IMG/VR virus record: IMGVR_UViG_3300044800_000286
DNA length: 64,000 nt
Source: a virus
Direction: 5' to 3' (one strand)
In this document: one piece after another, positions 1-64,000 of the stretch
How positions within the stretch are numbered: position 1 is the stretch's first letter
Layout of the letters: every line of letters begins with the position of its first letter
The notes under the pieces: generated by a model
Database searches by the model: none
What the model saw: only the letters and a program-made list of their open reading frames with translations
What the model was told of the DNA's origin: nothing
Made by a program: the position numbers and the translations under genes

Positions 1-76
1 GTAGAAAGCGGTCATATACAACGGCTGGGACGGCTTCAAGGCCCAAAGAATATTGAAAATGGACGCGTTCAAGGCC
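1..76 (+). pseudogene. 5' part (runs off the window) of a VESG-repeat protein gene split by the IS605 insertion
   Basis: Frame 1 reads VESGHIQRLGRLQGPKNIENGRVQG. Joining base 76 to base 3103 restores ...GRVQG-R-KNVESGQ... in frame. Confidence 0.8.
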
Positions 77-125
77 TTGACATCCTCCCCTCCCTAAAGG
101 GAGGGGATTCCTACTGGCTCACCTG

Positions 126-722
126 CTAGGCAGGGATGCCTTCGGTGGGTTCCTGACACGACGGGCTTACTTCACCCGAAGGTTGCGAACAGGCTAACGA
201 GGCTAATCCAGCCTCTTTGATGTTCCATGCGCCAACCCAATCCGCATTGGCTGAGAAACCGCACGATACGCAAACGAACTTCGCTTGCGATTTGCGGTCT
301 AGAGTCTTACCCCCGGGGCGCACGCCCATGTCAGCTAGGAAATTTTCAAAGCTGTTTAACCAGTGCTCGCAGATACTAATTCCTCGTCCGCCGTAATCAG
401 CAAACCGTGTGCTGCGGGGGTTTGTACAGCGTTGAATCATATTCGACCACGCGTTGTACATCTGACTGTGATTCCTCTGAAGGGCGTGGCCGTGTTTTTG
501 TGGGGTATGAGAGTTGCACCCGTTTAGGGGGGCAATTTCCCTGCGCAAACAGCCACAGCTTTGTGTGTGGCCACAACTTAGAGTAGCACCAGCGAGAAAC
601 ACCAAACCCCCGCAACTGCAAAGACAGAGCCACCAGACCTGGCTGGACTTTCCACTCCTTCGTCGTCCAATAGGCCACTGGGCTGTCAAACGCCCAAAGC
701 GTTTACCCGTCAAATCCCTCAC
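126..722 (-). CDS. Chimeric ORF: HNH endonuclease N-terminal part fused to a TnpB C-terminal Zn-ribbon/RuvC-III fragment
   Basis: DLTGKRFGRLT...WLCLCSCG...YGGRGISICEHW...RPGGKTLDR, then abruptly KSQAKFVCVSCGFSANADWVGAWNI. Confidence 0.75.
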   Translation of the reverse strand: MRDLTGKRFGRLTAQWPIGRRRSGKSSQVWWLCLCSCGGLVFLAGATLSCGHTQSCGCLRREIAPLNGCNSHTPQKHGHALQRNHSQMYNAWSNMIQRCTNPRSTRFADYGGRGISICEHWLNSFENFLADMGVRPGGKTLDRKSQAKFVCVSCGFSANADWVGAWNIKEAGLASLACSQPSGEVSPSCQEPTEGIPA

Positions 723-958
723 AGCTTCCTCCCATACTTCCTGTAAAATTCCTTCGCCGTGAGGAACACCCGATCCCACTGCTCCTGGCTGACATCGGGC
801 ATCCGGAACGTGACGCTGGCGGCTCCGCGAGCCAGGCGGTCGCCGTGATCCGGCCCCGGCTCGAAGGTCGTGCGGGCGCGGTCGGTCTTCTTCAGGCGCT
901 CGGCTTTCTCCAGGACGCTTACGGCTTTCTCCTTGAAGCTCCTAGTTCGCCTGGACAT
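719..958 (-). CDS. Hypothetical protein (IS cargo)
   Basis: ORF whose stop overlaps the next start (GTGA). Confidence 0.55.
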   Translation of the reverse strand: MSRRTRSFKEKAVSVLEKAERLKKTDRARTTFEPGPDHGDRLARGAASVTFRMPDVSQEQWDRVFLTAKEFYRKYGRKL

Positions 959-1118
959 CGGTGCCCTTCGTTGTCGGATTTGTGCCCTCGACATACTCTT
1001 TTAGCCGATCAGCGAAAAAGGAATCCAGCAACTTGTGTACCCGCACCAGGCGGGCCGTGCGCGACCGGATGCCGAGGACTTCCAGGATCGTGGATGCATA
1101 GGCTTCGGTTACGGTCAT
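942..1118 (-). CDS. Hypothetical protein (IS cargo)
   Basis: MTVTEAYAST..., with a GGAG RBS and an ATGA overlap with an upstream truncated ORF. Confidence 0.5.
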   Translation of the reverse strand: MTVTEAYASTILEVLGIRSRTARLVRVHKLLDSFFADRLKEYVEGTNPTTKGTDVQAN

Positions 1119-1313
1119 GGTCTTCGCTCCATTTCCCACAAGACTTTTTCGTCCACGAGCTTGTAGCAATGCGCGAGGACTTCCTCGGGGCCGGTGCCTT
1201 GGAGCTTGGCGTGGATCACGCTGCCCCACAGCAATTCCCTGCGCGCCGGGCCGTTCCAAATATCGCCATCTTGACATCCTCCCCTTCCTGAAGGAAGGGG
1301 ATTCCTACTGTGC

Positions 1314-2618
1314 TTAGGTGCACGATTGCACCTGAGTCACTTCAGTGGGTTCCTGCTTCACGGAGCTTGTCTCATACGCACCGAAGCGCGTCCAAGATGG
1401 AAACTCTCCACAGGCTACGAAGGCACGTCCTGCCTCTAATTTATTCAGTGCTGCAACCCAGTCTGCGTTTGCTTCAAACTGGCATTCTGGGTTGATGCAC
1501 CGAAACAGTTCTTGGGTTTTCCTGTTCTCTTTCGCTGTGCGACCACACGACGGACAATGCTGGCTTCCATATGCGGGCGGGCAAGCAATGTAGACGCCAC
1601 CACGCCATTCCGATTTGTATTTCAGTTGGCGGTTGACCTCTCCAATTCCTTGCCGTTGCAACGAGCGATTGAGCCCAGATTTCTGACGAACATTCTTACC
1701 AGGTTCTTCCTTCGTACCTTTGGCTGATTTGGTCATCTTCTTAATTTCCAAATCATCCCCGTACACTATCCCGTGATTTTTGGTGATGGTGTTCGTGAAT
1801 TGATGACGATGGTTGTTCCTGATATTTGAAACCTGACAGTCTATTTTCCTGATTCGCAATTGCAACTTCTTCCAGTTGGAACTGAACTTGACTTTGTTCT
1901 TTAGTTTCTTCTGGAGAAATTTCTTACGCTCTTCCAAACGCGAGGTATTGGGAAGCTCGCTGACGCCGCCATCTGACATTGTTGCGAACTTTGCGACTCC
2001 CATGTCGATGCCAATATCAGAGGATGATGGGTGATTCGGGATTTCTACCTCGCGTTCTGTTTGGATAGATACAAAGAATTTGCCGCACGATTCTGACACC
2101 GTGACATTCTTTATCTCGCCAAGCACCTCTTGGCTATTGCGATAGCGCATCCAGTCAAGCTTAGGCATCTGAATGCGGTTGTTTGCCTGGTCTAGTGTGA
2201 CGCCTTGAGGGTATCGAAACGAATCGTGCTGTCCCTTCTTCTTGAAGGTTGGGGGATACGCAAGCGGTACGCCGCGCTTCCTGAGGATTTTCCGAAGCTT
2301 CTTATCCTTCGGGGCGATACGAAAACCCTTCTTGATATCCGCGAAGAATCGCGCATACGCAAAATCTAAATCCACCAGAGCTTGTTGAAGCGTCTGGGAA
2401 GGAGCTTTTGACAACCACGGAAGCTCTTTCTTCCACTCTGTGATGAGTTTATCCAACTGAAAGCGCGTATGCTTCTTGCCGATTAGTTGGTACATCTCCT
2501 CGTTGAGCGCAAGCGCTTTGTTGTAGATTACACGCTTGCAGCCGAGGAATCTCCGCATATCACGGATTTGTTCTCCGTTCGGTTGAAGCTCGAATTCGAA
2601 CGCTTGCTTTCTAATCAT
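1314..2618 (-). CDS. tnpB: RNA-guided endonuclease TnpB (IS605 OrfB)
   Basis: N-terminal AFEFELQPN, RuvC-I GIDMGVAKFA, RuvC-II region YGDDL, Zn ribbon CPSCG...CINPEC, RuvC-III NADWVAALN. Confidence 0.95.
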   Translation of the reverse strand: MIRKQAFEFELQPNGEQIRDMRRFLGCKRVIYNKALALNEEMYQLIGKKHTRFQLDKLITEWKKELPWLSKAPSQTLQQALVDLDFAYARFFADIKKGFRIAPKDKKLRKILRKRGVPLAYPPTFKKKGQHDSFRYPQGVTLDQANNRIQMPKLDWMRYRNSQEVLGEIKNVTVSESCGKFFVSIQTEREVEIPNHPSSSDIGIDMGVAKFATMSDGGVSELPNTSRLEERKKFLQKKLKNKVKFSSNWKKLQLRIRKIDCQVSNIRNNHRHQFTNTITKNHGIVYGDDLEIKKMTKSAKGTKEEPGKNVRQKSGLNRSLQRQGIGEVNRQLKYKSEWRGGVYIACPPAYGSQHCPSCGRTAKENRKTQELFRCINPECQFEANADWVAALNKLEAGRAFVACGEFPSWTRFGAYETSSVKQEPTEVTQVQSCT

Positions 2619-2640
2619 GGTTGCAGTATACTCTTGATCT

Positions 2641-3054
2641 ATGAGCTTGTCAAGCGAAATCCGACACGGTAGACATTGCGTTTTCTTACTTCACGTTCAC
2701 TTGGTCTTCGTGACCAAGTACAGAAGAAAGGTATTTGACGCTGACGCCATTCAACGACTCAGGGTTATGTTCGAAAAGGTCTGTCTCGATTTCGAGGCCC
2801 AACTGGTCGAGGTGAACGGCGAAGCCGAACACGTCCACTTGCTTATCAACTATCCCCCGAAACACTCGGTGTCCACGTTGGTGAACAGCCTTAAAGGTGT
2901 TTCCAGTCGATTGCTCAGGCTGGAACGACCTGATATTGAGAAACGCTATTGGAAGAACGTTCTTTGGTCGCCCTCGTACTTTGCCGCCAGTTGTGGTGGG
3001 GCACCGCTTGAAGTTCTTAAACAATACGTTGAGCAACAAAAGACACCTCTTTAA
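2641..3054 (+). CDS. tnpA: IS200/IS605 Y1 (HUH) transposase TnpA
   Basis: HLVFVTKYRR, HUH motif EHVHLL, LKGVSS, LWSPSYF, catalytic Tyr in YVEQQ. Confidence 0.96.
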   Translation: MSLSSEIRHGRHCVFLLHVHLVFVTKYRRKVFDADAIQRLRVMFEKVCLDFEAQLVEVNGEAEHVHLLINYPPKHSVSTLVNSLKGVSSRLLRLERPDIEKRYWKNVLWSPSYFAASCGGAPLEVLKQYVEQQKTPL

Positions 3055-3102
3055 GAGCCTTATATCCCCGCCCTGAAGTGCGGGGCTTTACGGCTCTGGC
3101 GG

Positions 3103-3299
3103 GTAAAAATGTTGAGAGCGGACAATTAGCCAACCTGCGGACGCATGAACATCAAGTAGCAGCAGGTCGTGCCGCAGGCAAGAAGGCGGTTGATACGGGA
3201 CAATTAGCCGCAATATGCCACACCCGCTGGCACATCAATCGACAGGTTGTAATTCCCAATTGTGCTTTGTGCCAAGGCGGAGGAGCCGATGCCGTCTAG
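3103..3299 (+). pseudogene. 3' part of the split VESG-repeat protein with a C-terminal HxRWH...CxxC motif
   Basis: KNVESGQLA...VDTGQLAAICHTRWHINRQVVIPNCALC. An intact paralogue lies at 32723-33277. Confidence 0.8.
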
Positions 3300-3546
3300 C
3301 TCAGGATTTCAAAACAATTCCACGATTTCCAATGCCTTTTGGAGATGGATTCCGTCTGCGGACGATCCCACGGGGCGCATCATTTACATCGCCCTCAATG
3401 GTCTTCAGTTTATTGAAGCCACCCAAGACTCTCAAAAGGCTTGGCTGTATTACGCTGCCAATAATGTAGCCTCGTCCCAAGAGCCCTACATTCTCCAAGG
3501 TCTGGTTGCTCAAGCTTTTTTGGGTGACCTCGGTGGGTTGTTCTAA
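3289..3546 (+). CDS. Putative virion protein
   Basis: GGAGGAG RBS, TAATG coupling to the next gene, structural-gene neighbourhood. Confidence 0.6.
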   Translation: MPSSSGFQNNSTISNAFWRWIPSADDPTGRIIYIALNGLQFIEATQDSQKAWLYYAANNVASSQEPYILQGLVAQAFLGDLGGLF

Positions 3547-4013
3547 TGCCCGAGCAGACGCCTATCCTCGACGCCTTGGAAACCTCGGCAATCATCAACC
3601 GGAAGGACAAGCCCGGCCAAGTGCCGTGGACCGAATGGCGGGTGCCCGTGGTCACGGCCTCCGGCGGCCCGCCGTCCGAAGGCAGCATCCCCATGCTGGA
3701 CGCCAGCGGGCAGATCGACTCCTCGATGATTCCAGGCGGGGGCGGGAGCTCCGCCGTGAGCGTCAACGGGGTGCTCGTCACGAACCCGAACTTCAACGAC
3801 GCGACGCCCGCCGCGCCGACCGCGTGGCGCAACGTCCTGTGGCAAAAGGACGGCACGGGGGATGTCAGCGCCTATCTGGACATCGCGGGCACGCTTCTTC
3901 CCGCCTTGGAGATCAACGGCATGGGCGTTTCGGCGGACAAGCAATTCTATTTCAACGGTGTCGCGGACGTTGTTTCCGTCTGGGGCGTCCAGATAAACGG
4001 AGCGGCAGGATAA
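3546..4013 (+). CDS. Putative virion/tail protein
   Basis: G/S/T/V-rich. Contains NFNDATPAAPTAWRNVLWQKDG, also found at the N-terminus of the 4590 protein. Confidence 0.7.
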   Translation: MPEQTPILDALETSAIINRKDKPGQVPWTEWRVPVVTASGGPPSEGSIPMLDASGQIDSSMIPGGGGSSAVSVNGVLVTNPNFNDATPAAPTAWRNVLWQKDGTGDVSAYLDIAGTLLPALEINGMGVSADKQFYFNGVADVVSVWGVQINGAAG

Positions 4014-4606
4014 TGGACTTTTACACATACCTTTATCTTCGAGAAGACGGAACTCCTTATTACGCAGGAAAAGGAACTTGGCTTGCGAATCTCTCGAAAA
4101 ACGACCACCATCAACGTGTTTATACCAAACGTGGTCATGAAATTCATCCACCCAAAGATCGTAGTCGTATTTTAATTCTTGAGCGCTCTAATGAGACAGA
4201 AGCATTTGCTACAGAAAAAGAATTAATTGCCAACTGGGGGCGAAAAGATTTAGGTACGGGCTGTCTCTATAACAGAACAGAAGGTGGCGATGGTACTTTT
4301 GGGCTTAAATGGAGTCCAGAATCTATAAAGCGCATGTCCGAAAGCCGTAAGGGTGAGAAGTGTTATTGGCTGTTCGGGAAACGAGGACCAGGAACTCCAA
4401 GATGGGATAAGAAAAGACCTCATACCGAAGCTACCAAACACAAGATGTCCGAGACTCATAAAGGGGAGAAGTTGAGTGAGAAACATCGTTTGGCCGTTGG
4501 TAAAGGCCAAAGAACGGAAGAAGCCAGAGCAAATATGTCAGAAATTATAACGCAGTGGTGGGCCACCAGAAAAGCCCAGGAGAACTCCAATTCCATCCAA
4601 CTTTAA
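4013..4606 (+). CDS. GIY-YIG-like homing endonuclease with NUMOD3-type tail
   Basis: FYTYLYLREDGTPYYAGKG...LYNRTEGGDG...HTEATKHKMSETHKG; lower GC than its neighbours. Confidence 0.85.
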   Translation: MDFYTYLYLREDGTPYYAGKGTWLANLSKNDHHQRVYTKRGHEIHPPKDRSRILILERSNETEAFATEKELIANWGRKDLGTGCLYNRTEGGDGTFGLKWSPESIKRMSESRKGEKCYWLFGKRGPGTPRWDKKRPHTEATKHKMSETHKGEKLSEKHRLAVGKGQRTEEARANMSEIITQWWATRKAQENSNSIQL

Positions 4607-7355
4607 TAATTCTTCTCCAGCAGCACCCACCGGAAGTCTCAATGTATCTTGGCAGACCGACGGCAGCGGAAACGATTCCGCCTATGTCCCGCCATTCGCA
4701 GCATCGGGCGCATCGCACTCGCCAGGCCTTGTTCCCGACCCCGGCGCGGTCGGCGGCACGACCCATTTCCTGCGCGAGGACAGCACTTGGCAGGTTGTTG
4801 CCGCAGGCAGTGCCTCATTCGATACTATCACAACGGGTGTCAACACATCCGCCGACATGACCGTGAGCGGCACCGCCCAACTTGTGTACTCGGGCACGGG
4901 CGTGGTCAACGCCAACGAGGTCGGGGGCATCAACGCCGCCGGGAACGCGCCCGTGCACGCGGGCCAGCTTCTAATCTCCCAGCCCGGCAACACTTCCGCC
5001 GTTTGGGCCGACCCGCTTGTACAGGGTGTCTATCCCGATGGATCATCCATCACCTCGCCCCCGATCAACCCCGTGTATGTCGGCGGCGTCGGGACGGACG
5101 GAAAACTCCACGGCATCTCGGTTGACGATTCCGGCGTCGTGCAGGCAACAGTCAGCGGCACCGTCAGCGCCAATTGCACGCAGACTACCTCCCCATGGGT
5201 CGTGAGCAACGGCGGAACTTTTGCGGTTCAGGCGGCTATCAGCGGCTCGATCAGCAACACCTCGTTCGCGGTTACGAACACGGGAACCTTCGCGGTGCAG
5301 GCAGCATGCACGGGCACTGTCAGCGCCAACTGCACGCAAACCACCTCGCCTTGGGTCGTCAGCAATGGCGGGACATTCGCAACGCAGGACAGCAACCTCA
5401 GCGGATGCATTGGGTCCAGCAAGGTCAACGTAAACATCAGCAGCGGCAATCCCACGACCATCGCCTGCACCAACACGGGAACCTTCGCGGTTCAGGCGGC
5501 TATCAGCGGCTCGATCAGCAACACCTCGTTCATCGCCACACAGGGGATCGGATCAAACCTCCACACGGTCGTGGACAGCGGCACAGTCGATGTCGGGTCG
5601 GTCGGCGGCACGGTCACGGTTGCGCAAATCACTTCTCCTCCGACTCCGTGGGCTGTGAGCGGAACCCTGGCGACCAACTTGAATCCGCCGAGCACGAACA
5701 ATCTGGGCGTGCTTCCGGCGTTGGCGAGCCAAGTCGCCCCGATTTACGTCGAAGGCTCGCAGATTCTCCTTTCCACAGACTTGACCGGCGCTGTCCGCAC
5801 AGTATTGCCGCAAACGACGAGCGTCATGGGCGACTTGGTTTCCGTCGATAGGCGGAACCAGTATGACATAAATTTCTCCGGAGCGGATGCCACGAACGCC
5901 GCGCTGTTGACCAATTCGTCCACGGGAGGCGGAGCGGTCGCCCAAGCGAACGGACTGGGAATCTACAGCGCGGGAGCCACGCCGTCCACGGCGGGGGACG
6001 CAAAGGGAGTTTCGGTCCAGCTACTCGAATACCGCCCGGGCTTCGACGCTTACGCATATTTCACCGCCGCTTTCGTAGCGCCTACGGACAGCAATGCAGC
6101 GCACAACTTCGTCCGAATCGGGCTGTACGGAGCCACGGACGGCTTTTATGTGGGCTTCGAGGGAAACGTTTTCAGCGCCAGCGTCAGGCAGAACAGCGCC
6201 GATTCCCATGTGGGTCAAGGCAGCTTCAACAGGGACAAGCTGACAGGTTCGACGGGTTCCCGCTTCACCCGCAACGGCGTCGTGGAAGCGGTCAACTTCG
6301 CCTACCTGAACCTTTACCGGGTCCGTTTCAGTTGGTTCGGCGCAGCGCCCATCGTGTACGAAATTTTGACCCCCGACGATGTGTGGATTCCGTTTCAGGA
6401 AATCCTGCAGCCGAACACATCGTCCACGCCATCCATTTACACCACGCTCATCCCCTTCACCGGCGAGGCCTTCAAGAGCGTCGCCAGCGCTTCCGCCAAT
6501 GTGCAGTTCAGCAGCGGATGCTGGGCCGTAGGAACTACAAGCTCGGATGTCAGGCTGAACGACGCCGTGATCGACAGCAACACCGCCGAGCTTGTCCGGG
6601 CCGTCATCACCGGCAAGGGACCGAGCGGCTATGCCAACGTGGCAATCGACGGGGCGGACAATCTCTACGTCAGCGTCTACAACATGCCGGGAATCGCCAG
6701 CCCGGGCGCAACAGGAAACGCCGGTTCCCTCCTGGAAGCGGGCACCCTCGTCAACAGTTCCGCCCCGTCCTACTCCAACAACACGATCGAGCCCCTGAGC
6801 TTGGATACCGCGGGCAATCTCCGCACAGTACTGAACGCCGAAACCTCGAAGGTCATCGGCACGGTCCGCAATCTGGGCAATGCCGGAGCGGCCTTCGACG
6901 CCGCGACTGGCGCAACCGTTCCCGCCAACGCGATCCAAGTCGGAGGTCTCGCGAAGACCGCTTTGCCGACAGCCGCCAGCGACGGGCAGCTTGTGGCTCC
7001 CTTGGCGGACAAGTTCGGTCGTCAAGCCGTGGTCCTTCAAGGCGACCGCGCGCTAACGACCCCATTCAGCTACCAGTCTACAGCAGCCTCACCAGCCACG
7101 ATGATTGCGTCCGGCGGGACGGGCGTCTTTACGGACATAACCGAACTTATTCTCACCAATGAAAGCGCGACAGCGACCATCGTCTCGATTTCTGATGGCA
7201 CCATTGCCTATAATTTTGCCCTGGCGGCCAATGGCGGCTTGACCAAGACCTTTGCTACTCCGTTGAAGGCAACTTCAGCGGCCACAGCGTGGACCGTTTC
7301 TAACTCCTCAGCCGTCAACGTCGATTGCGTTGGCGTTGTCATCGACAACAAATAA
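4590..7355 (+). CDS. Tail fibre/virion structural protein (probable ATT start; first ATG at 4857)
   Basis: Long A/G/S/T/V-rich ORF with internal repeats. The frame is open for 89 codons upstream of 4857, with an AGGAG RBS before ATT at 4590. Confidence 0.75.
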   Translation: MPSNFNNSSPAAPTGSLNVSWQTDGSGNDSAYVPPFAASGASHSPGLVPDPGAVGGTTHFLREDSTWQVVAAGSASFDTITTGVNTSADMTVSGTAQLVYSGTGVVNANEVGGINAAGNAPVHAGQLLISQPGNTSAVWADPLVQGVYPDGSSITSPPINPVYVGGVGTDGKLHGISVDDSGVVQATVSGTVSANCTQTTSPWVVSNGGTFAVQAAISGSISNTSFAVTNTGTFAVQAACTGTVSANCTQTTSPWVVSNGGTFATQDSNLSGCIGSSKVNVNISSGNPTTIACTNTGTFAVQAAISGSISNTSFIATQGIGSNLHTVVDSGTVDVGSVGGTVTVAQITSPPTPWAVSGTLATNLNPPSTNNLGVLPALASQVAPIYVEGSQILLSTDLTGAVRTVLPQTTSVMGDLVSVDRRNQYDINFSGADATNAALLTNSSTGGGAVAQANGLGIYSAGATPSTAGDAKGVSVQLLEYRPGFDAYAYFTAAFVAPTDSNAAHNFVRIGLYGATDGFYVGFEGNVFSASVRQNSADSHVGQGSFNRDKLTGSTGSRFTRNGVVEAVNFAYLNLYRVRFSWFGAAPIVYEILTPDDVWIPFQEILQPNTSSTPSIYTTLIPFTGEAFKSVASASANVQFSSGCWAVGTTSSDVRLNDAVIDSNTAELVRAVITGKGPSGYANVAIDGADNLYVSVYNMPGIASPGATGNAGSLLEAGTLVNSSAPSYSNNTIEPLSLDTAGNLRTVLNAETSKVIGTVRNLGNAGAAFDAATGATVPANAIQVGGLAKTALPTAASDGQLVAPLADKFGRQAVVLQGDRALTTPFSYQSTAASPATMIASGGTGVFTDITELILTNESATATIVSISDGTIAYNFALAANGGLTKTFATPLKATSAATAWTVSNSSAVNVDCVGVVIDNK
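5151..5531 (+). repeat. Intragenic repeats (GTVSANCTQTTSPWVVSNGGTFA x2; TFAVQAAISGSISNTSF x2)
   Basis: Near-identical nucleotide blocks, e.g. ~5217-5267 versus ~5481-5531. Confidence 0.85.
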
Positions 7356-7407
7356 GGTGACATGATGCCAACTCTAAACATCGGCTTCGTGCTGGCGGGA
7401 GTCTAAG

Positions 7408-8694
7408 ATGGCTCTTTCTCGAACAGTCGCGGCATACGCTAGTCCAAGCGCCAACCCCACGAATCTTTCCGCCTACAACCAAGCGGCGGGAAACTGCATT
7501 GTCATAGGCACGGTAAGCTATACCGGTGGTGGGTACGCAACGGGCGTCTCGGATACCGCTAATAATATGTTTGTCCCTGTTTATGCGGGGACCGGATATG
7601 CCGGTACGGGCAACATGTGTTGCCAGATTTGGTATGCCAGGAACTGCTTGGGCAATGCCGCCAACGTGGTTCAAATTGCCTATGCTGGCGGCGCTCCATC
7701 ATACGCGGGGGCTTTTTACTACGACATTTCGGGTGCCGACCTCGCTGCTCCGATGGATGCGGTTTTCCCCGGCTCGGTGGGAGAACCGCGCATAAACGTA
7801 CTGGCGGGTTTGACCACGAACTTCGCCAACGAGCTTTTGCTCGCGTTTCTGGGTGGAAACGCGGGCGCTAGCCTTGGATACTCCGTCGGCTCGTTGACGG
7901 AGCATGCAACATTTGCCGCGAACCCCTTGACTGGAAGTTCCATTCCGTCTGGCTTCACGACCTTGACTGGAACGTGGGCATGCGATCCGACATGCGGTGC
8001 CTATGCCACGGCTTTGAATGCCAATGGTTTCGCGGCCTTGTGCGACAACACGCAAACTTGGGCCGGCGCCCCGGATCAATCTTCCGAGGGCGTCTTTACC
8101 GGCTCCGCCCTGGCCTCGTCCTATTCTCACGCTCCCGGTATCGGCGTCAGGCTTTCCGCCACATCGGGGTATTTCATTACCCGCGACGCCAGTTACGTGG
8201 TTCTTTGGAAGTACGTAGCTGGCGGTGTTCCCTATCGACCGGGGATAACGCCTTACCAGCTGTTTTCCGGAGGAGCTAAGTTTCGTTTGTCGGTTGTTGG
8301 AAACACGCTCTCTGTCTACCTAAACGATGTTTTGTTCCCTTGGAGTACTGGCGATACGTGGACGGACACGGGGACAGGGTCGGATGCTCCCATCACGTCA
8401 GGCGCTCCTGGCTTGGTGACGCAACTTGTTGGAAGCTCGACAACATACGCCATCGACAACTGGGTTGGAAGAGGCCCCGCGACCGCAACCATTCCCATCG
8501 GCCTTGACTCGCCCAGCGCGGCGGAACACGCGGTTGAAAGCGCAATTCTATCCTCGAAACTCGATGCATCGAGTTTGCTGAGCTTGCCATTCGCTAGCGC
8601 GTATGTCGCGACTTTGACTGGAATCACGATCAAGGCGTTGCCAGCGCCGACGGGAGTTCCCAACAGCCTGATGATGATGGGCTGCGGCACGTAA
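7408..8694 (+). CDS. Putative virion/tail-associated protein
   Basis: Beta-rich A/G/S/T composition; follows the fibre gene. Confidence 0.7.
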   Translation: MALSRTVAAYASPSANPTNLSAYNQAAGNCIVIGTVSYTGGGYATGVSDTANNMFVPVYAGTGYAGTGNMCCQIWYARNCLGNAANVVQIAYAGGAPSYAGAFYYDISGADLAAPMDAVFPGSVGEPRINVLAGLTTNFANELLLAFLGGNAGASLGYSVGSLTEHATFAANPLTGSSIPSGFTTLTGTWACDPTCGAYATALNANGFAALCDNTQTWAGAPDQSSEGVFTGSALASSYSHAPGIGVRLSATSGYFITRDASYVVLWKYVAGGVPYRPGITPYQLFSGGAKFRLSVVGNTLSVYLNDVLFPWSTGDTWTDTGTGSDAPITSGAPGLVTQLVGSSTTYAIDNWVGRGPATATIPIGLDSPSAAEHAVESAILSSKLDASSLLSLPFASAYVATLTGITIKALPAPTGVPNSLMMMGCGT

Positions 8695-8706
8695 GGACGC
8701 TATGAT

Positions 8707-8743
8707 CCCACGAGCGCCGCAAACCTCGGACTTCAGGCCGAGG
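8707..8743 (+). mobile_element. Orphan IS200/IS605 left end
   Basis: TGAT|CCCACGAGCGCCG-CAAA-CCTCGGACTTCAGGCCGAGG. The CAAA guide is compatible with the TGAT target, and the 17-nt spacing equals that of the intact LE. Confidence 0.65.
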
Positions 8744-8748
8744 TAGGG

Positions 8749-9075
8749 CTAGAACTTGAGCCCCAGCAGCCTGCGGTTGCGGATCACCATCCACGTCTCG
8801 CCCACGGCAACGATGCCCCAGAAGATGAAGGCGGCTGGCATGCTGTATACCGCGATCCCGCCGCCAGCGAAGGTGACGAAGGCCGCTTCTAGGAAGCAGG
8901 TCAGGGCTTGCCCGATCTTGCCGAACAGCCAGCGGTTGAGGGGGTTCCCCTCGGTCAAGCCCTTGGAAAGGCCGATTCCGGTATAGTAGCAGTCGCCGAG
9001 GACCGCAACGACCATGCAGATGTACAGGATGAAAAGGCTCAAAGATTCCCAAAAGCCGGGATTAGGTAGAATCAT
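8749..9075 (-). CDS. Small multi-pass membrane protein
   Basis: Several hydrophobic segments; D..T...G..EGNP motif. Confidence 0.7.
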   Translation of the reverse strand: MILPNPGFWESLSLFILYICMVVAVLGDCYYTGIGLSKGLTEGNPLNRWLFGKIGQALTCFLEAAFVTFAGGGIAVYSMPAAFIFWGIVAVGETWMVIRNRRLLGLKF

Positions 9076-9110
9076 GAGATGCGCTCCTTCACTAAGGAAC
9101 GGATAGTCAG

Positions 9111-9852
9111 ATGAACCGGCGAGAAATGCTTCCCAAATGGAGCCCGCTCCACTGGGAGCCGGAGCCCGAACAGAAGTTCGCGTTTTGCGAAGCGGCTACG
9201 GCTGGCGGCTCCCGCTGGCACATCCGGGAACTGACCCGCGGGGGAAAAATGCTCGGCGGGGGAGCCGACACTCCGGCGCTCTGTGGTCGTCGGGTCTTAT
9301 GGGGCATCAATACCGACATCAACGAGCCCCGACTACAGAGTTTCACTTGCCCGACTTGTGCACAAATTTACCGGGACAAGAGAACGTGAAGAAGAAATGC
9401 CACATCTGCCGGAAGTACGTAGGAAAGCGCACCTGCAACAAGCGCCCGGTGTGTTCTCGATGCATCCGAATTTTGGTTGAAATCAAGACGGAAACGGAAA
9501 CCAAATAATGCCAGAGGCGGAAAAGAAGCTGTGGGCCGAGATGGCTGCCGTGACCGCCCCGCTGTGCGCCGGGAAGGGGCCGGGGGCCTGCCGCGCTCCG
9601 CACTCCTGCTGCGACGCCATATACTGCCGAGAAGCCTTGGATTTCGCGGCGGAGACCGGCGAGGAACTGAAGCCGATCAATTACGATCCCCGCTTGCCGC
9701 TGATGGGTCCGGACGGCTGCATCGCGCCTCCCCATCTGAGGCCGATGTGCACGATGCACGTTTGCTGCATCAACGGCTTGGGATTCAACCCGCGCGATCT
9801 GGTGTGGACAAAAAGGTACTTCAAGCTGCGGGCGAAGCTAGGGGCGCATTAA
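9111..9852 (+). CDS. Cluster of small Cys-rich hypothetical genes (9111-9389, ~9386-9508, 9508-9852)
   Basis: Translationally coupled ORFs with CxxC motifs. Confidence 0.55.
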
Positions 9853-9890
9853 TCGCTCGGGGAATACGGTGAAACCGGCGTTCGGACTTC

Positions 9891-10244
9891 CTACTTCTCC
9901 TCGCCCCATAAAGTCTTCAATTCGTTTGTAATCTGAGTTCGGGCGTCTTCGCTCTTCACGGAGCATTGCACCTCAGTACCACCCGGTTGGAACTCAACGG
10001 CATCCTTCGGAAGCACGGTGCACACGGTCTGGCGCTTCTTATCATAAACCACGTTCAACGTCTCTTCCCCATGGGGAACTTTCCAAAGCGTGCGGTTGTT
10101 TGAGTGCTTAGCAACGAACTTCGCTTGGTTGGATTGAATCTTGGAAACAATTTCTCGCCGGGTGTGCTTGTTAAGGTTGACGCCGTACCGCTCCTCGGCG
10201 CGTTTCTTGGCATGGGCGTTCAGAATCTTCGGGGTCTTGGTCAC
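9891..10244 (-). CDS. Hypothetical protein (HAxxRAxERY motif, RelE/DUF4258-like)
   Basis: NAHAKKRAEERYG...VVYDKKRQTVCTVLP; GGAGG RBS before GTG. Confidence 0.6.
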   Translation of the reverse strand: MTKTPKILNAHAKKRAEERYGVNLNKHTRREIVSKIQSNQAKFVAKHSNNRTLWKVPHGEETLNVVYDKKRQTVCTVLPKDAVEFQPGGTEVQCSVKSEDARTQITNELKTLWGEEK

Positions 10245-10299
10245 GCCTAACCTCCGAGTCTCTTTCAGTTTACCGCAGTTTGCCGGTAGGCGGGCGCTT

Positions 10300-11475
10300 T
10301 TAGTCTCTCGCTTGGTTGAGGACGCTGCGGGGGACTCCGGCATCTTTCATGTCGTCCTCATCGAATGCGTCCTCGATCTCGCCCAGTCCCTCGGCCATGG
10401 CTCCGGTCAGGTTCGGGTCTTCCGGCACAGTCTCGATGTCCCCGGTGATGGTTATGCCGTCTCCCGCTTCGGCGTCAGCCGCCGCTAAGCTGCTAGTGCT
10501 AGCCGCCGTGCGCTGCGGGAGCCGCTGGTCCGTGCGGTCAACGGATACTTGCGTGATGGACAAGGGCGATTTCCTCGGGCCGGTGCGGACGGTATCGGGA
10601 CTGCGTTTCGGCAGATTCGTCACGCCCATGGCCTGTGTGCTCTCCGCCACCGCTACCACCCCGGCGCTGTCGCCGGGCTCGACTTGGCGGGGCGCATACA
10701 CTTGCTGCTTGCCAGCGTTCAAAGCTTCGCTTGTCAACGCTTCTGTCATCATCTCTTTTGCAAACTCAGCGATCTCCGTGTTAGCGCCGTGCTTCTCGCA
10801 CGCGGTAAACACGGGCTCAGCCAGCGGGGTCATATACCGCCCGTCGGCGAATTCGCGCGAGATGCGGCAGGGACAATTGTCCTTTTCAAGCTCTAGCCGA
10901 AATACGCTGGTCTTTTTGATCTTCATCACATACCTCTCAAGTTCTTCCCTAAGTTCTCGAACGGGCGCAGTCATGAAATACCATCGCTCGTATGAAAACT
11001 GATCGCCCTTTCCTCGGCTACAGCGCCAACAACAAACTACAAGATTGTCCTTGCGATACCCAAGGCTATTATCCTTACGATCTAGGTTGCTGGGGGCCTT
11101 CGATCCGCAGCAACGTTCACGATAGGGTCGCCAGACAATTTGCTTACCACAGTAATGATATGCTTGAGTACGTGTAAATGAAACAAAATCTTCAAAAGCC
11201 AAAGTCAGCAGTATGCTGCGGAGTTTGGCATGGTACAGAAGGTAGTTATACGCCGACTCAAAAGGTAGTTTACGGGGGGCCGTTCGTCTAACCTCGTTTT
11301 GTAAGCATCCGCAGCTTCTAGTGATGCCCTCCCTCAAATACACTGAAGGTTTAACCCCTATGCTACCGCATGAACCCTCACATACCCATTGAGCGTTGCG
11401 AGCCTTAGTTCTCGTTGCGTGCAAATATTTGACAGTAAGACGACCAAATACTTGCCCGGCAAGATTAAAAATCAT
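10300..11475 (-). CDS. HNH endonuclease fused in frame to a hypothetical protein
   Basis: N-terminal NLAGQVFGRLTV...LDRKDNSLGYRKDNLVVCCWRC. An internal GAGG RBS plus GTG/ATG near 10930 precedes a GC-richer acidic C-terminal part. Confidence 0.7.
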   Translation of the reverse strand: MIFNLAGQVFGRLTVKYLHATRTKARNAQWVCEGSCGSIGVKPSVYLREGITRSCGCLQNEVRRTAPRKLPFESAYNYLLYHAKLRSILLTLAFEDFVSFTRTQAYHYCGKQIVWRPYRERCCGSKAPSNLDRKDNSLGYRKDNLVVCCWRCSRGKGDQFSYERWYFMTAPVRELREELERYVMKIKKTSVFRLELEKDNCPCRISREFADGRYMTPLAEPVFTACEKHGANTEIAEFAKEMMTEALTSEALNAGKQQVYAPRQVEPGDSAGVVAVAESTQAMGVTNLPKRSPDTVRTGPRKSPLSITQVSVDRTDQRLPQRTAASTSSLAAADAEAGDGITITGDIETVPEDPNLTGAMAEGLGEIEDAFDEDDMKDAGVPRSVLNQARD

Positions 11476-11882
11476 CCCTCGCTCTTCTTTTTGAGCCTCT
11501 TCGCCTTGGTTGGGGCCGTTGACACCGGGGTTGGAGGAGTCTCGACCGGAGTCTCGACGGGAGCCGGGGTCGGAAACCCAGCGGGTGCGGGACCCCCGGC
11601 CTCCAACTGCGCGACCCTAGCCTCGGCGAGTTCGGCTCGGGCTTTCCAATCGGGCCCGCCAGGCACGATCAGATCGACCGCATAGTTGATCAGATGTAAT
11701 GGCTGAATCGCCGTCTGTGGCTTGCCGTCCGCGTCCAGTTTCGGTGTTCCATCCTCGTTGCGAACGGGGACCGTGATGTTCACCCCGAGGGCCGCCTGTC
11801 CAGGACCGACCGAGCGAAGCTGGAGATTCTCGGGAGTAACTTCAAGATATGCGTCGTTGTCAAGCAAGAATATGATTTTCAC
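11472..11882 (-). CDS. Hypothetical protein
   Basis: GGAGG RBS, with an AGTATTA motif upstream. Confidence 0.7.
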   Translation of the reverse strand: MKIIFLLDNDAYLEVTPENLQLRSVGPGQAALGVNITVPVRNEDGTPKLDADGKPQTAIQPLHLINYAVDLIVPGGPDWKARAELAEARVAQLEAGGPAPAGFPTPAPVETPVETPPTPVSTAPTKAKRLKKKSEG

Positions 11883-11927
11883 GAGTTAGCCTCCCGTGGG
11901 ATTAATACTCAAATTTTTCGACTCGGG

Positions 11928-12746
11928 CTAAAGTCCGACTGCGTGCCCCGTAAACAGCCCGCCGAAGAACCCGCTGACGTTGCCCCAGAAGAATCCCTTG
12001 AGCCAAGACTTCTTGGCCTTGGTTTTCTCGACGCCGATCTTGTCGTTGCAAAGCTTGTCGCTTTGGCCGACCTGCGTCACAAGCAGCGCGGAGTACTTCT
12101 GCTCGGTCGCCACCTGCGAGATCAGGGCGTCCGCCAGCTTGCTTTCGGAGTCAAGGGCCTTCTGCACGCCCGCAGTCGCGCGGTTGGCGTTGTCCACTTC
12201 GGTCTGCAAGTCCTTCTTATCCTGCTGAAGCTGCGGCACCAGTTCAAGCTGGGCTGCGGTCTTCTGGACTGTGTCCTGTCCGAGGGTGACAGTCTTCTGG
12301 TCGTCGGCGACCTTGATGTCGGCCGGGTTGAGGTTGGGCACGAGCGCCAAGAAACGCTTGCCAAGCTCGGGGATCGACGCGCTCAGGTCGATCTGCTGCT
12401 GTTGCTGGGTCTGCTTGTCCCGGTCGGACATGGCTTTATTGAGGGCGGCGTTCTGCGCCGTCACCGCCTGTATAATAGCCGCCGCCGTGGCCCTGTCCTG
12501 AGCCGCCGCCTGTTGCACCTGCGCCACCTGTGCCTTGGCATCCGCCGCGGCTTGCAAAGCCGCTGCAGCCTGCTGCTGCGTCTGCTGAAGCTGCGCCTCA
12601 AGCTGGGTCGCCTTGTTCTGCTGGTACGTCTGAAGGATGCTGTCCCCTTTGTAGAAGGCGAACACGCCGAACACGAGTATTGCGATCACGATAAGAAGTT
12701 TTTCATGTTTCTCAAGGAACGTGATTCCGGGAATGTCGAATGCCAT
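11928..12746 (-). CDS. Membrane-anchored coiled-coil protein (possibly spanin-like)
   Basis: N-terminal TM helix, long Q/A-rich coiled coil, hydrophobic Gly-rich C-terminus. Confidence 0.65.
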   Translation of the reverse strand: MAFDIPGITFLEKHEKLLIVIAILVFGVFAFYKGDSILQTYQQNKATQLEAQLQQTQQQAAAALQAAADAKAQVAQVQQAAAQDRATAAAIIQAVTAQNAALNKAMSDRDKQTQQQQQIDLSASIPELGKRFLALVPNLNPADIKVADDQKTVTLGQDTVQKTAAQLELVPQLQQDKKDLQTEVDNANRATAGVQKALDSESKLADALISQVATEQKYSALLVTQVGQSDKLCNDKIGVEKTKAKKSWLKGFFWGNVSGFFGGLFTGHAVGL

Positions 12747-12858
12747 GTTACCACCTTTATGCAACACCTGCAAAAAGAGTCAGAAAGTCGCATTATCTAC
12801 CCTTGTAAATACTGAGTTTTAGCTTGACTTGTATAAAACATTTTGCAACACTTGAAAA

Positions 12859-13086
12859 ATGAGCCTATGCACACACTGCTGTGAAAGGGAGGTTGAAGAC
12901 AAACCCCCCGGCAGCAGGGGACGAAGGCCCAGTACTACATGCTCTGTATGCCGCCGCCAACGCCAAGGCGTACGTTTTGTTTTAATGAATGGATCAACGA
13001 AGCTCTGGAGAAGCGCATCCGTTGTGGAAACTGAGGTAGTAGAGCTTCAACGTGCGATAGAGAGGCTTGTAGGGAGGAATCGATGA
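12859..13086 (+). CDS. Small Cys-containing hypothetical protein
   Basis: Two CxxC motifs; ATGA coupling to the HNH-AP2 gene. Confidence 0.5.
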   Translation: MSLCTHCCEREVEDKPPGSRGRRPSTTCSVCRRQRQGVRFVLMNGSTKLWRSASVVETEVVELQRAIERLVGRNR

Positions 13087-13574
13087 AGGAAATCCCGCTT
13101 TCGCAGGGTTATGTTGCGGTTGTAGACGACGAAGACTATGAATTGGTAAGCCGTTTCAAATGGTCGGCTTTAGTGAACCGCAGGAAAGACGGGACGATCA
13201 AACACGTTTACGCGGTTCGGACGGATAAATCCAACAAAATGGTGCTGTTGCACAGGTTTTTATTGGGCCTACCCCCCGGTCAAGTTCCGATAGTTGATCA
13301 CCACGACCGAGATGGGTTGAACAATCAAAAAGGCAACCTTAGGCGTTGCGGACTCTCGCACAACGCTGGCAATGCTCAGAAGCATACGGACGGCATAACT
13401 AGCAAATTCAAGGGAGTCTACTGGAACAAAAGAGCGCACAAATGGCAAGCACAAATTCAAAAAAGCAATCATCGTGAGTACCTTGGCGTGTTTCACTCCG
13501 AAGTCAGGGCAGCACAAGCCTATGATGCGGCTGCTCGGCGTTTGTTTGGCGAATTCGCACTTACAAATTTTTAA
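13083..13574 (+). CDS. HNH-AP2 homing endonuclease
   Basis: MKEIPLSQG...VDHHDRDGLNNQKGNLR...SKFKGVYW...YLGVF...AAQAYDAAA...GEFALTNF. Confidence 0.92.
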   Translation: MKEIPLSQGYVAVVDDEDYELVSRFKWSALVNRRKDGTIKHVYAVRTDKSNKMVLLHRFLLGLPPGQVPIVDHHDRDGLNNQKGNLRRCGLSHNAGNAQKHTDGITSKFKGVYWNKRAHKWQAQIQKSNHREYLGVFHSEVRAAQAYDAAARRLFGEFALTNF

Positions 13575-13660
13575 GGAACTATACCTTAGCGACTATAACT
13601 ACACAATAATCAATCACTTGCAGGTAGCGAAAACCTCCCGAACCGCTGTATACTATGGGC

Positions 13661-14323
13661 ATGGGAACGGCATCAATCCTGACAGCGCTCACGAAGGAAG
13701 AGATTCGCTTCCTCCTCACGGGGGACCAGCCCTCGTCGACGACCTTCTACTCCTATCTTTGGCTCCGCAGCAAGGACGGCACCCCGTACTATGCGGGGAA
13801 GGGAAGCAACGGGCGAGCTTATTCCACCAACCACAATGTCCGCCCCCCGAAGGACCGCTCCCTCATCGTCATCTTCCCGATGCTGAACGAAGCGGAAGCC
13901 TTCGAATCCGAGATGGCGCTGATCGAGTTGTTCGGTCGCCAGGACAACGGGACGGGAATCCTCCGCAATAGAACGGACGGAGGGGATGGACCATCCGGCT
14001 ACAAATTCACCGAAGACCAGCTTCGCAGGGTGACCGAAAAAAATCGCAAGCAGGCCGCCGACTCCAAGTGGCAGCAGGCGCAGGCAGAGGGGATGGCGAG
14101 GGCGGAAATGTTCGCCAGCCCCAAGTACCAGAAGAACGTCGCAGAAGCGAACCGCAAGAAGGCCGCCGACCCCGAGTGGCAGGAGGCGAACCGCAAGGGC
14201 AGCCACAACCGCTACCACGTCAAGGGTTGGTTCAGCGAGAAAACCGGCAAGCATTTTCCCCCGAAGCCCAGCGTGCGCTGCCCCCTGTGCTCCGAGCAGG
14301 GCCTTGTGGTCGCTTGGGGCTAG
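13661..14323 (+). CDS. GIY-YIG-like homing endonuclease
   Basis: FYSYLWLRSKDGTPYYAGKG...LRNRTDGGDG; leaderless start 6 nt after TATACT. Confidence 0.85.
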   Translation: MGTASILTALTKEEIRFLLTGDQPSSTTFYSYLWLRSKDGTPYYAGKGSNGRAYSTNHNVRPPKDRSLIVIFPMLNEAEAFESEMALIELFGRQDNGTGILRNRTDGGDGPSGYKFTEDQLRRVTEKNRKQAADSKWQQAQAEGMARAEMFASPKYQKNVAEANRKKAADPEWQEANRKGSHNRYHVKGWFSEKTGKHFPPKPSVRCPLCSEQGLVVAWG

Positions 14324-14370
14324 CCCGGCTTGCAGACTCAAAGGATAGTTACCAAGTTTAAGTAACCACA

Positions 14371-15678
14371 TTACTTATGCCGTTCCGCAAAACGCTTGCA
14401 AAAGCAAGGTGCCGAACCTTTTTCTTTTACCCAAGGATGAATCGCATGGTTGCTTACGTCTTGGCACCGAGCCCAAGTGCCCCGCGGGGATAGCCTGTGA
14501 GCCCGACGCTCATGAAAACAGTCGCCGCACTTGTCTGTCGGGAGCTTCCTCTTCTTGGCGGATTCCCGTTTCTGCGGTTTTTGCGAGATTTTCCGCACTT
14601 CGACCACGGATTTCTTGGACTTCTGGCGGGCCTCGCGGCTGCGCCCGTCCTTGCAGACTTCCTGCGTCAATACAGGAATACCCAATTCCGGGTCCAATTT
14701 GGCAATCTGACTGGCGGAAAACTTGTATTCGCGCCCGAATTTCTTAATGGCATCGCGGTAGTTCTTTATGCCGGGATCGATCTTCTTGAAGTAGTCCTTC
14801 ATCAGGCGGTCCTTCACGATGCAGTACAGGATGAAGAGGTTCTTTGGGGCCTTGATCTCTTTCCGCTTTAGCGCCGCCACGACGATTTTGGTGATCTCCA
14901 TGGGGTTGTGCTGCCCCTCGATCAATACGAGCTTCTTCACCAGCGCCGTGACCGTGCGCTGGCGGCTGTGGCGCTTGGGCTCGCCCGCGGGCTGCTCCTC
15001 GATGGCCTCGACGGGCTGGGCGCTCTCATCCATGTGGAGGTCTTCCTCGATCAACGCTTTTGCTTCATCGGCATCCTTGAAGAGTTGTTCGACAATAGGC
15101 CCAAAGTAAAACACCCTCATACAGGGCGGAACATGCGAAATATTAAGCAAATTTCTCACGGGCGTCTCCAAAAGTATGCTCTTGGTCTTTAGTGTCACCC
15201 GCACGACCGCCTTGCCGTCGCCGATAATTTCCACATGCCCACAAAAATCTCGCGTTTCACCGTTTAGGATACGGACGAAGCTGCCAACCTCGATGCCAAT
15301 TGCTCTCTTGCGGTGTTCTTCCTCTGCTTGTTTGATGAGTGTTTGGACATAGCTGTCCTCCACGGGGATCGCCTTGGACGGGCGGTTGGATTCTCCTTCC
15401 GTGACCAATGATACACATCCGGTGATTTGCTTGAGACGCAGCAGGCAACTAAAAGACGTGCTGCGGACAAAAATATATGGCCCGGTGCTTAGAGAAAAAA
15501 CATCCAAATCTCGTTCAACAACCGGTATAAAAATTTCAACAGGCTCATTACGAAAAATACCGTGTAGGGCCTTCCCCACACGTTTCATAGTGCTTTCAAT
15601 GGTCTTCTCCGAACGGAGTTCCAACATGTACCAAGTGAGGTTTTTAACCTTAGCGGTGTCGCCGTATAAAAGGATCAT
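14371..15678 (-). CDS. nusG: NusG-family transcription factor with a long C-terminal extension
   Basis: NGN domain (WYMLE...EIFIP...GPYIFVR) and KOW motif (IEVGSFVRILNGETRDFCGHVE). Confidence 0.8.
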   Translation of the reverse strand: MILLYGDTAKVKNLTWYMLELRSEKTIESTMKRVGKALHGIFRNEPVEIFIPVVERDLDVFSLSTGPYIFVRSTSFSCLLRLKQITGCVSLVTEGESNRPSKAIPVEDSYVQTLIKQAEEEHRKRAIGIEVGSFVRILNGETRDFCGHVEIIGDGKAVVRVTLKTKSILLETPVRNLLNISHVPPCMRVFYFGPIVEQLFKDADEAKALIEEDLHMDESAQPVEAIEEQPAGEPKRHSRQRTVTALVKKLVLIEGQHNPMEITKIVVAALKRKEIKAPKNLFILYCIVKDRLMKDYFKKIDPGIKNYRDAIKKFGREYKFSASQIAKLDPELGIPVLTQEVCKDGRSREARQKSKKSVVEVRKISQKPQKRESAKKRKLPTDKCGDCFHERRAHRLSPRGTWARCQDVSNHAIHPWVKEKGSAPCFCKRFAERHK

Positions 15679-15736
15679 CAGGGACTAATACTGAGTTTCT
15701 GTTGCAAACAGAAGTTTTTTTGTTTATAATAGAAAA

Positions 15737-16042
15737 ATGAACGACCGCTTAGTGACGTTTCTCTATGTTCTCATGCGTGACCATTTGACTCCGGGCGTGG
15801 TGGAGCAGCTTGTCCGCGAGCACGCCGAGAAAACGCCTATTGGGCCTTACCAAAGGGATTCGTACAGCAACAAACATCTGGCGAGATATGCCGTGGAAAT
15901 CAGCAAACGGTTGACAAGAAGAAAGACCGCACCCAGCGCCAAGAGACAAGAAGCGGCACGGAAGGCGGGTCTGGCAAGGGTAGAAAAGCGAAAGAAAGCG
16001 GAAGAATCAGGAAACGCGGGCTTAGCTGGAAACTCCCAGTAA
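15737..16042 (+). CDS. Hypothetical protein
   Basis: Leaderless ATG 6 nt after TATAAT. Confidence 0.6.
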   Translation: MNDRLVTFLYVLMRDHLTPGVVEQLVREHAEKTPIGPYQRDSYSNKHLARYAVEISKRLTRRKTAPSAKRQEAARKAGLARVEKRKKAEESGNAGLAGNSQ

Positions 16043-16447
16043 TCTAGTCAAAATCGAGACACGGGCGGTAGCTCTCTGGAGGTCTCCGGAAGCCGCAAGC
16101 TGCCCGTGCGACGGCTGGAGAAGGCATAGCCACCAAGTCATGGCGATCCCCCACCAATGGCCCCAAAGCGAAGCCCGATACGCGTGGCAGCTTATAGTCT
16201 CATCCTGATCGCCAAAGAAAAAGACGACGTTGCAAAAGATGTCGAAAGCGACCAGCGCCCTGTGCGGCCAGCCTTCGGCGGCAGCGAGGGCCTCGGCGGC
16301 GGCCACGTCGCCAATGACCCACGGCGCATCTTTGTGGCCCAGAAGCGCGCGGATGCTGGCGAGGATGAAGCCTATGACAAGCAGCCCGCCGATGGTGGTG
16401 GCGGAAAGCCCGAGAATCCATTCCAAGACGACAAGCAGGTGGTGCAT
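16022..16447 (-). CDS. Membrane protein
   Basis: TM segments; D...N...GDQDETIS motif seen in small phage proteins. Confidence 0.65.
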   Translation of the reverse strand: MHHLLVVLEWILGLSATTIGGLLVIGFILASIRALLGHKDAPWVIGDVAAAEALAAAEGWPHRALVAFDIFCNVVFFFGDQDETISCHAYRASLWGHWWGIAMTWWLCLLQPSHGQLAASGDLQRATARVSILTRLLGVSS

Positions 16448-16466
16448 AATTCCCCCACAAATAGGA

Positions 16467-17600
16467 TCAGATAGCTTCTTCGTCTCCCAGCAGGGCGGCG
16501 AGGGAGGAGGTTTTCGGGCGGATCGGGGCCGGGGCGGGGTGGGCTATGGCGGTGGCGGCCATGGACCGGGCCGCCTTGTTTTGCTGGGTCTTGAGTAGCT
16601 CGAACACGATGAGGGGGAGCACGTCGGCGGGCATGCCGATGGCGGACCACTTGATCAAGATGCCCGTCACCTCCCCGACGTTGGGCAGGCCCACGTATAT
16701 CCGCTTGAGCTCGGACTCCGGGTCGGCCTGCCACACCGAGCGGCTGTAAATCGAGAGCAGCGTCTCCACGATCCGCTGCGGCGTGGCGTTCAGCCCGATT
16801 TCGTCCGCCAGCTTGGCCGCCGCCACTTGGTCCTTCCTCGCCACGATAAGCAGGAGCTTCGTGCATTTGTCCTCAAGCGAGATGTCGATCACCGTGCGGA
16901 CAAGGTCGGACTTGACTTCCCCGAGCGCGGCCGCGGTGTTGAGCCATTGCACGGCATCCCGGACGATGCCCTTGGAGTGCCGGGCGATCGCTTCCAGCCC
17001 CTCAAGCTCGTACTTGATGCCGTTCTCCATGGCGATCTTCGAGAGCAGCCCGACCATCGTGCTGCGGCCGACACGCTCGAACGGAATCTTGATGCAGCGG
17101 GACATGATGGTGCGCTTGATGCGCTCCGCCTCGTTGCTCACGAAGATGAACACGGATTCGGTTTCGCCCTGTTCCAATATCTTGAGATACGCGCCCCAAG
17201 CCTCGGGGCTGAGGGATTGGGCCTCGTCGATCACGCTCACCTTGCGCTTTCCTAGCACGGGCAGGGACAGGGTGACTTCCACGATATCTCGGGCAGCCTC
17301 GACGCCCGACCTCAGAGCGCCGTCCACCTCCATGAAATCAGGATGCTGGTCGATGCCGGATTCGGCGATCAGGGCGCAGGAGGGGCATGTCCCGCAGCCG
17401 AGCGGGTCTTCCCCCGTGCACATCAGGGCCTTGCTGAACACATAAGCAGCCGTGGTCTTGCCAACTCCAAGAACACCGTATAAAATAACACCTCGGGTAA
17501 GAAAGTTCTGGTTCCGCAACACAGCTTGGAGTACATCGATAGCCCGTTGTTGCCCAACAATATTGGACCAAGTTTGAGGACGCTGTGAAATCAGATTCAT
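16467..17600 (-). CDS. dnaX: DNA polymerase III gamma/tau-like clamp loader subunit
   Basis: RPQTWSNIVGQ, Walker A GVLGVGKTT, Zn motif C..CGTCPSC, IDEAQ, SRC, GIVRDA. Confidence 0.92.
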   Translation of the reverse strand: MNLISQRPQTWSNIVGQQRAIDVLQAVLRNQNFLTRGVILYGVLGVGKTTAAYVFSKALMCTGEDPLGCGTCPSCALIAESGIDQHPDFMEVDGALRSGVEAARDIVEVTLSLPVLGKRKVSVIDEAQSLSPEAWGAYLKILEQGETESVFIFVSNEAERIKRTIMSRCIKIPFERVGRSTMVGLLSKIAMENGIKYELEGLEAIARHSKGIVRDAVQWLNTAAALGEVKSDLVRTVIDISLEDKCTKLLLIVARKDQVAAAKLADEIGLNATPQRIVETLLSIYSRSVWQADPESELKRIYVGLPNVGEVTGILIKWSAIGMPADVLPLIVFELLKTQQNKAARSMAATAIAHPAPAPIRPKTSSLAALLGDEEAI

Positions 17601-17612
17601 GGCTTAGATAGC

Positions 17613-19707
17613 CTAGTAAAACTCTTTATACGATTCAAATACTGAAGAAACGTGAGATAAGGTAAGTCGCGTTTGGCAAAGTTGCATGTCCGGCAGGTTC
17701 TTGAGCGCCGGGGCCAACTGCTCGACGGCTGCCTCCGGCGTCAAGGCTCCCCAATCCGAAATCATCACGGAAGCCGACCACGAGCCGAACTCATCGTCCT
17801 TCGTGGCATAAACCGCGTACCTATAGCCGGACTCGCCCACGATCTCATACTCATGCCGCATCGCGACTGTTTTAAGTTCGAGGCTCATTGGGGTTTCCAA
17901 ACTTGCTCGATAGCTCCACGAGGCAAAGCATCCCCGTGACATTCGCTAGGCAGCGCAGCTTGCCCGTGCCCGGCATGGGGGCGGGCTCCCCGATGAGGAC
18001 GATTCCGGGCCGGATTTCCGCCCCGTCCATCTTCGGAAGATCGAGCGTGCCTGTAACCATCAGTCGCACCAGTCCTTGGATCGCTCTTCGTAGAACTTCT
18101 CGTACTTCTCCCAGCATGCTGTGCAGCCGATGCCCCAGTTGCATGTCGGTTGCGCAAAAACTCCTCCCGTGAATCCCTTCCCCAATACGTAGCCGGGGCG
18201 GAACCGGAAATTATCGGTGCAGGGTCGGCGGGACCAATAGTCCAAGGCATCGTATTGCAGAAGCTCGTCCCGCATGCGCTTCAGGTCTTCCTCGGTCGCC
18301 TTGGGAGACTCCTTGCCCGTGAGGCTGATGCCGCGCTTCCACTCGGGCCAAGACGATACGCTGAGGCTGGCTTCGATGATGTTGCGCCAGAAGTCGCGGG
18401 TGCTCGGTCTGACGATGATGGAATTGGGCGTGGTCTTCCTGATCGTTTCGGCGGGCGGCACCTTCCACCGGATTCGCTTGCCCCCGGTGTAGTCCATGTA
18501 ATTGAAGGCCTTGCGGATCGTCCCCGACTGGCAGCCCCAGCAGAAGAGCTTGGGGTCCTTGGTGTAAGGGGCCGTATGGACGATTCCACCCCGATGGTTG
18601 ACGACAGGCCACTGCTCCTTGCACCAGACGCATTGGCTTGTGCAGGCGGTAAAAAGCTCCTTGTTCCTCATAACCGGCCCCGCTTTTTCCAGTATGCTCG
18701 CGCCGACGAAGCAAACGGAACACTGCCGCCCAGAATCGCAAAAACCGTGAGCCCCGCCCATTCGCCCTCTGCCATCACCGCACCGCTTTCTCCGACTCGG
18801 CGACAAGGACCTTGTGGATTTCGAACACATCCTGCCATAGGACGGCTGGGCCACTAACGGGATACTTGGCGGCTTCCTTACGGCACCATTCGAGAGCTTC
18901 CCGCCTCATGCGGTAGGCGTGCAACAGGATGCCCTAATTGTACACCGCCCACATCCGCTGGGGCTTAGGGTTTTTTCGAACGTCTCTTTCCATTCTTCAC
19001 CTTGAAATCCAGCACCACGTCGCCGGGATTTAGCGGCAGCGTGCATTTCCACGAGTTCGTGTTCGTGATGACGCGGTCCCAGCCGTTGATCTCCATGTTG
19101 GATACCAGGATCGTGCCGCCTTTGGTCGCCCGCGCTTTCACCTGCTCCAGCGTCTCGATTTTCCCGCCGAGGAAATAAAACGGGCTTGTCGCCGTGACCT
19201 TGGAATCCAAGTCCTCGTCCCCGCGGCCGCTAGTCGAGAACCGAAAGCCGTAGGGCACGGCGTCGTACCGCTCCTTGACCGCTCGGGCCATGCCCGTCGC
19301 TTTCTTGACATCCCACGAATCGATGGGCTTTTGGGTCGTCTCGGCGAAAAGCGTGCCGGGGCTGTAGAATGTGACGAAATGCTTCTTAATTTTGGGAACT
19401 ATACGCTTTGCAATGGGAAGATTTTTCAACTTTTTATCTCCCTTGTTTTCGAATCAAACGCACAAGCACCTTTGTGCCCTATCTTATTTTCACAGCGGAA
19501 AGGACCTAAATACTCATCGCATCGATTAACACTTAGGCCGTCCTGCTTTATTGCGATAAAATTGCGAAAACTTTCTCTAAAACCGCACCACTTGCACCAA
19601 CGCTGATAGCGACCATCGTCAAAAGGGCCGATAACTGGAGCATAATGCCAATCAAATTTGTGGGCTAGTCGCATAAACCAGCGGTAGCCAAACCAGTAAA
19701 GCCTCAT
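17613..19707 (-). CDS. Cluster of small hypothetical genes (17613-17888, 17872-18060, 18060-18671, 18965-19429, 19426-19707)
   Basis: Overlapping start/stop coupling and plausible composition. Confidence 0.55.
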
Positions 19708-19965
19708 AACTCACCTCCCATTGTCAAGCGTATAATTCTCAAAATTTAATTGACCTTGGGGCGGGATAGTCCTTACTCGATTTCGTCATACCCGCTCTCC
19801 TTGTTGACCTTGAGCCATCGCTCGAAGCACGCTTCGCACATCCAATACTGCTCCGTAAAATATTCTTTGCCGTCCAGCGTAATCGTCATGCTATAGCAGT
19901 GCGCGGAAGGCTTGCGGCACTCGGGCGGGTTCGTGCATTCGTGGCTCATCTCTTATGTCGCTGCG

Positions 19966-19990
19966 GATACCCCCAGCTTTAGCTATGGGG
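19966..19990 (+). mobile_element. Orphan IS200/IS605-type subterminal hairpin
   Basis: GATA-CCCCCAGCTTTAGCTATGGGG in an intergenic position. Confidence 0.45.
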
Positions 19991-19997
19991 CCCTTGA

Positions 19998-20465
19998 CTA
20001 ATTACTCCTACTAACGGATGGGATATTAGATTTTAAAAATTCACTGAATTTGAAAAACGCACTGGCGGTGAACTCGCTCATGCCTTCCTTTTTCTGAAGC
20101 TCTCCGAGGGACTGCACGCCGACCCAGCGTGCCTCTTCGATTCCACCCTTGAGGATGAGCATCTCGCCTTGGCCGAATCCCTCGTTCAATTCCGTCAGCG
20201 GGACGGGCTCGGCAAGGACAAAAATACCGAGGCGGTGGTCGTTGGGCACGACACGCTCGCAGATGAACAACGTCATCTTCGGCTCAATGTCCAGCCCGAG
20301 TGCTTCCTTCACCGAGCGGATGCAGGCGTTACGGACGGTTTCGCCCTCAGCGACAACTCCCTCTGGGATAGCCCAAAGGTTGTCGTCCGGTCCCTCGTTG
20401 GGCTTCACGAGCAATACGTTCGCCCGGTCCTTCATGATGATCGTCGCTACTGTCAAGTTCGGCAT
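19998..20465 (-). CDS. NUDIX hydrolase
   Basis: Degenerate Nudix box WAIPEGVVAEGETVRNACIRSVKEALGL. Confidence 0.85.
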   Translation of the reverse strand: MPNLTVATIIMKDRANVLLVKPNEGPDDNLWAIPEGVVAEGETVRNACIRSVKEALGLDIEPKMTLFICERVVPNDHRLGIFVLAEPVPLTELNEGFGQGEMLILKGGIEEARWVGVQSLGELQKKEGMSEFTASAFFKFSEFLKSNIPSVSRSN

Positions 20466-20734
20466 TATAGTGTCCGCTTTTTACTCGCTGATCTTCGGAT
20501 CGGATTCAACCAAGCCAGTCTATCTTTGCGTTCCCGGTATTCAGCATTGGTTTGACGATAGTGCTTATTGCTTGCTAAGCATCTGCTTCGATTCTTGAGA
20601 TAGTACTCTTGACGGCAAGTACGACACCAAACTTGTAATCCATCCGCTCTGCCTTTGTTCTTAGCGAACCGTGACAAGTCTTCCGTGTCGCACTTGGGGC
20701 ATCTTTTAGGCATCCTTTGACGTTTCTCCGTCAT
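20465..20734 (-). CDS. Zn-finger protein / truncated HNH N-terminal domain
   Basis: KRCPKC...F.KNK...DGLQVWCRTC. Confidence 0.55.
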   Translation of the reverse strand: MTEKRQRMPKRCPKCDTEDLSRFAKNKGRADGLQVWCRTCRQEYYLKNRSRCLASNKHYRQTNAEYRERKDRLAWLNPIRRSASKKRTL

Positions 20735-21902
20735 ATGGTTTAAGTCCGCATTTCTTTGGATCAGTTTTCAGAGTCTCAGTCGCATTATCTGTGAATAGAA
20801 GAACCGCTTCTTTCATCTTAAGCAGCCACTCTTTCCAGTAGTCACCGATTGTCAGGCTGCGATTCTTGGCTGCCTGTTTCATCTCCCGCTTGAACGTCGG
20901 GAGGTCGAAGCCCCGCAGCATGGCCGCCCCGGCATCCGTGAGGTTGATGTTGTCGTTCACGTCGATGGTGAACAGGTTCGTGCGGAACTGCGTCTCTTTG
21001 TCGGTCTTCTTGTTGAATCTGGAATCCAAGCTCTGGAACACGACGGCCGCCCCGGCGACCTCGGACTTGCCGAATTCGTGCAGGACCGAAAACGCCGTGC
21101 TGGGGCTGGACGCGGACAAGGGATCGCCCGTCCTGCAAAGCCGGATGCGGGCGGGAGTGGACAGCCCGGCCCACAGCCCGGTCTCCAGTTCGGACATGGA
21201 GAAATAGTTGGCGACGATGTTCTCCAGCACCCTGTCGTCCAGCTTCTCGACCTCGTCGGGGCGGAAGCGGGTAAGCTCGTCGGCACGGGTCGCCATCTCG
21301 GCCTCGAACTTGTTCTTGCCCGCTACGGTGTCGAGGAATTTCGTCGGCCAATCGGGGGTGTCGAACTGCCATGCGAGGCTGAAGTCCTCGCCGCCGAGGG
21401 CGGTGATGATGGAGCGCACCATCCCCACTTCGTCCGCGTTTCCGGAAGCCGCGTAGACCGTCTCGCTGTTGAAGTCCACCAGCACGGGGAACTGGGCGCG
21501 GGACAGCACCGCCGACGCGATGACGCTCGCCTCGACGACTTTCTTTTCGTCCTTCGACAGGAACCTGAACGGCCGTCCGGCATCCTTGTATGCCAGCGCC
21601 TCGGCCTTGGACTTGGGATCGGTCACATCTTCAAACCCATTCACTATTCCCCAAAACCCATAAACGCCATCATCCAGCTTCAACAAATCAGCGGTAAATG
21701 TCTGGTCGCCTTGTTCATCCAAGCGAGGAAATTCGTACGGATTTATACCAAAAGCAGAACCTCCTTCGACCTTTACTCTAGAAAAAACCACGGCCTGACT
21801 GATCTGTTGAAGCTTGTCACTTTGAATCGTAGCTTCAAACGAAGTCTGCGATGCCTTTCTAATCCCAAAAATCGACCACATACCGCGAGCAAAAAGACTC
21901 AT
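20706..21902 (-). CDS. Hypothetical protein
   Basis: 398-aa ORF with strong GC3 bias; AGTATTA upstream. Confidence 0.75.
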   Translation of the reverse strand: MSLFARGMWSIFGIRKASQTSFEATIQSDKLQQISQAVVFSRVKVEGGSAFGINPYEFPRLDEQGDQTFTADLLKLDDGVYGFWGIVNGFEDVTDPKSKAEALAYKDAGRPFRFLSKDEKKVVEASVIASAVLSRAQFPVLVDFNSETVYAASGNADEVGMVRSIITALGGEDFSLAWQFDTPDWPTKFLDTVAGKNKFEAEMATRADELTRFRPDEVEKLDDRVLENIVANYFSMSELETGLWAGLSTPARIRLCRTGDPLSASSPSTAFSVLHEFGKSEVAGAAVVFQSLDSRFNKKTDKETQFRTNLFTIDVNDNINLTDAGAAMLRGFDLPTFKREMKQAAKNRSLTIGDYWKEWLLKMKEAVLLFTDNATETLKTDPKKCGLKPYDGETSKDA

Positions 21903-22504
21903 AAACCATCCTTTGTGAATCTGCCTTTCTTATTTCTCTTCCTGTTTAATACTCGGATTTTTGCGGATATGCTCAGTCTTTGTCTAGTTTCCAGCGTAGC
22001 CGTTTTTCCCCAATTATGATTTTTTGCCCCCCGCTGCCTCTCACTGAGTTTCTTACGGAATGCTGGGGTGAACTCAAGCGGGTTTGCTCGAATTGCTTCA
22101 GAAAGATGCTGTTTATGTGCGGCGGATAAAGGTCGTCCACGTTTAGCCGCGGACATCTTTTCACGAGTAGCGTCAGTGATTTTCTTAAACTTTGCCACTA
22201 CCGCCCCGCCATCGCCGCCCGGACTCAAGTTATACCCGTAGCCTAGTGTTGGGGGATAGGTTCTGTACTTTCCAATAAAGTAGCATTCTTGGTTGTTCAA
22301 ATCCTCAACCGATGAGGCAAATGAAGACAGTAAAGCTACCCTAAAGCTTTCAATTCCATACTTACGAATTGCCGCATGAAAACACAGTTTGCTTCCCTTT
22401 TCAGCGGCTTTGACGTGGGCTGTCCATCTCTTGGCAACACTACCTCGGGTTTTGCCTATGTACAGCTTTCCGTTTCGAGTGTTCCACACAACGTAGATGA
22501 ACAA
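21899..22504 (-). CDS. GIY-YIG homing endonuclease with NUMOD3 repeats
   Basis: FIYVVWNTRNGKLYIGKT...GYNLSPGGDG...TREKMSAAKRG. Confidence 0.9.
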   Translation of the reverse strand: MFIYVVWNTRNGKLYIGKTRGSVAKRWTAHVKAAEKGSKLCFHAAIRKYGIESFRVALLSSFASSVEDLNNQECYFIGKYRTYPPTLGYGYNLSPGGDGGAVVAKFKKITDATREKMSAAKRGRPLSAAHKQHLSEAIRANPLEFTPAFRKKLSERQRGAKNHNWGKTATLETRQRLSISAKIRVLNRKRNKKGRFTKDGL

Positions 22505-22512
22505 ATGGTACC

Positions 22513-23722
22513 CTATTCCTTTTCGTTCTCGGGATCGTTGCCCAAGGCTTCGTCGATTTCAACAGCGTCGCCGCCAGCAACAGGCTCCGTCTCTTCCTCG
22601 GCTTGCGGGTCGGCCAGCGCATGGGCGTCTTCCTCGTCCACTTGCCCGAGTTCCCGCAGGAGTTCCGCCTGCAAGAACTGTAACGAGGTAGCCAGGGAAT
22701 CCCGCGTGTTGAAGGCCTCAAGGTAAGTAGTGACCGGGTTGTTGCCCGTCTCCGCCACGTCTATCAGGGCCTCGAAGGCCTCCGTCAATTCCACGCGGAA
22801 GCTGTCGAGCAGCCCCCTGATGGTGGTGATGCGCTCAAGCTCCGCCGCCAATTCAAGGTCGTCCTTAGTTACTTTGGTCGGTTTTTGTTTGTTGGTAGAC
22901 ATTTCTCGCCCTCGCTTTCTCCAGCATCTCTTCCAATACACGATCTATTTCAGCCCTGTGCCGGACTTCCGCCTCGCTTTCGAACAGTCGCTTGAATGTG
23001 CGGACGAGCGTCCCGAACACAAAATTGTCAACCTCCCGTGCGATGAAGATAAGAGTGAGCGCCAAAGCCACCGACCAGTGGGCGTGCATCCATATGACCG
23101 CCAGGAGCGCGAGCGTGAAAAGAAACCTGCCCAGAATGATGTATAGCGATTTCAGCTTCAGTTTCAGTTTCATCCGAGTTTCTCCTGAAGAAAGTCTCGA
23201 ACAGCCTTGTCGAGGCGCTCTTGAAGCTCTTCCCCGTACGGGGGCAAGAAGGCCCGCGTCTGCTCGGTAGAGAATTCGCTTGCTCGGGCCTTGCGCACGG
23301 CGGTAGCAAGAAGCCGCAACTTATCCAAAGAATAGCGGACGCCGACCCCCTCAGGAACCAGCTTATCATTGGTTTTTTGAACCAAAAACAACCGCATCCT
23401 GTTTCCCAGCACGTGCACTCCATTGACGGTATGCATGATGTTGATGCGTTCTTCCAGTTTTTGTTCGGGTTTTGTGCTCATGACAATTAATACTCCTTTA
23501 TGCCCGAGACCCCTCGTATCGGACTTTCTCGACCAGCCGCAGGAAGTGGAATGCCACGCGGTATTTCCTGCCCTTGGCCTCCCGCCCCCATCGGCGCTTC
23601 GCCGTGATCCATTCGTCCAAGGGAACGATGCTCGATCCCTTGTGCGCGTGGAACAGGAAACGCAGCCGCCCCTTCTCGTCAATCCTGAAGGCCTTGTAGC
23701 CCGCTATGATTCGCACACCCAT
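22513..23722 (-). CDS. Cluster of small hypothetical genes (22513-22902, 22865-23173 membrane, 23170-23481, 23498-23722)
   Basis: Coupled ORFs; two begin 6 nt after AGTATTA. Confidence 0.6.
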
Positions 23723-23774
23723 AGCGGGTAATACTCGATTTTGCGGTTTTACAGGGAAATCAGAGAGAAGTTAT

Positions 23775-25376
23775 TTACCTTGTTCCAGGTGCCGATTGCG
23801 ATGCAACTCGGCGCGGCACGACATTGTCTGCCGCTGGGCGTTTGTCATCGTCTGAAGCTGGGCTTGAAGTTCCGCTACCTGTTGCCGGATCGTTTGATCC
23901 TGACTGCGGTTCACGTACATCAAGAGCGCTATCAGGATTATCGCCGCCACCAGCCCGACCGACAGCCATTTTCCTAGCTTTGTCCTCACGTTGTTCCACC
24001 TTGCTGACGATGTGCTCGTCCACCGTCCGTTTTTGTTTGTCAAATGCTCCAAGCACCCATAAGAAAACTATAATATCTCTGTACTCCCGAAGCAAGACCT
24101 CCGGATTCCGCAACTGATCGGCGAACTGCCGGGCAAGCTCGTCCTTGGTGAGGATCGGTTCGAACTTGGATTCCTTGAGGCATTTGTCGGAGTTGGGGCT
24201 CCCGCAACCGGAGCATCCCACGACCTTGTGCCCGACCATATCAGCTTTTTGACAATTCCCCGTAAGAACGCCCTTATCGATAACAAAATCTTCAGTGCTG
24301 GGAACTACCGCACAAAAGGTCTCTTCTAGCCTATTGGTTTCAACGATAGAGTATACCTGCAATTTGATCTCAAAAGAAGACCCCATAAAACCACGGCGTT
24401 TTCGTTTTATAAGAAAGTCTCTCTCTGTTAAAGAAGGCCTAAACAACGGAAGATTACGAGAGTCTTTATTGCGTTTGCCAAAATTGGTCCTTTCTGGAAG
24501 AGGAGAACTAACCATAAAATAGTACCCGAAATTGGGCATAATTTGTCGCAGCCAAGTCTCCTCTTCGGAGCCGCAGCAAATTGATGGGGCTGCGCGATTA
24601 GCGTGACTAGCCGTACCGTCTGCTGCTATCCAACCCCTAAAAAACCCCACAAGGTAGTCCTCCGTCTCATTCGTAGAAGGAAGCCGTTTAAGCTCATGGG
24701 TTGCTGCAAAACTATCATAAAGACGAACAACCGGATCACCCCCAAAAGATGCGGGATAGGCAACCGAATAGCCGTCGAAATAGGGCAATAATTCCTCAGC
24801 ATCCCGGCACAATCGAATACAGTACCCCTCTATGCGCTTACACGCATGAATAGCCCCCCGGCTTCGTCTTCCGGGTACCCAAGTTGCTGTTCCGTCGCCA
24901 TATATCAAACCGTGGCGTACTCCGAGCAGATAATCTACTGAGTCATAGACTTCTTTGCGCTGATAACGTATAAAGGGGACTGTGTCGCCTTGTTGAAGTT
25001 CAAGGGTTGTACGTTCTGATCCATCTGTTAATTTCCAGCGATGGTCTGGAGTAGCGTTAAAATTGACCTTAGTATGCCCACGACCGTACATCAACTCTAC
25101 GCCCATCAAGTATTGCTTACCGAAATTTTGTATTTCACCGCTTATCCAACTCCCATTTGATCCTAACAAAATCGCTTTGCCTACATTGGCTCCGATGGGA
25201 ACAAACCCCCTATCTCTAATCAAAACGGGAGTTTCATAGGCAAAACAGTTGGCGGGGCATGGCCTGAGGTTGTGTTGCAAAAACCTGCGCCTGTGCCTGT
25301 GGATGGTTTCCTTGGCAGCCGCGATGATCTCTTCCAATGGCTTAAGGCTGACTAGCGCCAGCAGGGGGTCTTTCAC
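23775..25376 (-). CDS. Cys-rich hypothetical protein containing an intein
   Basis: Extein ...NLRPCPAN|CQKADMVGHKVVGCSGCG... Confidence 0.85.
   Translation of the reverse strand: MKDPLLALVSLKPLEEIIAAAKETIHRHRRRFLQHNLRPCPANCFAYETPVLIRDRGFVPIGANVGKAILLGSNGSWISGEIQNFGKQYLMGVELMYGRGHTKVNFNATPDHRWKLTDGSERTTLELQQGDTVPFIRYQRKEVYDSVDYLLGVRHGLIYGDGTATWVPGRRSRGAIHACKRIEGYCIRLCRDAEELLPYFDGYSVAYPASFGGDPVVRLYDSFAATHELKRLPSTNETEDYLVGFFRGWIAADGTASHANRAAPSICCGSEEETWLRQIMPNFGYYFMVSSPLPERTNFGKRNKDSRNLPLFRPSLTERDFLIKRKRRGFMGSSFEIKLQVYSIVETNRLEETFCAVVPSTEDFVIDKGVLTGNCQKADMVGHKVVGCSGCGSPNSDKCLKESKFEPILTKDELARQFADQLRNPEVLLREYRDIIVFLWVLGAFDKQKRTVDEHIVSKVEQREDKARKMAVGRAGGGDNPDSALDVREPQSGSNDPATGSGTSSPASDDDKRPAADNVVPRRVASQSAPGTR
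24255..25247 (-). mobile_element. Intein (331 aa) with LAGLIDADG endonuclease
   Basis: Starts CFAYETPV, block B ATPDHRW, GLIYGDG and GWIAADG motifs, ends VLTGN before Cys. Confidence 0.92.
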
Positions 25377-26115
25377 CGTAAAGTTCCTCCAGCTTCAGTC
25401 CCTCGACTTTGCGGAGGCGGGGGACCGCATCGCTCTTCCGTTCCGTTTGGCAGCCGGGGCAGGTCTTCGGGGCAGGCTCGGTGTACGGGTATTGCGGCGT
25501 TATGTCGTATCCGCATTTCGGGCAATGCACGGTCAATTCGTATACCGCGTCCGCGCCCCCGGTGATCGCCGCTTGGTGGCTCACGGCGAAGATCGTGAAT
25601 CCCAGCCCCGCCAAGGTCTTCAGCAGTTGGGCGATCCGCGGCTGGTACTCGGGCGACACGTTCGAGAATTGTTCGTCCAGACAAAGGAAAGGAGCAAGTT
25701 TGAATCTCTTGATCAAAATCACGCGGAGCAAAAACGACACAACGTTCTGGATGCCGCCCCCGAACGAGTCCATGGGGTTGCCTATGGTGTCGCCCCTCTT
25801 GACGAGGATGCGGTAGCTGTTGCCTCGGGCGCTTTCCTTCTTTTCGACCACCAGCCCGATGTGGTCGTTGTTGAACACCCGCTGGAGCCCGTCCGTGACC
25901 ATGCCCTCGATCTTGCCGATGCCGTTCGCGCTCACGATCTGGATGCAGCGGTCAATGGTGCCGACGCATTTTACCAGCATGGACTTCTCTTCTTCGAGTT
26001 GGCTAATCCGGGCGGTATGCCGGGCGATGACGGCGGCCTCGTACTCAAGCTGCTGGTCGATGGCCGATACGCCCATATGCATGCGGCCCAATCGAGTTGT
26101 GAGTAATGTGTCCAT
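25342..26115 (-). CDS. SbcC/Rad50-like ABC ATPase, C-terminal half only
   Basis: Coiled coil, signature SFGGG, Walker B LCLDEQFSNV, H-loop VSH; no Walker A. Confidence 0.8.
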   Translation of the reverse strand: MDTLLTTRLGRMHMGVSAIDQQLEYEAAVIARHTARISQLEEEKSMLVKCVGTIDRCIQIVSANGIGKIEGMVTDGLQRVFNNDHIGLVVEKKESARGNSYRILVKRGDTIGNPMDSFGGGIQNVVSFLLRVILIKRFKLAPFLCLDEQFSNVSPEYQPRIAQLLKTLAGLGFTIFAVSHQAAITGGADAVYELTVHCPKCGYDITPQYPYTEPAPKTCPGCQTERKSDAVPRLRKVEGLKLEELYGERPPAGASQP

Positions 26116-26780
26116 TAGATTCCGGCTTTCACCGAAGCGCGTCCAGCTTGCCACCCATCCGCAATGTGAGATTTGAGTTCCCTCAGGGGGACTCTCCTAT
26201 TAATACCATTTTTTGATGCCCAACGAGTATCAAGGTGAGAACTTTTTCCTCGATTGTCGCCTAAATTCCAAGATTTGAACTCATGGTAGTGTTGTCTTTT
26301 CCACCAATTACAGTTGGCACAAAGCAATTGATATTGTTTTTTAGCCTCAGTGCCTAGATTCAAAATTTTACGAATCATTGCGGTGTATCCCTGCTTGCGT
26401 TCAACGTTTCCTCCACCAAATACATGATCAATGTGCAGCATTTCAAGATTAGAACATCCAAAAGTTCCATCCTCGTTTACCCAGCGACAATACGAACTTG
26501 AACAACGTCCGCCCAAGATTTGCAGAACTTTTTCTCTTGTTTGATTTTGTCTCTCCCGTTGCTGCTCTTGAATGTGTTTTCTGTTGTCAGCGTAGTATTG
26601 TCTGGCATAAGTTATGGCTTTTGTAGAAGATGTTCGTCGCTGTCGTTTCTTGGGCAGCCTACGTTTGTCAGCATCGATTCTACACAAACGACAACGAGTT
26701 CCCCCACCCTCTTTAATTCTGTTTTCGGGAGTGTTGGGATGTCGGCCGTAACGACAAGTTTTCCCCAGTCGAATCGGCAT
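26115..26780 (-). CDS. HNH endonuclease
   Basis: LHIDHVFGGG...YQLLCANCNW. Confidence 0.85.
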   Translation of the reverse strand: MPIRLGKTCRYGRHPNTPENRIKEGGGTRCRLCRIDADKRRLPKKRQRRTSSTKAITYARQYYADNRKHIQEQQRERQNQTREKVLQILGGRCSSSYCRWVNEDGTFGCSNLEMLHIDHVFGGGNVERKQGYTAMIRKILNLGTEAKKQYQLLCANCNWWKRQHYHEFKSWNLGDNRGKSSHLDTRWASKNGINRRVPLRELKSHIADGWQAGRASVKAGI

Positions 26781-26783
26781 AAA

Positions 26784-27068
26784 CTAGTTTACAGGTTCGT
26801 TTTTGAAGGATACGCATTCATAACAACCGCCTATGTCCCGGCTGATGTTCAAGGCGATCACCACCCGGCCCTCGGCGGCATAGGCGTCAAGCGCCTGTGC
26901 CAGACCATTGCGATTGACGTTCTCGACCTTGTGCTTGCGGACTGTAGTAACGGGCGTCATCGCTGGCTTGGGCTTTCTGGTATATTTCCGCTTTTGGGGG
27001 GCGGCTTCTTGGACTTCCTCGTTCAATTTATCAAACGGGAGGCCCAATCTTGCTTCATCTTTGCTCAT
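26784..27068 (-). CDS. Hypothetical protein
   Basis: GAGG RBS, with AGTATTA upstream. Confidence 0.6.
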   Translation of the reverse strand: MSKDEARLGLPFDKLNEEVQEAAPQKRKYTRKPKPAMTPVTTVRKHKVENVNRNGLAQALDAYAAEGRVVIALNISRDIGGCYECVSFKNEPVN

Positions 27069-27103
27069 AATGCACCTCAGAGTTTAATACTGTATTTGCG
27101 GAA

Positions 27104-27223
27104 TCAACCGCATAATGGACAACTGGGATTGACAATGTTGCGCTTGATGTGCCAACGAAGATATTTGCCGGTGGCAAAGTCTTTGTAGCCGTACAAAAAC
27201 TCAGGTTTCGTAGAGATCAGCAT
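27104..27223 (-). CDS. 39-aa ORF with an RWH...CxxC motif (endonuclease C-terminal remnant)
   Basis: MLISTKPEFLYGYKDFATGKYLRWHIKRNIVNPSCPLCG. Confidence 0.45.
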   Translation of the reverse strand: MLISTKPEFLYGYKDFATGKYLRWHIKRNIVNPSCPLCG

Positions 27224-27224
27224 T

Positions 27225-28247
27225 CTAACTATAGGCCCGGAAATTGATTTCAAACGGGCCACGCTTCAGCCTGAGCAAGGTGGAGCCGCCCGGTGTCGGA
27301 GCGATGGAATACAGTATGGCTTCATCCTCGACCGCTTGGCTTAGAGCCTCAGATATTACCTTAGCGGTTTTGGCAAGCATGGCAAACCGTGGCCAGTCCC
27401 CGGTCTCCCCTAAAGAGTTTCGGTTGTCTCCAAACCGTCCAGTAGCGAGGATTCCCAGCTTAGGATCGACCTCTACCCGCTCCATGGGCTCCAGCAGCCC
27501 CACGGCTGCGTCCAGACCCACCACAAGGCGCTGGGCGGGCAGTCTGGCGATCTCCGTGCCCGATGCGGCATAATTGTCGAATATCTGCCGCCCGATGCCA
27601 TGCCCCTTGGTGTAGGCGACCATGTCCTCGATCTCGGCCCCCCAGTATCCGTTGGCGGTGATGGTGATCCGCCGGACCTCGACATCGCCGCTGACCATGC
27701 GGAGAAAGCTCTCGCGGGGGTACAAATCGGGGAGCTTTTGGATGGATTCCGGCCCGTCCCACATCACGGTCGCTCCGGCGTCGGTCGCCAGCATCAGCCT
27801 TCCCTTGACGAGGACGGGCGGGGTCACCGTCTTGAACGCCTTGGCGTTGATCCTTGAAAAGGCGTTCCTGTCCACGTCGAACCGCGTCTCGCCGATGTCG
27901 TGCCTTTTGGAGCCCGCCTGCCCCTCGGAAACCGTATGGACGTGGGTCTCGCTCTCGAACACGTCGCTGGACGTGCCGTAGATGCGCAGGATGCCGCTAC
28001 GGTCGATGCCAAGCTGCACGGCATCCTCGGGCAGGTTCCTCAGGCAGTCGATGAGGTTGGACAGGGAGACGTAGGTGGTCTTTCCGGAGCCGAAATTCTT
28101 GGTTTGGATGAAGCCGTTGGCGCTGGAGCGGTAGAATTGCGGGGCGTCGCCAAGCTGCACGCCGATGTAGGGCGACCCCTTGGGGTCGAACGCCGCCAGG
28201 GCCTTGAGCGGCTGGAGCAGGTCTGCTTTGGGGACGAGTATCGCCAT
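27225..28247 (-). CDS. Hypothetical protein, possibly a divergent sliding clamp (DnaN-like)
   Basis: 340 aa with an alternating beta/alpha pattern and a clamp loader in the same window. The function is inference only. Confidence 0.45.
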   Translation of the reverse strand: MAILVPKADLLQPLKALAAFDPKGSPYIGVQLGDAPQFYRSSANGFIQTKNFGSGKTTYVSLSNLIDCLRNLPEDAVQLGIDRSGILRIYGTSSDVFESETHVHTVSEGQAGSKRHDIGETRFDVDRNAFSRINAKAFKTVTPPVLVKGRLMLATDAGATVMWDGPESIQKLPDLYPRESFLRMVSGDVEVRRITITANGYWGAEIEDMVAYTKGHGIGRQIFDNYAASGTEIARLPAQRLVVGLDAAVGLLEPMERVEVDPKLGILATGRFGDNRNSLGETGDWPRFAMLAKTAKVISEALSQAVEDEAILYSIAPTPGGSTLLRLKRGPFEINFRAYS

Positions 28248-28262
28248 ACTCTTCAATACTGG

Positions 28263-31200
28263 CTAAAAGGAAATTATCTGGACGTTGGAAAAGCCGGAGG
28301 CCCCGTCGTTCGAGAGCGCCTGAATCTCGAACGCGTAGCTTCCCGATGCGATGGAGAATGCCACCTTTTGGATGGCTCCGGAATTGACCTGTTGCAGGGC
28401 GGCGAACGGGGACTGGAACGAGACCGTTAGGGTGTTGCCCACCTGCGCCGCGTTGAATGTATACAGTCCGGTCACGTCCACCATGTACTGGTTCACCAGC
28501 GGGCTCATGGCGCTCGTCTGGACAAGCGCCTGAGTAGATGTGCCCAAGTCGGATGTCGGGCCGTAATTCGTATGGGCGTAGGCGGCAGTGAACGCCGTGC
28601 CCGTGGACCCGAGCACAATGAACGGCGGCAGGCCGTTGAGGAAGGCGGCGTTCGCCAAGCCGTTCAGCGTGACAGGCGTTCCTGTCGCGTAGCTGTTATT
28701 GCAGGTAACCGTCAGGGTGCCGCCGTTAACCTGAATCCGGGTAATCGGGACGCTCTCCGTGACTCCGACATCCGAGCCATAATTCGACGCCGTGTACTGC
28801 TTGCCGATCCCCAAGGTGAAGCTGGCCGTCGGGCGCACGGCGTATTCCACGCTGTACCCGGAGACAAGGTCGGGACGCTGCTGCACCCATGCGAGGGTCA
28901 GTTTGCCGCCGCTCGGAGGCGGTATATTCAGCAGCACCGGAGAAACCGGGCGGCCGGAATACGTGGAGTCGGGCTCGAACAGGATTTCGCCAGTGTTCAC
29001 GAACTGGTTCTTCAGCTTGCTGGCGTCCCACGTGCCGATGATCTGCCCGTATTGCAGGTCGATCAGGGTCTCGTAGGTCTTGCCGCCGCTGCCGTCGATG
29101 GTGCCGATCAAGACCTTGCCTGATTTCAGGCTCTCCACGTTGGACAGGCGCACGAACTGCACGTTGTCCGCTCCGGCGACGAGGTTCGAGGCGGTAGTCA
29201 GGGCCAAGGTGCCCTGCACCGCCAGCGTGTCATTGGCGACTTGGACCAGCAGGCAGCCATCGGGGCCGGACAGAGCCAGTATCCGGACGTTCCCGTGGCT
29301 GGTCGTGGAGAAGATGCTGTCGAACTGCATCGAGGACAGGTTACGCAGGTCAAGTGTCGTGTCGGGATTGTCCGTGTTGATCAGCGGGGCGGTCGTGTAG
29401 CGGTAGATGTGCTGATCGCCCGGCACGTTGTCCAGCACCAGAGTGTAGTCGTCCTCGGTGTGCACCGCATCGATTATGGCGGTTGCCAGCGGGGTGAAGA
29501 GCCTGCGGAGCAATACGGTCATCGGGGGAATCCCGCCGAACACGCCATACACTAGGACCGAGTAGGGCGAGATCGCGATGTAGCGGTTCGTGCCGTCCGT
29601 CACGGACAGGCGCTTGACCGTCCGGAGATCGGTGTAGAGCACGGATTCGTCAAGCGGTGCCCAGGCGAGCGCCGTGTTCCGCTGCGAGACGCGGCCCGCG
29701 GCGGTAGCGAATCCGGTGTCCGCAGTGGAAGCCTGATTCGGATAGGAAAAATACGCCTCGAACCCCGTGTAGGCCGGGCCGCTGCCGATGAGGGTGTCAA
29801 CAGTCACCGTCTGGCCGTTGAGGAACGTTGCGATGGCTAGGCCCGAGAATGCGACTTGCTGGCCGACCACAAAGGTGTTGGGAACCACGACCGTCAGGAT
29901 GTTGGAGGTGGGGCCGACAGCGATGTTCGTGATCTTGTCCTGCTCCACCCATACGGAGCGCGAGAGCCGCTCGGTGTCCGTCCCGATGAGGAAATCGTAG
30001 CCCGCCACAGTGGCTTGGCAAGTAGCGATCGCGGGTGGGTTGACCCCGTCGTCCACCGTAAGCTGGAACACCAAGGATTCCCCGCTCAGATCGACGCCGT
30101 TGGTATGGAACACGAGGTCTTCCGTCGTGACGATAATCTGCGTCTGGCCGGGCTGCACCGTGCCGGGAAGGACATTGGTGCCGGAAAGCTGTATCCATTG
30201 GTACGTGGTCAGGTCGTCCTGATCCTTGTCCCCGGTGATCACCACGGGGAACTGGTTGGGAACCGGGGGCGAGGTCACCGGAAGGTGAGAGATCGAGATC
30301 GTCATGTTGCGCGGCACATCAACGTTTAGATAGGTCGGAGGACTCGTCGCATACCATGGCGGCGATGGGAAGGTGATCGTCGGCGCGGCGTTGAAAGGCA
30401 CCGTGACCGTGGAGACCGCATACTGGTACTGGGGGATCATCCAGCCCGTGACTGGAGTGGACGAAAGATCGGCGATGATGCCGACGACCGGGGCGGCGGT
30501 GAAGGAGGTCGGACCCGGAGCGACTACCGTGTATGCGAGGTCGTTCACATACGGGATGCCAGTGCCATACAGCATCACCGTCTCGCCCGGCGCTAGGTCG
30601 GTGTTGGCCGTGACCGTGATGATATTCAAGGCGATCCCTATGTTTGTCACCGGGATCGGGGGATGGCGCTCTGTGATCAGGTCGGGATACAGGTCTACGA
30701 CCGCCACGCCGACATTGAAGGTGCGTAGCCCGCCGCCAACGGCGCGGACGACAGTCAGGGTAGCTGTGCTGCCCGAGGGAACCAACGTAATATCCGCAGC
30801 ATCCAGGTCGTTCTCCGACCAGATGTATTCCAGCGGGTCGTTGTCGCGGTCATACGATCCGGCAGCCGAAAATGTCCGTGGCTGCGCACGGTATACCGTC
30901 ACATTGGTGGGCGGCGACACGCTAGGAATCGGCGATATCTCCGCCACCGGGGGCACGTTGAAATCCGAGAGGTACATGGGCACGATGCTGCTCACGTAGT
31001 CATAGGCGACGGTGAGCGGCTTCCCGGCCAGCCCCGTGTCCGAATGCTCGGGATCGTCCGCATGGCTGAAGAGCGCCGTGAAGGTGGAACGGGCGATGTC
31101 GGTCCCGATCACAGTCACGATCTGCCCGTTCAAATAAATCGGTGAGTGAGTCAACCCGGAGAACAGGACCTTCGTGCCGACTTGCAGGTTGGCGATGTTC

Positions 31201-32726
31201 GAGCCCGTCACCGTGAGTTGCCCCCCGGTCAGGTCGATCCCCTTGATTCCCACGCTGGCGTCCGAGGCGCTGAACGTGTAGAGCCCGTTCGGCTCGGCGG
31301 AATACTGCCCCCTCGCGGGGGGAGGAACAACCTCCGTGTAGGAGACGTTGTTGGTGTTGTCCGTGACGCCGCCGTCCTGCCAAAACGTTGTAGCATGGGC
31401 CACCAAGAAATCGTACGGCTCCGTCGCCGGGATCAGCCGCACCTCGGATGCGGCCGTGAGGACTTCCTGTTCGCCCACGACGGCCCAAAGAGAGGCGAGG
31501 TCCATAGTCGATTTCGTGCTGCGCAGCCATGTGAACGTCTGCCGGTTGTAGAAGCCTGGCACGTCGGTGAAACTCATGGCGGCTGTGTTGACCAATCCCA
31601 CGCGGAACGGATAGGCGGCCGGGAGCCCCGGTTGCTGCGGAAGGGCGTCGAACGGCTGGAGGAGATAGACGAAATTCAGTTCCAGACCTGAAGGCGATGT
31701 CAGGACAGACTCCACCAAATCGCCCTGCACGATCGATCCGCCCGCGACCGTGCCCGGAGTCGCATGGAAGAGCCATGAGCCAGAAGAAAAGGGCTGTATG
31801 CCGAGGAGAGCGTTCCCGACCAGTCCCTCGGGATGGTTAAGCTGCGTGTAGTAAATCTGGCTGAGGTACCGGTTGCCGCTGCTATGACTGTATTGCACGG
31901 TCATGCGGTCGTCCGTGTAACGGCCAACAGCCTGTGTCAAAGGAGTCGGCGAGGCGTCCCATGTTGCACCCGTCCTGTGGGTCACATAGAAACTGAAAAG
32001 CTGGTCCACGAAGTTGAAGACCTTCGGGTGCGACTCGTAATAGAGTTCAACGTCTGTGCCGTCCGGCGACAATACGGACACGGCGCTAACCGTGTTGCCT
32101 GATCGGGGCGGCGAGCTTGCCAGCACTACCAAGCTGTTCGGAACATAGGCGTCGCTGCCGTCAAGCTCGAATGCCATGAGGCTCTGCCCCGAGGGGATCG
32201 GAGGGGAATTGCTGATGGCCCCCGAGGGATTGTCGGCAACCGCTGCTATGAGCTTGTGCCCGCTGTCCAAGATGCAAATGTCGTAGGCGGTTTGAATGTC
32301 GCTGGCGGTCACCAGTGTGACACGCGACGAAGTGATGTCCAACGGATACGGACCAAGGTAGGTGGTGTCGTAGGTGAACTTGACCAGATCGGTCAGAGTC
32401 GGGTTGGCCGAAGGATCGTCCATCGTGCCGACGATATGCAGTAGCCCCGTGCTGCTGTCGTAACAGACAACGGGATCGAAATCGATGGTTGTAGCACCCA
32501 GATTTCCGGTAGCGACGACGGCGAACGATGAGCCGGGGCCGGGATCGGGAGGGACAGAGTTGCTGCGGAGCACTTTGAATTGCCCGGCATACGGGCCGGT
32601 CGTAAGCACGTTCGAGACGATGAAAATAGTCTCGGTCGGCGGGGAGACGGACGTGACGACGACGAACTGAGCCCCGCCTGTGCGCAACTCGGCCGCCCAA
32701 GAATTCGAGTCTAAAATTGTTATCAC
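28263..32726 (-). CDS. Large virion structural protein with PKD/Ig-like and repeated beta domains
   Basis: FSAAGSYDRDNDPLEYIW and DQDDLTTYQWIQLSG (PKD-like); repeated V.FSGL..A.FLNGQ.VTV units. Confidence 0.8.
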   Translation of the reverse strand: MITILDSNSWAAELRTGGAQFVVVTSVSPPTETIFIVSNVLTTGPYAGQFKVLRSNSVPPDPGPGSSFAVVATGNLGATTIDFDPVVCYDSSTGLLHIVGTMDDPSANPTLTDLVKFTYDTTYLGPYPLDITSSRVTLVTASDIQTAYDICILDSGHKLIAAVADNPSGAISNSPPIPSGQSLMAFELDGSDAYVPNSLVVLASSPPRSGNTVSAVSVLSPDGTDVELYYESHPKVFNFVDQLFSFYVTHRTGATWDASPTPLTQAVGRYTDDRMTVQYSHSSGNRYLSQIYYTQLNHPEGLVGNALLGIQPFSSGSWLFHATPGTVAGGSIVQGDLVESVLTSPSGLELNFVYLLQPFDALPQQPGLPAAYPFRVGLVNTAAMSFTDVPGFYNRQTFTWLRSTKSTMDLASLWAVVGEQEVLTAASEVRLIPATEPYDFLVAHATTFWQDGGVTDNTNNVSYTEVVPPPARGQYSAEPNGLYTFSASDASVGIKGIDLTGGQLTVTGSNIANLQVGTKVLFSGLTHSPIYLNGQIVTVIGTDIARSTFTALFSHADDPEHSDTGLAGKPLTVAYDYVSSIVPMYLSDFNVPPVAEISPIPSVSPPTNVTVYRAQPRTFSAAGSYDRDNDPLEYIWSENDLDAADITLVPSGSTATLTVVRAVGGGLRTFNVGVAVVDLYPDLITERHPPIPVTNIGIALNIITVTANTDLAPGETVMLYGTGIPYVNDLAYTVVAPGPTSFTAAPVVGIIADLSSTPVTGWMIPQYQYAVSTVTVPFNAAPTITFPSPPWYATSPPTYLNVDVPRNMTISISHLPVTSPPVPNQFPVVITGDKDQDDLTTYQWIQLSGTNVLPGTVQPGQTQIIVTTEDLVFHTNGVDLSGESLVFQLTVDDGVNPPAIATCQATVAGYDFLIGTDTERLSRSVWVEQDKITNIAVGPTSNILTVVVPNTFVVGQQVAFSGLAIATFLNGQTVTVDTLIGSGPAYTGFEAYFSYPNQASTADTGFATAAGRVSQRNTALAWAPLDESVLYTDLRTVKRLSVTDGTNRYIAISPYSVLVYGVFGGIPPMTVLLRRLFTPLATAIIDAVHTEDDYTLVLDNVPGDQHIYRYTTAPLINTDNPDTTLDLRNLSSMQFDSIFSTTSHGNVRILALSGPDGCLLVQVANDTLAVQGTLALTTASNLVAGADNVQFVRLSNVESLKSGKVLIGTIDGSGGKTYETLIDLQYGQIIGTWDASKLKNQFVNTGEILFEPDSTYSGRPVSPVLLNIPPPSGGKLTLAWVQQRPDLVSGYSVEYAVRPTASFTLGIGKQYTASNYGSDVGVTESVPITRIQVNGGTLTVTCNNSYATGTPVTLNGLANAAFLNGLPPFIVLGSTGTAFTAAYAHTNYGPTSDLGTSTQALVQTSAMSPLVNQYMVDVTGLYTFNAAQVGNTLTVSFQSPFAALQQVNSGAIQKVAFSIASGSYAFEIQALSNDGASGFSNVQIISF

Positions 32727-33277
32727 TGGGCCGCTTCCTTGCAAAATCTGCAATCGGAATTAATGATATCTCTGTTGGTGTGCCATCTAATATGACGCCC
32801 CTTTTCCAGCACTCCATTTGTTACATTCTGACGGCCCAGCCTTTGAATGTGACCACTATCGACATTGGCTTTTCCTCTCGCACGCGCGCCCAGTATTTGG
32901 ATGCGAGCCATATGTCCGCTTTCAACATTTGATCTCCCACCTTTGGCACAAGTTTCTCGTGTTCTAACAGAAGCTAATTGCCCGGTCTCTACCGCTATAC
33001 GACCGCCAACACTGCCACCGGCGCTTGCGACGGCTAACAAGCGCCCGCTTTCAACGGATTTCTTACCCCAAATACGTCCCAATGCCTGTATTTGTCCACT
33101 TTGAACATTAGTTTTAGCCGCCGATAGACCTCCCCTGCGACTGTCTGCTGACCATTGCTCACCGCATTTGCATAAGCAGAGCCAAGTCGGCTTTTTCCGA
33201 GAATCTATCCCTTCTCGGGAAATAACCGTTAATCTATCGAATTTTTTGTTGCTTAAATCAATAAGCCGGGGCATCAC
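32723..33277 (-). CDS. HNH-associated N-terminal domain plus VESG repeats and HxRWH...CxxC
   Basis: IDLSNKKFDRLTV...WLCLCKCG; repeats NVQSGQ/SVESGR/AVETGQ/NVESGH/NVDSGH. Confidence 0.7.
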   Translation of the reverse strand: MMPRLIDLSNKKFDRLTVISREGIDSRKKPTWLCLCKCGEQWSADSRRGGLSAAKTNVQSGQIQALGRIWGKKSVESGRLLAVASAGGSVGGRIAVETGQLASVRTRETCAKGGRSNVESGHMARIQILGARARGKANVDSGHIQRLGRQNVTNGVLEKGRHIRWHTNRDIINSDCRFCKEAAQ

Positions 33278-35859
33278 ATACCTTCACCAGTGCCCTCCGG
33301 ACCTTTGTCAGCCTCTACGCTTTGATCGATTTTCTCAAGTTGCAACCCTTCGGTGAGCTTATCGCCAAGATTGGTGTTAGCCATGAGCCACTCGCCGACG
33401 CTGTTGTATATGTTGCCCAAAACCTCATTAAATTTACTATCATTTACAGTAAACATATCGTCCTCAAGCTTGCGCTTGGCATCTTCGGGATCAATGCTAA
33501 GAAGCTCATACAAAATACTGATGGGCAAGCTTCCTTTACTGTATAGGTTGAACAAAACGTCATATAGGTCGCCGCTGTCACGAAGTGCCATCCTTGAGAA
33601 CGTGATCTTTGGATAAATCCAGCGCGGGCGGCCGTAGTTGTCCATCTCGTAAAAACCACGCTCCATTGCAATCGGGCGAAATATTTGGTCTTCAACGATG
33701 GTTGTTATCAAGTCTCTAAATTGCACGTATGATACTTCCATTATTTGGAGTTGAATTCTGTTACCGCTATATAAACCTTCGCCGATCAGGATTTCCGGGG
33801 AGAGCCCCAAGCCTATCGCCAAGTCGGAGTTGGTATGCTGCCATTCGCCGTCGAGCGAGAGCAGGCGGCCTTCGCTGCCGATCTCCTCCCAACGGGCGTC
33901 ATAATTGAGCACGACGCTGTAATCGGGGTCCGCCTTCGCCTCGTCCACGTGGGCACGCAATGCCATGACCTCGTTCGCCGGGATGCCCGGTGCGATGACC
34001 ATGGTCTTCGGCGTCATGTTGCGGGACGCCAACGTACTTTGTACTTGACGGAGCTTCTCCCTGTAGATGACCGTGCGGATGCAGCGCTGGAGGATCGAAC
34101 GTCCGTGAAGCTCGTACCCGCTCTTCTTGCGGGCGAAGTGGATCACGTAGCTGCCCTTCATCGGGTCTTGGTTCAGGGGAATCTTGCCCTCAAGCTGTAT
34201 CTTTTCCTTGACCTCGGACGGCACGTCCGGGTCTTCAAGGTACGCCTGCTTCTGCTGCTCGGGCGGCTTGTAATAGATCGTCGGCCCGGCTTCCATCGTA
34301 CCCTCGTTGGTGATCTCGATCTGCTCCGGCGGGAGAATCTGGAGGCGGGTCGGGCCATCATATTCGCGGTTGATCACATGCTGGAATAACTCCATATCTT
34401 CTTGTCTCTTCTCGCGGGTTTCCTTGAGTTCCTCCAGCAATTCCTTCTTACGTTCGAGCAAACGGAGGTAGTGCTTCAGTTCCATCAACTCGCGCTGCGA
34501 GGTTACGCTCATGCCCATGCCAATCGCCGACTGCGCGTCTCCCGCCATATCGGGGGAAACCGACATACCTCCTCCACCGCCACCGCCCATCGGGGGAGCG
34601 CCAGCGCCAGCCATGCCGGGGTCGCCGCCCATAGGATCAGCACCAGCGACATCACCGAGCCCTGCGTCCCCGAGGGGAGCGCCCGGATCGACGCCAGCCG
34701 CAGCCGGATCACCAGCCAGAGGAGCGCCCGCACCTGCATCGCCCGCGGGGGGAGCCACAGGAGGAGCCGCGGGCGGCTGCGCCACCTTCTCGAATTCCGC
34801 CGTGACTTGGATCGGGTACTCGTCCTCGCCGTTTGTGCGGCTGAGGAGCTTGCCGAGTTTTACGAAAGATGCCTTATCGGTCTCCGAAGCGATGATGAGC
34901 TTCGCGAGCGACTTCGCGGATACGCCGATATTCTTGGCGACCTCGCGTGTCTTCTTGTTAAGGGTTGCACGTTTGGTTTTAATCTCGGAAAGAGTCCTGC
35001 CCACGTCCTCCCAGACATCAAAGGCGATGCCATCCTTCGTCAGTTCGTCAATTGCCGAAGCGTGTTTCTTTAGCCATGAGGCGCGGTGGGTCGGCTCCAG
35101 ATAATCGAGAATCCGGGCAGAAGTGCCACCGAGGGGGGAGTGGAACTCCGACTCCTTACCGGGCTCCGTGCTGTCCCCGCCTGCACCGCCGTTTTCCTTG
35201 TCGATGATCTTTTGGGCTTCTTTGCAAGGCTCGACCTTAGTCGGCTTCTCGACCCAGATGAAGGCTTCGCCGATGGTCCAGTATTCGCGGCAGGCGTCGA
35301 TGAGCGTCTGGAAGAGCTTGGTGTGCTGCTGGAACCGCTGGTACTCGTCGAATACGTAGTCGGAGAACTCCTCCGAGGAGCACTTGGGCTTGGCAGACTC
35401 CATCTTGGAGAGCGGAAGCTCGGTGTGCATGTCGATGGCGCGGCCGACGATGGGGTCGCGGTCATAGGCGAGGCGGTAGAAACGAAGCTCTTCGGCGCGG
35501 GACGCTGGAAGCTCCAGCGCATCGACCGGGAACTCGTACGAGTAGTAGCCGATGTTGTTCGAGTCGGCGATGTCGGCATACCCGATTCCGCCGTCATTGA
35601 ACAAGCCTGCGGTCTTCACGCTGGGGTCGTCGCCAAGCAGCACGTCCGCCATGCCCCGGAGGGAACGGAGCTTGTTGCGATAGGCGGCGTCGTCATGGAT
35701 TTCGCCGTTTTGGATCGTGGTATATCTTCCGGCAGAGGCAAACTCCTGCACTCGCCCCTGCGCATTCAACGCCTTGGCTACCTTGCGAATGTCAGTAGTC
35801 TTGTTGGTCCCAACGCTTCCGTTTCGTACCCTGCTTTTCGGTTCTTTGTTCTCGGCCAT
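33274..35859 (-). CDS. Portal protein (large-phage type) with a low-complexity insertion
   Basis: FYRLAYDRDPIVGRAIDMHTELPLS, EYWTIGEAFIW, IHFARKKSGYELHGRSILQRC, LAIGLGLSPEILIGE. Confidence 0.75.
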   Translation of the reverse strand: MAENKEPKSRVRNGSVGTNKTTDIRKVAKALNAQGRVQEFASAGRYTTIQNGEIHDDAAYRNKLRSLRGMADVLLGDDPSVKTAGLFNDGGIGYADIADSNNIGYYSYEFPVDALELPASRAEELRFYRLAYDRDPIVGRAIDMHTELPLSKMESAKPKCSSEEFSDYVFDEYQRFQQHTKLFQTLIDACREYWTIGEAFIWVEKPTKVEPCKEAQKIIDKENGGAGGDSTEPGKESEFHSPLGGTSARILDYLEPTHRASWLKKHASAIDELTKDGIAFDVWEDVGRTLSEIKTKRATLNKKTREVAKNIGVSAKSLAKLIIASETDKASFVKLGKLLSRTNGEDEYPIQVTAEFEKVAQPPAAPPVAPPAGDAGAGAPLAGDPAAAGVDPGAPLGDAGLGDVAGADPMGGDPGMAGAGAPPMGGGGGGGMSVSPDMAGDAQSAIGMGMSVTSQRELMELKHYLRLLERKKELLEELKETREKRQEDMELFQHVINREYDGPTRLQILPPEQIEITNEGTMEAGPTIYYKPPEQQKQAYLEDPDVPSEVKEKIQLEGKIPLNQDPMKGSYVIHFARKKSGYELHGRSILQRCIRTVIYREKLRQVQSTLASRNMTPKTMVIAPGIPANEVMALRAHVDEAKADPDYSVVLNYDARWEEIGSEGRLLSLDGEWQHTNSDLAIGLGLSPEILIGEGLYSGNRIQLQIMEVSYVQFRDLITTIVEDQIFRPIAMERGFYEMDNYGRPRWIYPKITFSRMALRDSGDLYDVLFNLYSKGSLPISILYELLSIDPEDAKRKLEDDMFTVNDSKFNEVLGNIYNSVGEWLMANTNLGDKLTEGLQLEKIDQSVEADKGPEGTGEGM

Positions 35860-35861
35860 CG

Positions 35862-36611
35862 CTAAGTGCCTTCCCTACTAGAGGTTTTTCGTAGATGAGC
35901 AATGACCATTTCCAATTCTTCAATCGTAGCGTTGTTTTTCAATGTATTGGCTCGATGACTGATGACTTCGGTGTTGGTTTTAAGGTAACCCTTTGTAGAA
36001 TCAATACGATCTAAGGATGGACTAGCATCGCCGACCCTATGCCCGGATCGGAGAGGAATGTGTAGAACAGGACAGACTTCGGGAATAGAAATATCCTGCG
36101 GCGTAATGTTGAACAAGTTCTCCAGAGGCTTGCCTGACCTTTCCGCCCACTCCGTCGCTCGATCTCGGGCCTTTCTCCAAAGACGGTATTCCGGTGTCTT
36201 CCATACGTGATTTTTTCCGTAACTACCCCAGCGCCCGCCTTTAATCAATTGCTCCAAGTTATAGCATCCGCAGCTTATGGTGTGGCTCCGCCTTAAATTG
36301 TCGGCGCTTACTTCTTTCACAGTTCCACAATCGCAGCGGCATTTCCACATTACAGGCAGTCTATCCCCAACACGAGTCATAACCGTCCATCGCCCGAATT
36401 TCTGTCCCACAGGAACCTGATGGCGAGCTTTGAGCGCCTGAAGATTATGACAGCCGCAGCTTTTGCTGTTTTCATTACGCAAATTGTCAGCGTAGACGCC
36501 CCTGACAGTTCCGCAATCACAGCGGCATTCCCAGCAAGCCCGTCCCTTGCGGTTGTCTAACCGTTTGACGACCGTCCATCTATTAAATTTATTACCCGGC
36601 TCTATAGCCAC
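35862..36611 (-). CDS. HNH endonuclease
   Basis: Two W.C.CDCG...SCGC repeats; SPSLDRIDSTKGYLKTNTEVISHRANTLKNN. Confidence 0.9.
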   Translation of the reverse strand: MAIEPGNKFNRWTVVKRLDNRKGRACWECRCDCGTVRGVYADNLRNENSKSCGCHNLQALKARHQVPVGQKFGRWTVMTRVGDRLPVMWKCRCDCGTVKEVSADNLRRSHTISCGCYNLEQLIKGGRWGSYGKNHVWKTPEYRLWRKARDRATEWAERSGKPLENLFNITPQDISIPEVCPVLHIPLRSGHRVGDASPSLDRIDSTKGYLKTNTEVISHRANTLKNNATIEELEMVIAHLRKTSSREGT

Positions 36612-36658
36612 AATCGTATCCTCTGTATATAAAACCTAAAGTTGGAATGCTGACTTGA

Positions 36659-37498
36659 TTACTGTTCGGAGTCGGGAGGATTATCGTCCTGATCTTCGGG
36701 CTTTTTGCGCCCTTTGGACTTGGTCGCGTTCTTCTCTTTTTCAAGTTTCAAGAGCTTTTCCTTGGCCCGTTCCAAGAGTTCGGATTCGAGACCGACAGGC
36801 ATGAGCCCGAGGCCCTCGGAGTCCGACTCGGGCGGGGGAAACTTCGAAGCGTACTTCTTTTGCTTCTCCGCCGCCAGGACCCGCGCCTTCCGGGCTTGCT
36901 GGTAGGCTTTCTCCATGGCTTTTTCCATCTTGGCCGCCTGGATGATCTTTGACCGCCGAACCTTTGTCAGCACCCCGAAAGCATCCATCAGGCGCTTCAA
37001 GGTCGGAGCCAAGGCATCCTGTTCCTCAAGCTCAAGGAATCCCCACAGCCTGTTGAGCCACAGCAGCACGGCTTTGGAGCTTTCCTGTGCGCGAACGCTT
37101 AAGCCCATCTGATTGTAAATCCGCCTGGAATCCAATCTCATCAGGCTTCGCTTGCGGTAAATCTCCGCGCCGTCGTCCGATTCCTTGATCTCCCAAGCCG
37201 CAAATTGCGGCGGGAGGTCCTCGGAGAAGGCCTTGGACTTCTTCCCGGCAAGCTCCTCCTTGGTCCTGGCGAATCGGGATTTGCGGAGCTTGCGGGGACC
37301 GACCTTTTTGGCGATGGATTCGTGCTGCTGCCCCGCCTCCAGCCCGACCGCCTCTTCAATGATGTGCCCCGTGTCGTCCTTCTCAAGCTCCTGCGTCCAT
37401 GCGCGCCCGCACCGGCGGCACGTCTCCAGCATGTCCACCGGGCTGCCGCACTTCGGGCACCGCTTGTCCTTCCAACTGGTCTTTTTCTTTTTTGCCAT
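36659..37498 (-). CDS. Basic hypothetical protein with an N-terminal Zn ribbon
   Basis: CPKCG...CRRCG. Confidence 0.65.
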   Translation of the reverse strand: MAKKKKTSWKDKRCPKCGSPVDMLETCRRCGRAWTQELEKDDTGHIIEEAVGLEAGQQHESIAKKVGPRKLRKSRFARTKEELAGKKSKAFSEDLPPQFAAWEIKESDDGAEIYRKRSLMRLDSRRIYNQMGLSVRAQESSKAVLLWLNRLWGFLELEEQDALAPTLKRLMDAFGVLTKVRRSKIIQAAKMEKAMEKAYQQARKARVLAAEKQKKYASKFPPPESDSEGLGLMPVGLESELLERAKEKLLKLEKEKNATKSKGRKKPEDQDDNPPDSEQ

Positions 37499-37539
37499 CT
37501 GGATTACCCACTTCTAAACGGTTGGATAGCGGATCGATC

Positions 37540-40500
37540 TCAAGAGACGGGGACTTCCTCTTCCACAACCTCTTCATCCGCGGACAGTTGGAGCACTCCT
37601 TGCTCGGGCGGAGGTTCGTCGCCCAATAACTCCAGCACCGGGCGCTTGACCCTGGCATCGAGGGGTATGGCACCGAGGAACCCGAACTCCGGAGCCGTGC
37701 CGCGGTTCGCTTCGCCGAGTCCCATGCGGGTCTCGTAATCGGCGAGCTTCTCCAGCTTGCTGCCGTCGTCATCCGGCGTGTAGTCGATTGCCCAGTACTC
37801 GTGAAGCTGGCAGACGGCCGTCAAAAGCTGCTTGGCTTCCTTCGGGTCTTGGGTCTTGAACAGCGCGGTCGTCGCCTCGAACGCCCGCGGATGCAGGTTG
37901 GCGTACAGCCATTCCTTTGCCTTGTCCACCCGGCTCTTGTCGCCCGACAGGATCGCCTTCAGCAAATTCCTGATCGTCGGCACGTCGAAGTCGCTCGGGA
38001 TATACCCGGAGATGCCATCAATGCACGTGTAGCCGTAGGGATATTTCTTGTCCATGACGCTGAAGTCCACGTCCCAGCTTCGGCCGTATTCGGCGTCCGC
38101 TTCCACGGGCACAGGCCATTTCATCTGTGCGTGGTACTTCCGCAGCTTCATGAGCCGGGTGAGCCGCGGCAGGACGAACGGCACGTACTCGTTCTTGATG
38201 CTCGCGTCGATCTCGTCGTGCACCGACCCGTGCAAGCGAAACACTTTCTGCACGTCGGGATCGCTCAGCACCCACATGCGGATACGGTTGACGGCGATAC
38301 GCATGAAGTCGCCGCAGATGCCCTGGATCGGGGCGTTCACGGCGACGCGCTCGATCTTGCCCATGAACTTGTTGTACTCGATGGCGTTGCGGACGCCCGT
38401 GTCGGGGGTTTTCCAGAGGCGGTCGGCGGCGTCCTTGTACCTTTTCGCCCGCTCCTCGTCCCTGTCCGCCTTCGACTTTTTCGCCTCCGCCTTCGCCTCG
38501 CGCGAGAGATCGTAGTACTTGCTGACGTTCCTGCGCTCCTCGGCACTCGGCTTGTGGATGCACTTCGCCTGCATAGCGGACTCGAAATTGATGACGCGCC
38601 CGGTGGCCGTCTCGCAGACAAGCTGCAAGCGGGCTCGGTTGCGCTTGATAGCGCACCACTCGGCGTACTTCGGCACGCCCTTCCAGTAATTGGCGATCAT
38701 CTCCTCGCACTTCTCCATCGTGATGGTCGGGTCCTTCTTGCTCATGTTTTCGTAAATGGCGTACGCCGTGCCGCCGTATTGGAGGACGAAGTTGATGATC
38801 TTGCCGAGGCCGCGCAATGATTTTGCCTTGTATTGCGGGCTGTTCGGGTCGTTGTACTGCGGGAACACCTTGGAGGCGGTCAGGGCGTGCTGGTCCCCGT
38901 CGCCCTCAAGGAAGATTTTCTGCAATTCGGGCTCGCCCGACAAGTTGGCGGCCTCGCGGACCTCAATATTACAGTTGTGAGAAAGCAATCCCTCGGCAAT
39001 GAATGTTTTTGTTGAAGTTTTGATCGCAACAACTTCTTGCATTCCAATATGCTCTACAGAAATAACCGTGTCAGGGATGGTGTATTTGCTAGAGCATGTT
39101 TTTCCATCCCACAGTTTTTTACGGGCGTTCTTGATCAAGCGTTCGGGTCGGACACTTCCCAAGAATTTCAAAGAAGCGTTTCTTCCACCTAGAATCCGCA
39201 AACGTTCAACATTAGATTTGTGAGTGTCATGGGCGAGTGTATAACCCATGCCTTCAAGCAGTAGCTCGGCTTTATCGAGCGTCGGCCCTTTCTTCTGTCC
39301 TACTCCAACCCCGGTCCCGGTCGCCCAGCCCTCGCCGTCGAACAAACCGTTGAGGTACCCGGCGTCATAGCTGCGATTCTCCTCCCAGGGGTCGCAGAGC
39401 CGTGCTATTTTATCTCCGACTTGCAAGTTTTTAGAAACCGTCCAACCATGCCTGCCCCGAACTAGTTTTCTACCTCCGGCGGCTCTTTCTGTGAGCCAAC
39501 CGTGATCCTCGGAGACGGTGAAAACGCCTGAATTTGTAGTTATTTTCACACACGGCAACTTAAGGTTTTTTGTACTCAGAACGCGCGAACCACGCATCCT
39601 GCGCCGACCGTATCGAGTACTCGGAAGGTTCTCGTCAAACCCTATTAGCTCTTCCCCCTCAACAACGTCCTTAGCTTGCTTCCATCTCAGGTCGGAAGTG
39701 AGCAGTTTTGTTGACATAGAAACACAGTAATCGATTGAAAAAAATGTCCAGCCCCCTTGCGCGACAAACAAACACCGCAAATTGACTGTCTCCAAGCTAT
39801 CCATCGACGTGTTGGCGATGAGGATGCCGAACTTGTCCTTGCACGTCTGGCACTTGGGCACGAGGCAAATCGCATAGCCTTGGTACTGCCCGATGTGGTT
39901 GTTGACGATGCCAGGAGCCTTTTTCTTGACTATGCGCTTTTCTTTGATGGGCTGCGGGGGGACGGGAACCGCTACCTCCTCGCTCCATTCGGTCAGAGTG
40001 TGCTTGACCGTGGCCTCGGTGTACCCAGTGATGACATCCTCTTCCTCCGTGTGGAAGCATGACGGATGCAGGTCGGACTCCTCGTAGGCGTCCACCTGGT
40101 CCGTCGGGATTTCATCCGGATCGAGCACATTGCCGTAAACACGCCACTGCTCGTCGGGCTCCAGTTTTTTCACGCCTTGGGGATTCAGTTCGAATCCCCC
40201 GTCCCGCTCGAACACGCCGCCAGCGCCGGAAAGACGCCCGCCGCCGACCACGTTCTGCTTGAGGTACATGCGGGCGGAGTTGTCCAGCTTGTCGAACTTC
40301 AGGTTCTCGGGGTGCAGCGCGGCATACTCCTTGAATTTCTTGTAGGTCAGCAAAAACTCGTTATCGGGGCTTCCCTTTAGAAGCTCGATGATGGTTTCCT
40401 TGTCGGTCGAATCGCTGCCTCCGTCGGTCGTGCGATACGGCTTGAACTTCATGGTGGTGAACAGCAGCTTGCTAAGCTGCGCGGGCGAACCGGGGTTGAA

Positions 40501-41601
40501 TTCTTCCTGCCACCCGGCGACAACCGCCATCTCCCGCAATTTCTGGGCGAACTGCTCCGTCTTCTTGGTATGCCAGCGGGAGGTGCGGCGGAGGCGGGGC
40601 ACGTCGATGTTGAACCGCTGCCGTTCGAGGAACGTCAGGCTATCCACAAGCTCGTGGTCGATGCGGTGGATGAGCTTGCGGCTGCGGGCCAAGTCCTTCA
40701 TCCGGTTCCACAGGAGCCAGGTGCAGATGGCGTCGGCGGCGGCGTACCAGAGGGCTAGCTCGATCGGTATCCAAGTGAACGGTACAAACTGGTCCTTCAG
40801 CGCGTTCTTCTGGGTCTCCTCGTTCCACTTGTGGGCGCGGACCTTCGCGAGGTCGTCAAGCTCGACCTGCTGGATGCCCAGCACGGTTTCGGACAAAGCC
40901 TTCAGGCCTCCGGCGTCCCCGGTGTATTGCCCCTTGTCGCCGAGGTCGGCCTTCGGGTCGTTGATGTACTTGAGCACCTGCACATCCTCGAAATGCGGAT
41001 AGGGGCGCAGGTCGAGCCCGAGGCAGATGCGGAGGATTTCGCGGTCGAACTTGGCGTTGTAGAACACCAGGTGCGACCGGTCGAAGAGCCCTTGGAGAAT
41101 TCGGGCGGCATCTTCGCGGGAAACGTTCGTCCCCCTTTCATGGTGGATCGGGACGTAGATGCCCTCGATGCCGTCCGCGGACAAGCATACTCCGGCGATT
41201 TCGACCTTCACTTCATAGACGATGCCTTCATGCGCGTCGAAAAAGATGCGGGTGTCGAGGGAAGTCGTCTCGGTGTCAACGGCGATCACGGGGCAGGTTT
41301 CGCCCATGAAGGCGTGGTGCCGGGACGCGTCGGCGAGAATGCCGCTGGCCCAGGCTTCCAGCGCCTCGGCGGTGTCTATTATCCGGAAGGCCTTTTCGGC
41401 CATCCACGGTTTCTTGATGCTTTCGACCGTGATTTCCCGGAGCTTGGCGCGGAATGCGGACCTGAGGTCCCTGGCGGGCTTGGCTTTCTTGGGCTTTGGG
41501 GGTTTCTTCTCTCGGGGTTTACGTGCCTTGGGGGTTGCGGCATTTTCCTCCTCGGAGGGCAGAAGGCTTATATTCAGCACGCTATCGGTTTCTTCCGCCA
41601 A
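37540..41601 (-). CDS. polA: Family A DNA polymerase with 3'-5' exonuclease and an intein
   Basis: Exo I DTETT, Exo II YNAKFD, Exo III YAAADA; motif A IDY|CNIEVR, motif B RGLGKIINFVLQYGG, motif C VHDEI. Confidence 0.93.
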   Translation of the reverse strand: MAEETDSVLNISLLPSEEENAATPKARKPREKKPPKPKKAKPARDLRSAFRAKLREITVESIKKPWMAEKAFRIIDTAEALEAWASGILADASRHHAFMGETCPVIAVDTETTSLDTRIFFDAHEGIVYEVKVEIAGVCLSADGIEGIYVPIHHERGTNVSREDAARILQGLFDRSHLVFYNAKFDREILRICLGLDLRPYPHFEDVQVLKYINDPKADLGDKGQYTGDAGGLKALSETVLGIQQVELDDLAKVRAHKWNEETQKNALKDQFVPFTWIPIELALWYAAADAICTWLLWNRMKDLARSRKLIHRIDHELVDSLTFLERQRFNIDVPRLRRTSRWHTKKTEQFAQKLREMAVVAGWQEEFNPGSPAQLSKLLFTTMKFKPYRTTDGGSDSTDKETIIELLKGSPDNEFLLTYKKFKEYAALHPENLKFDKLDNSARMYLKQNVVGGGRLSGAGGVFERDGGFELNPQGVKKLEPDEQWRVYGNVLDPDEIPTDQVDAYEESDLHPSCFHTEEEDVITGYTEATVKHTLTEWSEEVAVPVPPQPIKEKRIVKKKAPGIVNNHIGQYQGYAICLVPKCQTCKDKFGILIANTSMDSLETVNLRCLFVAQGGWTFFSIDYCVSMSTKLLTSDLRWKQAKDVVEGEELIGFDENLPSTRYGRRRMRGSRVLSTKNLKLPCVKITTNSGVFTVSEDHGWLTERAAGGRKLVRGRHGWTVSKNLQVGDKIARLCDPWEENRSYDAGYLNGLFDGEGWATGTGVGVGQKKGPTLDKAELLLEGMGYTLAHDTHKSNVERLRILGGRNASLKFLGSVRPERLIKNARKKLWDGKTCSSKYTIPDTVISVEHIGMQEVVAIKTSTKTFIAEGLLSHNCNIEVREAANLSGEPELQKIFLEGDGDQHALTASKVFPQYNDPNSPQYKAKSLRGLGKIINFVLQYGGTAYAIYENMSKKDPTITMEKCEEMIANYWKGVPKYAEWCAIKRNRARLQLVCETATGRVINFESAMQAKCIHKPSAEERRNVSKYYDLSREAKAEAKKSKADRDEERAKRYKDAADRLWKTPDTGVRNAIEYNKFMGKIERVAVNAPIQGICGDFMRIAVNRIRMWVLSDPDVQKVFRLHGSVHDEIDASIKNEYVPFVLPRLTRLMKLRKYHAQMKWPVPVEADAEYGRSWDVDFSVMDKKYPYGYTCIDGISGYIPSDFDVPTIRNLLKAILSGDKSRVDKAKEWLYANLHPRAFEATTALFKTQDPKEAKQLLTAVCQLHEYWAIDYTPDDDGSKLEKLADYETRMGLGEANRGTAPEFGFLGAIPLDARVKRPVLELLGDEPPPEQGVLQLSADEEVVEEEVPVS
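38974..39726 (-). mobile_element. Intein (251 aa) in polymerase motif A
   Basis: CVSMSTKLL...SEDHGWL...GLFDGEG...GLLSHN followed by Cys. Confidence 0.93.
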
Positions 41602-41867
41602 GCGACACTCCCCCCCACGGGATTAATACTAGGTTCCGAGTCTTTGCAGGGATTTATCCTCCCTGAACGCCTGTCTATCAGGGAGCAAGACCGTGTGGCT
41701 AACCCGCGGAGTTTTATACCCAGCCTGCTGCGCTGTTGTGTTTAATATTCAATCAGTGGGTGTTGCGATCTGCATCGCTTATTCGAAAGCCCTTAGATTT
41801 TTCGCTTGTAGAATCAACGACTTGGGTTTGGCTATCGGCGTGCTCTATATACAGCGGGAGAAGTGTC

Positions 41868-41948
41868 ATGACCGTCATTCTCGTTCTTGCTTTGTTCGCC
41901 GTGTTCCTGCTGATCGACTACTTCAGGAAAGGCCGTCACGCCGGGTAA
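41868..41948 (+). CDS. 26-aa membrane peptide
   Basis: GGGAG RBS; MTVILVLALFAVFLLIDYFRKGRHAG. Confidence 0.5.
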   Translation: MTVILVLALFAVFLLIDYFRKGRHAG

Positions 41949-42974
41949 GTAAGTGGCTTCCCACACGGCCCTCGCCTTCTCGGGCGTGTAATGAGGACCG
42001 TACTCAATAGAACCATCATCCTGAATCCTGAACAAAAACTCCCCGTCCCCATCCGTAACAACCACCCAATATCTGGTCTCGACTTCCATCATTCATCACT
42101 CCGTGGAGGACAGTTGGCATCCATATGGATCATTCGTGGTAGGGGCATTGGCAGCGGGAGGAGTGGGCCTCGCGCGCCAGTTGGTGGGCTTCGATGTCGT
42201 CAATGGCTAGTCCTCCACCAAAAAATCTCGTTCCTGTCCTACCTTAGAACCAATGCGGCGGCCAACAGCAAAATGAAGATTAATCCCGTATTAGCTTGCT
42301 CCGGGTCGGTGCCGATTCCCGATCTCCACGGCACATGGCTCTTATTCCCGGCCCTTGCGGAACCGGACAGCTACGTCGGCCAACGGCGCAGCCGCATACT
42401 AATGAGCCTAGCCGATCACGCAATCTGTAATGTAATACTGCACGTGAAGGGGCGTCGCGTCTCTATTTCAGGCTTTCACCTGCGGAGTTTCCTCCGTGGA
42501 TCGTTGCTCTTCCGTCACGACCCGGAACTTTTTCAAGTATTCTATCGCCGATTGCAACTCATTAATCGACTCGTGACAAAGACCTAACATTTTCAGGATG
42601 ACGTTTTTTGAAATTTTTTGCATCTTTACGTCTTCCTATTTTATACATCCTTGCTCTTGGTATGGTACTTAATGCCACAGGAAATCGAAATGCCGGGGGC
42701 GGTGAGTCACAGGCTTCACGCTTTTGCGGTTCCCGCGGCTTTCCGTCCCGCTCCGGCTTCAAAGCGGAAAGCCTATCGGGGCCTGATCACACCGAGTTCA
42801 GCGCCGTGCCGGTAGGCACTGCACTAAGTCTTTTTCCTTGCCCGACTTCTCTTCTTTTTCTCGTATGTCCCGTTCTTCGTGGGACTCGAATTCAAACTGC
42901 TCCGTGTCCTGGCAATCCGCCGGGAGAGGAGCATGCCCAAAAAAGGGCGTCCTATTTTTCATACACACCTAAAC

Positions 42975-43017
42975 TGGTTGCGGAGGCTACTGAGCTACCT
43001 TTGCTTCATCCCCCGCA
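42975..43017 (-). ncRNA. Mini-tRNA 1 (acceptor stem + D-arm-like segment + ACCA)
   Basis: TGCGGGGGATGAAGCAAAGGTAGCTCAGTAGCCTCCGCAACCA. Confidence 0.55.
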
Positions 43018-43143
43018 CGGAAATCAAAGCCGACCCGAGTTTCGCCAGCCCTCTACGGATTGCTCCTCGGGCTCCTACGGCGCACTCGACGCTCGGGTCG
43101 GACTTACCTGCGGGAACAGCGAATGACTGTTCCTTTACAAAAC

Positions 43144-43185
43144 CGGTTGCGGAGGCTGCCGAGCTATCTTTGCTCCATCTCCGCA
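43144..43185 (-). ncRNA. Mini-tRNA 2
   Basis: TGCGGAGATGGAGCAAAGATAGCTCGGCAGCCTCCGCAACCG. Confidence 0.55.
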
Positions 43186-43192
43186 TAAAATG

Positions 43193-43300
43193 TCGTGGCG
43201 GCGGGCCTTGGTACCCGCTGGTGTGTTGCGCTCATCACCAGTAAAGGGCGGTTGAGCTTGCCCGGCCCTCCCACGCGTGTCCTTCCACGCCGCGCCACAA
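43193..43300 (-). ncRNA. tRNA-like RNA A
   Basis: TTGTGGC/GCCACGA stem, D-like arm GCGT-GGAAGGAC-ACGC, two internal hairpins, T-like arm GCGGG-TACCAAGG-CCCGC. Confidence 0.55.
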
Positions 43301-43511
43301 TAATCCCCGGCTCAGGTGCGCCCATCCTGATTTGCCCTGTTCGAACTCTCGGCGGGGACACCGCCAAACGGGGGAGCCGCTAAGCTCCGAGCCTAAGGTT
43401 TCAAGGCCAAGCCCATACGATGACCACAGGGCCGGGAAACTCTGTGGCGCGGTCGGCATATGGACCTCCGAGCACTCACGCTTCCAAAAGCGGCGCTGCG
43501 CTACGTCAAAC

Positions 43512-43588
43512 TGGTTGCGGTGGTAGGATTTGAACCTACGACCTTTTGGTTATGAGCCAAACGAGCTACCGGGCTGCTCCACACCGCG
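43512..43588 (-). tRNA. tRNA-Met(CAT), initiator-like
   Basis: Cloverleaf, C1-A72 mismatch, loop CTCATAA, encoded CCA. Confidence 0.93.
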
Positions 43589-43636
43589 TTAGTTGCACAA
43601 AAATACAGCTTTCATATAGCTCAGTAAGGAGTCCAA

Positions 43637-44290
43637 ATGACTAATTACATCCGTAATCCCAACTTAGCCGTTGCCCAAAAGATGGGCGGTGCTGCGAGGG
43701 CTTTACAGCAGAAAAACGAAGCCTGGCAACGCCTCATGAAATACAACGAAAATCCGAACCTTTGCCAATACTGCAAAGGACCGATTCTTGCTCCTCTAAA
43801 TAATACCAGAAAAACTCCATTACGAGAAACAATTATCAAGAAATTCTGCGGTTTTTCTTGCGCCGCCAAATACAACAACAACCGCAAAGGAACCGGGGAT
43901 GGATTAAAATACTGCGGTCGCTGTAAAACAGCCCGTATTTCCACCTCTCGCCGTTTTTGCCGCTCTTGTCAGAAATCAAATGCCAGACAAGCTGGGGTAT
44001 TTATGGTCGGTGTCACAAAAGGTGAACTGTTTGCCCGGCGCAAGAACTGGCAATCGGCTCGAAGTACAATACGCTATCATGCCGCTTACGTGTACGACCG
44101 GTCAGGGTGTCCCAAAGCCTGCGTTGCCCCCAACTGCGGTTACTCATTGTACATCGAAATCGCCCATAAGAAAGGGGTGAGCGAGTTTCCAGATATGACC
44201 CTCATCACAGAGATAAACAACATCGAGAATCTCATCCCGCTGTGTCGCAGATGCCACTGGGAATTTGACCATGGATATTTGAAACTCTAG
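43637..44290 (+). CDS. HNH endonuclease
   Basis: EIAHKK...NNIENLIPLCRRCHWEFD. Confidence 0.88.
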   Translation: MTNYIRNPNLAVAQKMGGAARALQQKNEAWQRLMKYNENPNLCQYCKGPILAPLNNTRKTPLRETIIKKFCGFSCAAKYNNNRKGTGDGLKYCGRCKTARISTSRRFCRSCQKSNARQAGVFMVGVTKGELFARRKNWQSARSTIRYHAAYVYDRSGCPKACVAPNCGYSLYIEIAHKKGVSEFPDMTLITEINNIENLIPLCRRCHWEFDHGYLKL

Positions 44291-44309
44291 CGTTAGTGGC
44301 GAACTTTCC

Positions 44310-44450
44310 GGACGCACGGGCGGGAATTGCACCCGCTTGGTAGCCTCGGGTAGGCGACCACGGTTTGAGACACCGAAAAACTAGCACTAACTTCTTCATT
44401 AACCCGATACTTTTTAAGGTGCGCGTCGCTGTCCGCGCTGCCGTACGTCC
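44310..44450 (-). ncRNA. tRNA-like RNA B
   Basis: GGACGTACGG/CCGTGCGTCC stem, D-like arm GCGC-GGACAGCGAC-GCGC, ~85-nt insert, T-like arm GCGGG-TGCAATT-CCCGC; TTGACA at 44505-44510 upstream. Confidence 0.6.
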
Positions 44451-44490
44451 GAAACTCTGGGAACCCCGCGGCTCCCTACTATAGATACTG

Positions 44491-45108
44491 CTATTCGCTG
44501 GCCTTGTCAAGAATCTCCGCGAGCTTGTCGCTGCCGAGATCGTCGTTTTCGTCGATCCACTCCAATTTCTCAAGGGCCTCCTCGCGGGTAAGTTCGCCCT
44601 TGCGGTACTTCTCCCGGATTTCGGCCGTCTGCTCGGCGTCGTACCGCTTGTACTCCTCGATGTGCCGCTCGACCCACTGGTACTGCTCCGGGTCGTGGGC
44701 GAACTTCTTGCGGGCCTCGTCCAGCGTCAACTCGAAGCTGACCTCGTTTTGGCCCTTGTGCTTCCACACCCACTGGAGCAGCGGGTCGCACACGAAGCTG
44801 TGCCACAAGCTCCCCACGTCGTTGCCGAACCACTGCCCGAACGGCTCGAAATACTCGGGCTCGTCCTTGTCCCAGTGGCCCTTGATGCGGCAAATAAAGC
44901 CCGGCAACGGGATGTAACCGAGCCAGTGGCAGAGATACGTTTGCAGGTCCCACGCAACGAATTCAATGAGAATCCAATACCAAATCTGAGCATCGCACCC
45001 GATGATAATCCGGGCATTATGCTCGTTCCAGCCCCCCATGCTGACATGCCAGCGGCGGACCTTGAACTGCAAAACCCGACGCAAAGCGTCGATAAGTTTG
45101 GACAACAT
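44491..45108 (-). CDS. Hypothetical protein
   Basis: AAGGAG RBS; GC3-biased ORF. Confidence 0.7.
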   Translation of the reverse strand: MLSKLIDALRRVLQFKVRRWHVSMGGWNEHNARIIIGCDAQIWYWILIEFVAWDLQTYLCHWLGYIPLPGFICRIKGHWDKDEPEYFEPFGQWFGNDVGSLWHSFVCDPLLQWVWKHKGQNEVSFELTLDEARKKFAHDPEQYQWVERHIEEYKRYDAEQTAEIREKYRKGELTREEALEKLEWIDENDDLGSDKLAEILDKASE

Positions 45109-45241
45109 ATGGCTGTTTCTCCTTGACCGCCCAGGATTACGCGGCGTGGGTAGTCTTGCCAGGGTTGGTAGCCATCTGTGTCTCCTCTTTTTATCTCTTC
45201 ATGCTCTACAATACTACCACAAAAGACGGATTTTTGAAACT

Positions 45242-45318
45242 TGGTGGCTGTGGGAGGAGTTGAACCTACCGTCTTCGGGTTATGAGTCCGACGTACTATA
45301 CCGTTGTACGACACAGCC
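45242..45318 (-). tRNA. tRNA-Met/Ile2(CAT)
   Basis: GGCTGTG/CACAGCC acceptor stem, loop CTCATAA, GTTCAA T-loop, CCA. Confidence 0.88.
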
Positions 45319-45326
45319 ACAAAACT

Positions 45327-45403
45327 TGATCGGGGCGACCCGATTCGAACGGGCGGCCTCATGCGCCCAAGGCATGCGCGCTACCGGACTGCGCTACAGC
45401 CCG
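45327..45403 (-). tRNA. tRNA-Pro(TGG)
   Basis: CGGGCTGTAGCGCAGTCCGGTAGCGC..., loop CTTGGGC; one acceptor mismatch; ends TCA. Confidence 0.85.
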
Positions 45404-45903
45404 AAGTTCCTTATGCCCAGCATGCCGAGCATGATGGGTTCAAACTCCTTTTTCTCGCCAAGCAGCTTGGGCTCCTCTCCCAGCCTCAGCAGCCAAGTCC
45501 CCTCGGGGTACGCTATGACCATGACTTCAGGCACGAACCCGTTCATCAGAACTTGCTGGTATGCGTCGAACATCTCTTCAACGTCCATCACCACTTCCCC
45601 ACCGGATCGTATCTCCGCTCGAACATCCAGCGCATCCGGTCTATCACAGGCGACAGCCAATAGTGGGCCTGTGCAAATCTGTACAGCCGTTCTGTGATCT
45701 TCATCTACTCACCAAGGACTCTTCGCCTGAAGCCCGGATACCGCAGCAAGATCAACGCTACCATCAGCATCAGCACACAGTAGGCGGCCATACCGTTGTT
45801 CTGGTCCCGCAACGAAAGCCACACCCCGAAGGTGAAGCATGCTGCGGGAGACCACGTCACACACTTAATGAAAGCTCTCATTCTCCCATCGTACCACAAA
45901 GCT

Positions 45904-45977
45904 TGGTCGGGGACCGGAGAATTGAACTCCGACAACCAGCACCCCATGCTGGCGTGCGGCCATAACACTTGTCCCCG
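45904..45977 (-). tRNA. tRNA-Pro(GGG)
   Basis: CGGGGAC/GTCCCCG acceptor stem, CCAGC-ATGGGGT-GCTGG, CCA. Confidence 0.88.
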
Positions 45978-46027
45978 GATAAACTGACTTCCTTTCTCTT
46001 TATTGAGAGGTAGGGAGTCGAACTTTT

Positions 46028-46693
46028 ATGCCCAGTATAAGCCCGCAACTTCTGGCGGCTTCAAAACTTGCTAACGCCAGAAAACGCCAGCGAGCCATAG
46101 ATCGATATATGGCCAACCCAAACCGCTGTTTGCATTGCACGAAGATCATTCTTGTTCCCGACAACCAAAAAGTCCCTTGGGTTCGTACAAAGAAATTTTG
46201 CGATCACTCCTGTGCTGCCCGGCACAACTTGACGGGTCAAACATCGCATAATAAACCAAGGACTCGCACTTGTGCTGCTTGTGGTGCCAAGTTTACGAGA
46301 CCTCCCAATACGGCCGGAAAACGTTGCCCCATTTGCATACAATCCTGTTCTTATCAAGAAGCCGCATTTATGTCCAACTTAGAGTTGTGGCTTAAGAACG
46401 AGTTTGCTGCATCAAAGCGTTTTGCACGTCGGGCAATGATCCGCCTGTTCGGAGCCAAATGCCAAAGGTGCGGTTGGAGTGAAGCCCATTCCATCACAGG
46501 CAACATCCCCGTCCAGCTTCATCACATAGACGGCAATGATAAAAACAGCCGTCGCGATAATGTTGACTTACTTTGTCCCAACTGCCACTCCTTGACCCCC
46601 AACTTCATGGGCCTTAATTGGTCAGCCCGCCGAGAATTGAACTCGGTGGTCCTGCTCCCAAAGCAGGCGGTCGTCCGTCCACCTACGGGCTGA
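46028..46693 (+). CDS. HNH endonuclease (3' end antisense to tRNA-Pro)
   Basis: CQRCGW...VQLHHIDGN...NVDLLCPNCHSLT. Confidence 0.9.
   Translation: MPSISPQLLAASKLANARKRQRAIDRYMANPNRCLHCTKIILVPDNQKVPWVRTKKFCDHSCAARHNLTGQTSHNKPRTRTCAACGAKFTRPPNTAGKRCPICIQSCSYQEAAFMSNLELWLKNEFAASKRFARRAMIRLFGAKCQRCGWSEAHSITGNIPVQLHHIDGNDKNSRRDNVDLLCPNCHSLTPNFMGLNWSARRELNSVVLLPKQAVVRPPTG
46619..46692 (-). tRNA. tRNA-Pro(TGG)
   Basis: CAGCCCG/CGGGCTG acceptor stem, CCTGC-TTTGGGA-GCAGG, CCA. Confidence 0.88.
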
Positions 46694-46767
46694 TGGTCGC
46701 CGATGCCGGAATTGAACCGGCTGGTCACGTACCCGAAACGTGCGGTCGTCCGTCCACCTAATCGGCG
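46694..46767 (-). tRNA. tRNA-Pro(CGG)
   Basis: CGCCGAT/ATCGGCG acceptor stem, CACGT-TTCGGGT-ACGTG, CCA. Confidence 0.88.
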
Positions 46768-46809
46768 TTAAACTCTTTTTACTGGAATTACCACAGGAAG
46801 GAACTGCTC

Positions 46810-46915
46810 TGAACCATACCCCTGCGGCTATTCCGCTCAGGGTCGCTGACCGTCAATCGGTCACGTAAACCCCGAGCCACTTGGGCTGCGGTCGCATTGG
46901 GTTCAAGTTACGCAT
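46810..46915 (-). promoter_or_regulatory. Putative attenuator of the Pro/Met tRNA operon
   Basis: Leader ORF plus alternative pairings: CTCGGGGT (46876-46869) with ACCCTGAG (46843-46836) versus the hairpin at 46842-46820. Confidence 0.65.
46853..46915 (-). CDS. Leader peptide MRNLNPMRPQPKWLGVYVTD
   Basis: Leaderless ATG 6 nt after TATTAT; Pro codons CCA, CCG, CCC and an internal ATG. Confidence 0.75.
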   Translation of the reverse strand: MRNLNPMRPQPKWLGVYVTD

Positions 46916-46921
46916 GCACTG

Positions 46922-46950
46922 ATAATACTCGAAAGTCCGGTTTCTGTCAA
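46922..46950 (-). promoter_or_regulatory. Sigma70-type promoter TTGACA-N17-TATTAT (overlaps the AGTATTA motif)
   Basis: -35 at 46950-46945; -10 at 46927-46922. Confidence 0.8.
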
Positions 46951-46966
46951 CAGCTATCTTCGGGAA

Positions 46967-48481
46967 TTATGCGCCTAACTTCCCCGCATCGTACGCGACC
47001 CAAAATTCCGACGGCGTTTTGGCGGGGTATACGCGCCCGAACTTGCCCGCCGCAAAACCTTCGAAACGTCGCCCGCAAACGCACATCAATTCGGCACGAT
47101 GCACATTGCCCAGAAAACCTTGCGAGTAATCCGGGGGCTGTGCATGCCGATAAAGCACAGTATTTTTCTCACGTTTCTGCCCCCTTGACGGCCCGATCTT
47201 CATGCCACTTCTTGATGCCGAGGACGGCGTTGTTCAGATGCGCCTCGCGTTCCTCGGGCTCGAATATCCCGTCGCCGACAGTCTCGGCCGAATAGACCGT
47301 TTCGCCGTTTACCCACGGGCACGAGGCGCGAAAATACCCGTGGCGCAGCCGCAAGTAGCCGACCAGCTCGCCGCCGATGAAAGCGTCGTACTGCTCGGGG
47401 CAGGCTCCGCAAGTCATCACCAGCCGAACCCCGTTTATTTCAAAGTCGCCCATTTTATTTCTCTTTCAAGAGAGTCGGGCGGCGTGGGTTTGAACGTGAC
47501 GAGCGGCGGTGGGTCGTAGTTGTAATCTTCCGCGGTGCTCCACGCCAAGGTCGCAAGCATACCCAGTATCGCCTCGGCCGGTATATCGCCGGTATATTCC
47601 TTGCGGTACTTCTCGTATTCGTCCCATTGCCTCATTTCTTTGCCTTCTTCCGCCTGCGGGGCCGCGTCAGGGCGAGCGTCCGCTGGAATTCCTCGTCGTC
47701 GATGACATCGGCTCTTCCATCACCATTCCGCATGCGCCAATAGTATTCCCCGGTTCCTTCGGTCTCGTCCTGGGCGACCCAGCGGACGTACTCGCGGCGC
47801 TTGAACTTCGCCAGCGGATTCGCCAATGCTTTTCTAGGCGTGAGTTTCATACATTCCATGCGCCCAGCGCAAGGTCTCTTGCGCGTCCCCATAAGAAATT
47901 TCGTGCTCTTCCGCAAGATGATTGATCCAGCGGTGGATAGCCCTGTGCTTCAGCATCAACATGCATTCGCCGCAGCAGACGCAATCCTTGTACGGCTTGG
48001 GTTGCGGTTTCGGCTGCCGGGCTTTTTTGTAATGGTGCTCGGCAATCCAATAAATTCCCAAGACGGCTCCCCCCGGCACCACGGCCACGAGAAAAGCCCT
48101 TCTGGCTAGCTTATTCCAGTCCATTGTCTGCCGTTCGTTCCTTCCTCAGGACGAAATACAGAGTCGTCCCGTCGGTCGTGGCAGAGTCCAGTATACCATG
48201 CAATTCGGAAGCCGTGATGAGGCGGTACTGCTCCTCGGTGATGAGGATGATGCTAGCCATCAATCGTATCCCCGTTCTTCCCGACTCACCACGCGGCACG
48301 TCTTGTTTTCTACATCCACTTCGATGACGATGTCTTCGGACCATACGCCTAGCTTTTCGAGGATGGCACCTACTTCGGTAAAATCCCGCTTGTTTTCCCT
48401 GCACCATTCCTCCAAGGTCCCGCGGTTGTCGTTGTCCGGGTCTTTCCAGTATAGGCGGAGCTTCTTGAGTTTCCTGGCCAT
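46967..48481 (-). CDS. Cluster of small hypothetical genes (46967-47203, 47169-47453, 47435-47635, 47632-~47850, 47834-48124, 48260-48481)
   Basis: Overlapping start/stop coupling. Confidence 0.55.
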
Positions 48482-50310
48482 CAGTCATCCTCCTCACCGG
48501 CGACACGGCTGAGCCTCGGCTTTTCGTCTTCCGCCTGCGGGAAATTCACCGTGAAGCCCATCGTTTCCTTGCCGGACTTGATCTTCAGCGACCCTTTCTT
48601 GAAGTTGGTCTTGAGGCGGGCCAAGGTCTCCTTGCGGTCCAGCCCGAGGCAATAGGACGCCACGACAAGCTCGCGCAGGTGGGCCAAGCCCAGCCCCTCC
48701 GTGGCATCGACCAACTCGTCCAGTTCCTTCTCCGGCATGTGGTCCTTGAGCAGGTTACGCAGGTAGGCCCTCCGCGCCTCGGCCACCGGGTGGTTCAGCC
48801 CCACCACGAGGTCGAAGCGACCGGGGCGCTTCACGATGCGGTCCTCAAGCTGGTCCGGCTTGTTGGTGGTGTTGTGTTGAAGTAACCCCTCGCCTATAAA
48901 GGTTTTGGTGCTGGTTCCAAGAGCAACAACAGGACCAGGTCCGATTTCTTCAACAGACACTACCTTGTCGTACTCCGGGCAGATTTTAGTTCCATCCAAA
49001 ATTTTTAACAACAATTGGTTGGCTAGAAGCCGGATCGGACGAATGGAGCCGAGAAATTTAAGCTGTTTCCATTTTCCTCCTTTGAGGTCTATGCCTATCT
49101 GCGGACGTAGCGGGGTCTTGCCATCTTGGCACACCCCCCTCCCTCCGCTGGTTGTTTGCGGCTTGCGGTCGTAAGCTGTGAAGTTGAACCCCGTTTCGTT
49201 AAGAAATTTCTTTGTCTTATCGACTACTATCCCCTTCGCTTGAGCCCATTTCACACGAAACGTCCGACCCCCCGTGTTGTTGTCGCCGATATTGAGGCTG
49301 CCTTCCGCATCGTACTGGGCGGACAAATAGGCTCCCGCTTCGGAAGCGTCGGTCTCCCATGGCTTGCCGATTGAAACTACTCGGTTGGCCGCCTTAAGGT
49401 CTTCAACAAAACGCCATTCAGGAGAACAAGAGCCTAACTTAACTAAGAACGGATGGTGCTCGCTAACCACGATTTCCGTGCCGCTTTCCATTTTTACCCG
49501 AAACCGTTTTTTTGTAACCAGCGGGCAGGCTTCAACTGTAGCAACTCTCAGCTTTCTTCCCAGACCTTTGCCGAATTTGCGGGTCTCATCAAAGGCCGCT
49601 ATTCTATCTCCCGGTACTAGTTCATCTGCCCGTACCCAGGAAAGATCGGCCTTCAAAATACGTGTTTCAGGGGCAGGACAAGCGAGATGGACTATATGCT
49701 CCACCTGCGTCTCGCCGTCGAGGAGCGCCAGCAGGGCGCGGGCGGACGAGGACTCGTCGCTGCTCCCCATGAAAGTCTCGATGTCCTCGATGATGGTGAG
49801 GATCGGCCGCCGCGCCTCGATCTGGCGGATGCCGCCGAGGGCGTTCTCGGCCAGCCTGCAATTGGTGACCATGACCACGATGCCGTCGCGCTTCACAACG
49901 TCGTCGCACAGCAGGCGGATGATGCTGGTCTTTCCCGACCCCGCCGGGCCGTACATGAGGATGCCCCGCTTGTGCAGCAGCCCCGTCTGCTGGAAAAGGC
50001 TTTCGCGCTCCCAGAAGACCTTGATCTGGTCGAGGATGTAGTCGATGGGCATGCCCGGCAGCCGGAGCAGGGTGTCGGACGGGAACTTGACCTTGCTGAG
50101 GTACCAGCCCGCATTGTCGTTGTCGATCTCGTAGATGCCAGCGGGGACGGTATCCTGGGTCTTGCCCACGGGGCGGTACAGCCCCTTGTGCAGGCTCCAG
50201 TGGTAGTACTCGTTCTGGTCGTCGTCCGCGACTCCGCCGCTGTCGCGTTTCGGCTGGCCTTCTGTTGCTGTTTCCGGCTCGTCTTCGTTGTAATCGCGGT
50301 TTTTGCCCAT
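48481..50310 (-). CDS. AAA+ ATPase with an intein
   Basis: KRGILMYGPAGSGKT, IIEDIE, LLALLDG, sensor-I HLA|TTN, KRPGRFD. Confidence 0.92.
   Translation of the reverse strand: MGKNRDYNEDEPETATEGQPKRDSGGVADDDQNEYYHWSLHKGLYRPVGKTQDTVPAGIYEIDNDNAGWYLSKVKFPSDTLLRLPGMPIDYILDQIKVFWERESLFQQTGLLHKRGILMYGPAGSGKTSIIRLLCDDVVKRDGIVVMVTNCRLAENALGGIRQIEARRPILTIIEDIETFMGSSDESSSARALLALLDGETQVEHIVHLACPAPETRILKADLSWVRADELVPGDRIAAFDETRKFGKGLGRKLRVATVEACPLVTKKRFRVKMESGTEIVVSEHHPFLVKLGSCSPEWRFVEDLKAANRVVSIGKPWETDASEAGAYLSAQYDAEGSLNIGDNNTGGRTFRVKWAQAKGIVVDKTKKFLNETGFNFTAYDRKPQTTSGGRGVCQDGKTPLRPQIGIDLKGGKWKQLKFLGSIRPIRLLANQLLLKILDGTKICPEYDKVVSVEEIGPGPVVALGTSTKTFIGEGLLQHNTTNKPDQLEDRIVKRPGRFDLVVGLNHPVAEARRAYLRNLLKDHMPEKELDELVDATEGLGLAHLRELVVASYCLGLDRKETLARLKTNFKKGSLKIKSGKETMGFTVNFPQAEDEKPRLSRVAGEEDD
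48871..49680 (-). mobile_element. Intein (270 aa) in the AAA+ sensor-I motif
   Basis: CPAPETRIL...SEHHPFL...YDAEG...GLLQHN followed by Thr. Confidence 0.92.
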
Positions 50311-50321
50311 GAAGCCTAATA

Positions 50322-50690
50322 CTAGGCCCCAGGCAACAACTCCGTAAGATTTCGCAGCGAGAATGGCTTTTCCAACAGGGGCACGTCCTTGACCGAATCG
50401 TCCAAGGCTTCAAGGGCCGCCCTCGGGTCGCCGGACATCAGCGCCATGCGCTGGGCGGGAACCAGCTTGCGAATCTCGCGCGGCAAGTCCGCCCCGTGGC
50501 GAATCTCCTTGCTGCCGATGAAATTGAAATCGGTCAGGACGAAATCGAACGGCCCCCGCTCCTTGTAAAGCTCGAATGCCCCGCGGCCCCCCGCTTGCTG
50601 GCTGACCTTGTAGCCCTTGCGCTCGAAGAACGCAGCGAAGCCCTCCCGCACGTCGGGGTCGTCGTCCACAAGCAGGACACGCTTATCCAT
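50322..50690 (-). CDS. Single-domain response regulator (CheY-like receiver)
   Basis: VLLVDDD, FDFVLTD, LMSG, LEKPF. Confidence 0.92.
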   Translation of the reverse strand: MDKRVLLVDDDPDVREGFAAFFERKGYKVSQQAGGRGAFELYKERGPFDFVLTDFNFIGSKEIRHGADLPREIRKLVPAQRMALMSGDPRAALEALDDSVKDVPLLEKPFSLRNLTELLPGA

Positions 50691-51046
50691 TTGAGGTCTC
50701 CGGGCATTTTTGATCCGGTTTGAGGTGTTCTCCGTATGGGCGGTGGCAATCAGCGCAATGCTCGTCGCACTCGCTTGTCATCTCCCAATGCATTCCGTTG
50801 CCGCGTTGCCTCTTTTTGGCGGCCCATCGGAGCGCCTGTTCGGCGGCGACCAAGGACGCGCTTTCCATGATGAGGTACCCCATTTCCCGGTACGTGAATT
50901 TGCCGTGGTTGGCTTTGATGATGGGGCGCGGGACGGCTTCGACTTTCCCTTGGAAGTCCTGCGCTCTCTGGGCGTGCTGTTTCTATCGATCATTTTCCCC
51001 CTTCCTCCGCCGCACGGCAGTTCCGTGCGACTCTCAAGGAGGAGTC

Positions 51047-51319
51047 ATGAATACTGCGATACCAATGTCGAGAGGCAAGCAGTTCGACGAGGCGGTCGTG
51101 AAGGTGCTGCAAAACGGCCCGCTCACGACCCGCTACCAATATCGCTTGGCTGCCCTGCTCTTTCCACGGCTGGAGTCAGGCAGCATGTGCAGCCACGGCA
51201 AGGAAGGCTTGGAGTGGCATCACGAGCTTCGCACGGCCCAGAAGCGGCTCCGCATCGCCGGGGTGATCGAGCGCCTGCACGTAGCGAAGCGCAACGACCT
51301 GTGGAGGCTGGCGAGCTAG
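51047..51319 (+). CDS. Winged-helix protein (Mrr N-terminal-like)
   Basis: WHHELRTAQKRLRIAGVIE...DLWRL; AAGGAGG RBS. Confidence 0.55.
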   Translation: MNTAIPMSRGKQFDEAVVKVLQNGPLTTRYQYRLAALLFPRLESGSMCSHGKEGLEWHHELRTAQKRLRIAGVIERLHVAKRNDLWRLAS

Positions 51320-51343
51320 GGCTTGCGGTCTTTCAGGATTTTA

Positions 51344-52699
51344 TTAAGGAGCTTCGTGCTTGTGTTTAGGGATTTTGCCGTGCTCTTCTTTAGTCATCCA
51401 CGTGACTATTCCGTATGACTCTTTGTATGCCTTCAGGAACTCTTCCAGCGTCGCGTCCTGCGGGGCCGTCAGCAGGTCTCGGGCTGCTTTATTCCGGGGA
51501 TAGACATGATGGTTGGTGTAGCCTTTTTGTTTCTTGTTCGTGTAGACAGACGGAAGGTAGTAGACGGACGCCCCAATTGTATCTAAGACCTGCATTTTCT
51601 GGTTACTGTTGTAGGACCGGAAGCGTGGACGCAACCAATTCACCATGTCTATGACCACTTGTGCACGTTCTTGCAGCCGTTGTTCTTGTTTCGGAGTAAA
51701 CATGATATACACCGCCGCCGCATCACCAGGTCGTATGCGGGAGCCCAAGCCAAGCCCGTGGAATTGTTGACATTCTCCAATTTCGCACCCGCATTTAAAC
51801 TCAAAAGCCGATGCTTCGGGGCCGTGGGCAAAACAGACCCAGCGGTCTTTTGCCCTCCCCCACACGTCCCTGCACCCGCACAGCTTGCCATCCACTTCCG
51901 CTTCGCAGGTCGGCACGCGGGGCACCAACTCGCCGTTGTCGTTAAGCGTCACGCGGCTCATCGGTCTTCCTCCGTGTCGATCAAATCCTCGATGCGATTG
52001 GCGAGCCGCCGCAGCTTCAGGTATGCTTTTCCGCCGCAAAAATCCATTTGCTCTTGCAGCGCAATCACCAGCGTCGGCAGCAATACTTGGGGAAGCTCCG
52101 TCCGGTCCTTCCACATTTCAGCCAGCAAGCGCTGCGCCCGGTCGTAGGCGATTTCGCGTTCTTTGGTTGTCATTGCAACTCCTTTGCCAACCGGCGCACA
52201 TAGGCGCACGGGTCGCAATCGCAGTTTTCGCCGTCCCGCTGGGCTAGCAGCCGCGGTATTTCTGCTTCCGGCGTCAATGCTTCGTATTCGTTTGTGATCA
52301 TGATTTCCTTTTCCCGAACCAGCGGAACAGCCCGCTTCCGGACAACGGCGTCGGCACGGAATTGGTAATCGCTTTGGCCGTGGAGAAGAGGGAGGCGATC
52401 TCGACGCCCTCTCGCTTCCTGTCGATCTCCGTGCCTTAGCGCGTGTACCCCGCGATCTCGTGCGACAGGGACTTCCAATCAAAACGTGCATGTGGGGCGA
52501 TGGACACTGTAGTTTACACCTTTCCTGTGAGAGCGCGTATCTTTTTTTTGTCTTCCGACAACTGCGCTTGGAGGGAGAGCACCAGCCGCGCTTCCTCGTT
52601 CGTCATCGGGTACTTGGACTGGACCGTGCCGATCTGTTCCTCGTACTGAGCGACACGGGTTTCGAGCATTTCGATCTGTTGGCCTAGGGTGGGGTCCAC
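51344..52699 (-). CDS. Cluster of hypothetical genes (51344-51961, 51958-~52173, 52170-~52302, 52514-52699)
   Basis: Coupled ORFs with RBSs. Confidence 0.5.
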
Positions 52700-52791
52700 G
52701 GCAATTCCTCCTGCCCTAAGTATACAGGGGGCCGGGAGATTTGACTAGGTACCGGGGAACTAGTACGAAAGGTGGTGCCGGGAGGGGGAGT

Positions 52792-53295
52792 TCAGCCTAT
52801 GGCGGCTGCCAAAGTTTCAGTACGGACGCTTGGGCCTTTTCTTCCCCATGTTTCGGTTTGCGAGTGGCAATTGGGGCACAAAAATCTCAAATTGTTTTTT
52901 CGGTTGTCCCACCATTGTCCGCTTTCATGGTCTATTTCCAGAATTAGCGGTTCTCCTCGCCAAATGGGGAGACAATGGCATTTACAACATTCGTACGGAA
53001 CACCCGATTCAATCAACGCCCGACGTAAAACTGCGGCGTGTTCTTTCCGTTGTTCTGGCGAGCGAAGAACTAAAATCTCCTCCCATTGACGACGATTTTT
53101 GGGACGTACTCCCCTGTTCCTCCGTCGGCCCAAAAAGTGGGACGTGTCAAGCCCATAAATTCTTATCCATCGAGAAATGTTTCCTTGTGTCCCCCCGCTT
53201 TGCCGCAGCCCCAATTTGCGGATTATTTCCGCAAGGGTTAAACTATCTGCTACAAGCGGAGACAAAACCTCTTTTGTGTACTTTACATGTCTCAT
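52792..53295 (-). CDS. HNH endonuclease
   Basis: LILEIDHESGQWWDNRKNNLRFLCPNCHSQT. Confidence 0.92.
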   Translation of the reverse strand: MRHVKYTKEVLSPLVADSLTLAEIIRKLGLRQSGGTQGNISRWIRIYGLDTSHFLGRRRNRGVRPKNRRQWEEILVLRSPEQRKEHAAVLRRALIESGVPYECCKCHCLPIWRGEPLILEIDHESGQWWDNRKNNLRFLCPNCHSQTETWGRKGPSVRTETLAAAIG

Positions 53296-53354
53296 GGTAG
53301 ACTCCCCTACACATGAGATTGATAGTCTGCCAATTACAACACTACCGATGAATT

Positions 53355-53431
53355 TGGTGGCCGACCGGGGATTCGAACCCCGAAAATCTTCCTTCTGAGG
53401 GAAGCGGATATGCCGGTTCTCCTAGTCGGCC
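53355..53431 (-). tRNA. tRNA-Leu(CAG), short variable loop
   Basis: GGCCGAC/GTCGGCC acceptor stem, CTTCC-CTCAGAA-GGAAG, CCA. Confidence 0.9.
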
Positions 53432-53436
53432 AAACT

Positions 53437-53527
53437 TGGTGCGGAAGGTGAGAGTCGAACTCACAAGGGGGCTTGCGCCCCAGTGGATTTTAAGTCCACG
53501 GCCTCCGGCCAATCGGGCTGCTCCCGC
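53437..53527 (-). tRNA. tRNA-Leu(TAA)
   Basis: GTGGA-CTTAAAA-TCCAC, long variable arm, CCA. Confidence 0.9.
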
Positions 53528-53532
53528 AAAGT

Positions 53533-53622
53533 TGGTGGCGGATGAGAGACTCGAACTCTCACGGGCTGCTAAGTCCCGGCAGATTTTGAGTCTGCTGCGT
53601 CTGCCAGTTCCGCCAATCCGCC
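53533..53622 (-). tRNA. tRNA-Leu(CAA)
   Basis: GCAGA-CTCAAAA-TCTGC, long variable arm, CCA. Confidence 0.94.
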
Positions 53623-53628
53623 AAATTT

Positions 53629-53719
53629 TGGTGCGGGCGAGTGGATTCGAACCACCACGGAGTTTAACCTCCGCCAGCCCCTCAAGCTGGTGCGTCTCGC
53701 CAAGTTTCGCCACGCCCGC
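53629..53719 (-). tRNA. tRNA-Leu(GAG)
   Basis: CCAGC-TTGAGGG-GCTGG, long variable arm, CCA. Confidence 0.94.
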
Positions 53720-53731
53720 GAATCTATATCT

Positions 53732-53811
53732 TGGTGCGCAGAGCGGGACTCGAACCCGCAAGCCGTACGTTCTAAGCGTACGAGGTATGCCAAGATTCCC
53801 TTCACCTGCGC
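53732..53811 (-). tRNA. tRNA-Leu(TAG), short variable loop
   Basis: GTACG-CTTAGAA-CGTAC, GTTCGAG T-loop, CCA. Confidence 0.88.
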
Positions 53812-53820
53812 ACTTCAAAC

Positions 53821-53908
53821 TGGTGGAGCGAGCGGGCATCGAACCTGCCATGTCCGCAAGGGACGCCAGGTCTACAGCCCGGTGCACCGCCATTGGTGCG
53901 TTCGCTCC
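53821..53908 (-). tRNA. tRNA-Tyr(GTA)
   Basis: CCGGG-CTGTAGA-CCTGG, long variable arm, CCA. Confidence 0.9.
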
Positions 53909-53923
53909 AAAACTCTTCACCCC

Positions 53924-53960
53924 AAAAACAATAGAGCCGCCGAATCGCTTCAGCGGCTCT
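53924..53960 (-). terminator. Intrinsic terminator (attenuator 3:4) before the first tRNA
   Basis: AGAGCCGCTGAA-GCGA-TTCGGCGGCTCT followed by ATTGTTTTT. Confidence 0.8.
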
Positions 53961-53985
53961 GTCGGTACCGGGGCTGTAATTTCGT

Positions 53986-54063
53986 TTACCCGATGGACAT
54001 ACCGCTGCCGAAGCTACGAAGGTAGCTATACAGTCGCAACGATAATAGGGCCATCGGGGTCAT
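53986..54063 (-). CDS. Leader peptide MTPMALLSLRLYSYLRSFGSGMSIG
   Basis: GGAG RBS 6 nt before ATG; Leu codons CTA, TTA, TTG, CTG, CTT and Tyr codons TAT, TAC within codons 6-15. Confidence 0.82.
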   Translation of the reverse strand: MTPMALLSLRLYSYLRSFGSGMSIG

Positions 54064-54079
54064 AAAAGTCTCCGTCTAC

Positions 54080-54109
54080 ATAATACTGCGGTAGCTGGAA
54101 AACTGTCAA
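54080..54109 (-). promoter_or_regulatory. Sigma70-type promoter TTGACA-N18-TATTAT (overlaps the AGTATTA motif)
   Basis: -35 at 54109-54104; -10 at 54085-54080. Confidence 0.78.
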
Positions 54110-54218
54110 GAACTATTTTGGGGAACTACCCCTTTAAGTACACAAAAAATCTTGTAAATAGCTTGTTTTCAACACAATACAGCTAGCTAAAATCCCTCCT
54201 CGGCTGTATACTATGGGC

Positions 54219-54959
54219 ATGGAGAAAACGCCCATGAAGACAGCAAAAGTTCGCAACCCGTTCGCAGTTTCAGCCAAGGGGCTCGGGGAATTCAATACTC
54301 CTTGTTTCTGCGAGCGTTGTTTCATCCTCAAGAATCAGATGCGCGGCAAAGACAAGGAAGCGCCTTTCACATTTCCGCCACCGGGGATTTTGTCTCGCCT
54401 TGATTCCATGCAAAAGAAACTCATCAAGAACTCTGCGCTTCCGTCTTTCTTGAGCGCCTACGCTGGACAAGAATGTATCGAACTCCACCGCATGACTTTC
54501 ACTGACTCTGAGACTGGCATCGAATTGACTGGCGTCCCCGATTTGGCGTTCCGTGATGCGGACGGCAACATCACCATTTTGGATTTGAAGAGCAGCAAAC
54601 CTCCCGCCGAAGCGACGGAGTGGTCCGAGAGGATGCTCGCCATTTACGCCGCCCAATTGCACGCCTACAAGACGCTGCTTGAAGCCCGCGGCGAGGGGAA
54701 AGTGACCTCGCTCAGCATAGTGTATTTGTGGCCCGATACGATGATCAGCGCCGAGGGTGGCGTCAGCGTCGAGTTCAAGGCGACCGAACTCCCCGTGGCT
54801 CTCGACGGCACGCTCATCTCCCGCCTGTTTCAGAAGGCGAAGGCGTTGCTCGACTCCGAACTGCCCGCTCCGACCGCTGGTTGCGCCGACTGTGCCCGTG
54901 TGGCGAACTTTCTCGTGCTCTTGAACGCTGCGCCGAAGGCTGAGGGGGTGGGGGCATAA
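54219..54959 (+). CDS. PD-(D/E)XK nuclease (RecB/Cas4-like)
   Basis: LTGVPD...ILDLKS...QLHAY, with Cys clusters at both ends (CFCERC; CADC). Confidence 0.85.
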   Translation: MEKTPMKTAKVRNPFAVSAKGLGEFNTPCFCERCFILKNQMRGKDKEAPFTFPPPGILSRLDSMQKKLIKNSALPSFLSAYAGQECIELHRMTFTDSETGIELTGVPDLAFRDADGNITILDLKSSKPPAEATEWSERMLAIYAAQLHAYKTLLEARGEGKVTSLSIVYLWPDTMISAEGGVSVEFKATELPVALDGTLISRLFQKAKALLDSELPAPTAGCADCARVANFLVLLNAAPKAEGVGA

Positions 54960-56533
54960 TGTCAGCACGACTCACAATCGAAGAAGCCGAGCGTCGTTGT
55001 CCTGATATGGTCAAAGGTCAGGCATGGAAAGGCAATCACGCCGAATATAAATTTCTTTGCGAAGTGCACGGAGAATATGAACAAGAATTTAATCGCCACG
55101 CCCGTGGCGCGGGTTGCCAGAAATGCGGACGTGAAAGTATGGCCGAGGCGCAAAGCCTCACAATTCAGGAAATGGAGCACCGCTGTTCCGACATGATTAA
55201 AGGTCAGATATGCAAAGGCACTCACGCCAAGTACTGGTTTATCTGTGGGGATCATGGGCAGTACAAGCAAGAATTTAAGTCGCATGTGGCGGGAAGGGGC
55301 TGTAGAATCTGCGGACGCGAAAAATGTATCGCAAATAGACGACTAACACTCGAAAAAAAGTGGCACAAGGACGACAGATTTAAGCCGGGAAAACGAATAC
55401 CGGGAACAGACTTGGCATACATTGGTCCGTCCAGCCGCAAGACCAGCGGCGGGAATTTCATGGCGGGGGTTCGGTGTCTGCCACATGGAAATAAGTTCGA
55501 GGTGTCTTTTTCCCTCTTGAAAACCGGAAGTCCCACTACTTGCCGAAATAATGAAGCTTGCAATCTTTATGGATTCGAGCCGGGAAAACAGATACCGGAT
55601 ACCGACTTGATATATGTTGGCCCATCCGACCGCAAAAACAGCAGTGGGAAGCGGATGATCGTGGTTCGTTGCGTCCCGCACGGGAACACATTTGAGGTTA
55701 CTTTGCGTGGTGTGAAATCTGGATATGGGACGAGTTGCAGAAGCAATCCTGCTTGCGTCCTGCATGGATTTGAGCCGGGCAAGGTCATACCGGGGACGAG
55801 CCTTACATTTATGCGGAACATGGGAATCCAAAAAAGAAATAGGCATCAGTGGGGGCAGCGCAGCATCATTGTGCGGTGCGAGCACGGAAACGAATTTGAG
55901 ATTCCGCTAGTTCAAGTAAAGAGCGGAACCACCACTAGCTGCATGAAAAATCCTGCCTGTGTCGTCCGTGGATTTGAGCTAGGTAAGTTGATTCCAGATA
56001 CAAACTTCATTTACCAAGGGTATGAGACAGGACGCGATGGAAAACCGGGGCGCGCTTTGGTTGCCTGCCTTTGTGGTAAGGAACTTCGAATCCCCCTCGG
56101 CAACCTTCGAAATGGGGGATCGACAAGCTGTGGCTGCATTAAAACTTCAAAACTGGTAAGGGCTGTCAAAGAATTTTTAACCGCATCGAACATTTCTTTT
56201 GTTTGTGAAAAAAGGTTCGATGAATGCCGCGGACAGGAAGGTCACCACGGGCGCGTTCGCTTGCCTTTCGACTTTTACCTTACCCAGCTAGAAACTTTAA
56301 TCGAATGCCAAGGCATGCAGCATTACCGTCCCATACGGTGGAGCAAAAACACGTCGATAAAGCAGGCCGAGCAAAATTTTCAGGATTTGCTTCACCGTGA
56401 CCGCATCAAGAAGGCTTGGGCGGGACGCAACGGCTACACCCTGATCGTCGTCCCCTATACGATCAAGAACATCGCATCGTTCCTCGAAGACATGCTTCCA
56501 AAGCGCCAGAAGCGTGAAAGGGCTGGGGTGTAA
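54959..56533 (+). CDS. Zn-ribbon repeat protein with a C-terminal Vsr/DUF559-like endonuclease
   Basis: Repeated C..HG..F...G...C units; LPFDFYL...LIECQGMQHY...RDRIKK...NGYTLIVVPY. Confidence 0.8.
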   Translation: MSARLTIEEAERRCPDMVKGQAWKGNHAEYKFLCEVHGEYEQEFNRHARGAGCQKCGRESMAEAQSLTIQEMEHRCSDMIKGQICKGTHAKYWFICGDHGQYKQEFKSHVAGRGCRICGREKCIANRRLTLEKKWHKDDRFKPGKRIPGTDLAYIGPSSRKTSGGNFMAGVRCLPHGNKFEVSFSLLKTGSPTTCRNNEACNLYGFEPGKQIPDTDLIYVGPSDRKNSSGKRMIVVRCVPHGNTFEVTLRGVKSGYGTSCRSNPACVLHGFEPGKVIPGTSLTFMRNMGIQKRNRHQWGQRSIIVRCEHGNEFEIPLVQVKSGTTTSCMKNPACVVRGFELGKLIPDTNFIYQGYETGRDGKPGRALVACLCGKELRIPLGNLRNGGSTSCGCIKTSKLVRAVKEFLTASNISFVCEKRFDECRGQEGHHGRVRLPFDFYLTQLETLIECQGMQHYRPIRWSKNTSIKQAEQNFQDLLHRDRIKKAWAGRNGYTLIVVPYTIKNIASFLEDMLPKRQKRERAGV

Positions 56534-57456
56534 TGAGCCGCAGCACAATAAGCACCTTCGAGCTATTCGAGCGGTTCCCCGACGAGAAGTCCGCCCGGGC
56601 CTACATTGAACGCCGCCTGTGGAAGTGTGGCATCGTCTGCCCGAAGTGCGGCACGAAGGACAGCACGCCCCGCAAGGGCAGGAGGGGGTTCCACCTCTGC
56701 AATCCCTGCCGATTGGAATTCACGGTCAGGACGGGAACCATCTTCGGTCGCTCCCACGTGCCTCTGCATAAGTGGGTCTATGCGATGTACCTGCTCGTCA
56801 CAGCCCGCGAGGGCATTTCGTCTCTGCAACTGAGCAAAGAGATCGGCGTCAAGCAGCATACGGCATGGTTCATGCTCCAGAGGCTCAGGGAAGCGTGCGG
56901 GGCTAAGGTTGAGATGCTGCACGGCACCGTGGAGGCGGATGAGACGGTCATCGGAGGCTTGGAGGATAACAAGCACATGAGCGTCAGGCTCCGCAGGGGA
57001 GTCCCGCCAAAGACGGTCGTCATCGGGATGCGGGAACGGGGCGGCAGGACGGTTGCCAAGATTCTCCAGAGTCACGGCGGGACCGCAATTCGGAACGCCG
57101 TCACAGCCAGCGTGGGGTTGGGAACCCGCCTCATGGCGGACGAAAATCCCAGCTACACGAAACTGGGCAAGCAAGGCTACGAAGTCCAAACGGTCAAACA
57201 CGTCAAGGACGAGTATGTGCGGGGCGACGTGCACACGAACGGAATTGAATCTGTATGGGCCGTGATGAAGCGAGGATTGCACGGGGTCTACCATCACGCC
57301 AGCAAGAAGCATCTACAGCGATATATGGATGAGTTTGCGTTCAGGCTCAACGAAGGAAATGTTGGCAGGCATACTTTCGAGCGGCTGGACAGCTTGGTGG
57401 ACGCCGTGGCGGGGAAGCGGATTACTTACGAGGAGTTGACGGAAAATGCGGACTAG
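56533..57456 (+). CDS. IS1595-family DDE transposase
   Basis: Zn ribbon CPKCG..CNPC, GISSLQL, VEADET, MADE, HTNGIESVW, YMDEFAFRLN. Confidence 0.95.
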   Translation: MSRSTISTFELFERFPDEKSARAYIERRLWKCGIVCPKCGTKDSTPRKGRRGFHLCNPCRLEFTVRTGTIFGRSHVPLHKWVYAMYLLVTAREGISSLQLSKEIGVKQHTAWFMLQRLREACGAKVEMLHGTVEADETVIGGLEDNKHMSVRLRRGVPPKTVVIGMRERGGRTVAKILQSHGGTAIRNAVTASVGLGTRLMADENPSYTKLGKQGYEVQTVKHVKDEYVRGDVHTNGIESVWAVMKRGLHGVYHHASKKHLQRYMDEFAFRLNEGNVGRHTFERLDSLVDAVAGKRITYEELTENAD

Positions 57457-57483
57457 CCGCCTCCTTATTTGAGGTGAGAAACT

Positions 57484-57726
57484 ATGGAAGTATATTTGAA
57501 TGTTTCAATTGGATTGCCACCCGGTTGTGAAAAGCAATTTTGTCCCACTGAGCAATGCCAACAGAACTGCATCTTATCTGAAACAGATGTTGACAAATAT
57601 TTGAAGCTTGCGCGGGTGCATTTTCCAGAATTCGTCTGGGATAAGCTGCCCGAGGCAAAAGATTCACCGTTCAAAAAGTGGGTTGTTTTCGGTCAATCTA
57701 AACTGGCTGTGGACTTAAAGGGATAA
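57484..57726 (+). CDS. Hypothetical passenger protein
   Basis: Its stop codon is supplied by the right TIR. Confidence 0.5.
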   Translation: MEVYLNVSIGLPPGCEKQFCPTEQCQQNCILSETDVDKYLKLARVHFPEFVWDKLPEAKDSPFKKWVVFGQSKLAVDLKG

Positions 57727-57739
57727 TTCCCCTATTTTG

Positions 57740-58260
57740 GGGGATTATATACTTGAGTCCGCAAGCCTCGCAGCGTCCTGCATCGGCTTGAAGTGCCTTA
57801 AGGGTTCCCGCACTCCCCCATTTTAGGGGAGTCGAAGAGTATCATACCGCACCTTATGCTCTTCCACAACCGGACGAACCTGAGTCTCCCGAGGGTTGGT
57901 GGAGGACTTGCCTGTCTTAATCTCCAGAAAGACAATTTCTTTAAGCTGGCCTTCGTCCAAGCCGTCAAAAACGATGTAATCTCAACAACCTTTTCAACTT
58001 CAACAATCTTAGGAACCTCAACAACCTTCTCAACTTCAATAATCTTGGGTATCTCAACCAGATGAGGAACCTCGACAACGCGGGGAGGTGCCGTTTTCAG
58101 GCTTTGGTTCTTACGCCAAAGAACAACAACGGCGACTGTCAACGCCAAAATCACAATCCACTGAAGCATTGAGCTTAATACTGTTCGGGACTGGGAAATG
58201 GCTGTTGTGTATCGGAACTAGGGGTGTTTTGATGGTTGCGTACTCAAGTGTATAATTCCC
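57740..58260. mobile_element. Non-autonomous IS1595-type element (alternative right end at 60927-60951)
   Basis: IR GGGGATTATATACTTGAGTCCGCAA versus GGGAATTATACACTTGAGTACGCAA (22/25 identical). Confidence 0.7.
57823..58169 (-). pseudogene. Membrane-anchored Holliday-junction-resolvase-like endonuclease (Endonuc_Holl-type), frameshifted or internally deleted
   Basis: TM helix and VEVPKIVEV repeats. A different frame from ~57981 reads DYIVFDGLDEGQLKEIVFLEIKTGKSSTNPRETQVR. Confidence 0.7.
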
Positions 58261-58311
58261 TAAGTTTACGGGCAAAACACAACTACGGTCCTCCTGATTA
58301 GGGGGGCTACT

Positions 58312-60505
58312 ATGTTATTTATTGCGAAGTCCGGTGAGATCATACCCCTCACAGTGGATTGGAACGGTATTAAGGACTGCCCGACTTTTACGGTTCGAGA
58401 GGATCAGACGTTTGGTGAAGCAGCACATCTTTCAGAGTGTAATTGCGAGTTTCACCGCATGTGTCGCGGCGAAGATATATCGGGGGACCTTGATAGTTCA
58501 AAGAACTCCCTGATAACGAAAAACCTTTAATATCGTCCAACACAACCCATGCGGGACAGGGTTTAGGTTCTCGTGTTTTGCATTTTACACGTAAGGAATA
58601 AGCCATATCTGGGAATTGTACACCCATTCAACTCTAATTCTGCTCAGCCCAAAAAGCCGGGGCGATGCCCAACTCGTGGGCGGACTGGACGAGGACGCGC
58701 AAGGGGTGCTGCATAATGGAAGACCCAAAAGATCAAACCGAATTATTAAAACAAATCATCCGGCAGTTGGTCGCTCGCTGCGAGCAGCTTGACCTTGAGA
58801 ACGAGGCTTTCCACGCTTGGTTAAAGTCCGTAAAGTTTGGTTCCGTAAGCATTGGGGATAAACTTGATGAATCGTTTCGGCAATATTTTGACAGAGAAGT
58901 AAAAACCTCGGATCGTTTTCGGGTTTTAGTGCATCACAAATGGTCTGCCGTAACCGACGTTTTAGAGCACCGGTCGGATGAGACATCCTTGAAAAAGCTG
59001 CTTCAAGGGCTTCCGCCGAAAAAAGGGCAGTAGTTTTCTTATTTTTCTTATCCATCTTAATAGCCATGGGATTCCTCCGTAGTAGAAGCCTATAGTTGTA
59101 ATACTGAGAAAGGCCCACTATGACAGCTTATCCAAAACTCAGAATCGCTGTACTAGCAACCGTTCTACTTGCAGTCAGAAAATGAAATCTCAAATTACGG
59201 CAGCGACAGTTGGGGGCTTCTATGGGCACTGAAATCAAGGTCTGGGAAATCTCGGATAATCACGTAAAGGCCGTAGGAGATGCGGCTCTGGAGTCATCTG
59301 CATGACTCCCCTATTTTTTGAGGAAGTCCTACTGCTTGGAATGGTCGTACCCGATGTGCCGGGCTTCCGCCCCGCATTTGTGGTACCGGGTGCTGGTGTT
59401 GCCTTCGCGCGTGACAACCTTTCCGTCGCGCACCAGGTCGAAGAACTTCTCGCAGGCATCGCAGTAGAATCCCCACGTGCCGAAATCCCACGGCGTCGGG
59501 CTCGGATCGATGGGCTTCATGGCTGCTGTTCTCCTTTTTGAGGAATCTCAAACGGCTCGATCTGCTGGGTTTCAAGGTTGAAGCGGTCGAAGGAAATCCC
59601 CATGAGACGGCAGACTCCCACAAGCACCGGGCCGTCCAAGATTCCCCAATTTTCCGGGATAAAATCCGCCTCGCACTTCGGGCACCAGAGATGTTCCTTG
59701 TATTCCGACCAGTCGGGATCGGTGTGGCCGCAGCCGTGGAACGCTATCTCGTATTCTTTCGGGCGTTGGACGTATACCCAAGTGCGTTTTTCCAAAATCT
59801 CGCTCATTTTTTGCAACCGTTGTTGCAGTCAAATTCCGTGCCGATATACCACTGCTTGATCCAAGACAGGGGGACGTGGCCGTCTTTGTCCATTACTTTG
59901 CGGGGAATCTCGCCCCAGAATTTCTGGAACCGATACGAAGCCGAGGCGCGCACGGCGTCGAGTTCCTTGTTCAGCTTGCATCCACCGTCGTTGCTGAAGG
60001 CATGCTTGTGGCCGGGAATTTTGGGCGCTACGAAAGGCTTCATCGCCACCCTCCAACCGGCGCTCTTGCCTGCCGTGACGGCTTCCTCCATCGGCCCCTG
60101 AGGGTGCCCCTTCGGGCACATCCAGAAAGAGCCCCGCTGGCTGTCCGTGTTGAACATCTGGAGCGCCCGCCCGCATTTCACGCATTTCGGCCAGCAAGCG
60201 GCGTTCTCCAGACCGCAGGAGCACACGAATTTGATGCAGCTATGATCATCGCTGTGGCGGTAGCTCCGCTGCGCAGCGCGGTTGGCGGCGGCTTGGAGCC
60301 GGAGGAACCTCTTCTTGACTTGTGCCTTGGTCATGCGGTCGTTCAGGTGCCAGTCGTGCCACTGCCCGTTAGGGTGGCAGAGGCCGAAGTGCGCCTCGCC
60401 TTTGAACGTCCTCACGTATTCGAGCGCGGCCTTCAGCGTGGAGAAGTCGTAACCGTCGCAGAATACAGTCGGGGTGCTCACATACAGTTGGTATTTGTTG
60501 CTCAT
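58312..60505. CDS. Small hypothetical genes (58312-58530 +, ~58716-59033 +, 59329-59520 -, 59517-59816 -, 59804-60505 -)
   Basis: RBSs and translational coupling. Confidence 0.5.
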
Positions 60506-60545
60506 GGTTCCTTCCTAGAAAATGCTTTGACATCCTCCCCCGCAT

Positions 60546-60695
60546 TCATGCGGGGGATTCCTCCTTGGCGGAATAGTCTTGGGCCAAAAGTTGCTCTTCT
60601 GTCACGGGCACAGGAGGTTTGGGGTTTCTACTTTTGAGCCAGAGGTAAAAGCCGCCGAACACAAGAACAGCAAGAAGGATATCTATAAGAATCAC
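60546..60695 (-). CDS. 49-aa membrane peptide
   Basis: GAGGAG RBS; MILIDILLAVLVFGGFYLWLKSRN... Confidence 0.6.
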   Translation of the reverse strand: MILIDILLAVLVFGGFYLWLKSRNPKPPVPVTEEQLLAQDYSAKEESPA

Positions 60696-60702
60696 GGTCT
60701 CC

Positions 60703-60813
60703 TCACTTTGCCTTTTTCCACAAGTAGCGGATTAAGGCTACCATCAAAACAAGCGGCAGCCCAAAAACAACGAGGTAAAACAAAATCCCCAGCCCAAGCA
60801 TTAGATAAAGCAC
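60703..60813 (-). CDS. 36-aa membrane peptide
   Basis: GGAGGAG RBS; MLYLMLGLGILFYLVVFGLPLVLMVALIRYLWKKAK. Confidence 0.6.
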   Translation of the reverse strand: MLYLMLGLGILFYLVVFGLPLVLMVALIRYLWKKAK

Positions 60814-61096
60814 ATTCTTCTCCTCCCGCGGTTAGGACGCACTGAACTCAACCCTCCCGTGTAGTATACCACATTTGGGTAAAAGGCTACTACCCCAAGC
60901 CGTTGATTTGCTGGAGCTTCTGACGCTTGTGGACTCAAGCGTATAATTCCCCTATTTTCAAGTATTTTCAACACCCTAAAGTCGGCCTTACCCTGCCCTG
61001 AAGTGCAGGGCTTGCGGCCTCCACGGGTCAAAGCCGCAGTACGGGCAAGCCGACTCAAGGTCTTGGTCCCCCCGAGCGAGGACGAGCGGATCAGGG

Positions 61097-61705
61097 TCAG
61101 GCACGGGCTCCCTCCAATTTATTGGGGTGTTTCTTTTTCCATCGAGCCCTGGTTTGAGCAGCGTGCTGATTGAGATGCTTTTGACAGCAAGTTCTACCCC
61201 GTGTTGCTTGGGCCGGACAACGTGTGCACAAACCAACGGATATTCTTTCTTTGTAGGTTTTGGCTTTCTCTGCCTTCCTATGTTTTGTACACACTTGATT
61301 ATATCCTGTGCGTTGACTGCAGTTGCGATAGAACTTATCAACAGGGCGAAACTCATTACAATGACCGCACCAATTCATCCCAGCAGGAGCATCCTTGCGA
61401 TTAGGCCGCTTGCCGTTGGCAGCATTGCAAGAAAAATGCGAGAAAGCAATGTTGTCCAAATCCCAGTAAAGTTTTGAGTCAACATCACGCCATGCCTTTT
61501 TATGTTCAATGCTGAATTCTTTAACCTGCGTGATTTTGAAACCGCACCTAAAACAAGTATCTAAACCAAGACGCTTCGCCATACTGAACATCAGTAGCCG
61601 AGTGAGCTTATACGCCGCACGAGTAACCGGCATACCCAATTGCTGGCTGGCCTTGAGATGCTTAGAGTTCCTGCTCAAATACGGGGCTGCTTGTAGTAAA
61701 TCCAT
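61097..61705 (-). CDS. HNH-like endonuclease
   Basis: CFRCG...FSIEHKK...DLDNIAFSHFSCN. Confidence 0.8.
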   Translation of the reverse strand: MDLLQAAPYLSRNSKHLKASQQLGMPVTRAAYKLTRLLMFSMAKRLGLDTCFRCGFKITQVKEFSIEHKKAWRDVDSKLYWDLDNIAFSHFSCNAANGKRPNRKDAPAGMNWCGHCNEFRPVDKFYRNCSQRTGYNQVCTKHRKAEKAKTYKERISVGLCTRCPAQATRGRTCCQKHLNQHAAQTRARWKKKHPNKLEGARA

Positions 61706-61710
61706 AATTG

Positions 61711-62691
61711 TTAAGCACCGCCAAGAAATCGAGAGCCTTCTGTCAATTCAATCATCTGATATTGTGCCTTCAGCCGCTCTACGGTTTTTTTGAGTGATGT
61801 ACCGTATTTGTCCGCCACGACCAGAATGCTATTCATGCGCGGGATCATAGTGCAATTTTCCTGTGTAATATCCACGTCCCGCACGACTTCATATATGAGC
61901 TTTCGAGCGAAAAGTACCGTCTGCAAAATGTCCCCTCCGGATTTGGAGAAGAACGGATACGGGATGCCCTCAGCGTGAAACTCTATGCCTTTAGGGTTTG
62001 GGGGATCAGAGGGGGCGTAACACGCCATCGGCGGTGCATTAGGCCATGCCAAATACCAAACGGCCAATTCAGGAAGAACTTTAAGGTAACGATCCGCCCC
62101 AACCCCCAGCATGCTAAGGTTCATCGAATCGGCCAGCGCGGGCGTCTTGCCCTTGGGGCTCACTCTGAAAGAAATTTGCGGAGAAAATTGCGCTATGATT
62201 CTCAGCGCCTTAAGGGAGGAAACCGCCGTGTTGTAATTCTTCTGCTCTTCCGTGGCGACTTCCGCTTGCTTGACCATCTTTGCTTTGGATGCGAAGGGGT
62301 CAAGCTTTGCATCTTTTGGCCATGCTTCCTTCAATCGAGCGATTTCCTTCTCGGCGTCTCCGCTCTGGTACGCCATGCCATTGTACGTCTGGAGATTCAG
62401 CAGGACTTGGGAGTAGAGATTATAGTCGAGCAACGGATGGCTCGCCTTGAGAATCGCCAGCCTGTCGAAACCTGTGGGCTCCGTCTTCACGCCGGGGCCG
62501 CTCTCGTACCACGCCTCGCGCATGATGCCGTAAATGATCCCCTGCCAAAAATCAGTGCGTGAAAAAGGAAGCTGCTCGTAGTTTTTCTTGAATTCCGTTT
62601 CAAGGGTCGCCTCGGTATCAAAGGCGGCATTGATCCGGTCGCAGAACGTCTTGGCTACTTCGTCGTAGATTCTGGTGTCTTCTGATTGCAT
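61711..62691 (-). CDS. Hypothetical protein
   Basis: Long ORF with a GGAG RBS. Confidence 0.7.
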   Translation of the reverse strand: MQSEDTRIYDEVAKTFCDRINAAFDTEATLETEFKKNYEQLPFSRTDFWQGIIYGIMREAWYESGPGVKTEPTGFDRLAILKASHPLLDYNLYSQVLLNLQTYNGMAYQSGDAEKEIARLKEAWPKDAKLDPFASKAKMVKQAEVATEEQKNYNTAVSSLKALRIIAQFSPQISFRVSPKGKTPALADSMNLSMLGVGADRYLKVLPELAVWYLAWPNAPPMACYAPSDPPNPKGIEFHAEGIPYPFFSKSGGDILQTVLFARKLIYEVVRDVDITQENCTMIPRMNSILVVADKYGTSLKKTVERLKAQYQMIELTEGSRFLGGA

Positions 62692-62773
62692 AGATCGCAC
62701 TCCACTCTGGGCGCATACTCTTCGCCGCAGGACGGGCACATGTGCCCACTATCGTCGTAACCGATTGCCCAAC

Positions 62774-63103
62774 TCATTTGAGCTTCCCCCTCACCACCAC
62801 GGCAAGCTCCGCGAGGCAGTTGAAGAACGTGTCGTCCTCCCGCCCCTCGATCTCAAGCTGCTTGGAATAGACAAGGGCATCACATAGTTCTTGGTGGAGG
62901 TCGAGCATGGCATCTCGCCCGTTATGGGGCTTAAGCCGAACGCCATACTTACGTTCGCCAAGCCGGATGCGGGCCTCGATATCCTCCGCAAGCTCTGGAT
63001 GCCCCATCCTCCGGAGATCGGCCGCCGCCTCCGTGGCGACATCAATTCCGTTGCCCGTAGGCATCGGCTGCACCCGCGCTGCCAGTTCCGGGTCGTCTAA
63101 CAT
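62774..63103 (-). CDS. Hypothetical phage protein
   Basis: R..LGERKYG..L..HNGRDA..D.HQELCDALVY (MazG/dUTPase-like helical motif). Confidence 0.65.
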   Translation of the reverse strand: MLDDPELAARVQPMPTGNGIDVATEAAADLRRMGHPELAEDIEARIRLGERKYGVRLKPHNGRDAMLDLHQELCDALVYSKQLEIEGREDDTFFNCLAELAVVVRGKLK

Positions 63104-63109
63104 GCTGGT

Positions 63110-63694
63110 TTATTCCGCCCTTCCCGTATCCTTGAGGCTTTCTTTGTAAGCCTCCCACGCGGGCATCTTCTTCTGCATCTTCGCCTTCACCTGTTCAATA
63201 CTGACCGGGGCGAAATCCCACGCATCCACCCCAATATCGAACGAAAGCGAATGGTCCTCGGGAAGATTCGAGTGCGAGTGCCCGTAAATTTGCCAGCTTC
63301 CCTTGTGGCTGCCCGGCCAAGTTCTCATGGCGTAATGGCAAAGCGTGATCGGGGGTATGCCGTCTATCTTGGGCTTGATCGTCTCAAGATCATGCATCCA
63401 GACGAAACAAGTCGGATCGTGGCGGAACATTTCCTTCGCTACGCTGTCGTGGTTGCCGAGGATGTAGTAGAAGTTCCCCGTAAGGCGCTTGCGGAACCGC
63501 ATCGCTTCGTCCCATTTGATCTTGAGCGCGAGGTCGCCCAAAAAATAAACGAGGTCTCCGGGGCGGACTACGGCGTTGTGGCGGTCGGCGATGGCGGCAT
63601 GCATCTCGTCCAAGGACGAAAACGGGCGGCCTTTGCCCAGCGTCAATATGTTCCAATGTCCTATGTGGTAGTCGGCGGTGAACCAGATAGCCAT
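63110..63694 (-). CDS. Calcineurin-like metallophosphoesterase
   Basis: WFTADYHIGH, LGD, LGNHD, LCHY, GHSH. Confidence 0.93.
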   Translation of the reverse strand: MAIWFTADYHIGHWNILTLGKGRPFSSLDEMHAAIADRHNAVVRPGDLVYFLGDLALKIKWDEAMRFRKRLTGNFYYILGNHDSVAKEMFRHDPTCFVWMHDLETIKPKIDGIPPITLCHYAMRTWPGSHKGSWQIYGHSHSNLPEDHSLSFDIGVDAWDFAPVSIEQVKAKMQKKMPAWEAYKESLKDTGRAE

Positions 63695-63823
63695 CAGTTC
63701 TCCTTGGCTTCCTTCCGGAAGTCCTTTCCCTAATACTCCGGAAACGATCATAGCACAGCGACTGACACCCAATGTGTTGGTCGTCTTATAAATCGTAAAC
63801 AGCATTATTCCAATGAGCACGAT

Positions 63824-64000
63824 TCACAAATCATCCGCTCCAGCTTGTAGCCGTTCTCTCGCAGCAGCAGCATATTTGGCATTCAATTCGAATCCGATGA
63901 ACTTCCTTCCCGAATTCTTACAAGCAATTGCAGCACTAGCACTTCCAGCAAAACAATCAAGAACTAAATCTCCGGGCAACGAAGATTTGCGGATGAGTTT
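63824..64000 (-). CDS. N4/N6 DNA methyltransferase, C-terminal part (runs off the window)
   Basis: LIRKSSLPGDLVLDCFAGSASAAIAC...GRKFIGFELN. Confidence 0.88.
   Translation of the reverse strand, partial: KLIRKSSLPGDLVLDCFAGSASAAIACKNSGRKFIGFELNAKYAAAARERLQAGADDL

Follow-up and report, generated by a model that had tools for sequence, protein, structure and literature searches.

A composite IS605-type element with two right ends, two candidate guide RNAs and captured phage DNA in a giant peat phage

The sequence analysed is a 64-kb window of viral DNA, and the element described here has its top strand on the minus strand of that window. The insert occupies exactly positions 77-3102 (3,026 nt) with no target duplication, and the start of the window falls within the interrupted host gene. 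Read in its own orientation, the insert consists of a left end (LE1), tnpA, tnpB and a right end (RE1, to 1271), followed by 972 nt of foreign phage DNA and then by a 222-nt tail of a second tnpB (tnpB2) with another right end (RE2). A first-pass annotation had proposed a composite unit of this kind, with LE1 and RE2 bounding the insert and RE1 inside it, and contigs carrying the empty site and the donor locus bear this out. Right ends were scored with a covariance model, R1, built from 30 bacterial relatives only, the window's own sequences being left out. The features are as follows.

1..76, plus strand: upstream part of the host gene, a 252-aa nuclease-like ORF with 11-aa repeats, contiguous with 3103 onward in contigs L003 and L007-L012.
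57..76, minus strand: guide 2, GGCCTTGAACGCGTCCATTT, the 20 nt directly 3' of RE2, read directly.
77..298, minus strand: tnpB2 remnant with RE2, an orphan right end and candidate second omegaRNA scaffold (R1 match 77-235).
293..298, minus strand: junction at which the HNH-type gene passes into the tnpB2 remnant, ACCGC being common to both parents (alignments with L016/L017 and HNH homologues).
297-718, minus strand: cargo gene 4, an HNH-type homing-endonuclease gene without its C-terminal catalytic block (phrog_374, E 6.4e-44).
719-958, minus strand: cargo gene 3, 79 aa, unknown function (99% to P0121 in L014, 72% to P0122 in L015-L018).
743..747, minus strand: internal TTTAC, the target used by the inner element in variant contig L001 (L001 junction).
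942-1118, minus strand: cargo gene 2, 58 aa, unknown function (gene order shared with L014-L018).
1115-1270, minus strand: cargo gene 1, a 71-aa gene cut after codon 20, of which the last 51 codons remain (full gene L014:1476-1691).
1251..1270, minus strand: guide 1, GATGGCGATATTTGGAACGG, the 20 nt directly 3' of RE1 (exact L014 match preceded by TTTAC).
1271..1456, minus strand: RE1 with an omegaRNA-like scaffold overlapping the tnpB 3' end (R1 125.1 bits, E 6e-37, full length).
1314-2618, minus strand: tnpB, 434 aa, RNA-guided nuclease gene (Pfam HTH_OrfB_IS605, OrfB_IS605, Cas12f1-like_TNB).
2625..2653, minus strand: promoter-like site just upstream of tnpB (TTGACA, 17 nt, TATACT; 11/12 consensus matches).
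2641-3054, plus strand: tnpA, 137 aa, Y1 HUH transposase gene, divergent from tnpB (Pfam Y1_Tnp, E 8.9e-43).
3055..3102, minus strand: LE1, with an imperfect hairpin (3085-3066) preceded by GTAAAG (3091-3086).
3103..3107, minus strand: target and presumed transposon-adjacent motif (TAM) TTTAC, directly 5' of LE1, read directly.
3103..3299, plus strand: downstream part of the host gene (empty-site contigs L003, L007-L012).

The limits of the insert are set by contigs that join 76 directly to 3103. In L003 (IMG/VR, 51.9 kb) window 3210..3103 runs straight into 76..1 at 100% identity, and L007-L012, from ENA, JGI and Logan samples, have the same junction at 100% (99.96% in L011). These seven contigs, all from other samples and with flanks 100% identical, carry the host gene as an intact 252-aa nuclease-like ORF (L007:4996-5754) that reads ...GRVQG-R-KNVESGQ..., exactly the product predicted in advance for excision of 77-3102. 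The target had been named as TTTAC, and the insert indeed sits 3' of that motif at 3107..3103 (minus strand). Guide 2 (GGCCTTGAACGCGTCCATTT), said to match the empty site, follows TTTAC there in all seven. The same five bases directly precede three independent insertion junctions, namely this host site, a donor site in L014 and an internal site used in L001.

The inner unit belongs to the IS200/IS605 family (IS605/IS608 type), having a Y1 HUH TnpA, a TnpB, asymmetric ends and insertion 3' of a motif; its subterminal hairpins differ between left and right, and terminal inverted repeats are absent. That a complete tnpA/tnpB unit ends at RE1 (1271) holds from the Pfam domains and from the TCAA ending there. 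TnpA aligns with the IS608 TnpA (2a6m, E 1e-20), with HVH over HIH and KQYVEQQ over KQYIENQ, so that the HUH motif and catalytic tyrosine are kept; its closest relatives reach only 91% identity. TnpB aligns end to end with ISDra2 TnpB (8bf8, E 9e-31) and has the RuvC-like nuclease and zinc ribbon, the catalytic D/E/D positions being read by eye. A scan of species-representative bacterial and archaeal genomes yielded no TnpB more than 50% identical to it, and it is on record in three contigs only. Judged by sequence, both enzymes look intact. The promoter-like site upstream of tnpB is the sole one in 1-3300, where shuffles average 2.1, and is a consensus match only.

The resemblance to IS608 (ISHp608, Helicobacter pylori) and ISDra2 (Deinococcus radiodurans) is close, extending from Y1 TnpA, TnpB and asymmetric hairpin ends to insertion 3' of a T-rich ...TTAC without target duplication and a right end finishing in TCAA. 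In IS608 the left hairpin is directly preceded by AAAG and the right one by GAAT, and the same is seen here: GTAAAG (3091-3086) in LE1 is complementary to the target TTTAC, and RE1 has GGAAT at 1305-1301, a hairpin at 1300-1281 and TCAA ending at 1271. The LE1 hairpin (3066-3085) is itself a weak match to R1. The divergent arrangement of tnpA and tnpB is that of IS605 proper. Unlike IS608 and ISDra2, the composite element has a further right end inside its mobile boundaries, together with 972 nt of DNA unrelated to it, and lives in phage genomes.

Both right ends are full-length R1 matches, RE1 at 125.1 bits and RE2 at 107.6 bits (E 1.4e-31, model positions 1-163/163), with Rfam HgcC scores of 26.5 and 25.6 bits, respectively. 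An alignment of 36 sequences, including RE1, RE2 and L016, contains compensatory changes in 20 of 46 predicted pairs, and the consensus structure has the layout of an omegaRNA scaffold, overlapping the tnpB 3' end and the right end with the flank as guide. RE2 is arranged as a GGAAT motif, a hairpin and then AGGATGTCAA ending (TCAA) at 77, a tail identical in RE1. Over their last 41 nt the two right ends share 93% identity, a change in the stem of the hairpin is compensatory, and their longest identical run is the terminal 15 nt; IMG/VR scans for the exact RE1 or RE2 tails found none. The material upstream of RE2, described in the first-pass annotation as some 220 nt from the 3' end of a different tnpB, measures 222 nt with RE2 and encodes 57 C-terminal codons of a different TnpB with a stop at 126. 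These residues match the Pfam TNB domain (E 3.5e-05) and a phrog transposase (E 1.5e-09), and the remnant matches the 3' end of the L016/L017 tnpB at 80% identity. The suggestion that it is about the size of an omegaRNA is strengthened by the full-length R1 match, none of the covarying helices in the 3' RNA of the clade having been lost. By the RNA model, both right ends look functional.

The idea that the RE2 remnant is a complete mini-element inside the HNH-type gene was rejected, the 5' edge of the remnant lying within what is normal tnpB coding sequence in L016/L017. It starts inside tnpB, where an illegitimate junction links it to the HNH-type gene, and has no left-end hairpin of its own, and therefore differs from the PATEs, the gene-less IS200/IS605 derivatives; it can move only by serving as the outer right end of an adjoining complete element. 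R1 recognises three right ends in the window, the third belonging to a separate element at 60527-61026. That element, with a left and a right end and little or no coding, does correspond to a PATE or miniature; an IMG/VR scan for its empty site found none.

Between RE1 and the tnpB2 remnant lie the four cargo genes. The cut in cargo gene 1 falls after TTT TAC. The cargo gene 3 family (79 aa) is known from only about 7 contigs, and an exact-protein look-up with a 91-aa reading of the gene gave no match. A truncated gene, two small genes and half an HNH gene had been anticipated; the first three were correct, while alignment with homologues shows the HNH-type gene to be about five-sixths (~83%) present, missing the last ~30 residues that form the catalytic DNDGNYEPxNCRWAT block. 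Its ORF runs on into the 57 tnpB2 residues, and the ACCGC at this junction may represent microhomology at which the two genes were fused.

The origin of the cargo is visible in L014, which matches window 1270-710 at 99.5% identity over 561 nt, starting exactly at 1270, and which reads TTTAC and then GATGGCGATATTTGGAACGG within an intact 71-aa gene. Guide 1 had been proposed to record a former insertion site, with a search of relatives for TTTAC followed by the guide as the check; the exact match in L014 is just such an uninterrupted site, with identity running from that base. Since the identity begins right after RE1 and TTTAC stands before it, the RE1/cargo junction is an old insertion junction that was carried along. 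The alternative that the DNA after RE1 is the hidden left end of an older element was rejected: no hairpin resembling that of a left end is present, and in L014 the stretch is normal coding sequence. A metagenome-contig scan for guide 1 returned three chance matches, all unrelated to the window, and IMG/VR scans for guide 1 and for the intact cargo junction found none.

In relatives with 78% identity the same three small genes lie just upstream of a small ORF, the large terminase and the portal gene, which confirms the captured DNA as phage DNA; a donor-type terminase gene is present in one contig only. With the 71-aa gene intact in L014 and the gene order common to the 78%-identical relatives, the donor arrangement is the ancestral one. 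No contig was recovered for the immediate donor, which would combine the inner element with the HNH::RE2 fusion; L014 lacks both, and the closest intact relative of the HNH-type gene is only 53% identical.

The cargo probably moved between two phage genomes. That it came by the same mechanism from another locus of the same giant phage is unlikely. In G+C (56%) the donor-type contigs equal the window, with which their tetranucleotide profiles correlate at 0.89-0.90 (0.94 between the window halves), and the giant phage genome has been only partly examined, all of which would suit a single genome. The 79-aa cargo family, however, occurs in ~7 contigs as against 37-43 collection blocks for giant-phage genes, and a 51.9-kb contig of a giant-phage relative has no match to donor locus or insert, although this last point proves little.

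A sister arrangement is found in L001, where window 3015..1271 is joined to 742..77 at 100% identity, reading ...GTCAA and then AGGAAGTATGGG; read directly, the joint is a precise TCAA/AGGAAG. The inner element thus moves alone, RE1 being joined precisely to the base after the internal TTTAC, a position at which L014 reads TTTTC. This precise re-insertion indicates that the ends are active.

L001 also bears on the question of misassembly. The two outer junctions, where the insert meets the host gene at host|LE1 and at RE2|host, are both taken from one assembly of a metagenome. Exact-protein look-ups of a 73-aa ORF across LE1|host, of TnpA and of the fused HNH ORF gave no match, so there is no independent contig for the two outer junctions; among phage GenBank records there was no near match to the flanks, and tnpB matches reached only 69-75%. 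L001 and L002, moreover, break exactly at RE2 and RE1, respectively, which makes these right ends branch points in other assemblies. Nevertheless, a chimera in which donor-phage reads were threaded into a giant-phage insertion through the similar right ends is very improbable: every junction is exact, the cargo-RE2 block is reproduced at 100% in L001, an independent JGI contig, and the 15 bases of the longest run shared by RE1 and RE2 are below usual assembly k-mers, if the k-mer size assumed here is right.

Starting from the observed anatomy, the empty and donor sites and the conservation of RNA scaffolds and catalytic motifs, we consider it probable that the unit arose by 3' capture, or 'transduction', TnpA having used the orphan RE2 further downstream as the partner of LE1 and mobilised all 3,026 nt together; TnpA is the presumed maker of this event. 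The donor phage would have held LE1-tnpA-tnpB-RE1 after TTTAC inside the 71-aa gene, upstream of its packaging genes. About 1.2 kb downstream, in the same orientation, would have lain the orphan RE2 of a mostly deleted second element, fused to the truncated HNH-type gene. TnpA would then have paired LE1 with RE2 instead of RE1; all that it requires is a left and a right hairpin end carried by one single strand. The excised 3,026-nt circle would finally have been pasted after TTTAC in the nuclease-like gene of the giant phage. In IS608, excision efficiency falls as the ends lie further apart, so LE1-RE2 events should be rarer than LE1-RE1 events.

The same structure could in principle have been built in two steps, a simple element inserting at the host site and the cargo being copied in afterwards by recombination with a donor phage that had this element too, with one crossover in the 1.8-kb element and the other in the short identical tail of RE1 and RE2. 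The two tails do share an identical 15-nt terminus (93% over 41 nt), both phage types occur together in samples 3300044823 and 3300044798, and L002 stops exactly at RE1, allowing other sequence beyond RE1 in that sample. Against this, a simple insertion at the host site is seen in no contig while seven are empty, the second crossover must fall within only ~15 nt of perfect identity, and the same rare element, its TnpB known from three contigs only, must have arrived twice independently. We regard this route as distinctly improbable.

The 3' capture would leave one nuclease gene with two RE-linked guide-RNA scaffolds. Guide 1 then appears to be more than a historical record of a former site: the inner element leaving alone would create host TTTAC followed by GATGGCG..., which is exactly the guide 1 target. 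Each right end would therefore guard one of the two possible excisions, RE1 RNA targeting the joint left by lone excision of the inner element and RE2 RNA that left by the whole unit, which is the wild-type allele. If both RNAs work so, both nested levels could be retained or copied via cleavage and recombination. The consensus scan of 1-3300 found no promoter-like site for RE2 RNA, which would thus need read-through transcription and processing. Both the RE1 and RE2 RNAs are putative, as is their use by this TnpB.

Several known systems offer parallels. Stand-alone omegaRNAs act in trans (PMC10691335, PMC10055086), and RE2 with its 222-nt tnpB tail resembles them as an effector-less scaffold, one that would depend in trans on a TnpB encoded 1.2 kb away. 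Read-through capture by IS91/ISCR elements and Helitrons, and LINE-1 3' transduction, are alike in that an element's own terminal signal is skipped, a downstream one is used and the DNA between is carried. The present case differs in proceeding by Y1 peel-and-paste through a circular single-strand intermediate, not as a rolling-circle or retro-element, and in that the signal used downstream really is a second right end and no chance resemblance to one. Like classical compound transposons such as Tn10, it has cargo between transposase-recognised sequences. A compound transposon, however, has two complete or end-competent IS copies, either of which can provide both outer ends, whereas here there is one complete IS, with a single left end and one tnpA/tnpB pair, and the second component is a right-end remnant.

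The usual view of IS200/IS605 elements is of minimal insertion sequences free of cargo. Cargo in them was a rare observation in 2023 (PMC10691335), and we found no paper describing how they acquire it. For the one capture event in this giant peat phage, empty target, ancestral donor site and sister arrangement all survive. Together they point to a simple route to cargo, namely a left end used with a downstream orphan right end, and hence to a way for these very abundant elements to transport genes. The unit also indicates how one TnpB locus may accumulate several guide-RNA modules, a matter relevant to the origin of multi-guide systems. The locus also provides natural substrates comprising one TnpA, two right ends, one TnpB and two guides with known targets.

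More speculatively, and with rather low probability, the nested unit may act as a two-guide system in phage populations, in which the captured flank is a 'spacer' against the previous host genome. If so, RE2 RNA would let TnpB cut the giant-phage wild-type allele in co-infection, and the 3-kb unit would be copied in, much as by a homing endonuclease. The RE1 guide has an exact 20-nt match with TTTAC in a packaging-region gene of the L014 phage, so RE1 RNA could cleave an L014-type competitor, a rival that likely co-occurs with the giant phage. Were the two-guide reading true, the unit would naturally stand midway between the guide RNA of a transposon and a locus with several guides that serves defence or offence.

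An empty site was probed with a 23-nt query across the predicted joint and found in an IMG/VR contig (L003), where window 3210..3103 is fused to 76..1 with 100% identity. Looking up the neighbouring 155-aa gene retrieved further contigs, from samples in ENA, JGI and Logan, of which six (L007-L012) contain the 76|3103 joint at 100% identity except for one at 99.96%. Four of the six (L007, L008, L011 and L012) have an unbroken 252-aa ORF call spanning the joint. These contigs show that the insert is exactly 77-3102 (duplication 0, loss 0) and bear out, in natural sequences, the claim of the first-pass annotation that removing this interval restores one ORF. The phage has been sampled widely, and the form with the insert is a rare and recent variant of it. 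The completeness of a 51.9-kb relative contig (16% by CheckV) and the 12 tRNA genes in the window are each in keeping with a phage of very large size.

The interrupted gene (window 1-76 plus 3103-3299; L007:4996-5754) has no Pfam match; its product combines an HKHH...N...H stretch with several repeats of 11 residues (G-x-KN-x-E-x-G...). Since a NUMOD3-containing gene (4013-4606) lies near the interrupted gene, some 700 nt or two genes downstream, it is probably another homing-endonuclease-like gene. Elsewhere, a secondary BLAST match marks a 54-nt internal repeat, 96% identical (5214-5267 and 5478-5531), within an 832-aa gene, whose repeats, rich in Gly, Ser and Thr, suggest to us a tail-fibre-like protein.

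Features of the mobile unit, whose 5' to 3' direction is the minus strand of the window, and of a further element
3107..3103, minus: host TTTAC, 5' flank of the unit
3102..3055, minus: left end LE1, with an imperfect hairpin (3085..3066) and GTAAAG directly before it
2641-3054, plus: tnpA, divergent from tnpB
2618..1314, minus: tnpB, 434-aa ORF
ending at 1271, minus: right end RE1, ...GGAAT-hairpin-AGGATGTCAA
1270..299, minus: unrelated (cargo) DNA, 972 nt, between RE1 and the second tnpB tail
ending at 77, minus: second tnpB tail plus right end RE2, 222 nt, same terminus as RE1 (...AGGATGTCAA)
resuming at 76: host gene, directly after RE2
60527-61026, minus: third IS605-type element, gene-less, 500 nt, LE-like hairpin, right end finishing GGGGAGGATGTCAA

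All features tested fit membership of the IS200/IS605 family. TnpA matches Pfam Y1_Tnp (E 8.9e-43) and, aligned with IS608 TnpA, places HVH over HIH and the tyrosine motif KQYVEQQ over KQYIENQ. The TnpB ORF contains all three TnpB domains in Pfam, and its alignment with ISDra2 TnpB runs from one end to the other (E 9e-31).

The origin of the cargo can be traced through its 79-aa protein, which has only two homologous clusters among 5.8 billion proteins. The first, with 99% identity, is encoded on L014, a contig of JGI sample 3300052918; over 561 nt this contig and window 1270..710 are 99.5% identical. At the donor site L014 reads ...GGATTTTTAC then GATGGCGATATTTGGAACGG...; the 71-aa gene there is intact, the site falling after its codon 20 (TTT TAC), and the 58-aa and then the 79-aa gene follow it. 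As the match begins exactly at the first base after RE1, at a site within an intact gene, the RE1-cargo junction is an old insertion junction carried along with the element; the uninterrupted locus thus confirms the earlier proposal that guide 1, the 20 nt 3' of RE1, records a former insertion site. The second cluster (72% protein, 78% DNA identity) is on L015-L018, where the same three genes lie upstream of a 171-aa ORF and the large terminase and portal genes (Pfam), and where the donor position reads TTC TTC, the target being absent. That the donor was another locus of the same giant phage genome, rather than another phage, is unlikely: the composition of the donor-type locus is almost identical to that of the window, but collections contain this locus far less often than they do genes of the giant phage.

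In donor-type phages a further tnpB 3' end with its right end lies just upstream of a 75-aa gene, in the same orientation (L016:1-441 and L017:1-344); the corresponding interval in L014 holds an RRXRR-type HNH gene instead. IS605-type elements and homing-endonuclease genes seem to have entered the donor packaging-gene neighbourhood more than once.

Beyond 710 the window no longer follows L014 and enters a gene of HNH type (phrog_374, E 6e-44) which, aligned with homologues, lacks only its last ~30 residues, the catalytic block. It is fused at 293-298 to the C-terminal 57 codons of a second TnpB, about 45% identical to the resident one. Longer copies of this second tnpB (80% identical) in L016 and L017 extend further, so that the breakpoint falls within normal tnpB coding sequence, and ACCGC is common to both parents there. 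We read the junction as the trace of a putative illegitimate deletion, with the right end orphaned as its outcome. For this HNH-type gene, no intact close copy is on record.

RE1 and RE2 have in common the GGAAT motif, a hairpin with a single, compensated stem difference and an identical 15-nt tail. The sixty-odd bacterial relatives of TnpB (at most 50% identical, mostly Burkholderiales) show the same 3' layout. For an alignment of 33 bacterial relatives with RE1, RE2 and the L016 end, RNAalifold predicted 46 pairs, 20 with compensatory changes. A covariance model (R1) built from 30 relatives only scored RE1 at 125.1 bits, RE2 at 107.6 and the L016 end at 114.4, each match covering the whole model. 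Given this full-length match and the conserved features, the RE2 remnant is a complete predicted RNA module rather than a random stump, and RE1 and RE2 alike look competent. In 1-3300 a single promoter-like site is present, ahead of tnpB. Of the Rfam families, HgcC alone overlaps RE1 as well as RE2 (64-143 and 1258-1392), weakly at 26 bits against a threshold of 50, which suggests that TnpB guide-RNA scaffolds resemble this long-known 'ncRNA' family of archaea.

In L001, from the same sample as L014, window 3015..1271 is joined straight to 742..77 with 100% identity. The joint reads ...GTCAA then AGGAAGTATGGG, and the base preceding 742 completes TTTAC; the inner element (LE1 to RE1) therefore also occurs directly after an internal TTTAC, 528 nt away. 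By this joint, the transposon ends are active in this population. Whether the internal site can serve as target depends on a single base, at 744: the window has the TTTAC used in L001 (Tyr codon), and L014 has TTTTC (Phe codon). L001 stops exactly at RE2 and contig L002 exactly at RE1; assemblers break a contig at points past which genomes disagree in sequence, and these stops are as expected of such behaviour. The outer junctions (host|LE1 and RE2|host) rest on one assembly, yet an assembly chimera is most improbable, since the longest run common to RE1 and RE2 is 15 nt and all junctions are exact.

IS608 TnpA is established to work on one DNA strand, recognising a left and a right hairpin and finding its cleavage sites by pairing them with a few bases 5' of each hairpin (PMC3201880, PMC3597680). 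Here, the GTAAAG before the LE1 hairpin is complementary to the target TTTAC. GGAAT and TCAA of the right ends match the IS608 right end. IS608-type chemistry has nothing that sets RE2 apart from RE1. In the simplest account, which we consider likely, TnpA would have used LE1 together with RE2, and the resulting unit of 3,026 nt would have been inserted next to TTTAC, on its 3' side, in the gene of the giant phage. A rival account, in which a donor phage supplied the cargo by gene conversion, with the body of the element and the 15-nt tail common to RE1 and RE2 as the exchange points, is improbable, as it requires an earlier simple insertion, seen in no contig found. After pasting of the whole unit, inner excision would leave TTTAC + GATGGCG..., the guide 1 match, and outer excision TTTAC + GGCCTTG..., the match of guide 2 (20 nt 3' of RE2). 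Under the published retention model (PMC10055086), each excision product would then be policed by its own RNA.

The element at 60527-61026, with two small hydrophobic ORFs inside, has TTGAC rather than TTTAC as target and CAAG rather than AAAG ahead of its left hairpin, fitting the IS608 rule that pre-hairpin bases pair with the target. It is 100% identical in relatives lacking the 77-3102 insert and is thus older and fixed.

The insert is not a classical compound transposon, having one left end and one complete IS, nor is the RE2 remnant, without a left end, a PATE. In its working the unit resembles read-through capture by IS91/ISCR elements and Helitrons, with other chemistry. For the IS200/IS605 family, omegaRNAs that stand alone and act in trans are already published, as are rare cases of cargo (PMC10691335; PMC10055086); no description of capture via a downstream right end was found in the literature searched. 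The insert is chiefly of value because it documents a natural event in full and offers a substrate ready for experiments.

Follow-up and report, generated by a model that had tools for sequence, protein, structure and literature searches.

Ahead of the proline and methionine tRNA genes of a large phage lies a short leader that is a real, conserved regulatory element. Judging from its sequence and from folding models, we consider it probable (roughly 80%) that this leader acts as a ribosome-mediated attenuator, which would gate the tRNA-Pro/Met operon by sensing slow decoding of Pro and Met codons. In other words, slowing of ribosomes at Pro codons is probably the main condition under which the phage transcribes these tRNAs. 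The leader was found in a 64,000-nt stretch of viral DNA (IMG/VR record IMGVR_UViG_3300044800_000286, called the window below), which belongs to a large tailed phage (it carries family A DNA polymerase, portal and HNH genes) found in peat and pond metagenomes. An ATPase homologue named in one MAG of Candidatus Acidiferrum is the sole hint concerning the host.

The tRNA genes of the window form two minus-strand groups, Tyr/Leu and Pro/Met, each of which sits behind one of the only two promoters that match 11 of the 12 positions of the sigma-70 consensus between 38 and 56 kb. The leader stretch was reproduced in two DNA runs with zero differences, and it is therefore not an assembly artefact. 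The Pro/Met unit is laid out as follows:

46922..46950, minus strand: sigma-70-type promoter (-35 box TTGACA 46950-46945, 17-nt spacer, -10 box TATTAT 46927-46922)
46853..46915, minus strand: leader ORF of 20 codons, with its ATG 6 nt after the -10 box
46883..46900, minus strand: putative sensing codons CCA (46900-46898), ATG (46897-46895), CCG (46891-46889) and CCC (46885-46883)
46694..46767, minus strand: tRNA-Pro(CGG), atypical D arm
46619..46692, minus strand: tRNA-Pro(TGG), atypical D arm of the same kind as in tRNA-Pro(CGG)
46028..46693, plus strand: HNH endonuclease gene, antisense inside the operon (PHROG 1271, E 1e-25)
45904..45977, minus strand: tRNA-Pro(GGG)
45328..45404, minus strand: second copy of tRNA-Pro(TGG), canonical
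45242..45318, minus strand: tRNA(CAT) with a paired G1-C72, which we take, from tRNA identity determinants, to be elongator-Met-like

The leader promoter is the only strong candidate between 47000 and 45242, and no second strong promoter was found between 46927 and 45242. The tRNA(CAT) is the probable end of the unit, and a weak promoter candidate at 45213 comes after it; this candidate and another weak one at 43805 suggest a separate drive of a later tRNA(CAT) gene (43512-43588). The HNH gene is a passenger within the operon.

A sequence-only reading of the window had pointed to the promoter, to the ORF 46915-46853 and to a match between its codons and the downstream tRNAs, and all three were confirmed. 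The codons CCA, CCG and CCC (numbers 6, 9 and 11 of the leader) and the internal ATG (number 7) correspond to all anticodons of the operon (4/4, z 3.8), but the match covers three Pro anticodon types for four tRNA-Pro genes, plus the tRNA(CAT). The Pro codons are dispersed, not tandem, and form no homopolymer tract. At least three Pro codons are expected among 19 codons with a probability of 0.08, and all three Pro classes together with an ATG with a probability between 0.002 (phage codon usage) and 0.01 (random DNA). The codon content of the single window is modest evidence; the strong evidence is conservation.

Homologues were gathered using the AAA ATPase located between the two tRNA groups as an anchor. 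This yielded 20 homologous leaders, all located ahead of the Pro tRNA cluster of related phages (430-465 kb for those that are complete), and an equivalent promoter lies ahead of 20 of the 21 leaders, the window included. The leaders are of two types: type B (the window, L032, L045 and L030) and type A (the remaining 17). In every one of the 21 the frame is open for 20-26 codons and contains at least one CCA, at least one CCG, at least one CCT or CCC, and an internal ATG; the Pro classes and the ATG are retained even where codon positions have shifted (L004, L022 and L030). The last Pro codon always lies 5 nt ahead of the segment called 2 below, which is partly due to how that segment was defined. 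In type-A leaders this codon is unpaired in the loop of helix 1:2, yet it is CCT or CCC in 17/17. The C-terminus of the leader peptide varies freely among the homologues, and in the three close relatives of the window codons 1-15 are nearly unchanged, while the downstream codons and the inner hairpin have been replaced with the frame and helices left intact.

The window ORF had been described as leaderless. As a deduction from the distance between the -10 box and the ATG this probably holds for the window and its three close relatives, where the distance is 6-7 nt; it does not extend to the other 17 homologues, in which 22-105 nt separate the -10 box from the ATG (n=16 with a matched promoter).

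None of 200 shuffled versions of the leader RNA folds as well as the leader itself (z -3.4). Its helices are built from five segments:

46884..46891, minus strand: segment 1, 5' arm of helix 1:2 (-8.2 kcal/mol)
46869..46878, minus strand: segment 2, pairing with segment 1 or with segment 3
46847..46863, minus strand: inner 6-bp hairpin with the stop codon, enclosed by 2:3
46833..46843, minus strand: segment 3, pairing with segment 2 or with segment 4
46818..46827, minus strand: segment 4, pairing with segment 3 (predicted OFF fold) or with segment 5 (predicted ON fold)
46810..46817, minus strand: tail behind 3:4, with only 3 U in 8 nt
46784..46801, minus strand: segment 5, pyrimidine-rich arm of 4:5

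Helices 2:3 and 3:4 had been proposed from the sequence and both stood, at 9 bp each (2:3 had been given 8 bp); 3:4 has a 2x1 internal loop and an energy of -14.3 kcal/mol. The 1:2 helix then proposed (CCCAAG/CTCGGG) was rejected, at -2.1 kcal/mol versus -8.2 kcal/mol for a 7-bp helix that starts from the CCG codon (46891-46884 with 46878-46872), is homologous to the helix of the relatives and is likely to be a pause or protector hairpin. Helix 4:5 (about 46834-46819 with 46801-46784) had been missed; it is present in the minimum-energy fold. Its conservation was judged by duplex energy against shuffles: the window duplex reaches -15.6 kcal/mol versus -10.3 kcal/mol (p 0.03), and 4:5 outperforms shuffled downstream RNA (p<0.05) in 11/20 Pro leaders versus 0/16 Leu controls, so that it counts as a real trait of the Pro leader. 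A hairpin of other sequence occupies the position of the stop-codon hairpin in the homologues inspected.

In the type-A leaders, helices 1:2 and 3:4 show, as a pair, 89% of positions paired and 13 double changes, a covariation matched by 0/500 shuffles (controls with a slid register were 34-60% paired), whereas 2:3 is 98% paired with weaker covariation, including one position that occurs as G-C, A-U and G-U. These pairs were counted on alignment columns with segment boundaries that we set ourselves, and on type A only, as MAFFT aligned the type-B leaders with the first Arg-Pro of type A instead of the second. The homologues are related phages, so that such counts are not independent, and the shuffle controls, which ignore relatedness, are supportive rather than probabilities.

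The proposed switch was modelled by equilibrium folding with imposed ribosome footprints, a check put forward with the sequence-only reading, and 2:3 and 3:4 exchanged in the expected direction. With a ribosome stalled with its A site at CCA or CCG, the window RNA is predicted to form 2:3 and 4:5 (P 1.0 for each); with a ribosome over segment 2, P(3:4) is 0.99, and with a ribosome at the stop codon it is 0.94-0.99 on nascent RNA. The family medians shift in the same direction. For a stall at the last Pro codon the outcome is borderline and varies with the footprint that is assumed, and L045 remains in 2:3 even with a ribosome at the stop codon. Ribosome-free window RNA favours 2:3 and 4:5, which means that its OFF state would need tight coupling; most type-A RNAs favour 1:2 and 3:4. 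The polarity of the switch, with 3:4 as the OFF fold, follows from three of the 21 members (L014, L043 and L047), where 3:4 is followed by 7/8 U, and from the finding that 4:5 has no conserved U-run behind it. The inverted polarity, with 4:5 as a terminator, was rejected when no such run was found.

These features are consistent with the following sequence of events. Transcription would start at or just ahead of the ATG, and a ribosome would load on the short ORF. With fast decoding of the Pro (and Met) codons it would pass over segment 2 and the stop-codon hairpin, 3:4 would form, and transcription or transcript output would be cut ahead of the tRNAs. Should charged tRNA-Met, or charged tRNA-Pro with any one of the three anticodons, run short, possibly through starvation, cleavage of host tRNAs or phage demand, the ribosome would linger at codons 6-11, block segment 1 and free segment 2; 2:3 would then form, 4:5 would lock the read-through fold, and the tRNAs would be made. 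The net effect would be negative feedback on decoding capacity.

Support for this reading also comes from the other tRNA groups. The Tyr/Leu operon of the window has a sister leader:

53924..54109, minus strand: promoter, 25-codon ORF (54063-53986), 12-bp terminator and U-rich tail

Its codons match 6/6 anticodons of that operon, and, as had been claimed, it is unrelated in sequence to the Pro leader (their local alignment score is equalled by 21% of shuffles). The same regulatory logic had been expected at further tRNA groups, and matching leaders were indeed present there, in a comparison made in relatives. In two complete relatives a short ORF precedes each of six tRNA operons (Pro/Met/Phe; Tyr/Leu; Ser; Trp/His/Arg/Asn/Lys/Gln; Ile/Thr/Gln; Val/Ala/Gly/Cys/Asp/Glu). 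The correct assignment of leaders to operons ranks 1 of 720 in both of these genomes and 1 of 24 in a third, and 38/42 and 43/48 anticodons in the two complete relatives have a matching leader codon. No leader was found for a small Lys/amber-anticodon cluster of the relatives. The leaders appear to follow changes in the content of their operons: TTA occurs in the Leu leader where tRNA-Leu(TAA) belongs to the Leu operon (the window and L045), and in the Ser leader where this tRNA belongs to the Ser operon (G004 and G005). Similarly, 12 type-A loci have a Phe codon together with a downstream tRNA-Phe, and neither occurs in the window, L032 and L045, where the sequence reaches the polymerase gene. 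This Phe contrast amounts to one lineage split, and tRNA-Phe is meant here as a downstream gene, with no implication that it belongs to the same transcript.

The least certain step is how the 3:4 fold would stop output. The weak U-tract behind 3:4, noted from the sequence, is a trait of the whole family: the tail has a median of 4 U in 8 nt among the Pro leaders (3 in the window) versus 6 in the Leu family (p 5e-5). The window's 3:4 was absent from the output of the terminator scan and is not an intrinsic terminator in the sense of a hairpin with a U-tract. Factor-dependent termination had been suggested instead, but the 60 nt after 3:4 hold no C-rich Rho signal above background (C-G +1.3 versus -0.9, sd 5.9), and no phage-encoded Rho (Rho_N domain) was found in four relatives. 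Helix 4:5 masks the short pyrimidine-rich segment 5. On balance, leaky or Nus-assisted hairpin termination is the foremost candidate and comes close to an even chance; Rho acting on RNA freed from 4:5 is possible, though clearly below an even chance, and some other route, through processing or decay, is unlikely. The contigs of the lone metatranscriptome (X20) cover the promoter and silent DNA alike, and are thus uninformative on expression or transcript ends.

It is in this step that the strongest competing explanation differs, as it retains the same sensor with a post-transcriptional output: the ribosome's choice of fold would set the processing or stability of the tRNA precursor, not termination. 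For example, 4:5 could protect the precursor, or could prevent the G-rich segment 4 from interfering with the acceptor stem of tRNA-Pro. Most members are without a canonical terminator or a C-rich site, 4:5 is conserved in the Pro leader only, and segment 4 is similar to the 5' strand of the acceptor stem in many tRNA-Pro genes, all of which fit such an output. However, a switch acting on the acceptor stem of the first tRNA proved inconsistent in the models, being low only in the OFF fold in 7/17 cases and reversed in one (the window gave 0.99 versus 0.69). Moreover, a full intrinsic terminator stands at 3:4 in three homologues, and the other large operons have leaders that end in a terminator. 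We regard this explanation as improbable.

The poor tail of the window, together with a ribosome-free fold that is also its read-through fold, could alternatively mark a decayed attenuator, descended from a working switch and giving constitutive read-through in the window's lineage. The retention of codons 1-15 in the three close relatives, the frame and helices kept by the replaced downstream part, and the maintenance of 4:5 and 3:4 despite sequence change make this very improbable.

Slightly more remote is a sensor of general translation, or a stall that depends on the nascent peptide or EF-P (as in mgtL, responding to Mg2+, EF-P or m1G37), or else a peptide acting in trans. The conserved Arg-Pro dipeptides with a fixed CGA codon, and the Pro-Pro found in several type-A leaders, would suit such a role, and Pro codons do such indirect sensing in mgtL (PMC12360218). 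It sits poorly with the provision of every operon with its own matched leader, with the individual coverage of synonymous classes and with a peptide C-terminus free to vary. A general-sensor reading is compatible with the attenuator reading.

Finally, the view that the ORF and hairpins arose by chance behind the promoter of a tRNA operon, for which only the 8% frequency of three Pro in 19 codons speaks, is effectively refuted by the conservation in 21 leaders, the covariation and the 1-of-720 ranks.

The attenuator reading places the leader beside several known systems. Leader-peptide attenuators of transcription include those of amino-acid operons, such as trpL, hisL, leuL, pheL and the multivalent thrL and ilvL, and pheM, which serves pheST. 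The window shares with them a promoter, a short ORF with control codons, mutually exclusive 1:2, 2:3 and 3:4 helices, and a stall that would lead to read-through. Unlike them, it has phage tRNA genes as its target, not amino-acid biosynthesis or synthetase genes, and one codon per anticodon instead of a tandem run; it is also probably leaderless and has the extra helix 4:5. With a 3:4 hairpin that has no proper U-tract, it lacks two defining features of the class, an intrinsic terminator and biosynthetic targets. Codon-specific sensing of tRNA charging and control of termination also bring to mind T-box riboswitches, which bind uncharged tRNA directly, without an ORF. The window leader has an ORF and gave no Rfam match to the T-box (Stem I specifier, T-box bulge) or to any other family, either at gathering or at E<=1. 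PheL is a leader-peptide attenuator of an amino-acid operon (PMC3082878).

Also comparable are Salmonella mgtL (mgtA) and mgtP (mgtCBR), in which Pro-codon ORFs steer alternative stem-loops with no intrinsic terminator (PMC3641672, PMC12360218). A Rho site in the mgtA leader becomes exposed when the Pro-codon ORF mgtL is translated (PMC12360218; PMC3641672). A short ORF with few Pro codons, alternative stem-loops and the lack of an intrinsic terminator are common to these leaders and the window, and the masking of a pyrimidine-rich stretch by 4:5 recalls mgtA, with a Rho site here only a candidate. They differ in having no tRNA output, in the absence of an Rfam match for the window leader, and, for mgtP, in three consecutive Pro codons. 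The mycobacterial polycysteine attenuator ORFs are leaderless, and several independent leaders constitute a ribosome-directed regulon (bioRxiv 10.1101/834739). A sensing ORF heads the operon in both cases, leaderless there and, from spacing, possibly so here, and multiple independent leaders exist; a homopolymer tract and a translational output there are replaced here by dispersed codons and untranslated tRNAs.

The same layout of promoter, short ORF, terminator and tRNAs, which speaks for the attenuator reading as well, is present in the Caulobacter phage phiCbK (GenBank JX100813.1), whose short ORFs are rich in the amino acids of the tRNAs that follow (Pro/Lys/Leu/Ser; Phe/Val/Ile/Gln). In this record gp083 is annotated as hypothetical, and intrinsic terminators are given with no description of function. 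These annotated terminators distinguish phiCbK from the window, and, compared without alignment, the two have no evident likeness in sequence. PhiCbK is cultured and therefore offers a test system for the general design. Cultured phages were matched through tRNA-Pro only. DNA patterns for the type-B leader and the atypical D arm gave zero matches in IMG/VR, where a loose type-A pattern returned mostly chance matches and three true relatives. The 8 matches to the type-A motif in one GTDB scan were dismissed as chance, with no leader anatomy or tRNA-Pro nearby; this result leaves room for host counterparts of other sequence.

The open literature that we covered, with most subscription papers outside its scope, yielded no paper in which a leader peptide controls tRNA genes, nor one on attenuation in phages. 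Whether phages carry tRNAs for codon compensation or to make up for those that host defences destroy is a question of long standing (PMC10264068, PMC11555353, PMC11464382). Tentatively, and at a little under even odds, we propose both that these jumbo phages run a codon-resolved gauge of host decoding (a leader per operon and a codon per anticodon, with tRNAs released when those of the host are cleaved or exhausted) and that the Pro/Met leader is a five-segment switch (1:2 with 3:4 versus 2:3 with 4:5) which works without an intrinsic terminator, via Rho or RNA processing.

To conclude, leaders that sample the anticodons of their operons imply that phage tRNAs may be supplied on demand, and they could serve as a built-in reporter, since a firing leader would reveal which tRNA runs short during infection. 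The finding would add tRNA genes to the targets of attenuation and phages to its users, and the Pro/Met leader would add a version of it without a clear intrinsic terminator and, in the window's lineage, apparently leaderless.

Some leaders that head different tRNA operons in related phages (L-numbers, with coordinates in each phage's own sequence) have their last codons in common: those of the L188 Leu leader are found in the L192 Ser leader, and the Ile, Val and Trp leaders of L182, L187 and L190 likewise share theirs. This sharing suggests that the switch module was duplicated and then fitted with new sensing codons. In most type-A Pro leaders, the larger of the two Pro leader classes, a CTTCAA hexamer abuts the 5' side of the start codon; where CTTCAA precedes the ATG, a purine-rich site lies 10-14 nt upstream.

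The following features were located in the window, in and around its two tRNA operons and elsewhere:

46619-46767 (-): first two Pro-anticodon tRNAs of the Pro operon, atypical
45820-45841 (-): terminator-like hairpin, 8 bp with a U-rich tail, in the gap that separates tRNA-Pro(GGG) from the second tRNA-Pro(TGG)
46028-46693 (+), 43637-44290 (+) and 52792-53295 (-): inserted HNH endonuclease genes
48481-50310 (-): AAA ATPase with an intein-like insertion of ~270 residues
37540-41601 (-): polymerase with a LAGLIDADG-like segment
44305-44462 (-): multi-branched RNA of ~155 nt, with a long closing stem and a T-arm-like hairpin
43400-43510 (-): conserved, structured non-coding stretch directly after tRNA(CAT) (43512-43588)

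In the window and in L003, L014, L030, L032, L042, L045 and L048, the Pro operon opens with one or two atypical tRNAs that carry Pro anticodons. The two in the window have in common an unusual D arm that lacks the customary A14; this arm is also present in L048. Among the relatives compared, many of these tRNAs depart from the norm in one of three ways: A37 replaces G37, the variable arm is long, or the acceptor stem lacks C1-G72, the Pro identity pair. Such tRNAs could be independent of a nuclease, of TrmD or of EF-P, or they could be missense tRNAs.

The HNH genes sit within or beside both tRNA operons, and the one at 46028-46693 overlaps tRNA-Pro(TGG) in antisense. The hairpin at 45820-45841 may reduce read-through into the last two tRNAs of the Pro operon. 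The AAA ATPase insertion is missing from relatives.

The multi-branched RNA, close to which a 3' CCA is present, has a 92% identical counterpart in L032; a search of Rfam assigned it to no family, with only a weak RAGATH-21 match (E 0.4). The stretch after tRNA(CAT) is 86-91% identical in L002, L022 and L032.

Further features were found in the relatives:

L003 15790-15925; L004 19940-20075: long hairpin RNA upstream of a Met tRNA, with a common internal motif
L002 19537-19590; L042 20107-20160; L043 20865-20918: conserved 17-21-codon ORF upstream of tRNA-Phe(GAA)
L182 2703-2990; L186 2449-2650; L194 3436-3760: Lys/Gln cluster with CTA (amber) anticodon tRNAs
L043 4637-5842; L048 5699-6715: tyrosyl-tRNA synthetase gene within the Tyr/Leu tRNA operon

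The long hairpin RNA is 6S-like in outline, and the L004 copy has a promoter of its own.

The ORF before tRNA-Phe, also carried by nine further relatives and not present in the window, ends 9-22 nt before the tRNA. It contains a single conserved TTT codon in the context Q-L-D-x-F, a peptide stretch that resembles a sliding-clamp binding motif as well; no terminator was seen after it in the relatives that carry it.

Each Lys/Gln cluster contains two or three amber-anticodon tRNAs, and the same three phages encode an RF-1-family protein near the Pro operon. A leader was looked for at these clusters and none was found.

Other relatives retain the C-terminal domain alone of the tyrosyl-tRNA synthetase. 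Since the gene lies inside the Tyr/Leu operon of L043 and L048, the Leu/Tyr leader would therefore gate it too, and in these phages would control a synthetase besides tRNAs.

Follow-up and report, generated by a model that had tools for sequence, protein, structure and literature searches.

A candidate leader-peptide attenuator matched by codon to a Leu/Tyr tRNA operon of a giant phage

The pheM-pheST synthetase operon of Escherichia coli is controlled by ribosome-mediated attenuation. The phage locus described here shares the ground plan of trpL, hisL, leuL and pheL and of the multivalent thrL and ilvL leaders, in which a promoter is followed by a short ORF with a run of control codons and by RNA segments forming 1:2, 2:3 and 3:4 helices. 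The purpose of phage tRNA genes has been open for 50 years, with codon compensation set against rescue from the destruction of host tRNAs (PMC10264068); the tRNA-Tyr of phages T5 and SP15 offsets retron-Eco7 PtuAB, which depletes tRNA-Tyr (PMC11555353), a phage tRNA-Lys acts against PARIS (PMC11464382), and escape from a tRNA-cutting defence can proceed through the anticodon loop (PMC10264068).

We analyzed a 64,000-nt stretch of viral DNA (IMG/VR record IMGVR_UViG_3300044800_000286; the window). For one of its tRNA operons we favor, at a probability of about 0.74, the reading that a ribosome-coupled transcription attenuator gives the phage feedback on its tRNA supply. The attenuator layout with its codon-anticodon match had been put forward in the original prediction, and it is supported by comparative tests in 12 relatives and in other unit types.

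The Leu/Tyr leader and the genes behind it

The window is part of the genome of a giant phage and encodes a family A DNA polymerase with an intein and a clamp-loader subunit. On its minus strand, a short leader ORF sits between a promoter and a cluster of tRNA genes, and a predicted intrinsic terminator precedes the first of these, tRNA-Tyr (Table 1). The elements on which the original prediction was built, namely a TTGACA-N18-TATTAT promoter, a GGAG motif upstream of the ATG, a 25-codon ORF with the codons as then quoted and, behind the terminator, tRNA-Tyr(GTA) and five tRNA-Leu genes (TAG, GAG, CAA, TAA, CAG), were all located. The 12-bp hairpin of the terminator is present as well, but its U-rich tail is imperfect, beginning A-U-U-G. 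Promoters matching 11 of 12 positions of the sigma70 consensus occur only three times in the 64 kb: before the Leu/Tyr leader, before the short ORF of the Pro tRNAs and before a TnpB-like gene. A codon-blind rule (an ORF of 18-50 codons, then a terminator) returned the Leu/Tyr unit alone from the 64-kb window, and the leader folds with a z-score of -5.0.

Table 1. Positions of the leader elements, the tRNA genes and neighboring features in the window
Feature	Position	Strand	Remarks
Sigma70-type promoter	54080..54109	-	-35 at 54109-54104, -10 at 54085-54080; 18-nt spacer; 11/12 consensus
Shine-Dalgarno-like GGAG	54070..54073	-	6 nt upstream of ATG
Leader ORF, 25 codons (putative)	53986..54063	-	same start and frame in 12 relatives; length changes are multiples of 3
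Control core, codons 6-15	54019..54048	-	CTA, TTA, TTG, CTG, TAT, TAC, CTT among 10 codons
Protector/pause hairpin 1:2 (untranslated RNA; predicted)	53989..54058	-	tip 54027-54012; consensus helix with two-sided changes
Antiterminator 2:3 (predicted)	53951..54007	-	54007-53989 with 53972-53951; about 17 bp; -24 kcal/mol
Intrinsic terminator 3:4 with U-rich tail (predicted)	53922..53960	-	12-bp stem 53960-53933; core stem paired in 12/12
tRNA-Tyr(GTA)	53821..53908	-	encoded CCA
tRNA-Leu(TAG)	53732..53811	-	short variable loop; encoded CCA
tRNA-Leu(GAG)	53629..53719	-	encoded CCA
tRNA-Leu(CAA)	53533..53622	-	encoded CCA
tRNA-Leu(TAA)	53437..53527	-	encoded CCA; missing from Leu/Tyr cluster of relatives with captured leaders
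tRNA-Leu(CAG)	53355..53431	-	short variable loop; encoded CCA
Response-regulator-like ORF	50322-50690	-	downstream of tRNA cluster
Intein-bearing AAA ATPase	48481-50310	-	downstream of tRNA cluster
Second unit, Pro/Met	46818..46950	-	promoter 46950-46922; leaderless ORF 46915-46853; hairpin 46843-46818, weak U tail

The five Leu codons of the leader are all different and fall one to each Leu isoacceptor, as had been claimed, with CTT served by tRNA-Leu(GAG) through wobble rather than Watson-Crick pairing; both Tyr codons are also present, and a core of 10 codons serves all six downstream tRNAs. The probability that five Leu codons occupy five classes by chance, originally given as about 3% at equal synonymous usage and lower under codon bias, was recomputed as 0.031 and, at the usage of the phage, as 0.004. 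None of 8,798 windows of 24 codons taken from phage genes serves all six tRNAs. Among six-frame windows 47 of 71,641 do so, the real leader counted in, and the single hit among 98,177 stop-free windows of 10 codons is the real leader itself. Overall, the chance frequencies for the match range from 1e-5 to 7e-4.

An amino acid biosynthesis attenuator of the leuL type was rejected, since tRNA genes and an HNH-like ORF, and no genes for leucine synthesis, lie downstream. This HNH-motif ORF (52792-53295, minus strand), for which Pfam gave no match at 1e-3, follows tRNA-Leu(CAG), and an 18-nt piece directly past it (52790-52773, minus strand) matches the 3' end of the tRNA-Leu(CAG) gene that relatives have in long-arm form; the ORF is possibly a homing endonuclease that displaced an older tRNA-Leu(CAG) gene. 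The short variable loops of the present tRNA-Leu(CAG) and of tRNA-Leu(TAG) are atypical for bacterial Leu tRNAs, and a tRNA-Leu(TAA) in the Ser cluster of one relative (G004) is likewise short in this loop. No minus-strand terminator was predicted after the tRNAs (window positions 50000-53350), so that read-through may extend to the HNH ORF, the response-regulator-like ORF and the AAA ATPase.

Other features of the window were recorded in passing. In DNA runs, read depth climbs and contigs branch at 54080, 54105, 54120 and 54145-54225, and the promoter block 54080-54225 seems to have further copies elsewhere in the same samples, one of them diverging just past the -10 box. RNA run X19, readable at the level of contigs only, gave a low, flat depth over all bins. 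The phage genome also carries an IS200/IS605-like TnpA/TnpB pair (1314-3054) and an IS1595-like transposase (56533-57456); a host call from the latter was dropped because its matches (60-66%) are spread over Dormibacterota, Acidobacteriota and Alphaproteobacteria. A structured, tRNA-like or non-coding run (42700-43500 and 44300-44480, minus strand) lies between tRNA-Met and the DNA polymerase gene and received no ARAGORN or Rfam calls.

Homologous leaders and further tRNA units in related phages

Relatives were found through the neighboring AAA ATPase (76-94% identity) and through DNA patterns; they include complete genomes of 332, 456 and 463 kb, and the source samples are peat and pond metagenomes. 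No relative of the AAA ATPase was found in prokaryote genomes, blastn against cultured phages matched single tRNAs and nothing more, and exact-pattern scans with the terminator or promoter of the window gave no matches. One contig (L177) was discarded as a chance match because it has no tRNAs. Two of the complete relatives have no gene for an RNA polymerase beta subunit, which is consistent with transcription by the host enzyme.

A homologous leader with ORF, frame, core codons and terminator kept lies ahead of the Tyr/Leu cluster in 12 relatives. Conservation of the frame and of the codon-anticodon match in such homologs had been named as a check by the original prediction, and both are retained. 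A matching promoter is mostly present upstream, and the Shine-Dalgarno sequences are weak or variable. We aligned 12 leaders (that of the window and 11 from relatives) and found a mean column identity of 71%, with the start codon, CTA, CTT and the terminator core invariant. CTA, TTG, CTG, TAT and CTT occur in the control region of all 12, and those of the relatives serve the TAG, CAA, CAG, GTA and GAG tRNAs of their own clusters; most relatives repeat CTG. The distances ATG-CTA, CTA-CTT and CTT-end differ by multiples of three, whereas the spacer after the stop codon changes by single bases. Length changes in threes within the ORF are an indirect sign of translation.

Further short ORFs of this kind precede other tRNA clusters. 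The Pro/Met unit of the window (Table 1) contains CCA, CCG and CCC once each together with an internal ATG, and it precedes tRNA-Pro CGG/TGG/GGG and tRNA-Met; the U tails of Pro-type hairpins are weak, and the role of these hairpins as terminators is less certain. In the complete relatives, the units are Leu/Tyr; Pro/Met/Phe; Ser; Thr/Ile/Gln; Trp/His/Arg/Asn/Gln/Lys; and Val/Ala/Gly/Asp/Glu/Cys (the GNN box). A search for codon-matched short ORFs at the tRNA clusters of related phages, suggested together with the original prediction, thus returned matching leaders. In 16 leader-cluster pairs the leaders cover 0.97 of the anticodons of their own cluster and 0.29 of those of other types, and when each type is represented by a single unit, the true assignment of leaders to clusters ranks first among 720 permutations. 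Although the six unit types encode different peptides, every leader spells its own cluster.

Codons also tend to follow their genes between units, in cases that represent few independent events. The window has the only captured Leu/Tyr cluster with tRNA-Leu(TAA) and the only control core with TTA; in contig L092, a tRNA-Leu(TAA) is called in a Leu/Tyr cluster, and the contig has no leader. In G004, tRNA-Leu(TAA) ends the Ser cluster, and TTA is the sole Leu codon of the Ser leader. For G008, like G004 a complete genome, we predicted beforehand, and then found, a Leu/Tyr unit lacking both tRNA-Leu(TAA) and TTA and a Ser unit containing both; the codon-blind rule returned exactly one leader per cluster in this genome. 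Similarly, relatives with tRNA-Phe in the Pro cluster have Phe codons in the leader, whereas the Pro leaders of the window and of L105 have none, and no tRNA-Phe was called behind them. There are exceptions: L168 has TTA at codon 4 and no tRNA-Leu(TAA) in its cluster, and several leaders lack a codon for Gly-CCC or for some of the tRNAs at the distal end of long clusters.

The leader-controlled clusters of relatives also enclose protein genes, namely a TyrRS above the TIGR00234 cut-off (L176:2140-3315), a short HisRS-like protein (L171:2327-2941) and a Pth2-like hydrolase (L170:3576-3815). Leu, Ser and Tyr tRNAs form the long-arm class. The Leu/Tyr leader of G008 (L249:993) and the Ser leader of G004 (L170:2223) have the same 3' half, and Leu/Tyr leaders are Ser-rich, which suggests paralogy or recombination between the two units. 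In three relatives (L162:3203-3490, L172, L253), a separate cluster contains two or three tRNA-like genes whose anticodon is CTA (amber); no leader was found ahead of it.

RNA structures, the proposed switch and its rivals

In the untranslated RNA, the ORF is predicted to fold as one long hairpin, whose helix the alignment consensus retains, and the terminator forms. The AGCTAC/GTAGCT pairing originally proposed as the 1:2 helix exists, but it is just the tip of this hairpin and is compatible with formation of the conserved antiterminator. The 11-nt 2:3 pairing of the same proposal exists as a secondary register, modeled only with the ribosome on CTG or TAT, and we rejected it as the shared antiterminator because the relatives use another. 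The register common to all of them joins the last seven codons to the spacer and the 5' arm of the terminator. In the window it contains an A54006:U53952 pair where the relatives have G:C, at the cost of a U:G pair in the terminator. Antiterminator strands from the same phage pair at -26.4 kcal/mol, as against -22.7 kcal/mol after swapping (0/20,000 permutations); applied to the inner helix alone, the swap test is weak (p = 0.019), the antiterminator of the window is not clearly better than shuffled sequences (50/500), and column covariation is thin (one two-sided change; 31/500 shuffles). The antiterminator excludes both the terminator and the protector hairpin. The mutual exclusivity of helices claimed at the outset survives the comparative tests, with a strong swap test and weak formal covariation.

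We modeled the stall zone with a ribosome footprint of +9 or +12. Across the 12 leaders, freeing the terminator arm costs on average 10-13 kcal/mol with the ribosome at any codon through CTT and about 1 kcal/mol from two codons past CTT, and the zone in which a stall opens transcription ends at the last Leu codon in every one of them. In this model, a ribosome stalled on the control codons does not occlude the antiterminator, and since the cost falls two codons past CTT, the control run stops where the geometry requires. Modeling of 20 leaders from five other types placed the drop at the end of their cognate runs as well. In full-transcript equilibrium, the terminator of the window wins at every ribosome position, and the switch is visible in only about half of the relatives. 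Read-through in the window would hence have to be kinetic, with the antiterminator forming first.

We infer termination, the direction of the switch and the negative feedback as follows. Host RNA polymerase would start at the sigma70 promoter with a ribosome trailing on the leader, transcription-translation coupling being assumed. When all control codons are read fast, the ribosome would run past codon 15 and cover the 5' strand of the 2:3 helix; the terminator would then fold and transcription stop near 53925. When any Leu or Tyr codon is slow, its charged tRNA being cut, uncharged or scarce, the ribosome would be held at about codons 6-15, the last seven codons would pair with the spacer and the 5' arm of the terminator, and the six tRNA genes would be transcribed. 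The new tRNAs would decode the slow codons and close the switch again. An RNA that is not translated would keep its ORF in the protector hairpin and would be expected to terminate. Sensitivity to a single codon is plausible, since attenuation of the his operon is abolished by a stop or a single slow codon placed in its control region (PMC11805395).

It is about an even bet that this extends to a genome-wide panel for tRNA surveillance: about six attenuators, with almost all phage anticodons represented in their leaders, where loss of an isoacceptor, for instance to an anticodon nuclease, would open only the block that replaces it, and where a codon moves with its gene. The TyrRS and HisRS-like genes in some units and the non-cognate codons in the stall zone count against a pure nuclease alarm; these codons, together with the early TTA of L168, also make a strict resolution of isoacceptors less certain.

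The same observations bear on the best of the rivals, in which the switch operates but reports a coarser signal, namely starvation for Leu or Tyr or an overall slowing of translation, as ilvL and thrL do, and the one-per-isoacceptor pattern is secondary. The full TyrRS in the Tyr/Leu unit of L176 and the HisRS-like gene in the Trp/His unit of G004 would fit the sensing of tRNA charging as in pheST; Ser, Arg, Ala and Pro codons, non-cognate to this cluster, also lie inside the stall zone, and CTG recurs in most relatives. However, starvation sensors repeat the most sensitive codon, and in E. coli UUA and UUG are predicted not to respond when Leu is limiting (PMC1183508), so that one codon of each kind would better suit the sensing of tRNA supply. 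In the Ser units that include tRNA-Leu(TAA), moreover, the control run of the leader contains no Leu codon other than TTA, and extra tRNA would presumably be no cure for a missing amino acid. We regard a starvation signal as unlikely.

A leader without any ribosome-controlled switch, acting as a stand-alone small RNA or peptide while the tRNA genes are reached by leakiness or through a phage antitermination factor, for instance as a timing device, would agree with the dominance of the window's terminator at equilibrium, with its imperfect tail and with the stable hairpin of the untranslated leader. It is improbable given that six different peptides each spell their own cluster, that in every type the last cognate codon marks the end of the stall zone and that cognate strands co-vary. 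That a short ORF, a terminator and a tRNA cluster came to lie together by chance is hardly credible in view of the null frequencies (1e-5 to 7e-4), the conservation in 12 relatives and the G008 prediction that came true, even though short ORFs and hairpins are common and the case was picked after being seen.

Comparison with known systems

By the features that can be judged from sequence, the locus belongs with the ribosome-mediated transcription attenuators, its control codons being cognate to the tRNAs encoded behind them and not to a biosynthetic pathway. In the literature searched, where coverage of subscription papers is thin, no description of tRNA genes under leader-peptide attenuation was found, and the original statement that such control of phage tRNA genes is undescribed holds to that extent. 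If the attenuator reading is true, classical attenuation would extend to phages and to genes for tRNAs. Gating of each tRNA block by the decoding of its own codons would imply that these tRNAs are made on demand, and the question of what phage tRNAs are for would become one for a reporter assay, in which different stresses are compared for their ability to open the switch. The leaders, 140 nt long, might also be used to sense tRNA-cutting defences at the resolution of single codons.

T-box riboswitches resemble the locus in that the status of a tRNA sets the choice between terminator and antiterminator, but they bind uncharged tRNA directly, without a ribosome, and are unable to sense the loss of a tRNA. 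A T-box with stem I specifier loop and antiterminator bulge was rejected: Rfam gave nothing over the leader, T-box included, at the gathering score or at E values up to 1. With the anti-defence tRNA arrays of phages, the locus shares tRNA genes behind a strong sigma70 promoter and a tRNA-Tyr, a known target of defence; in the portions of those reports available, the arrays are described with a strong promoter and with neither a leader peptide nor an attenuator. By analogy, tRNA-cutting defences may supply a motive for the switch, as distinct from proof.

The likeness to pheM-pheST lies in the control of genes for the translation machinery, some units of relatives carrying a TyrRS or HisRS-like gene; here, however, the main cargo is tRNA, and the leader is multivalent and isoacceptor-complete. 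As in the attenuators of biosynthetic operons, the modeled stall zone ends at the last control codon, and CTA, invariant here, is likewise the codon through which the leu attenuator of Salmonella is controlled (PMC1183508). In contrast to those attenuators, the present one is phage-borne and would control tRNA genes instead of enzymes, it presents a single codon for each isoacceptor where they repeat one sensitive codon, its product is proposed to relieve the stall directly, and a whole set of such units is found per genome.
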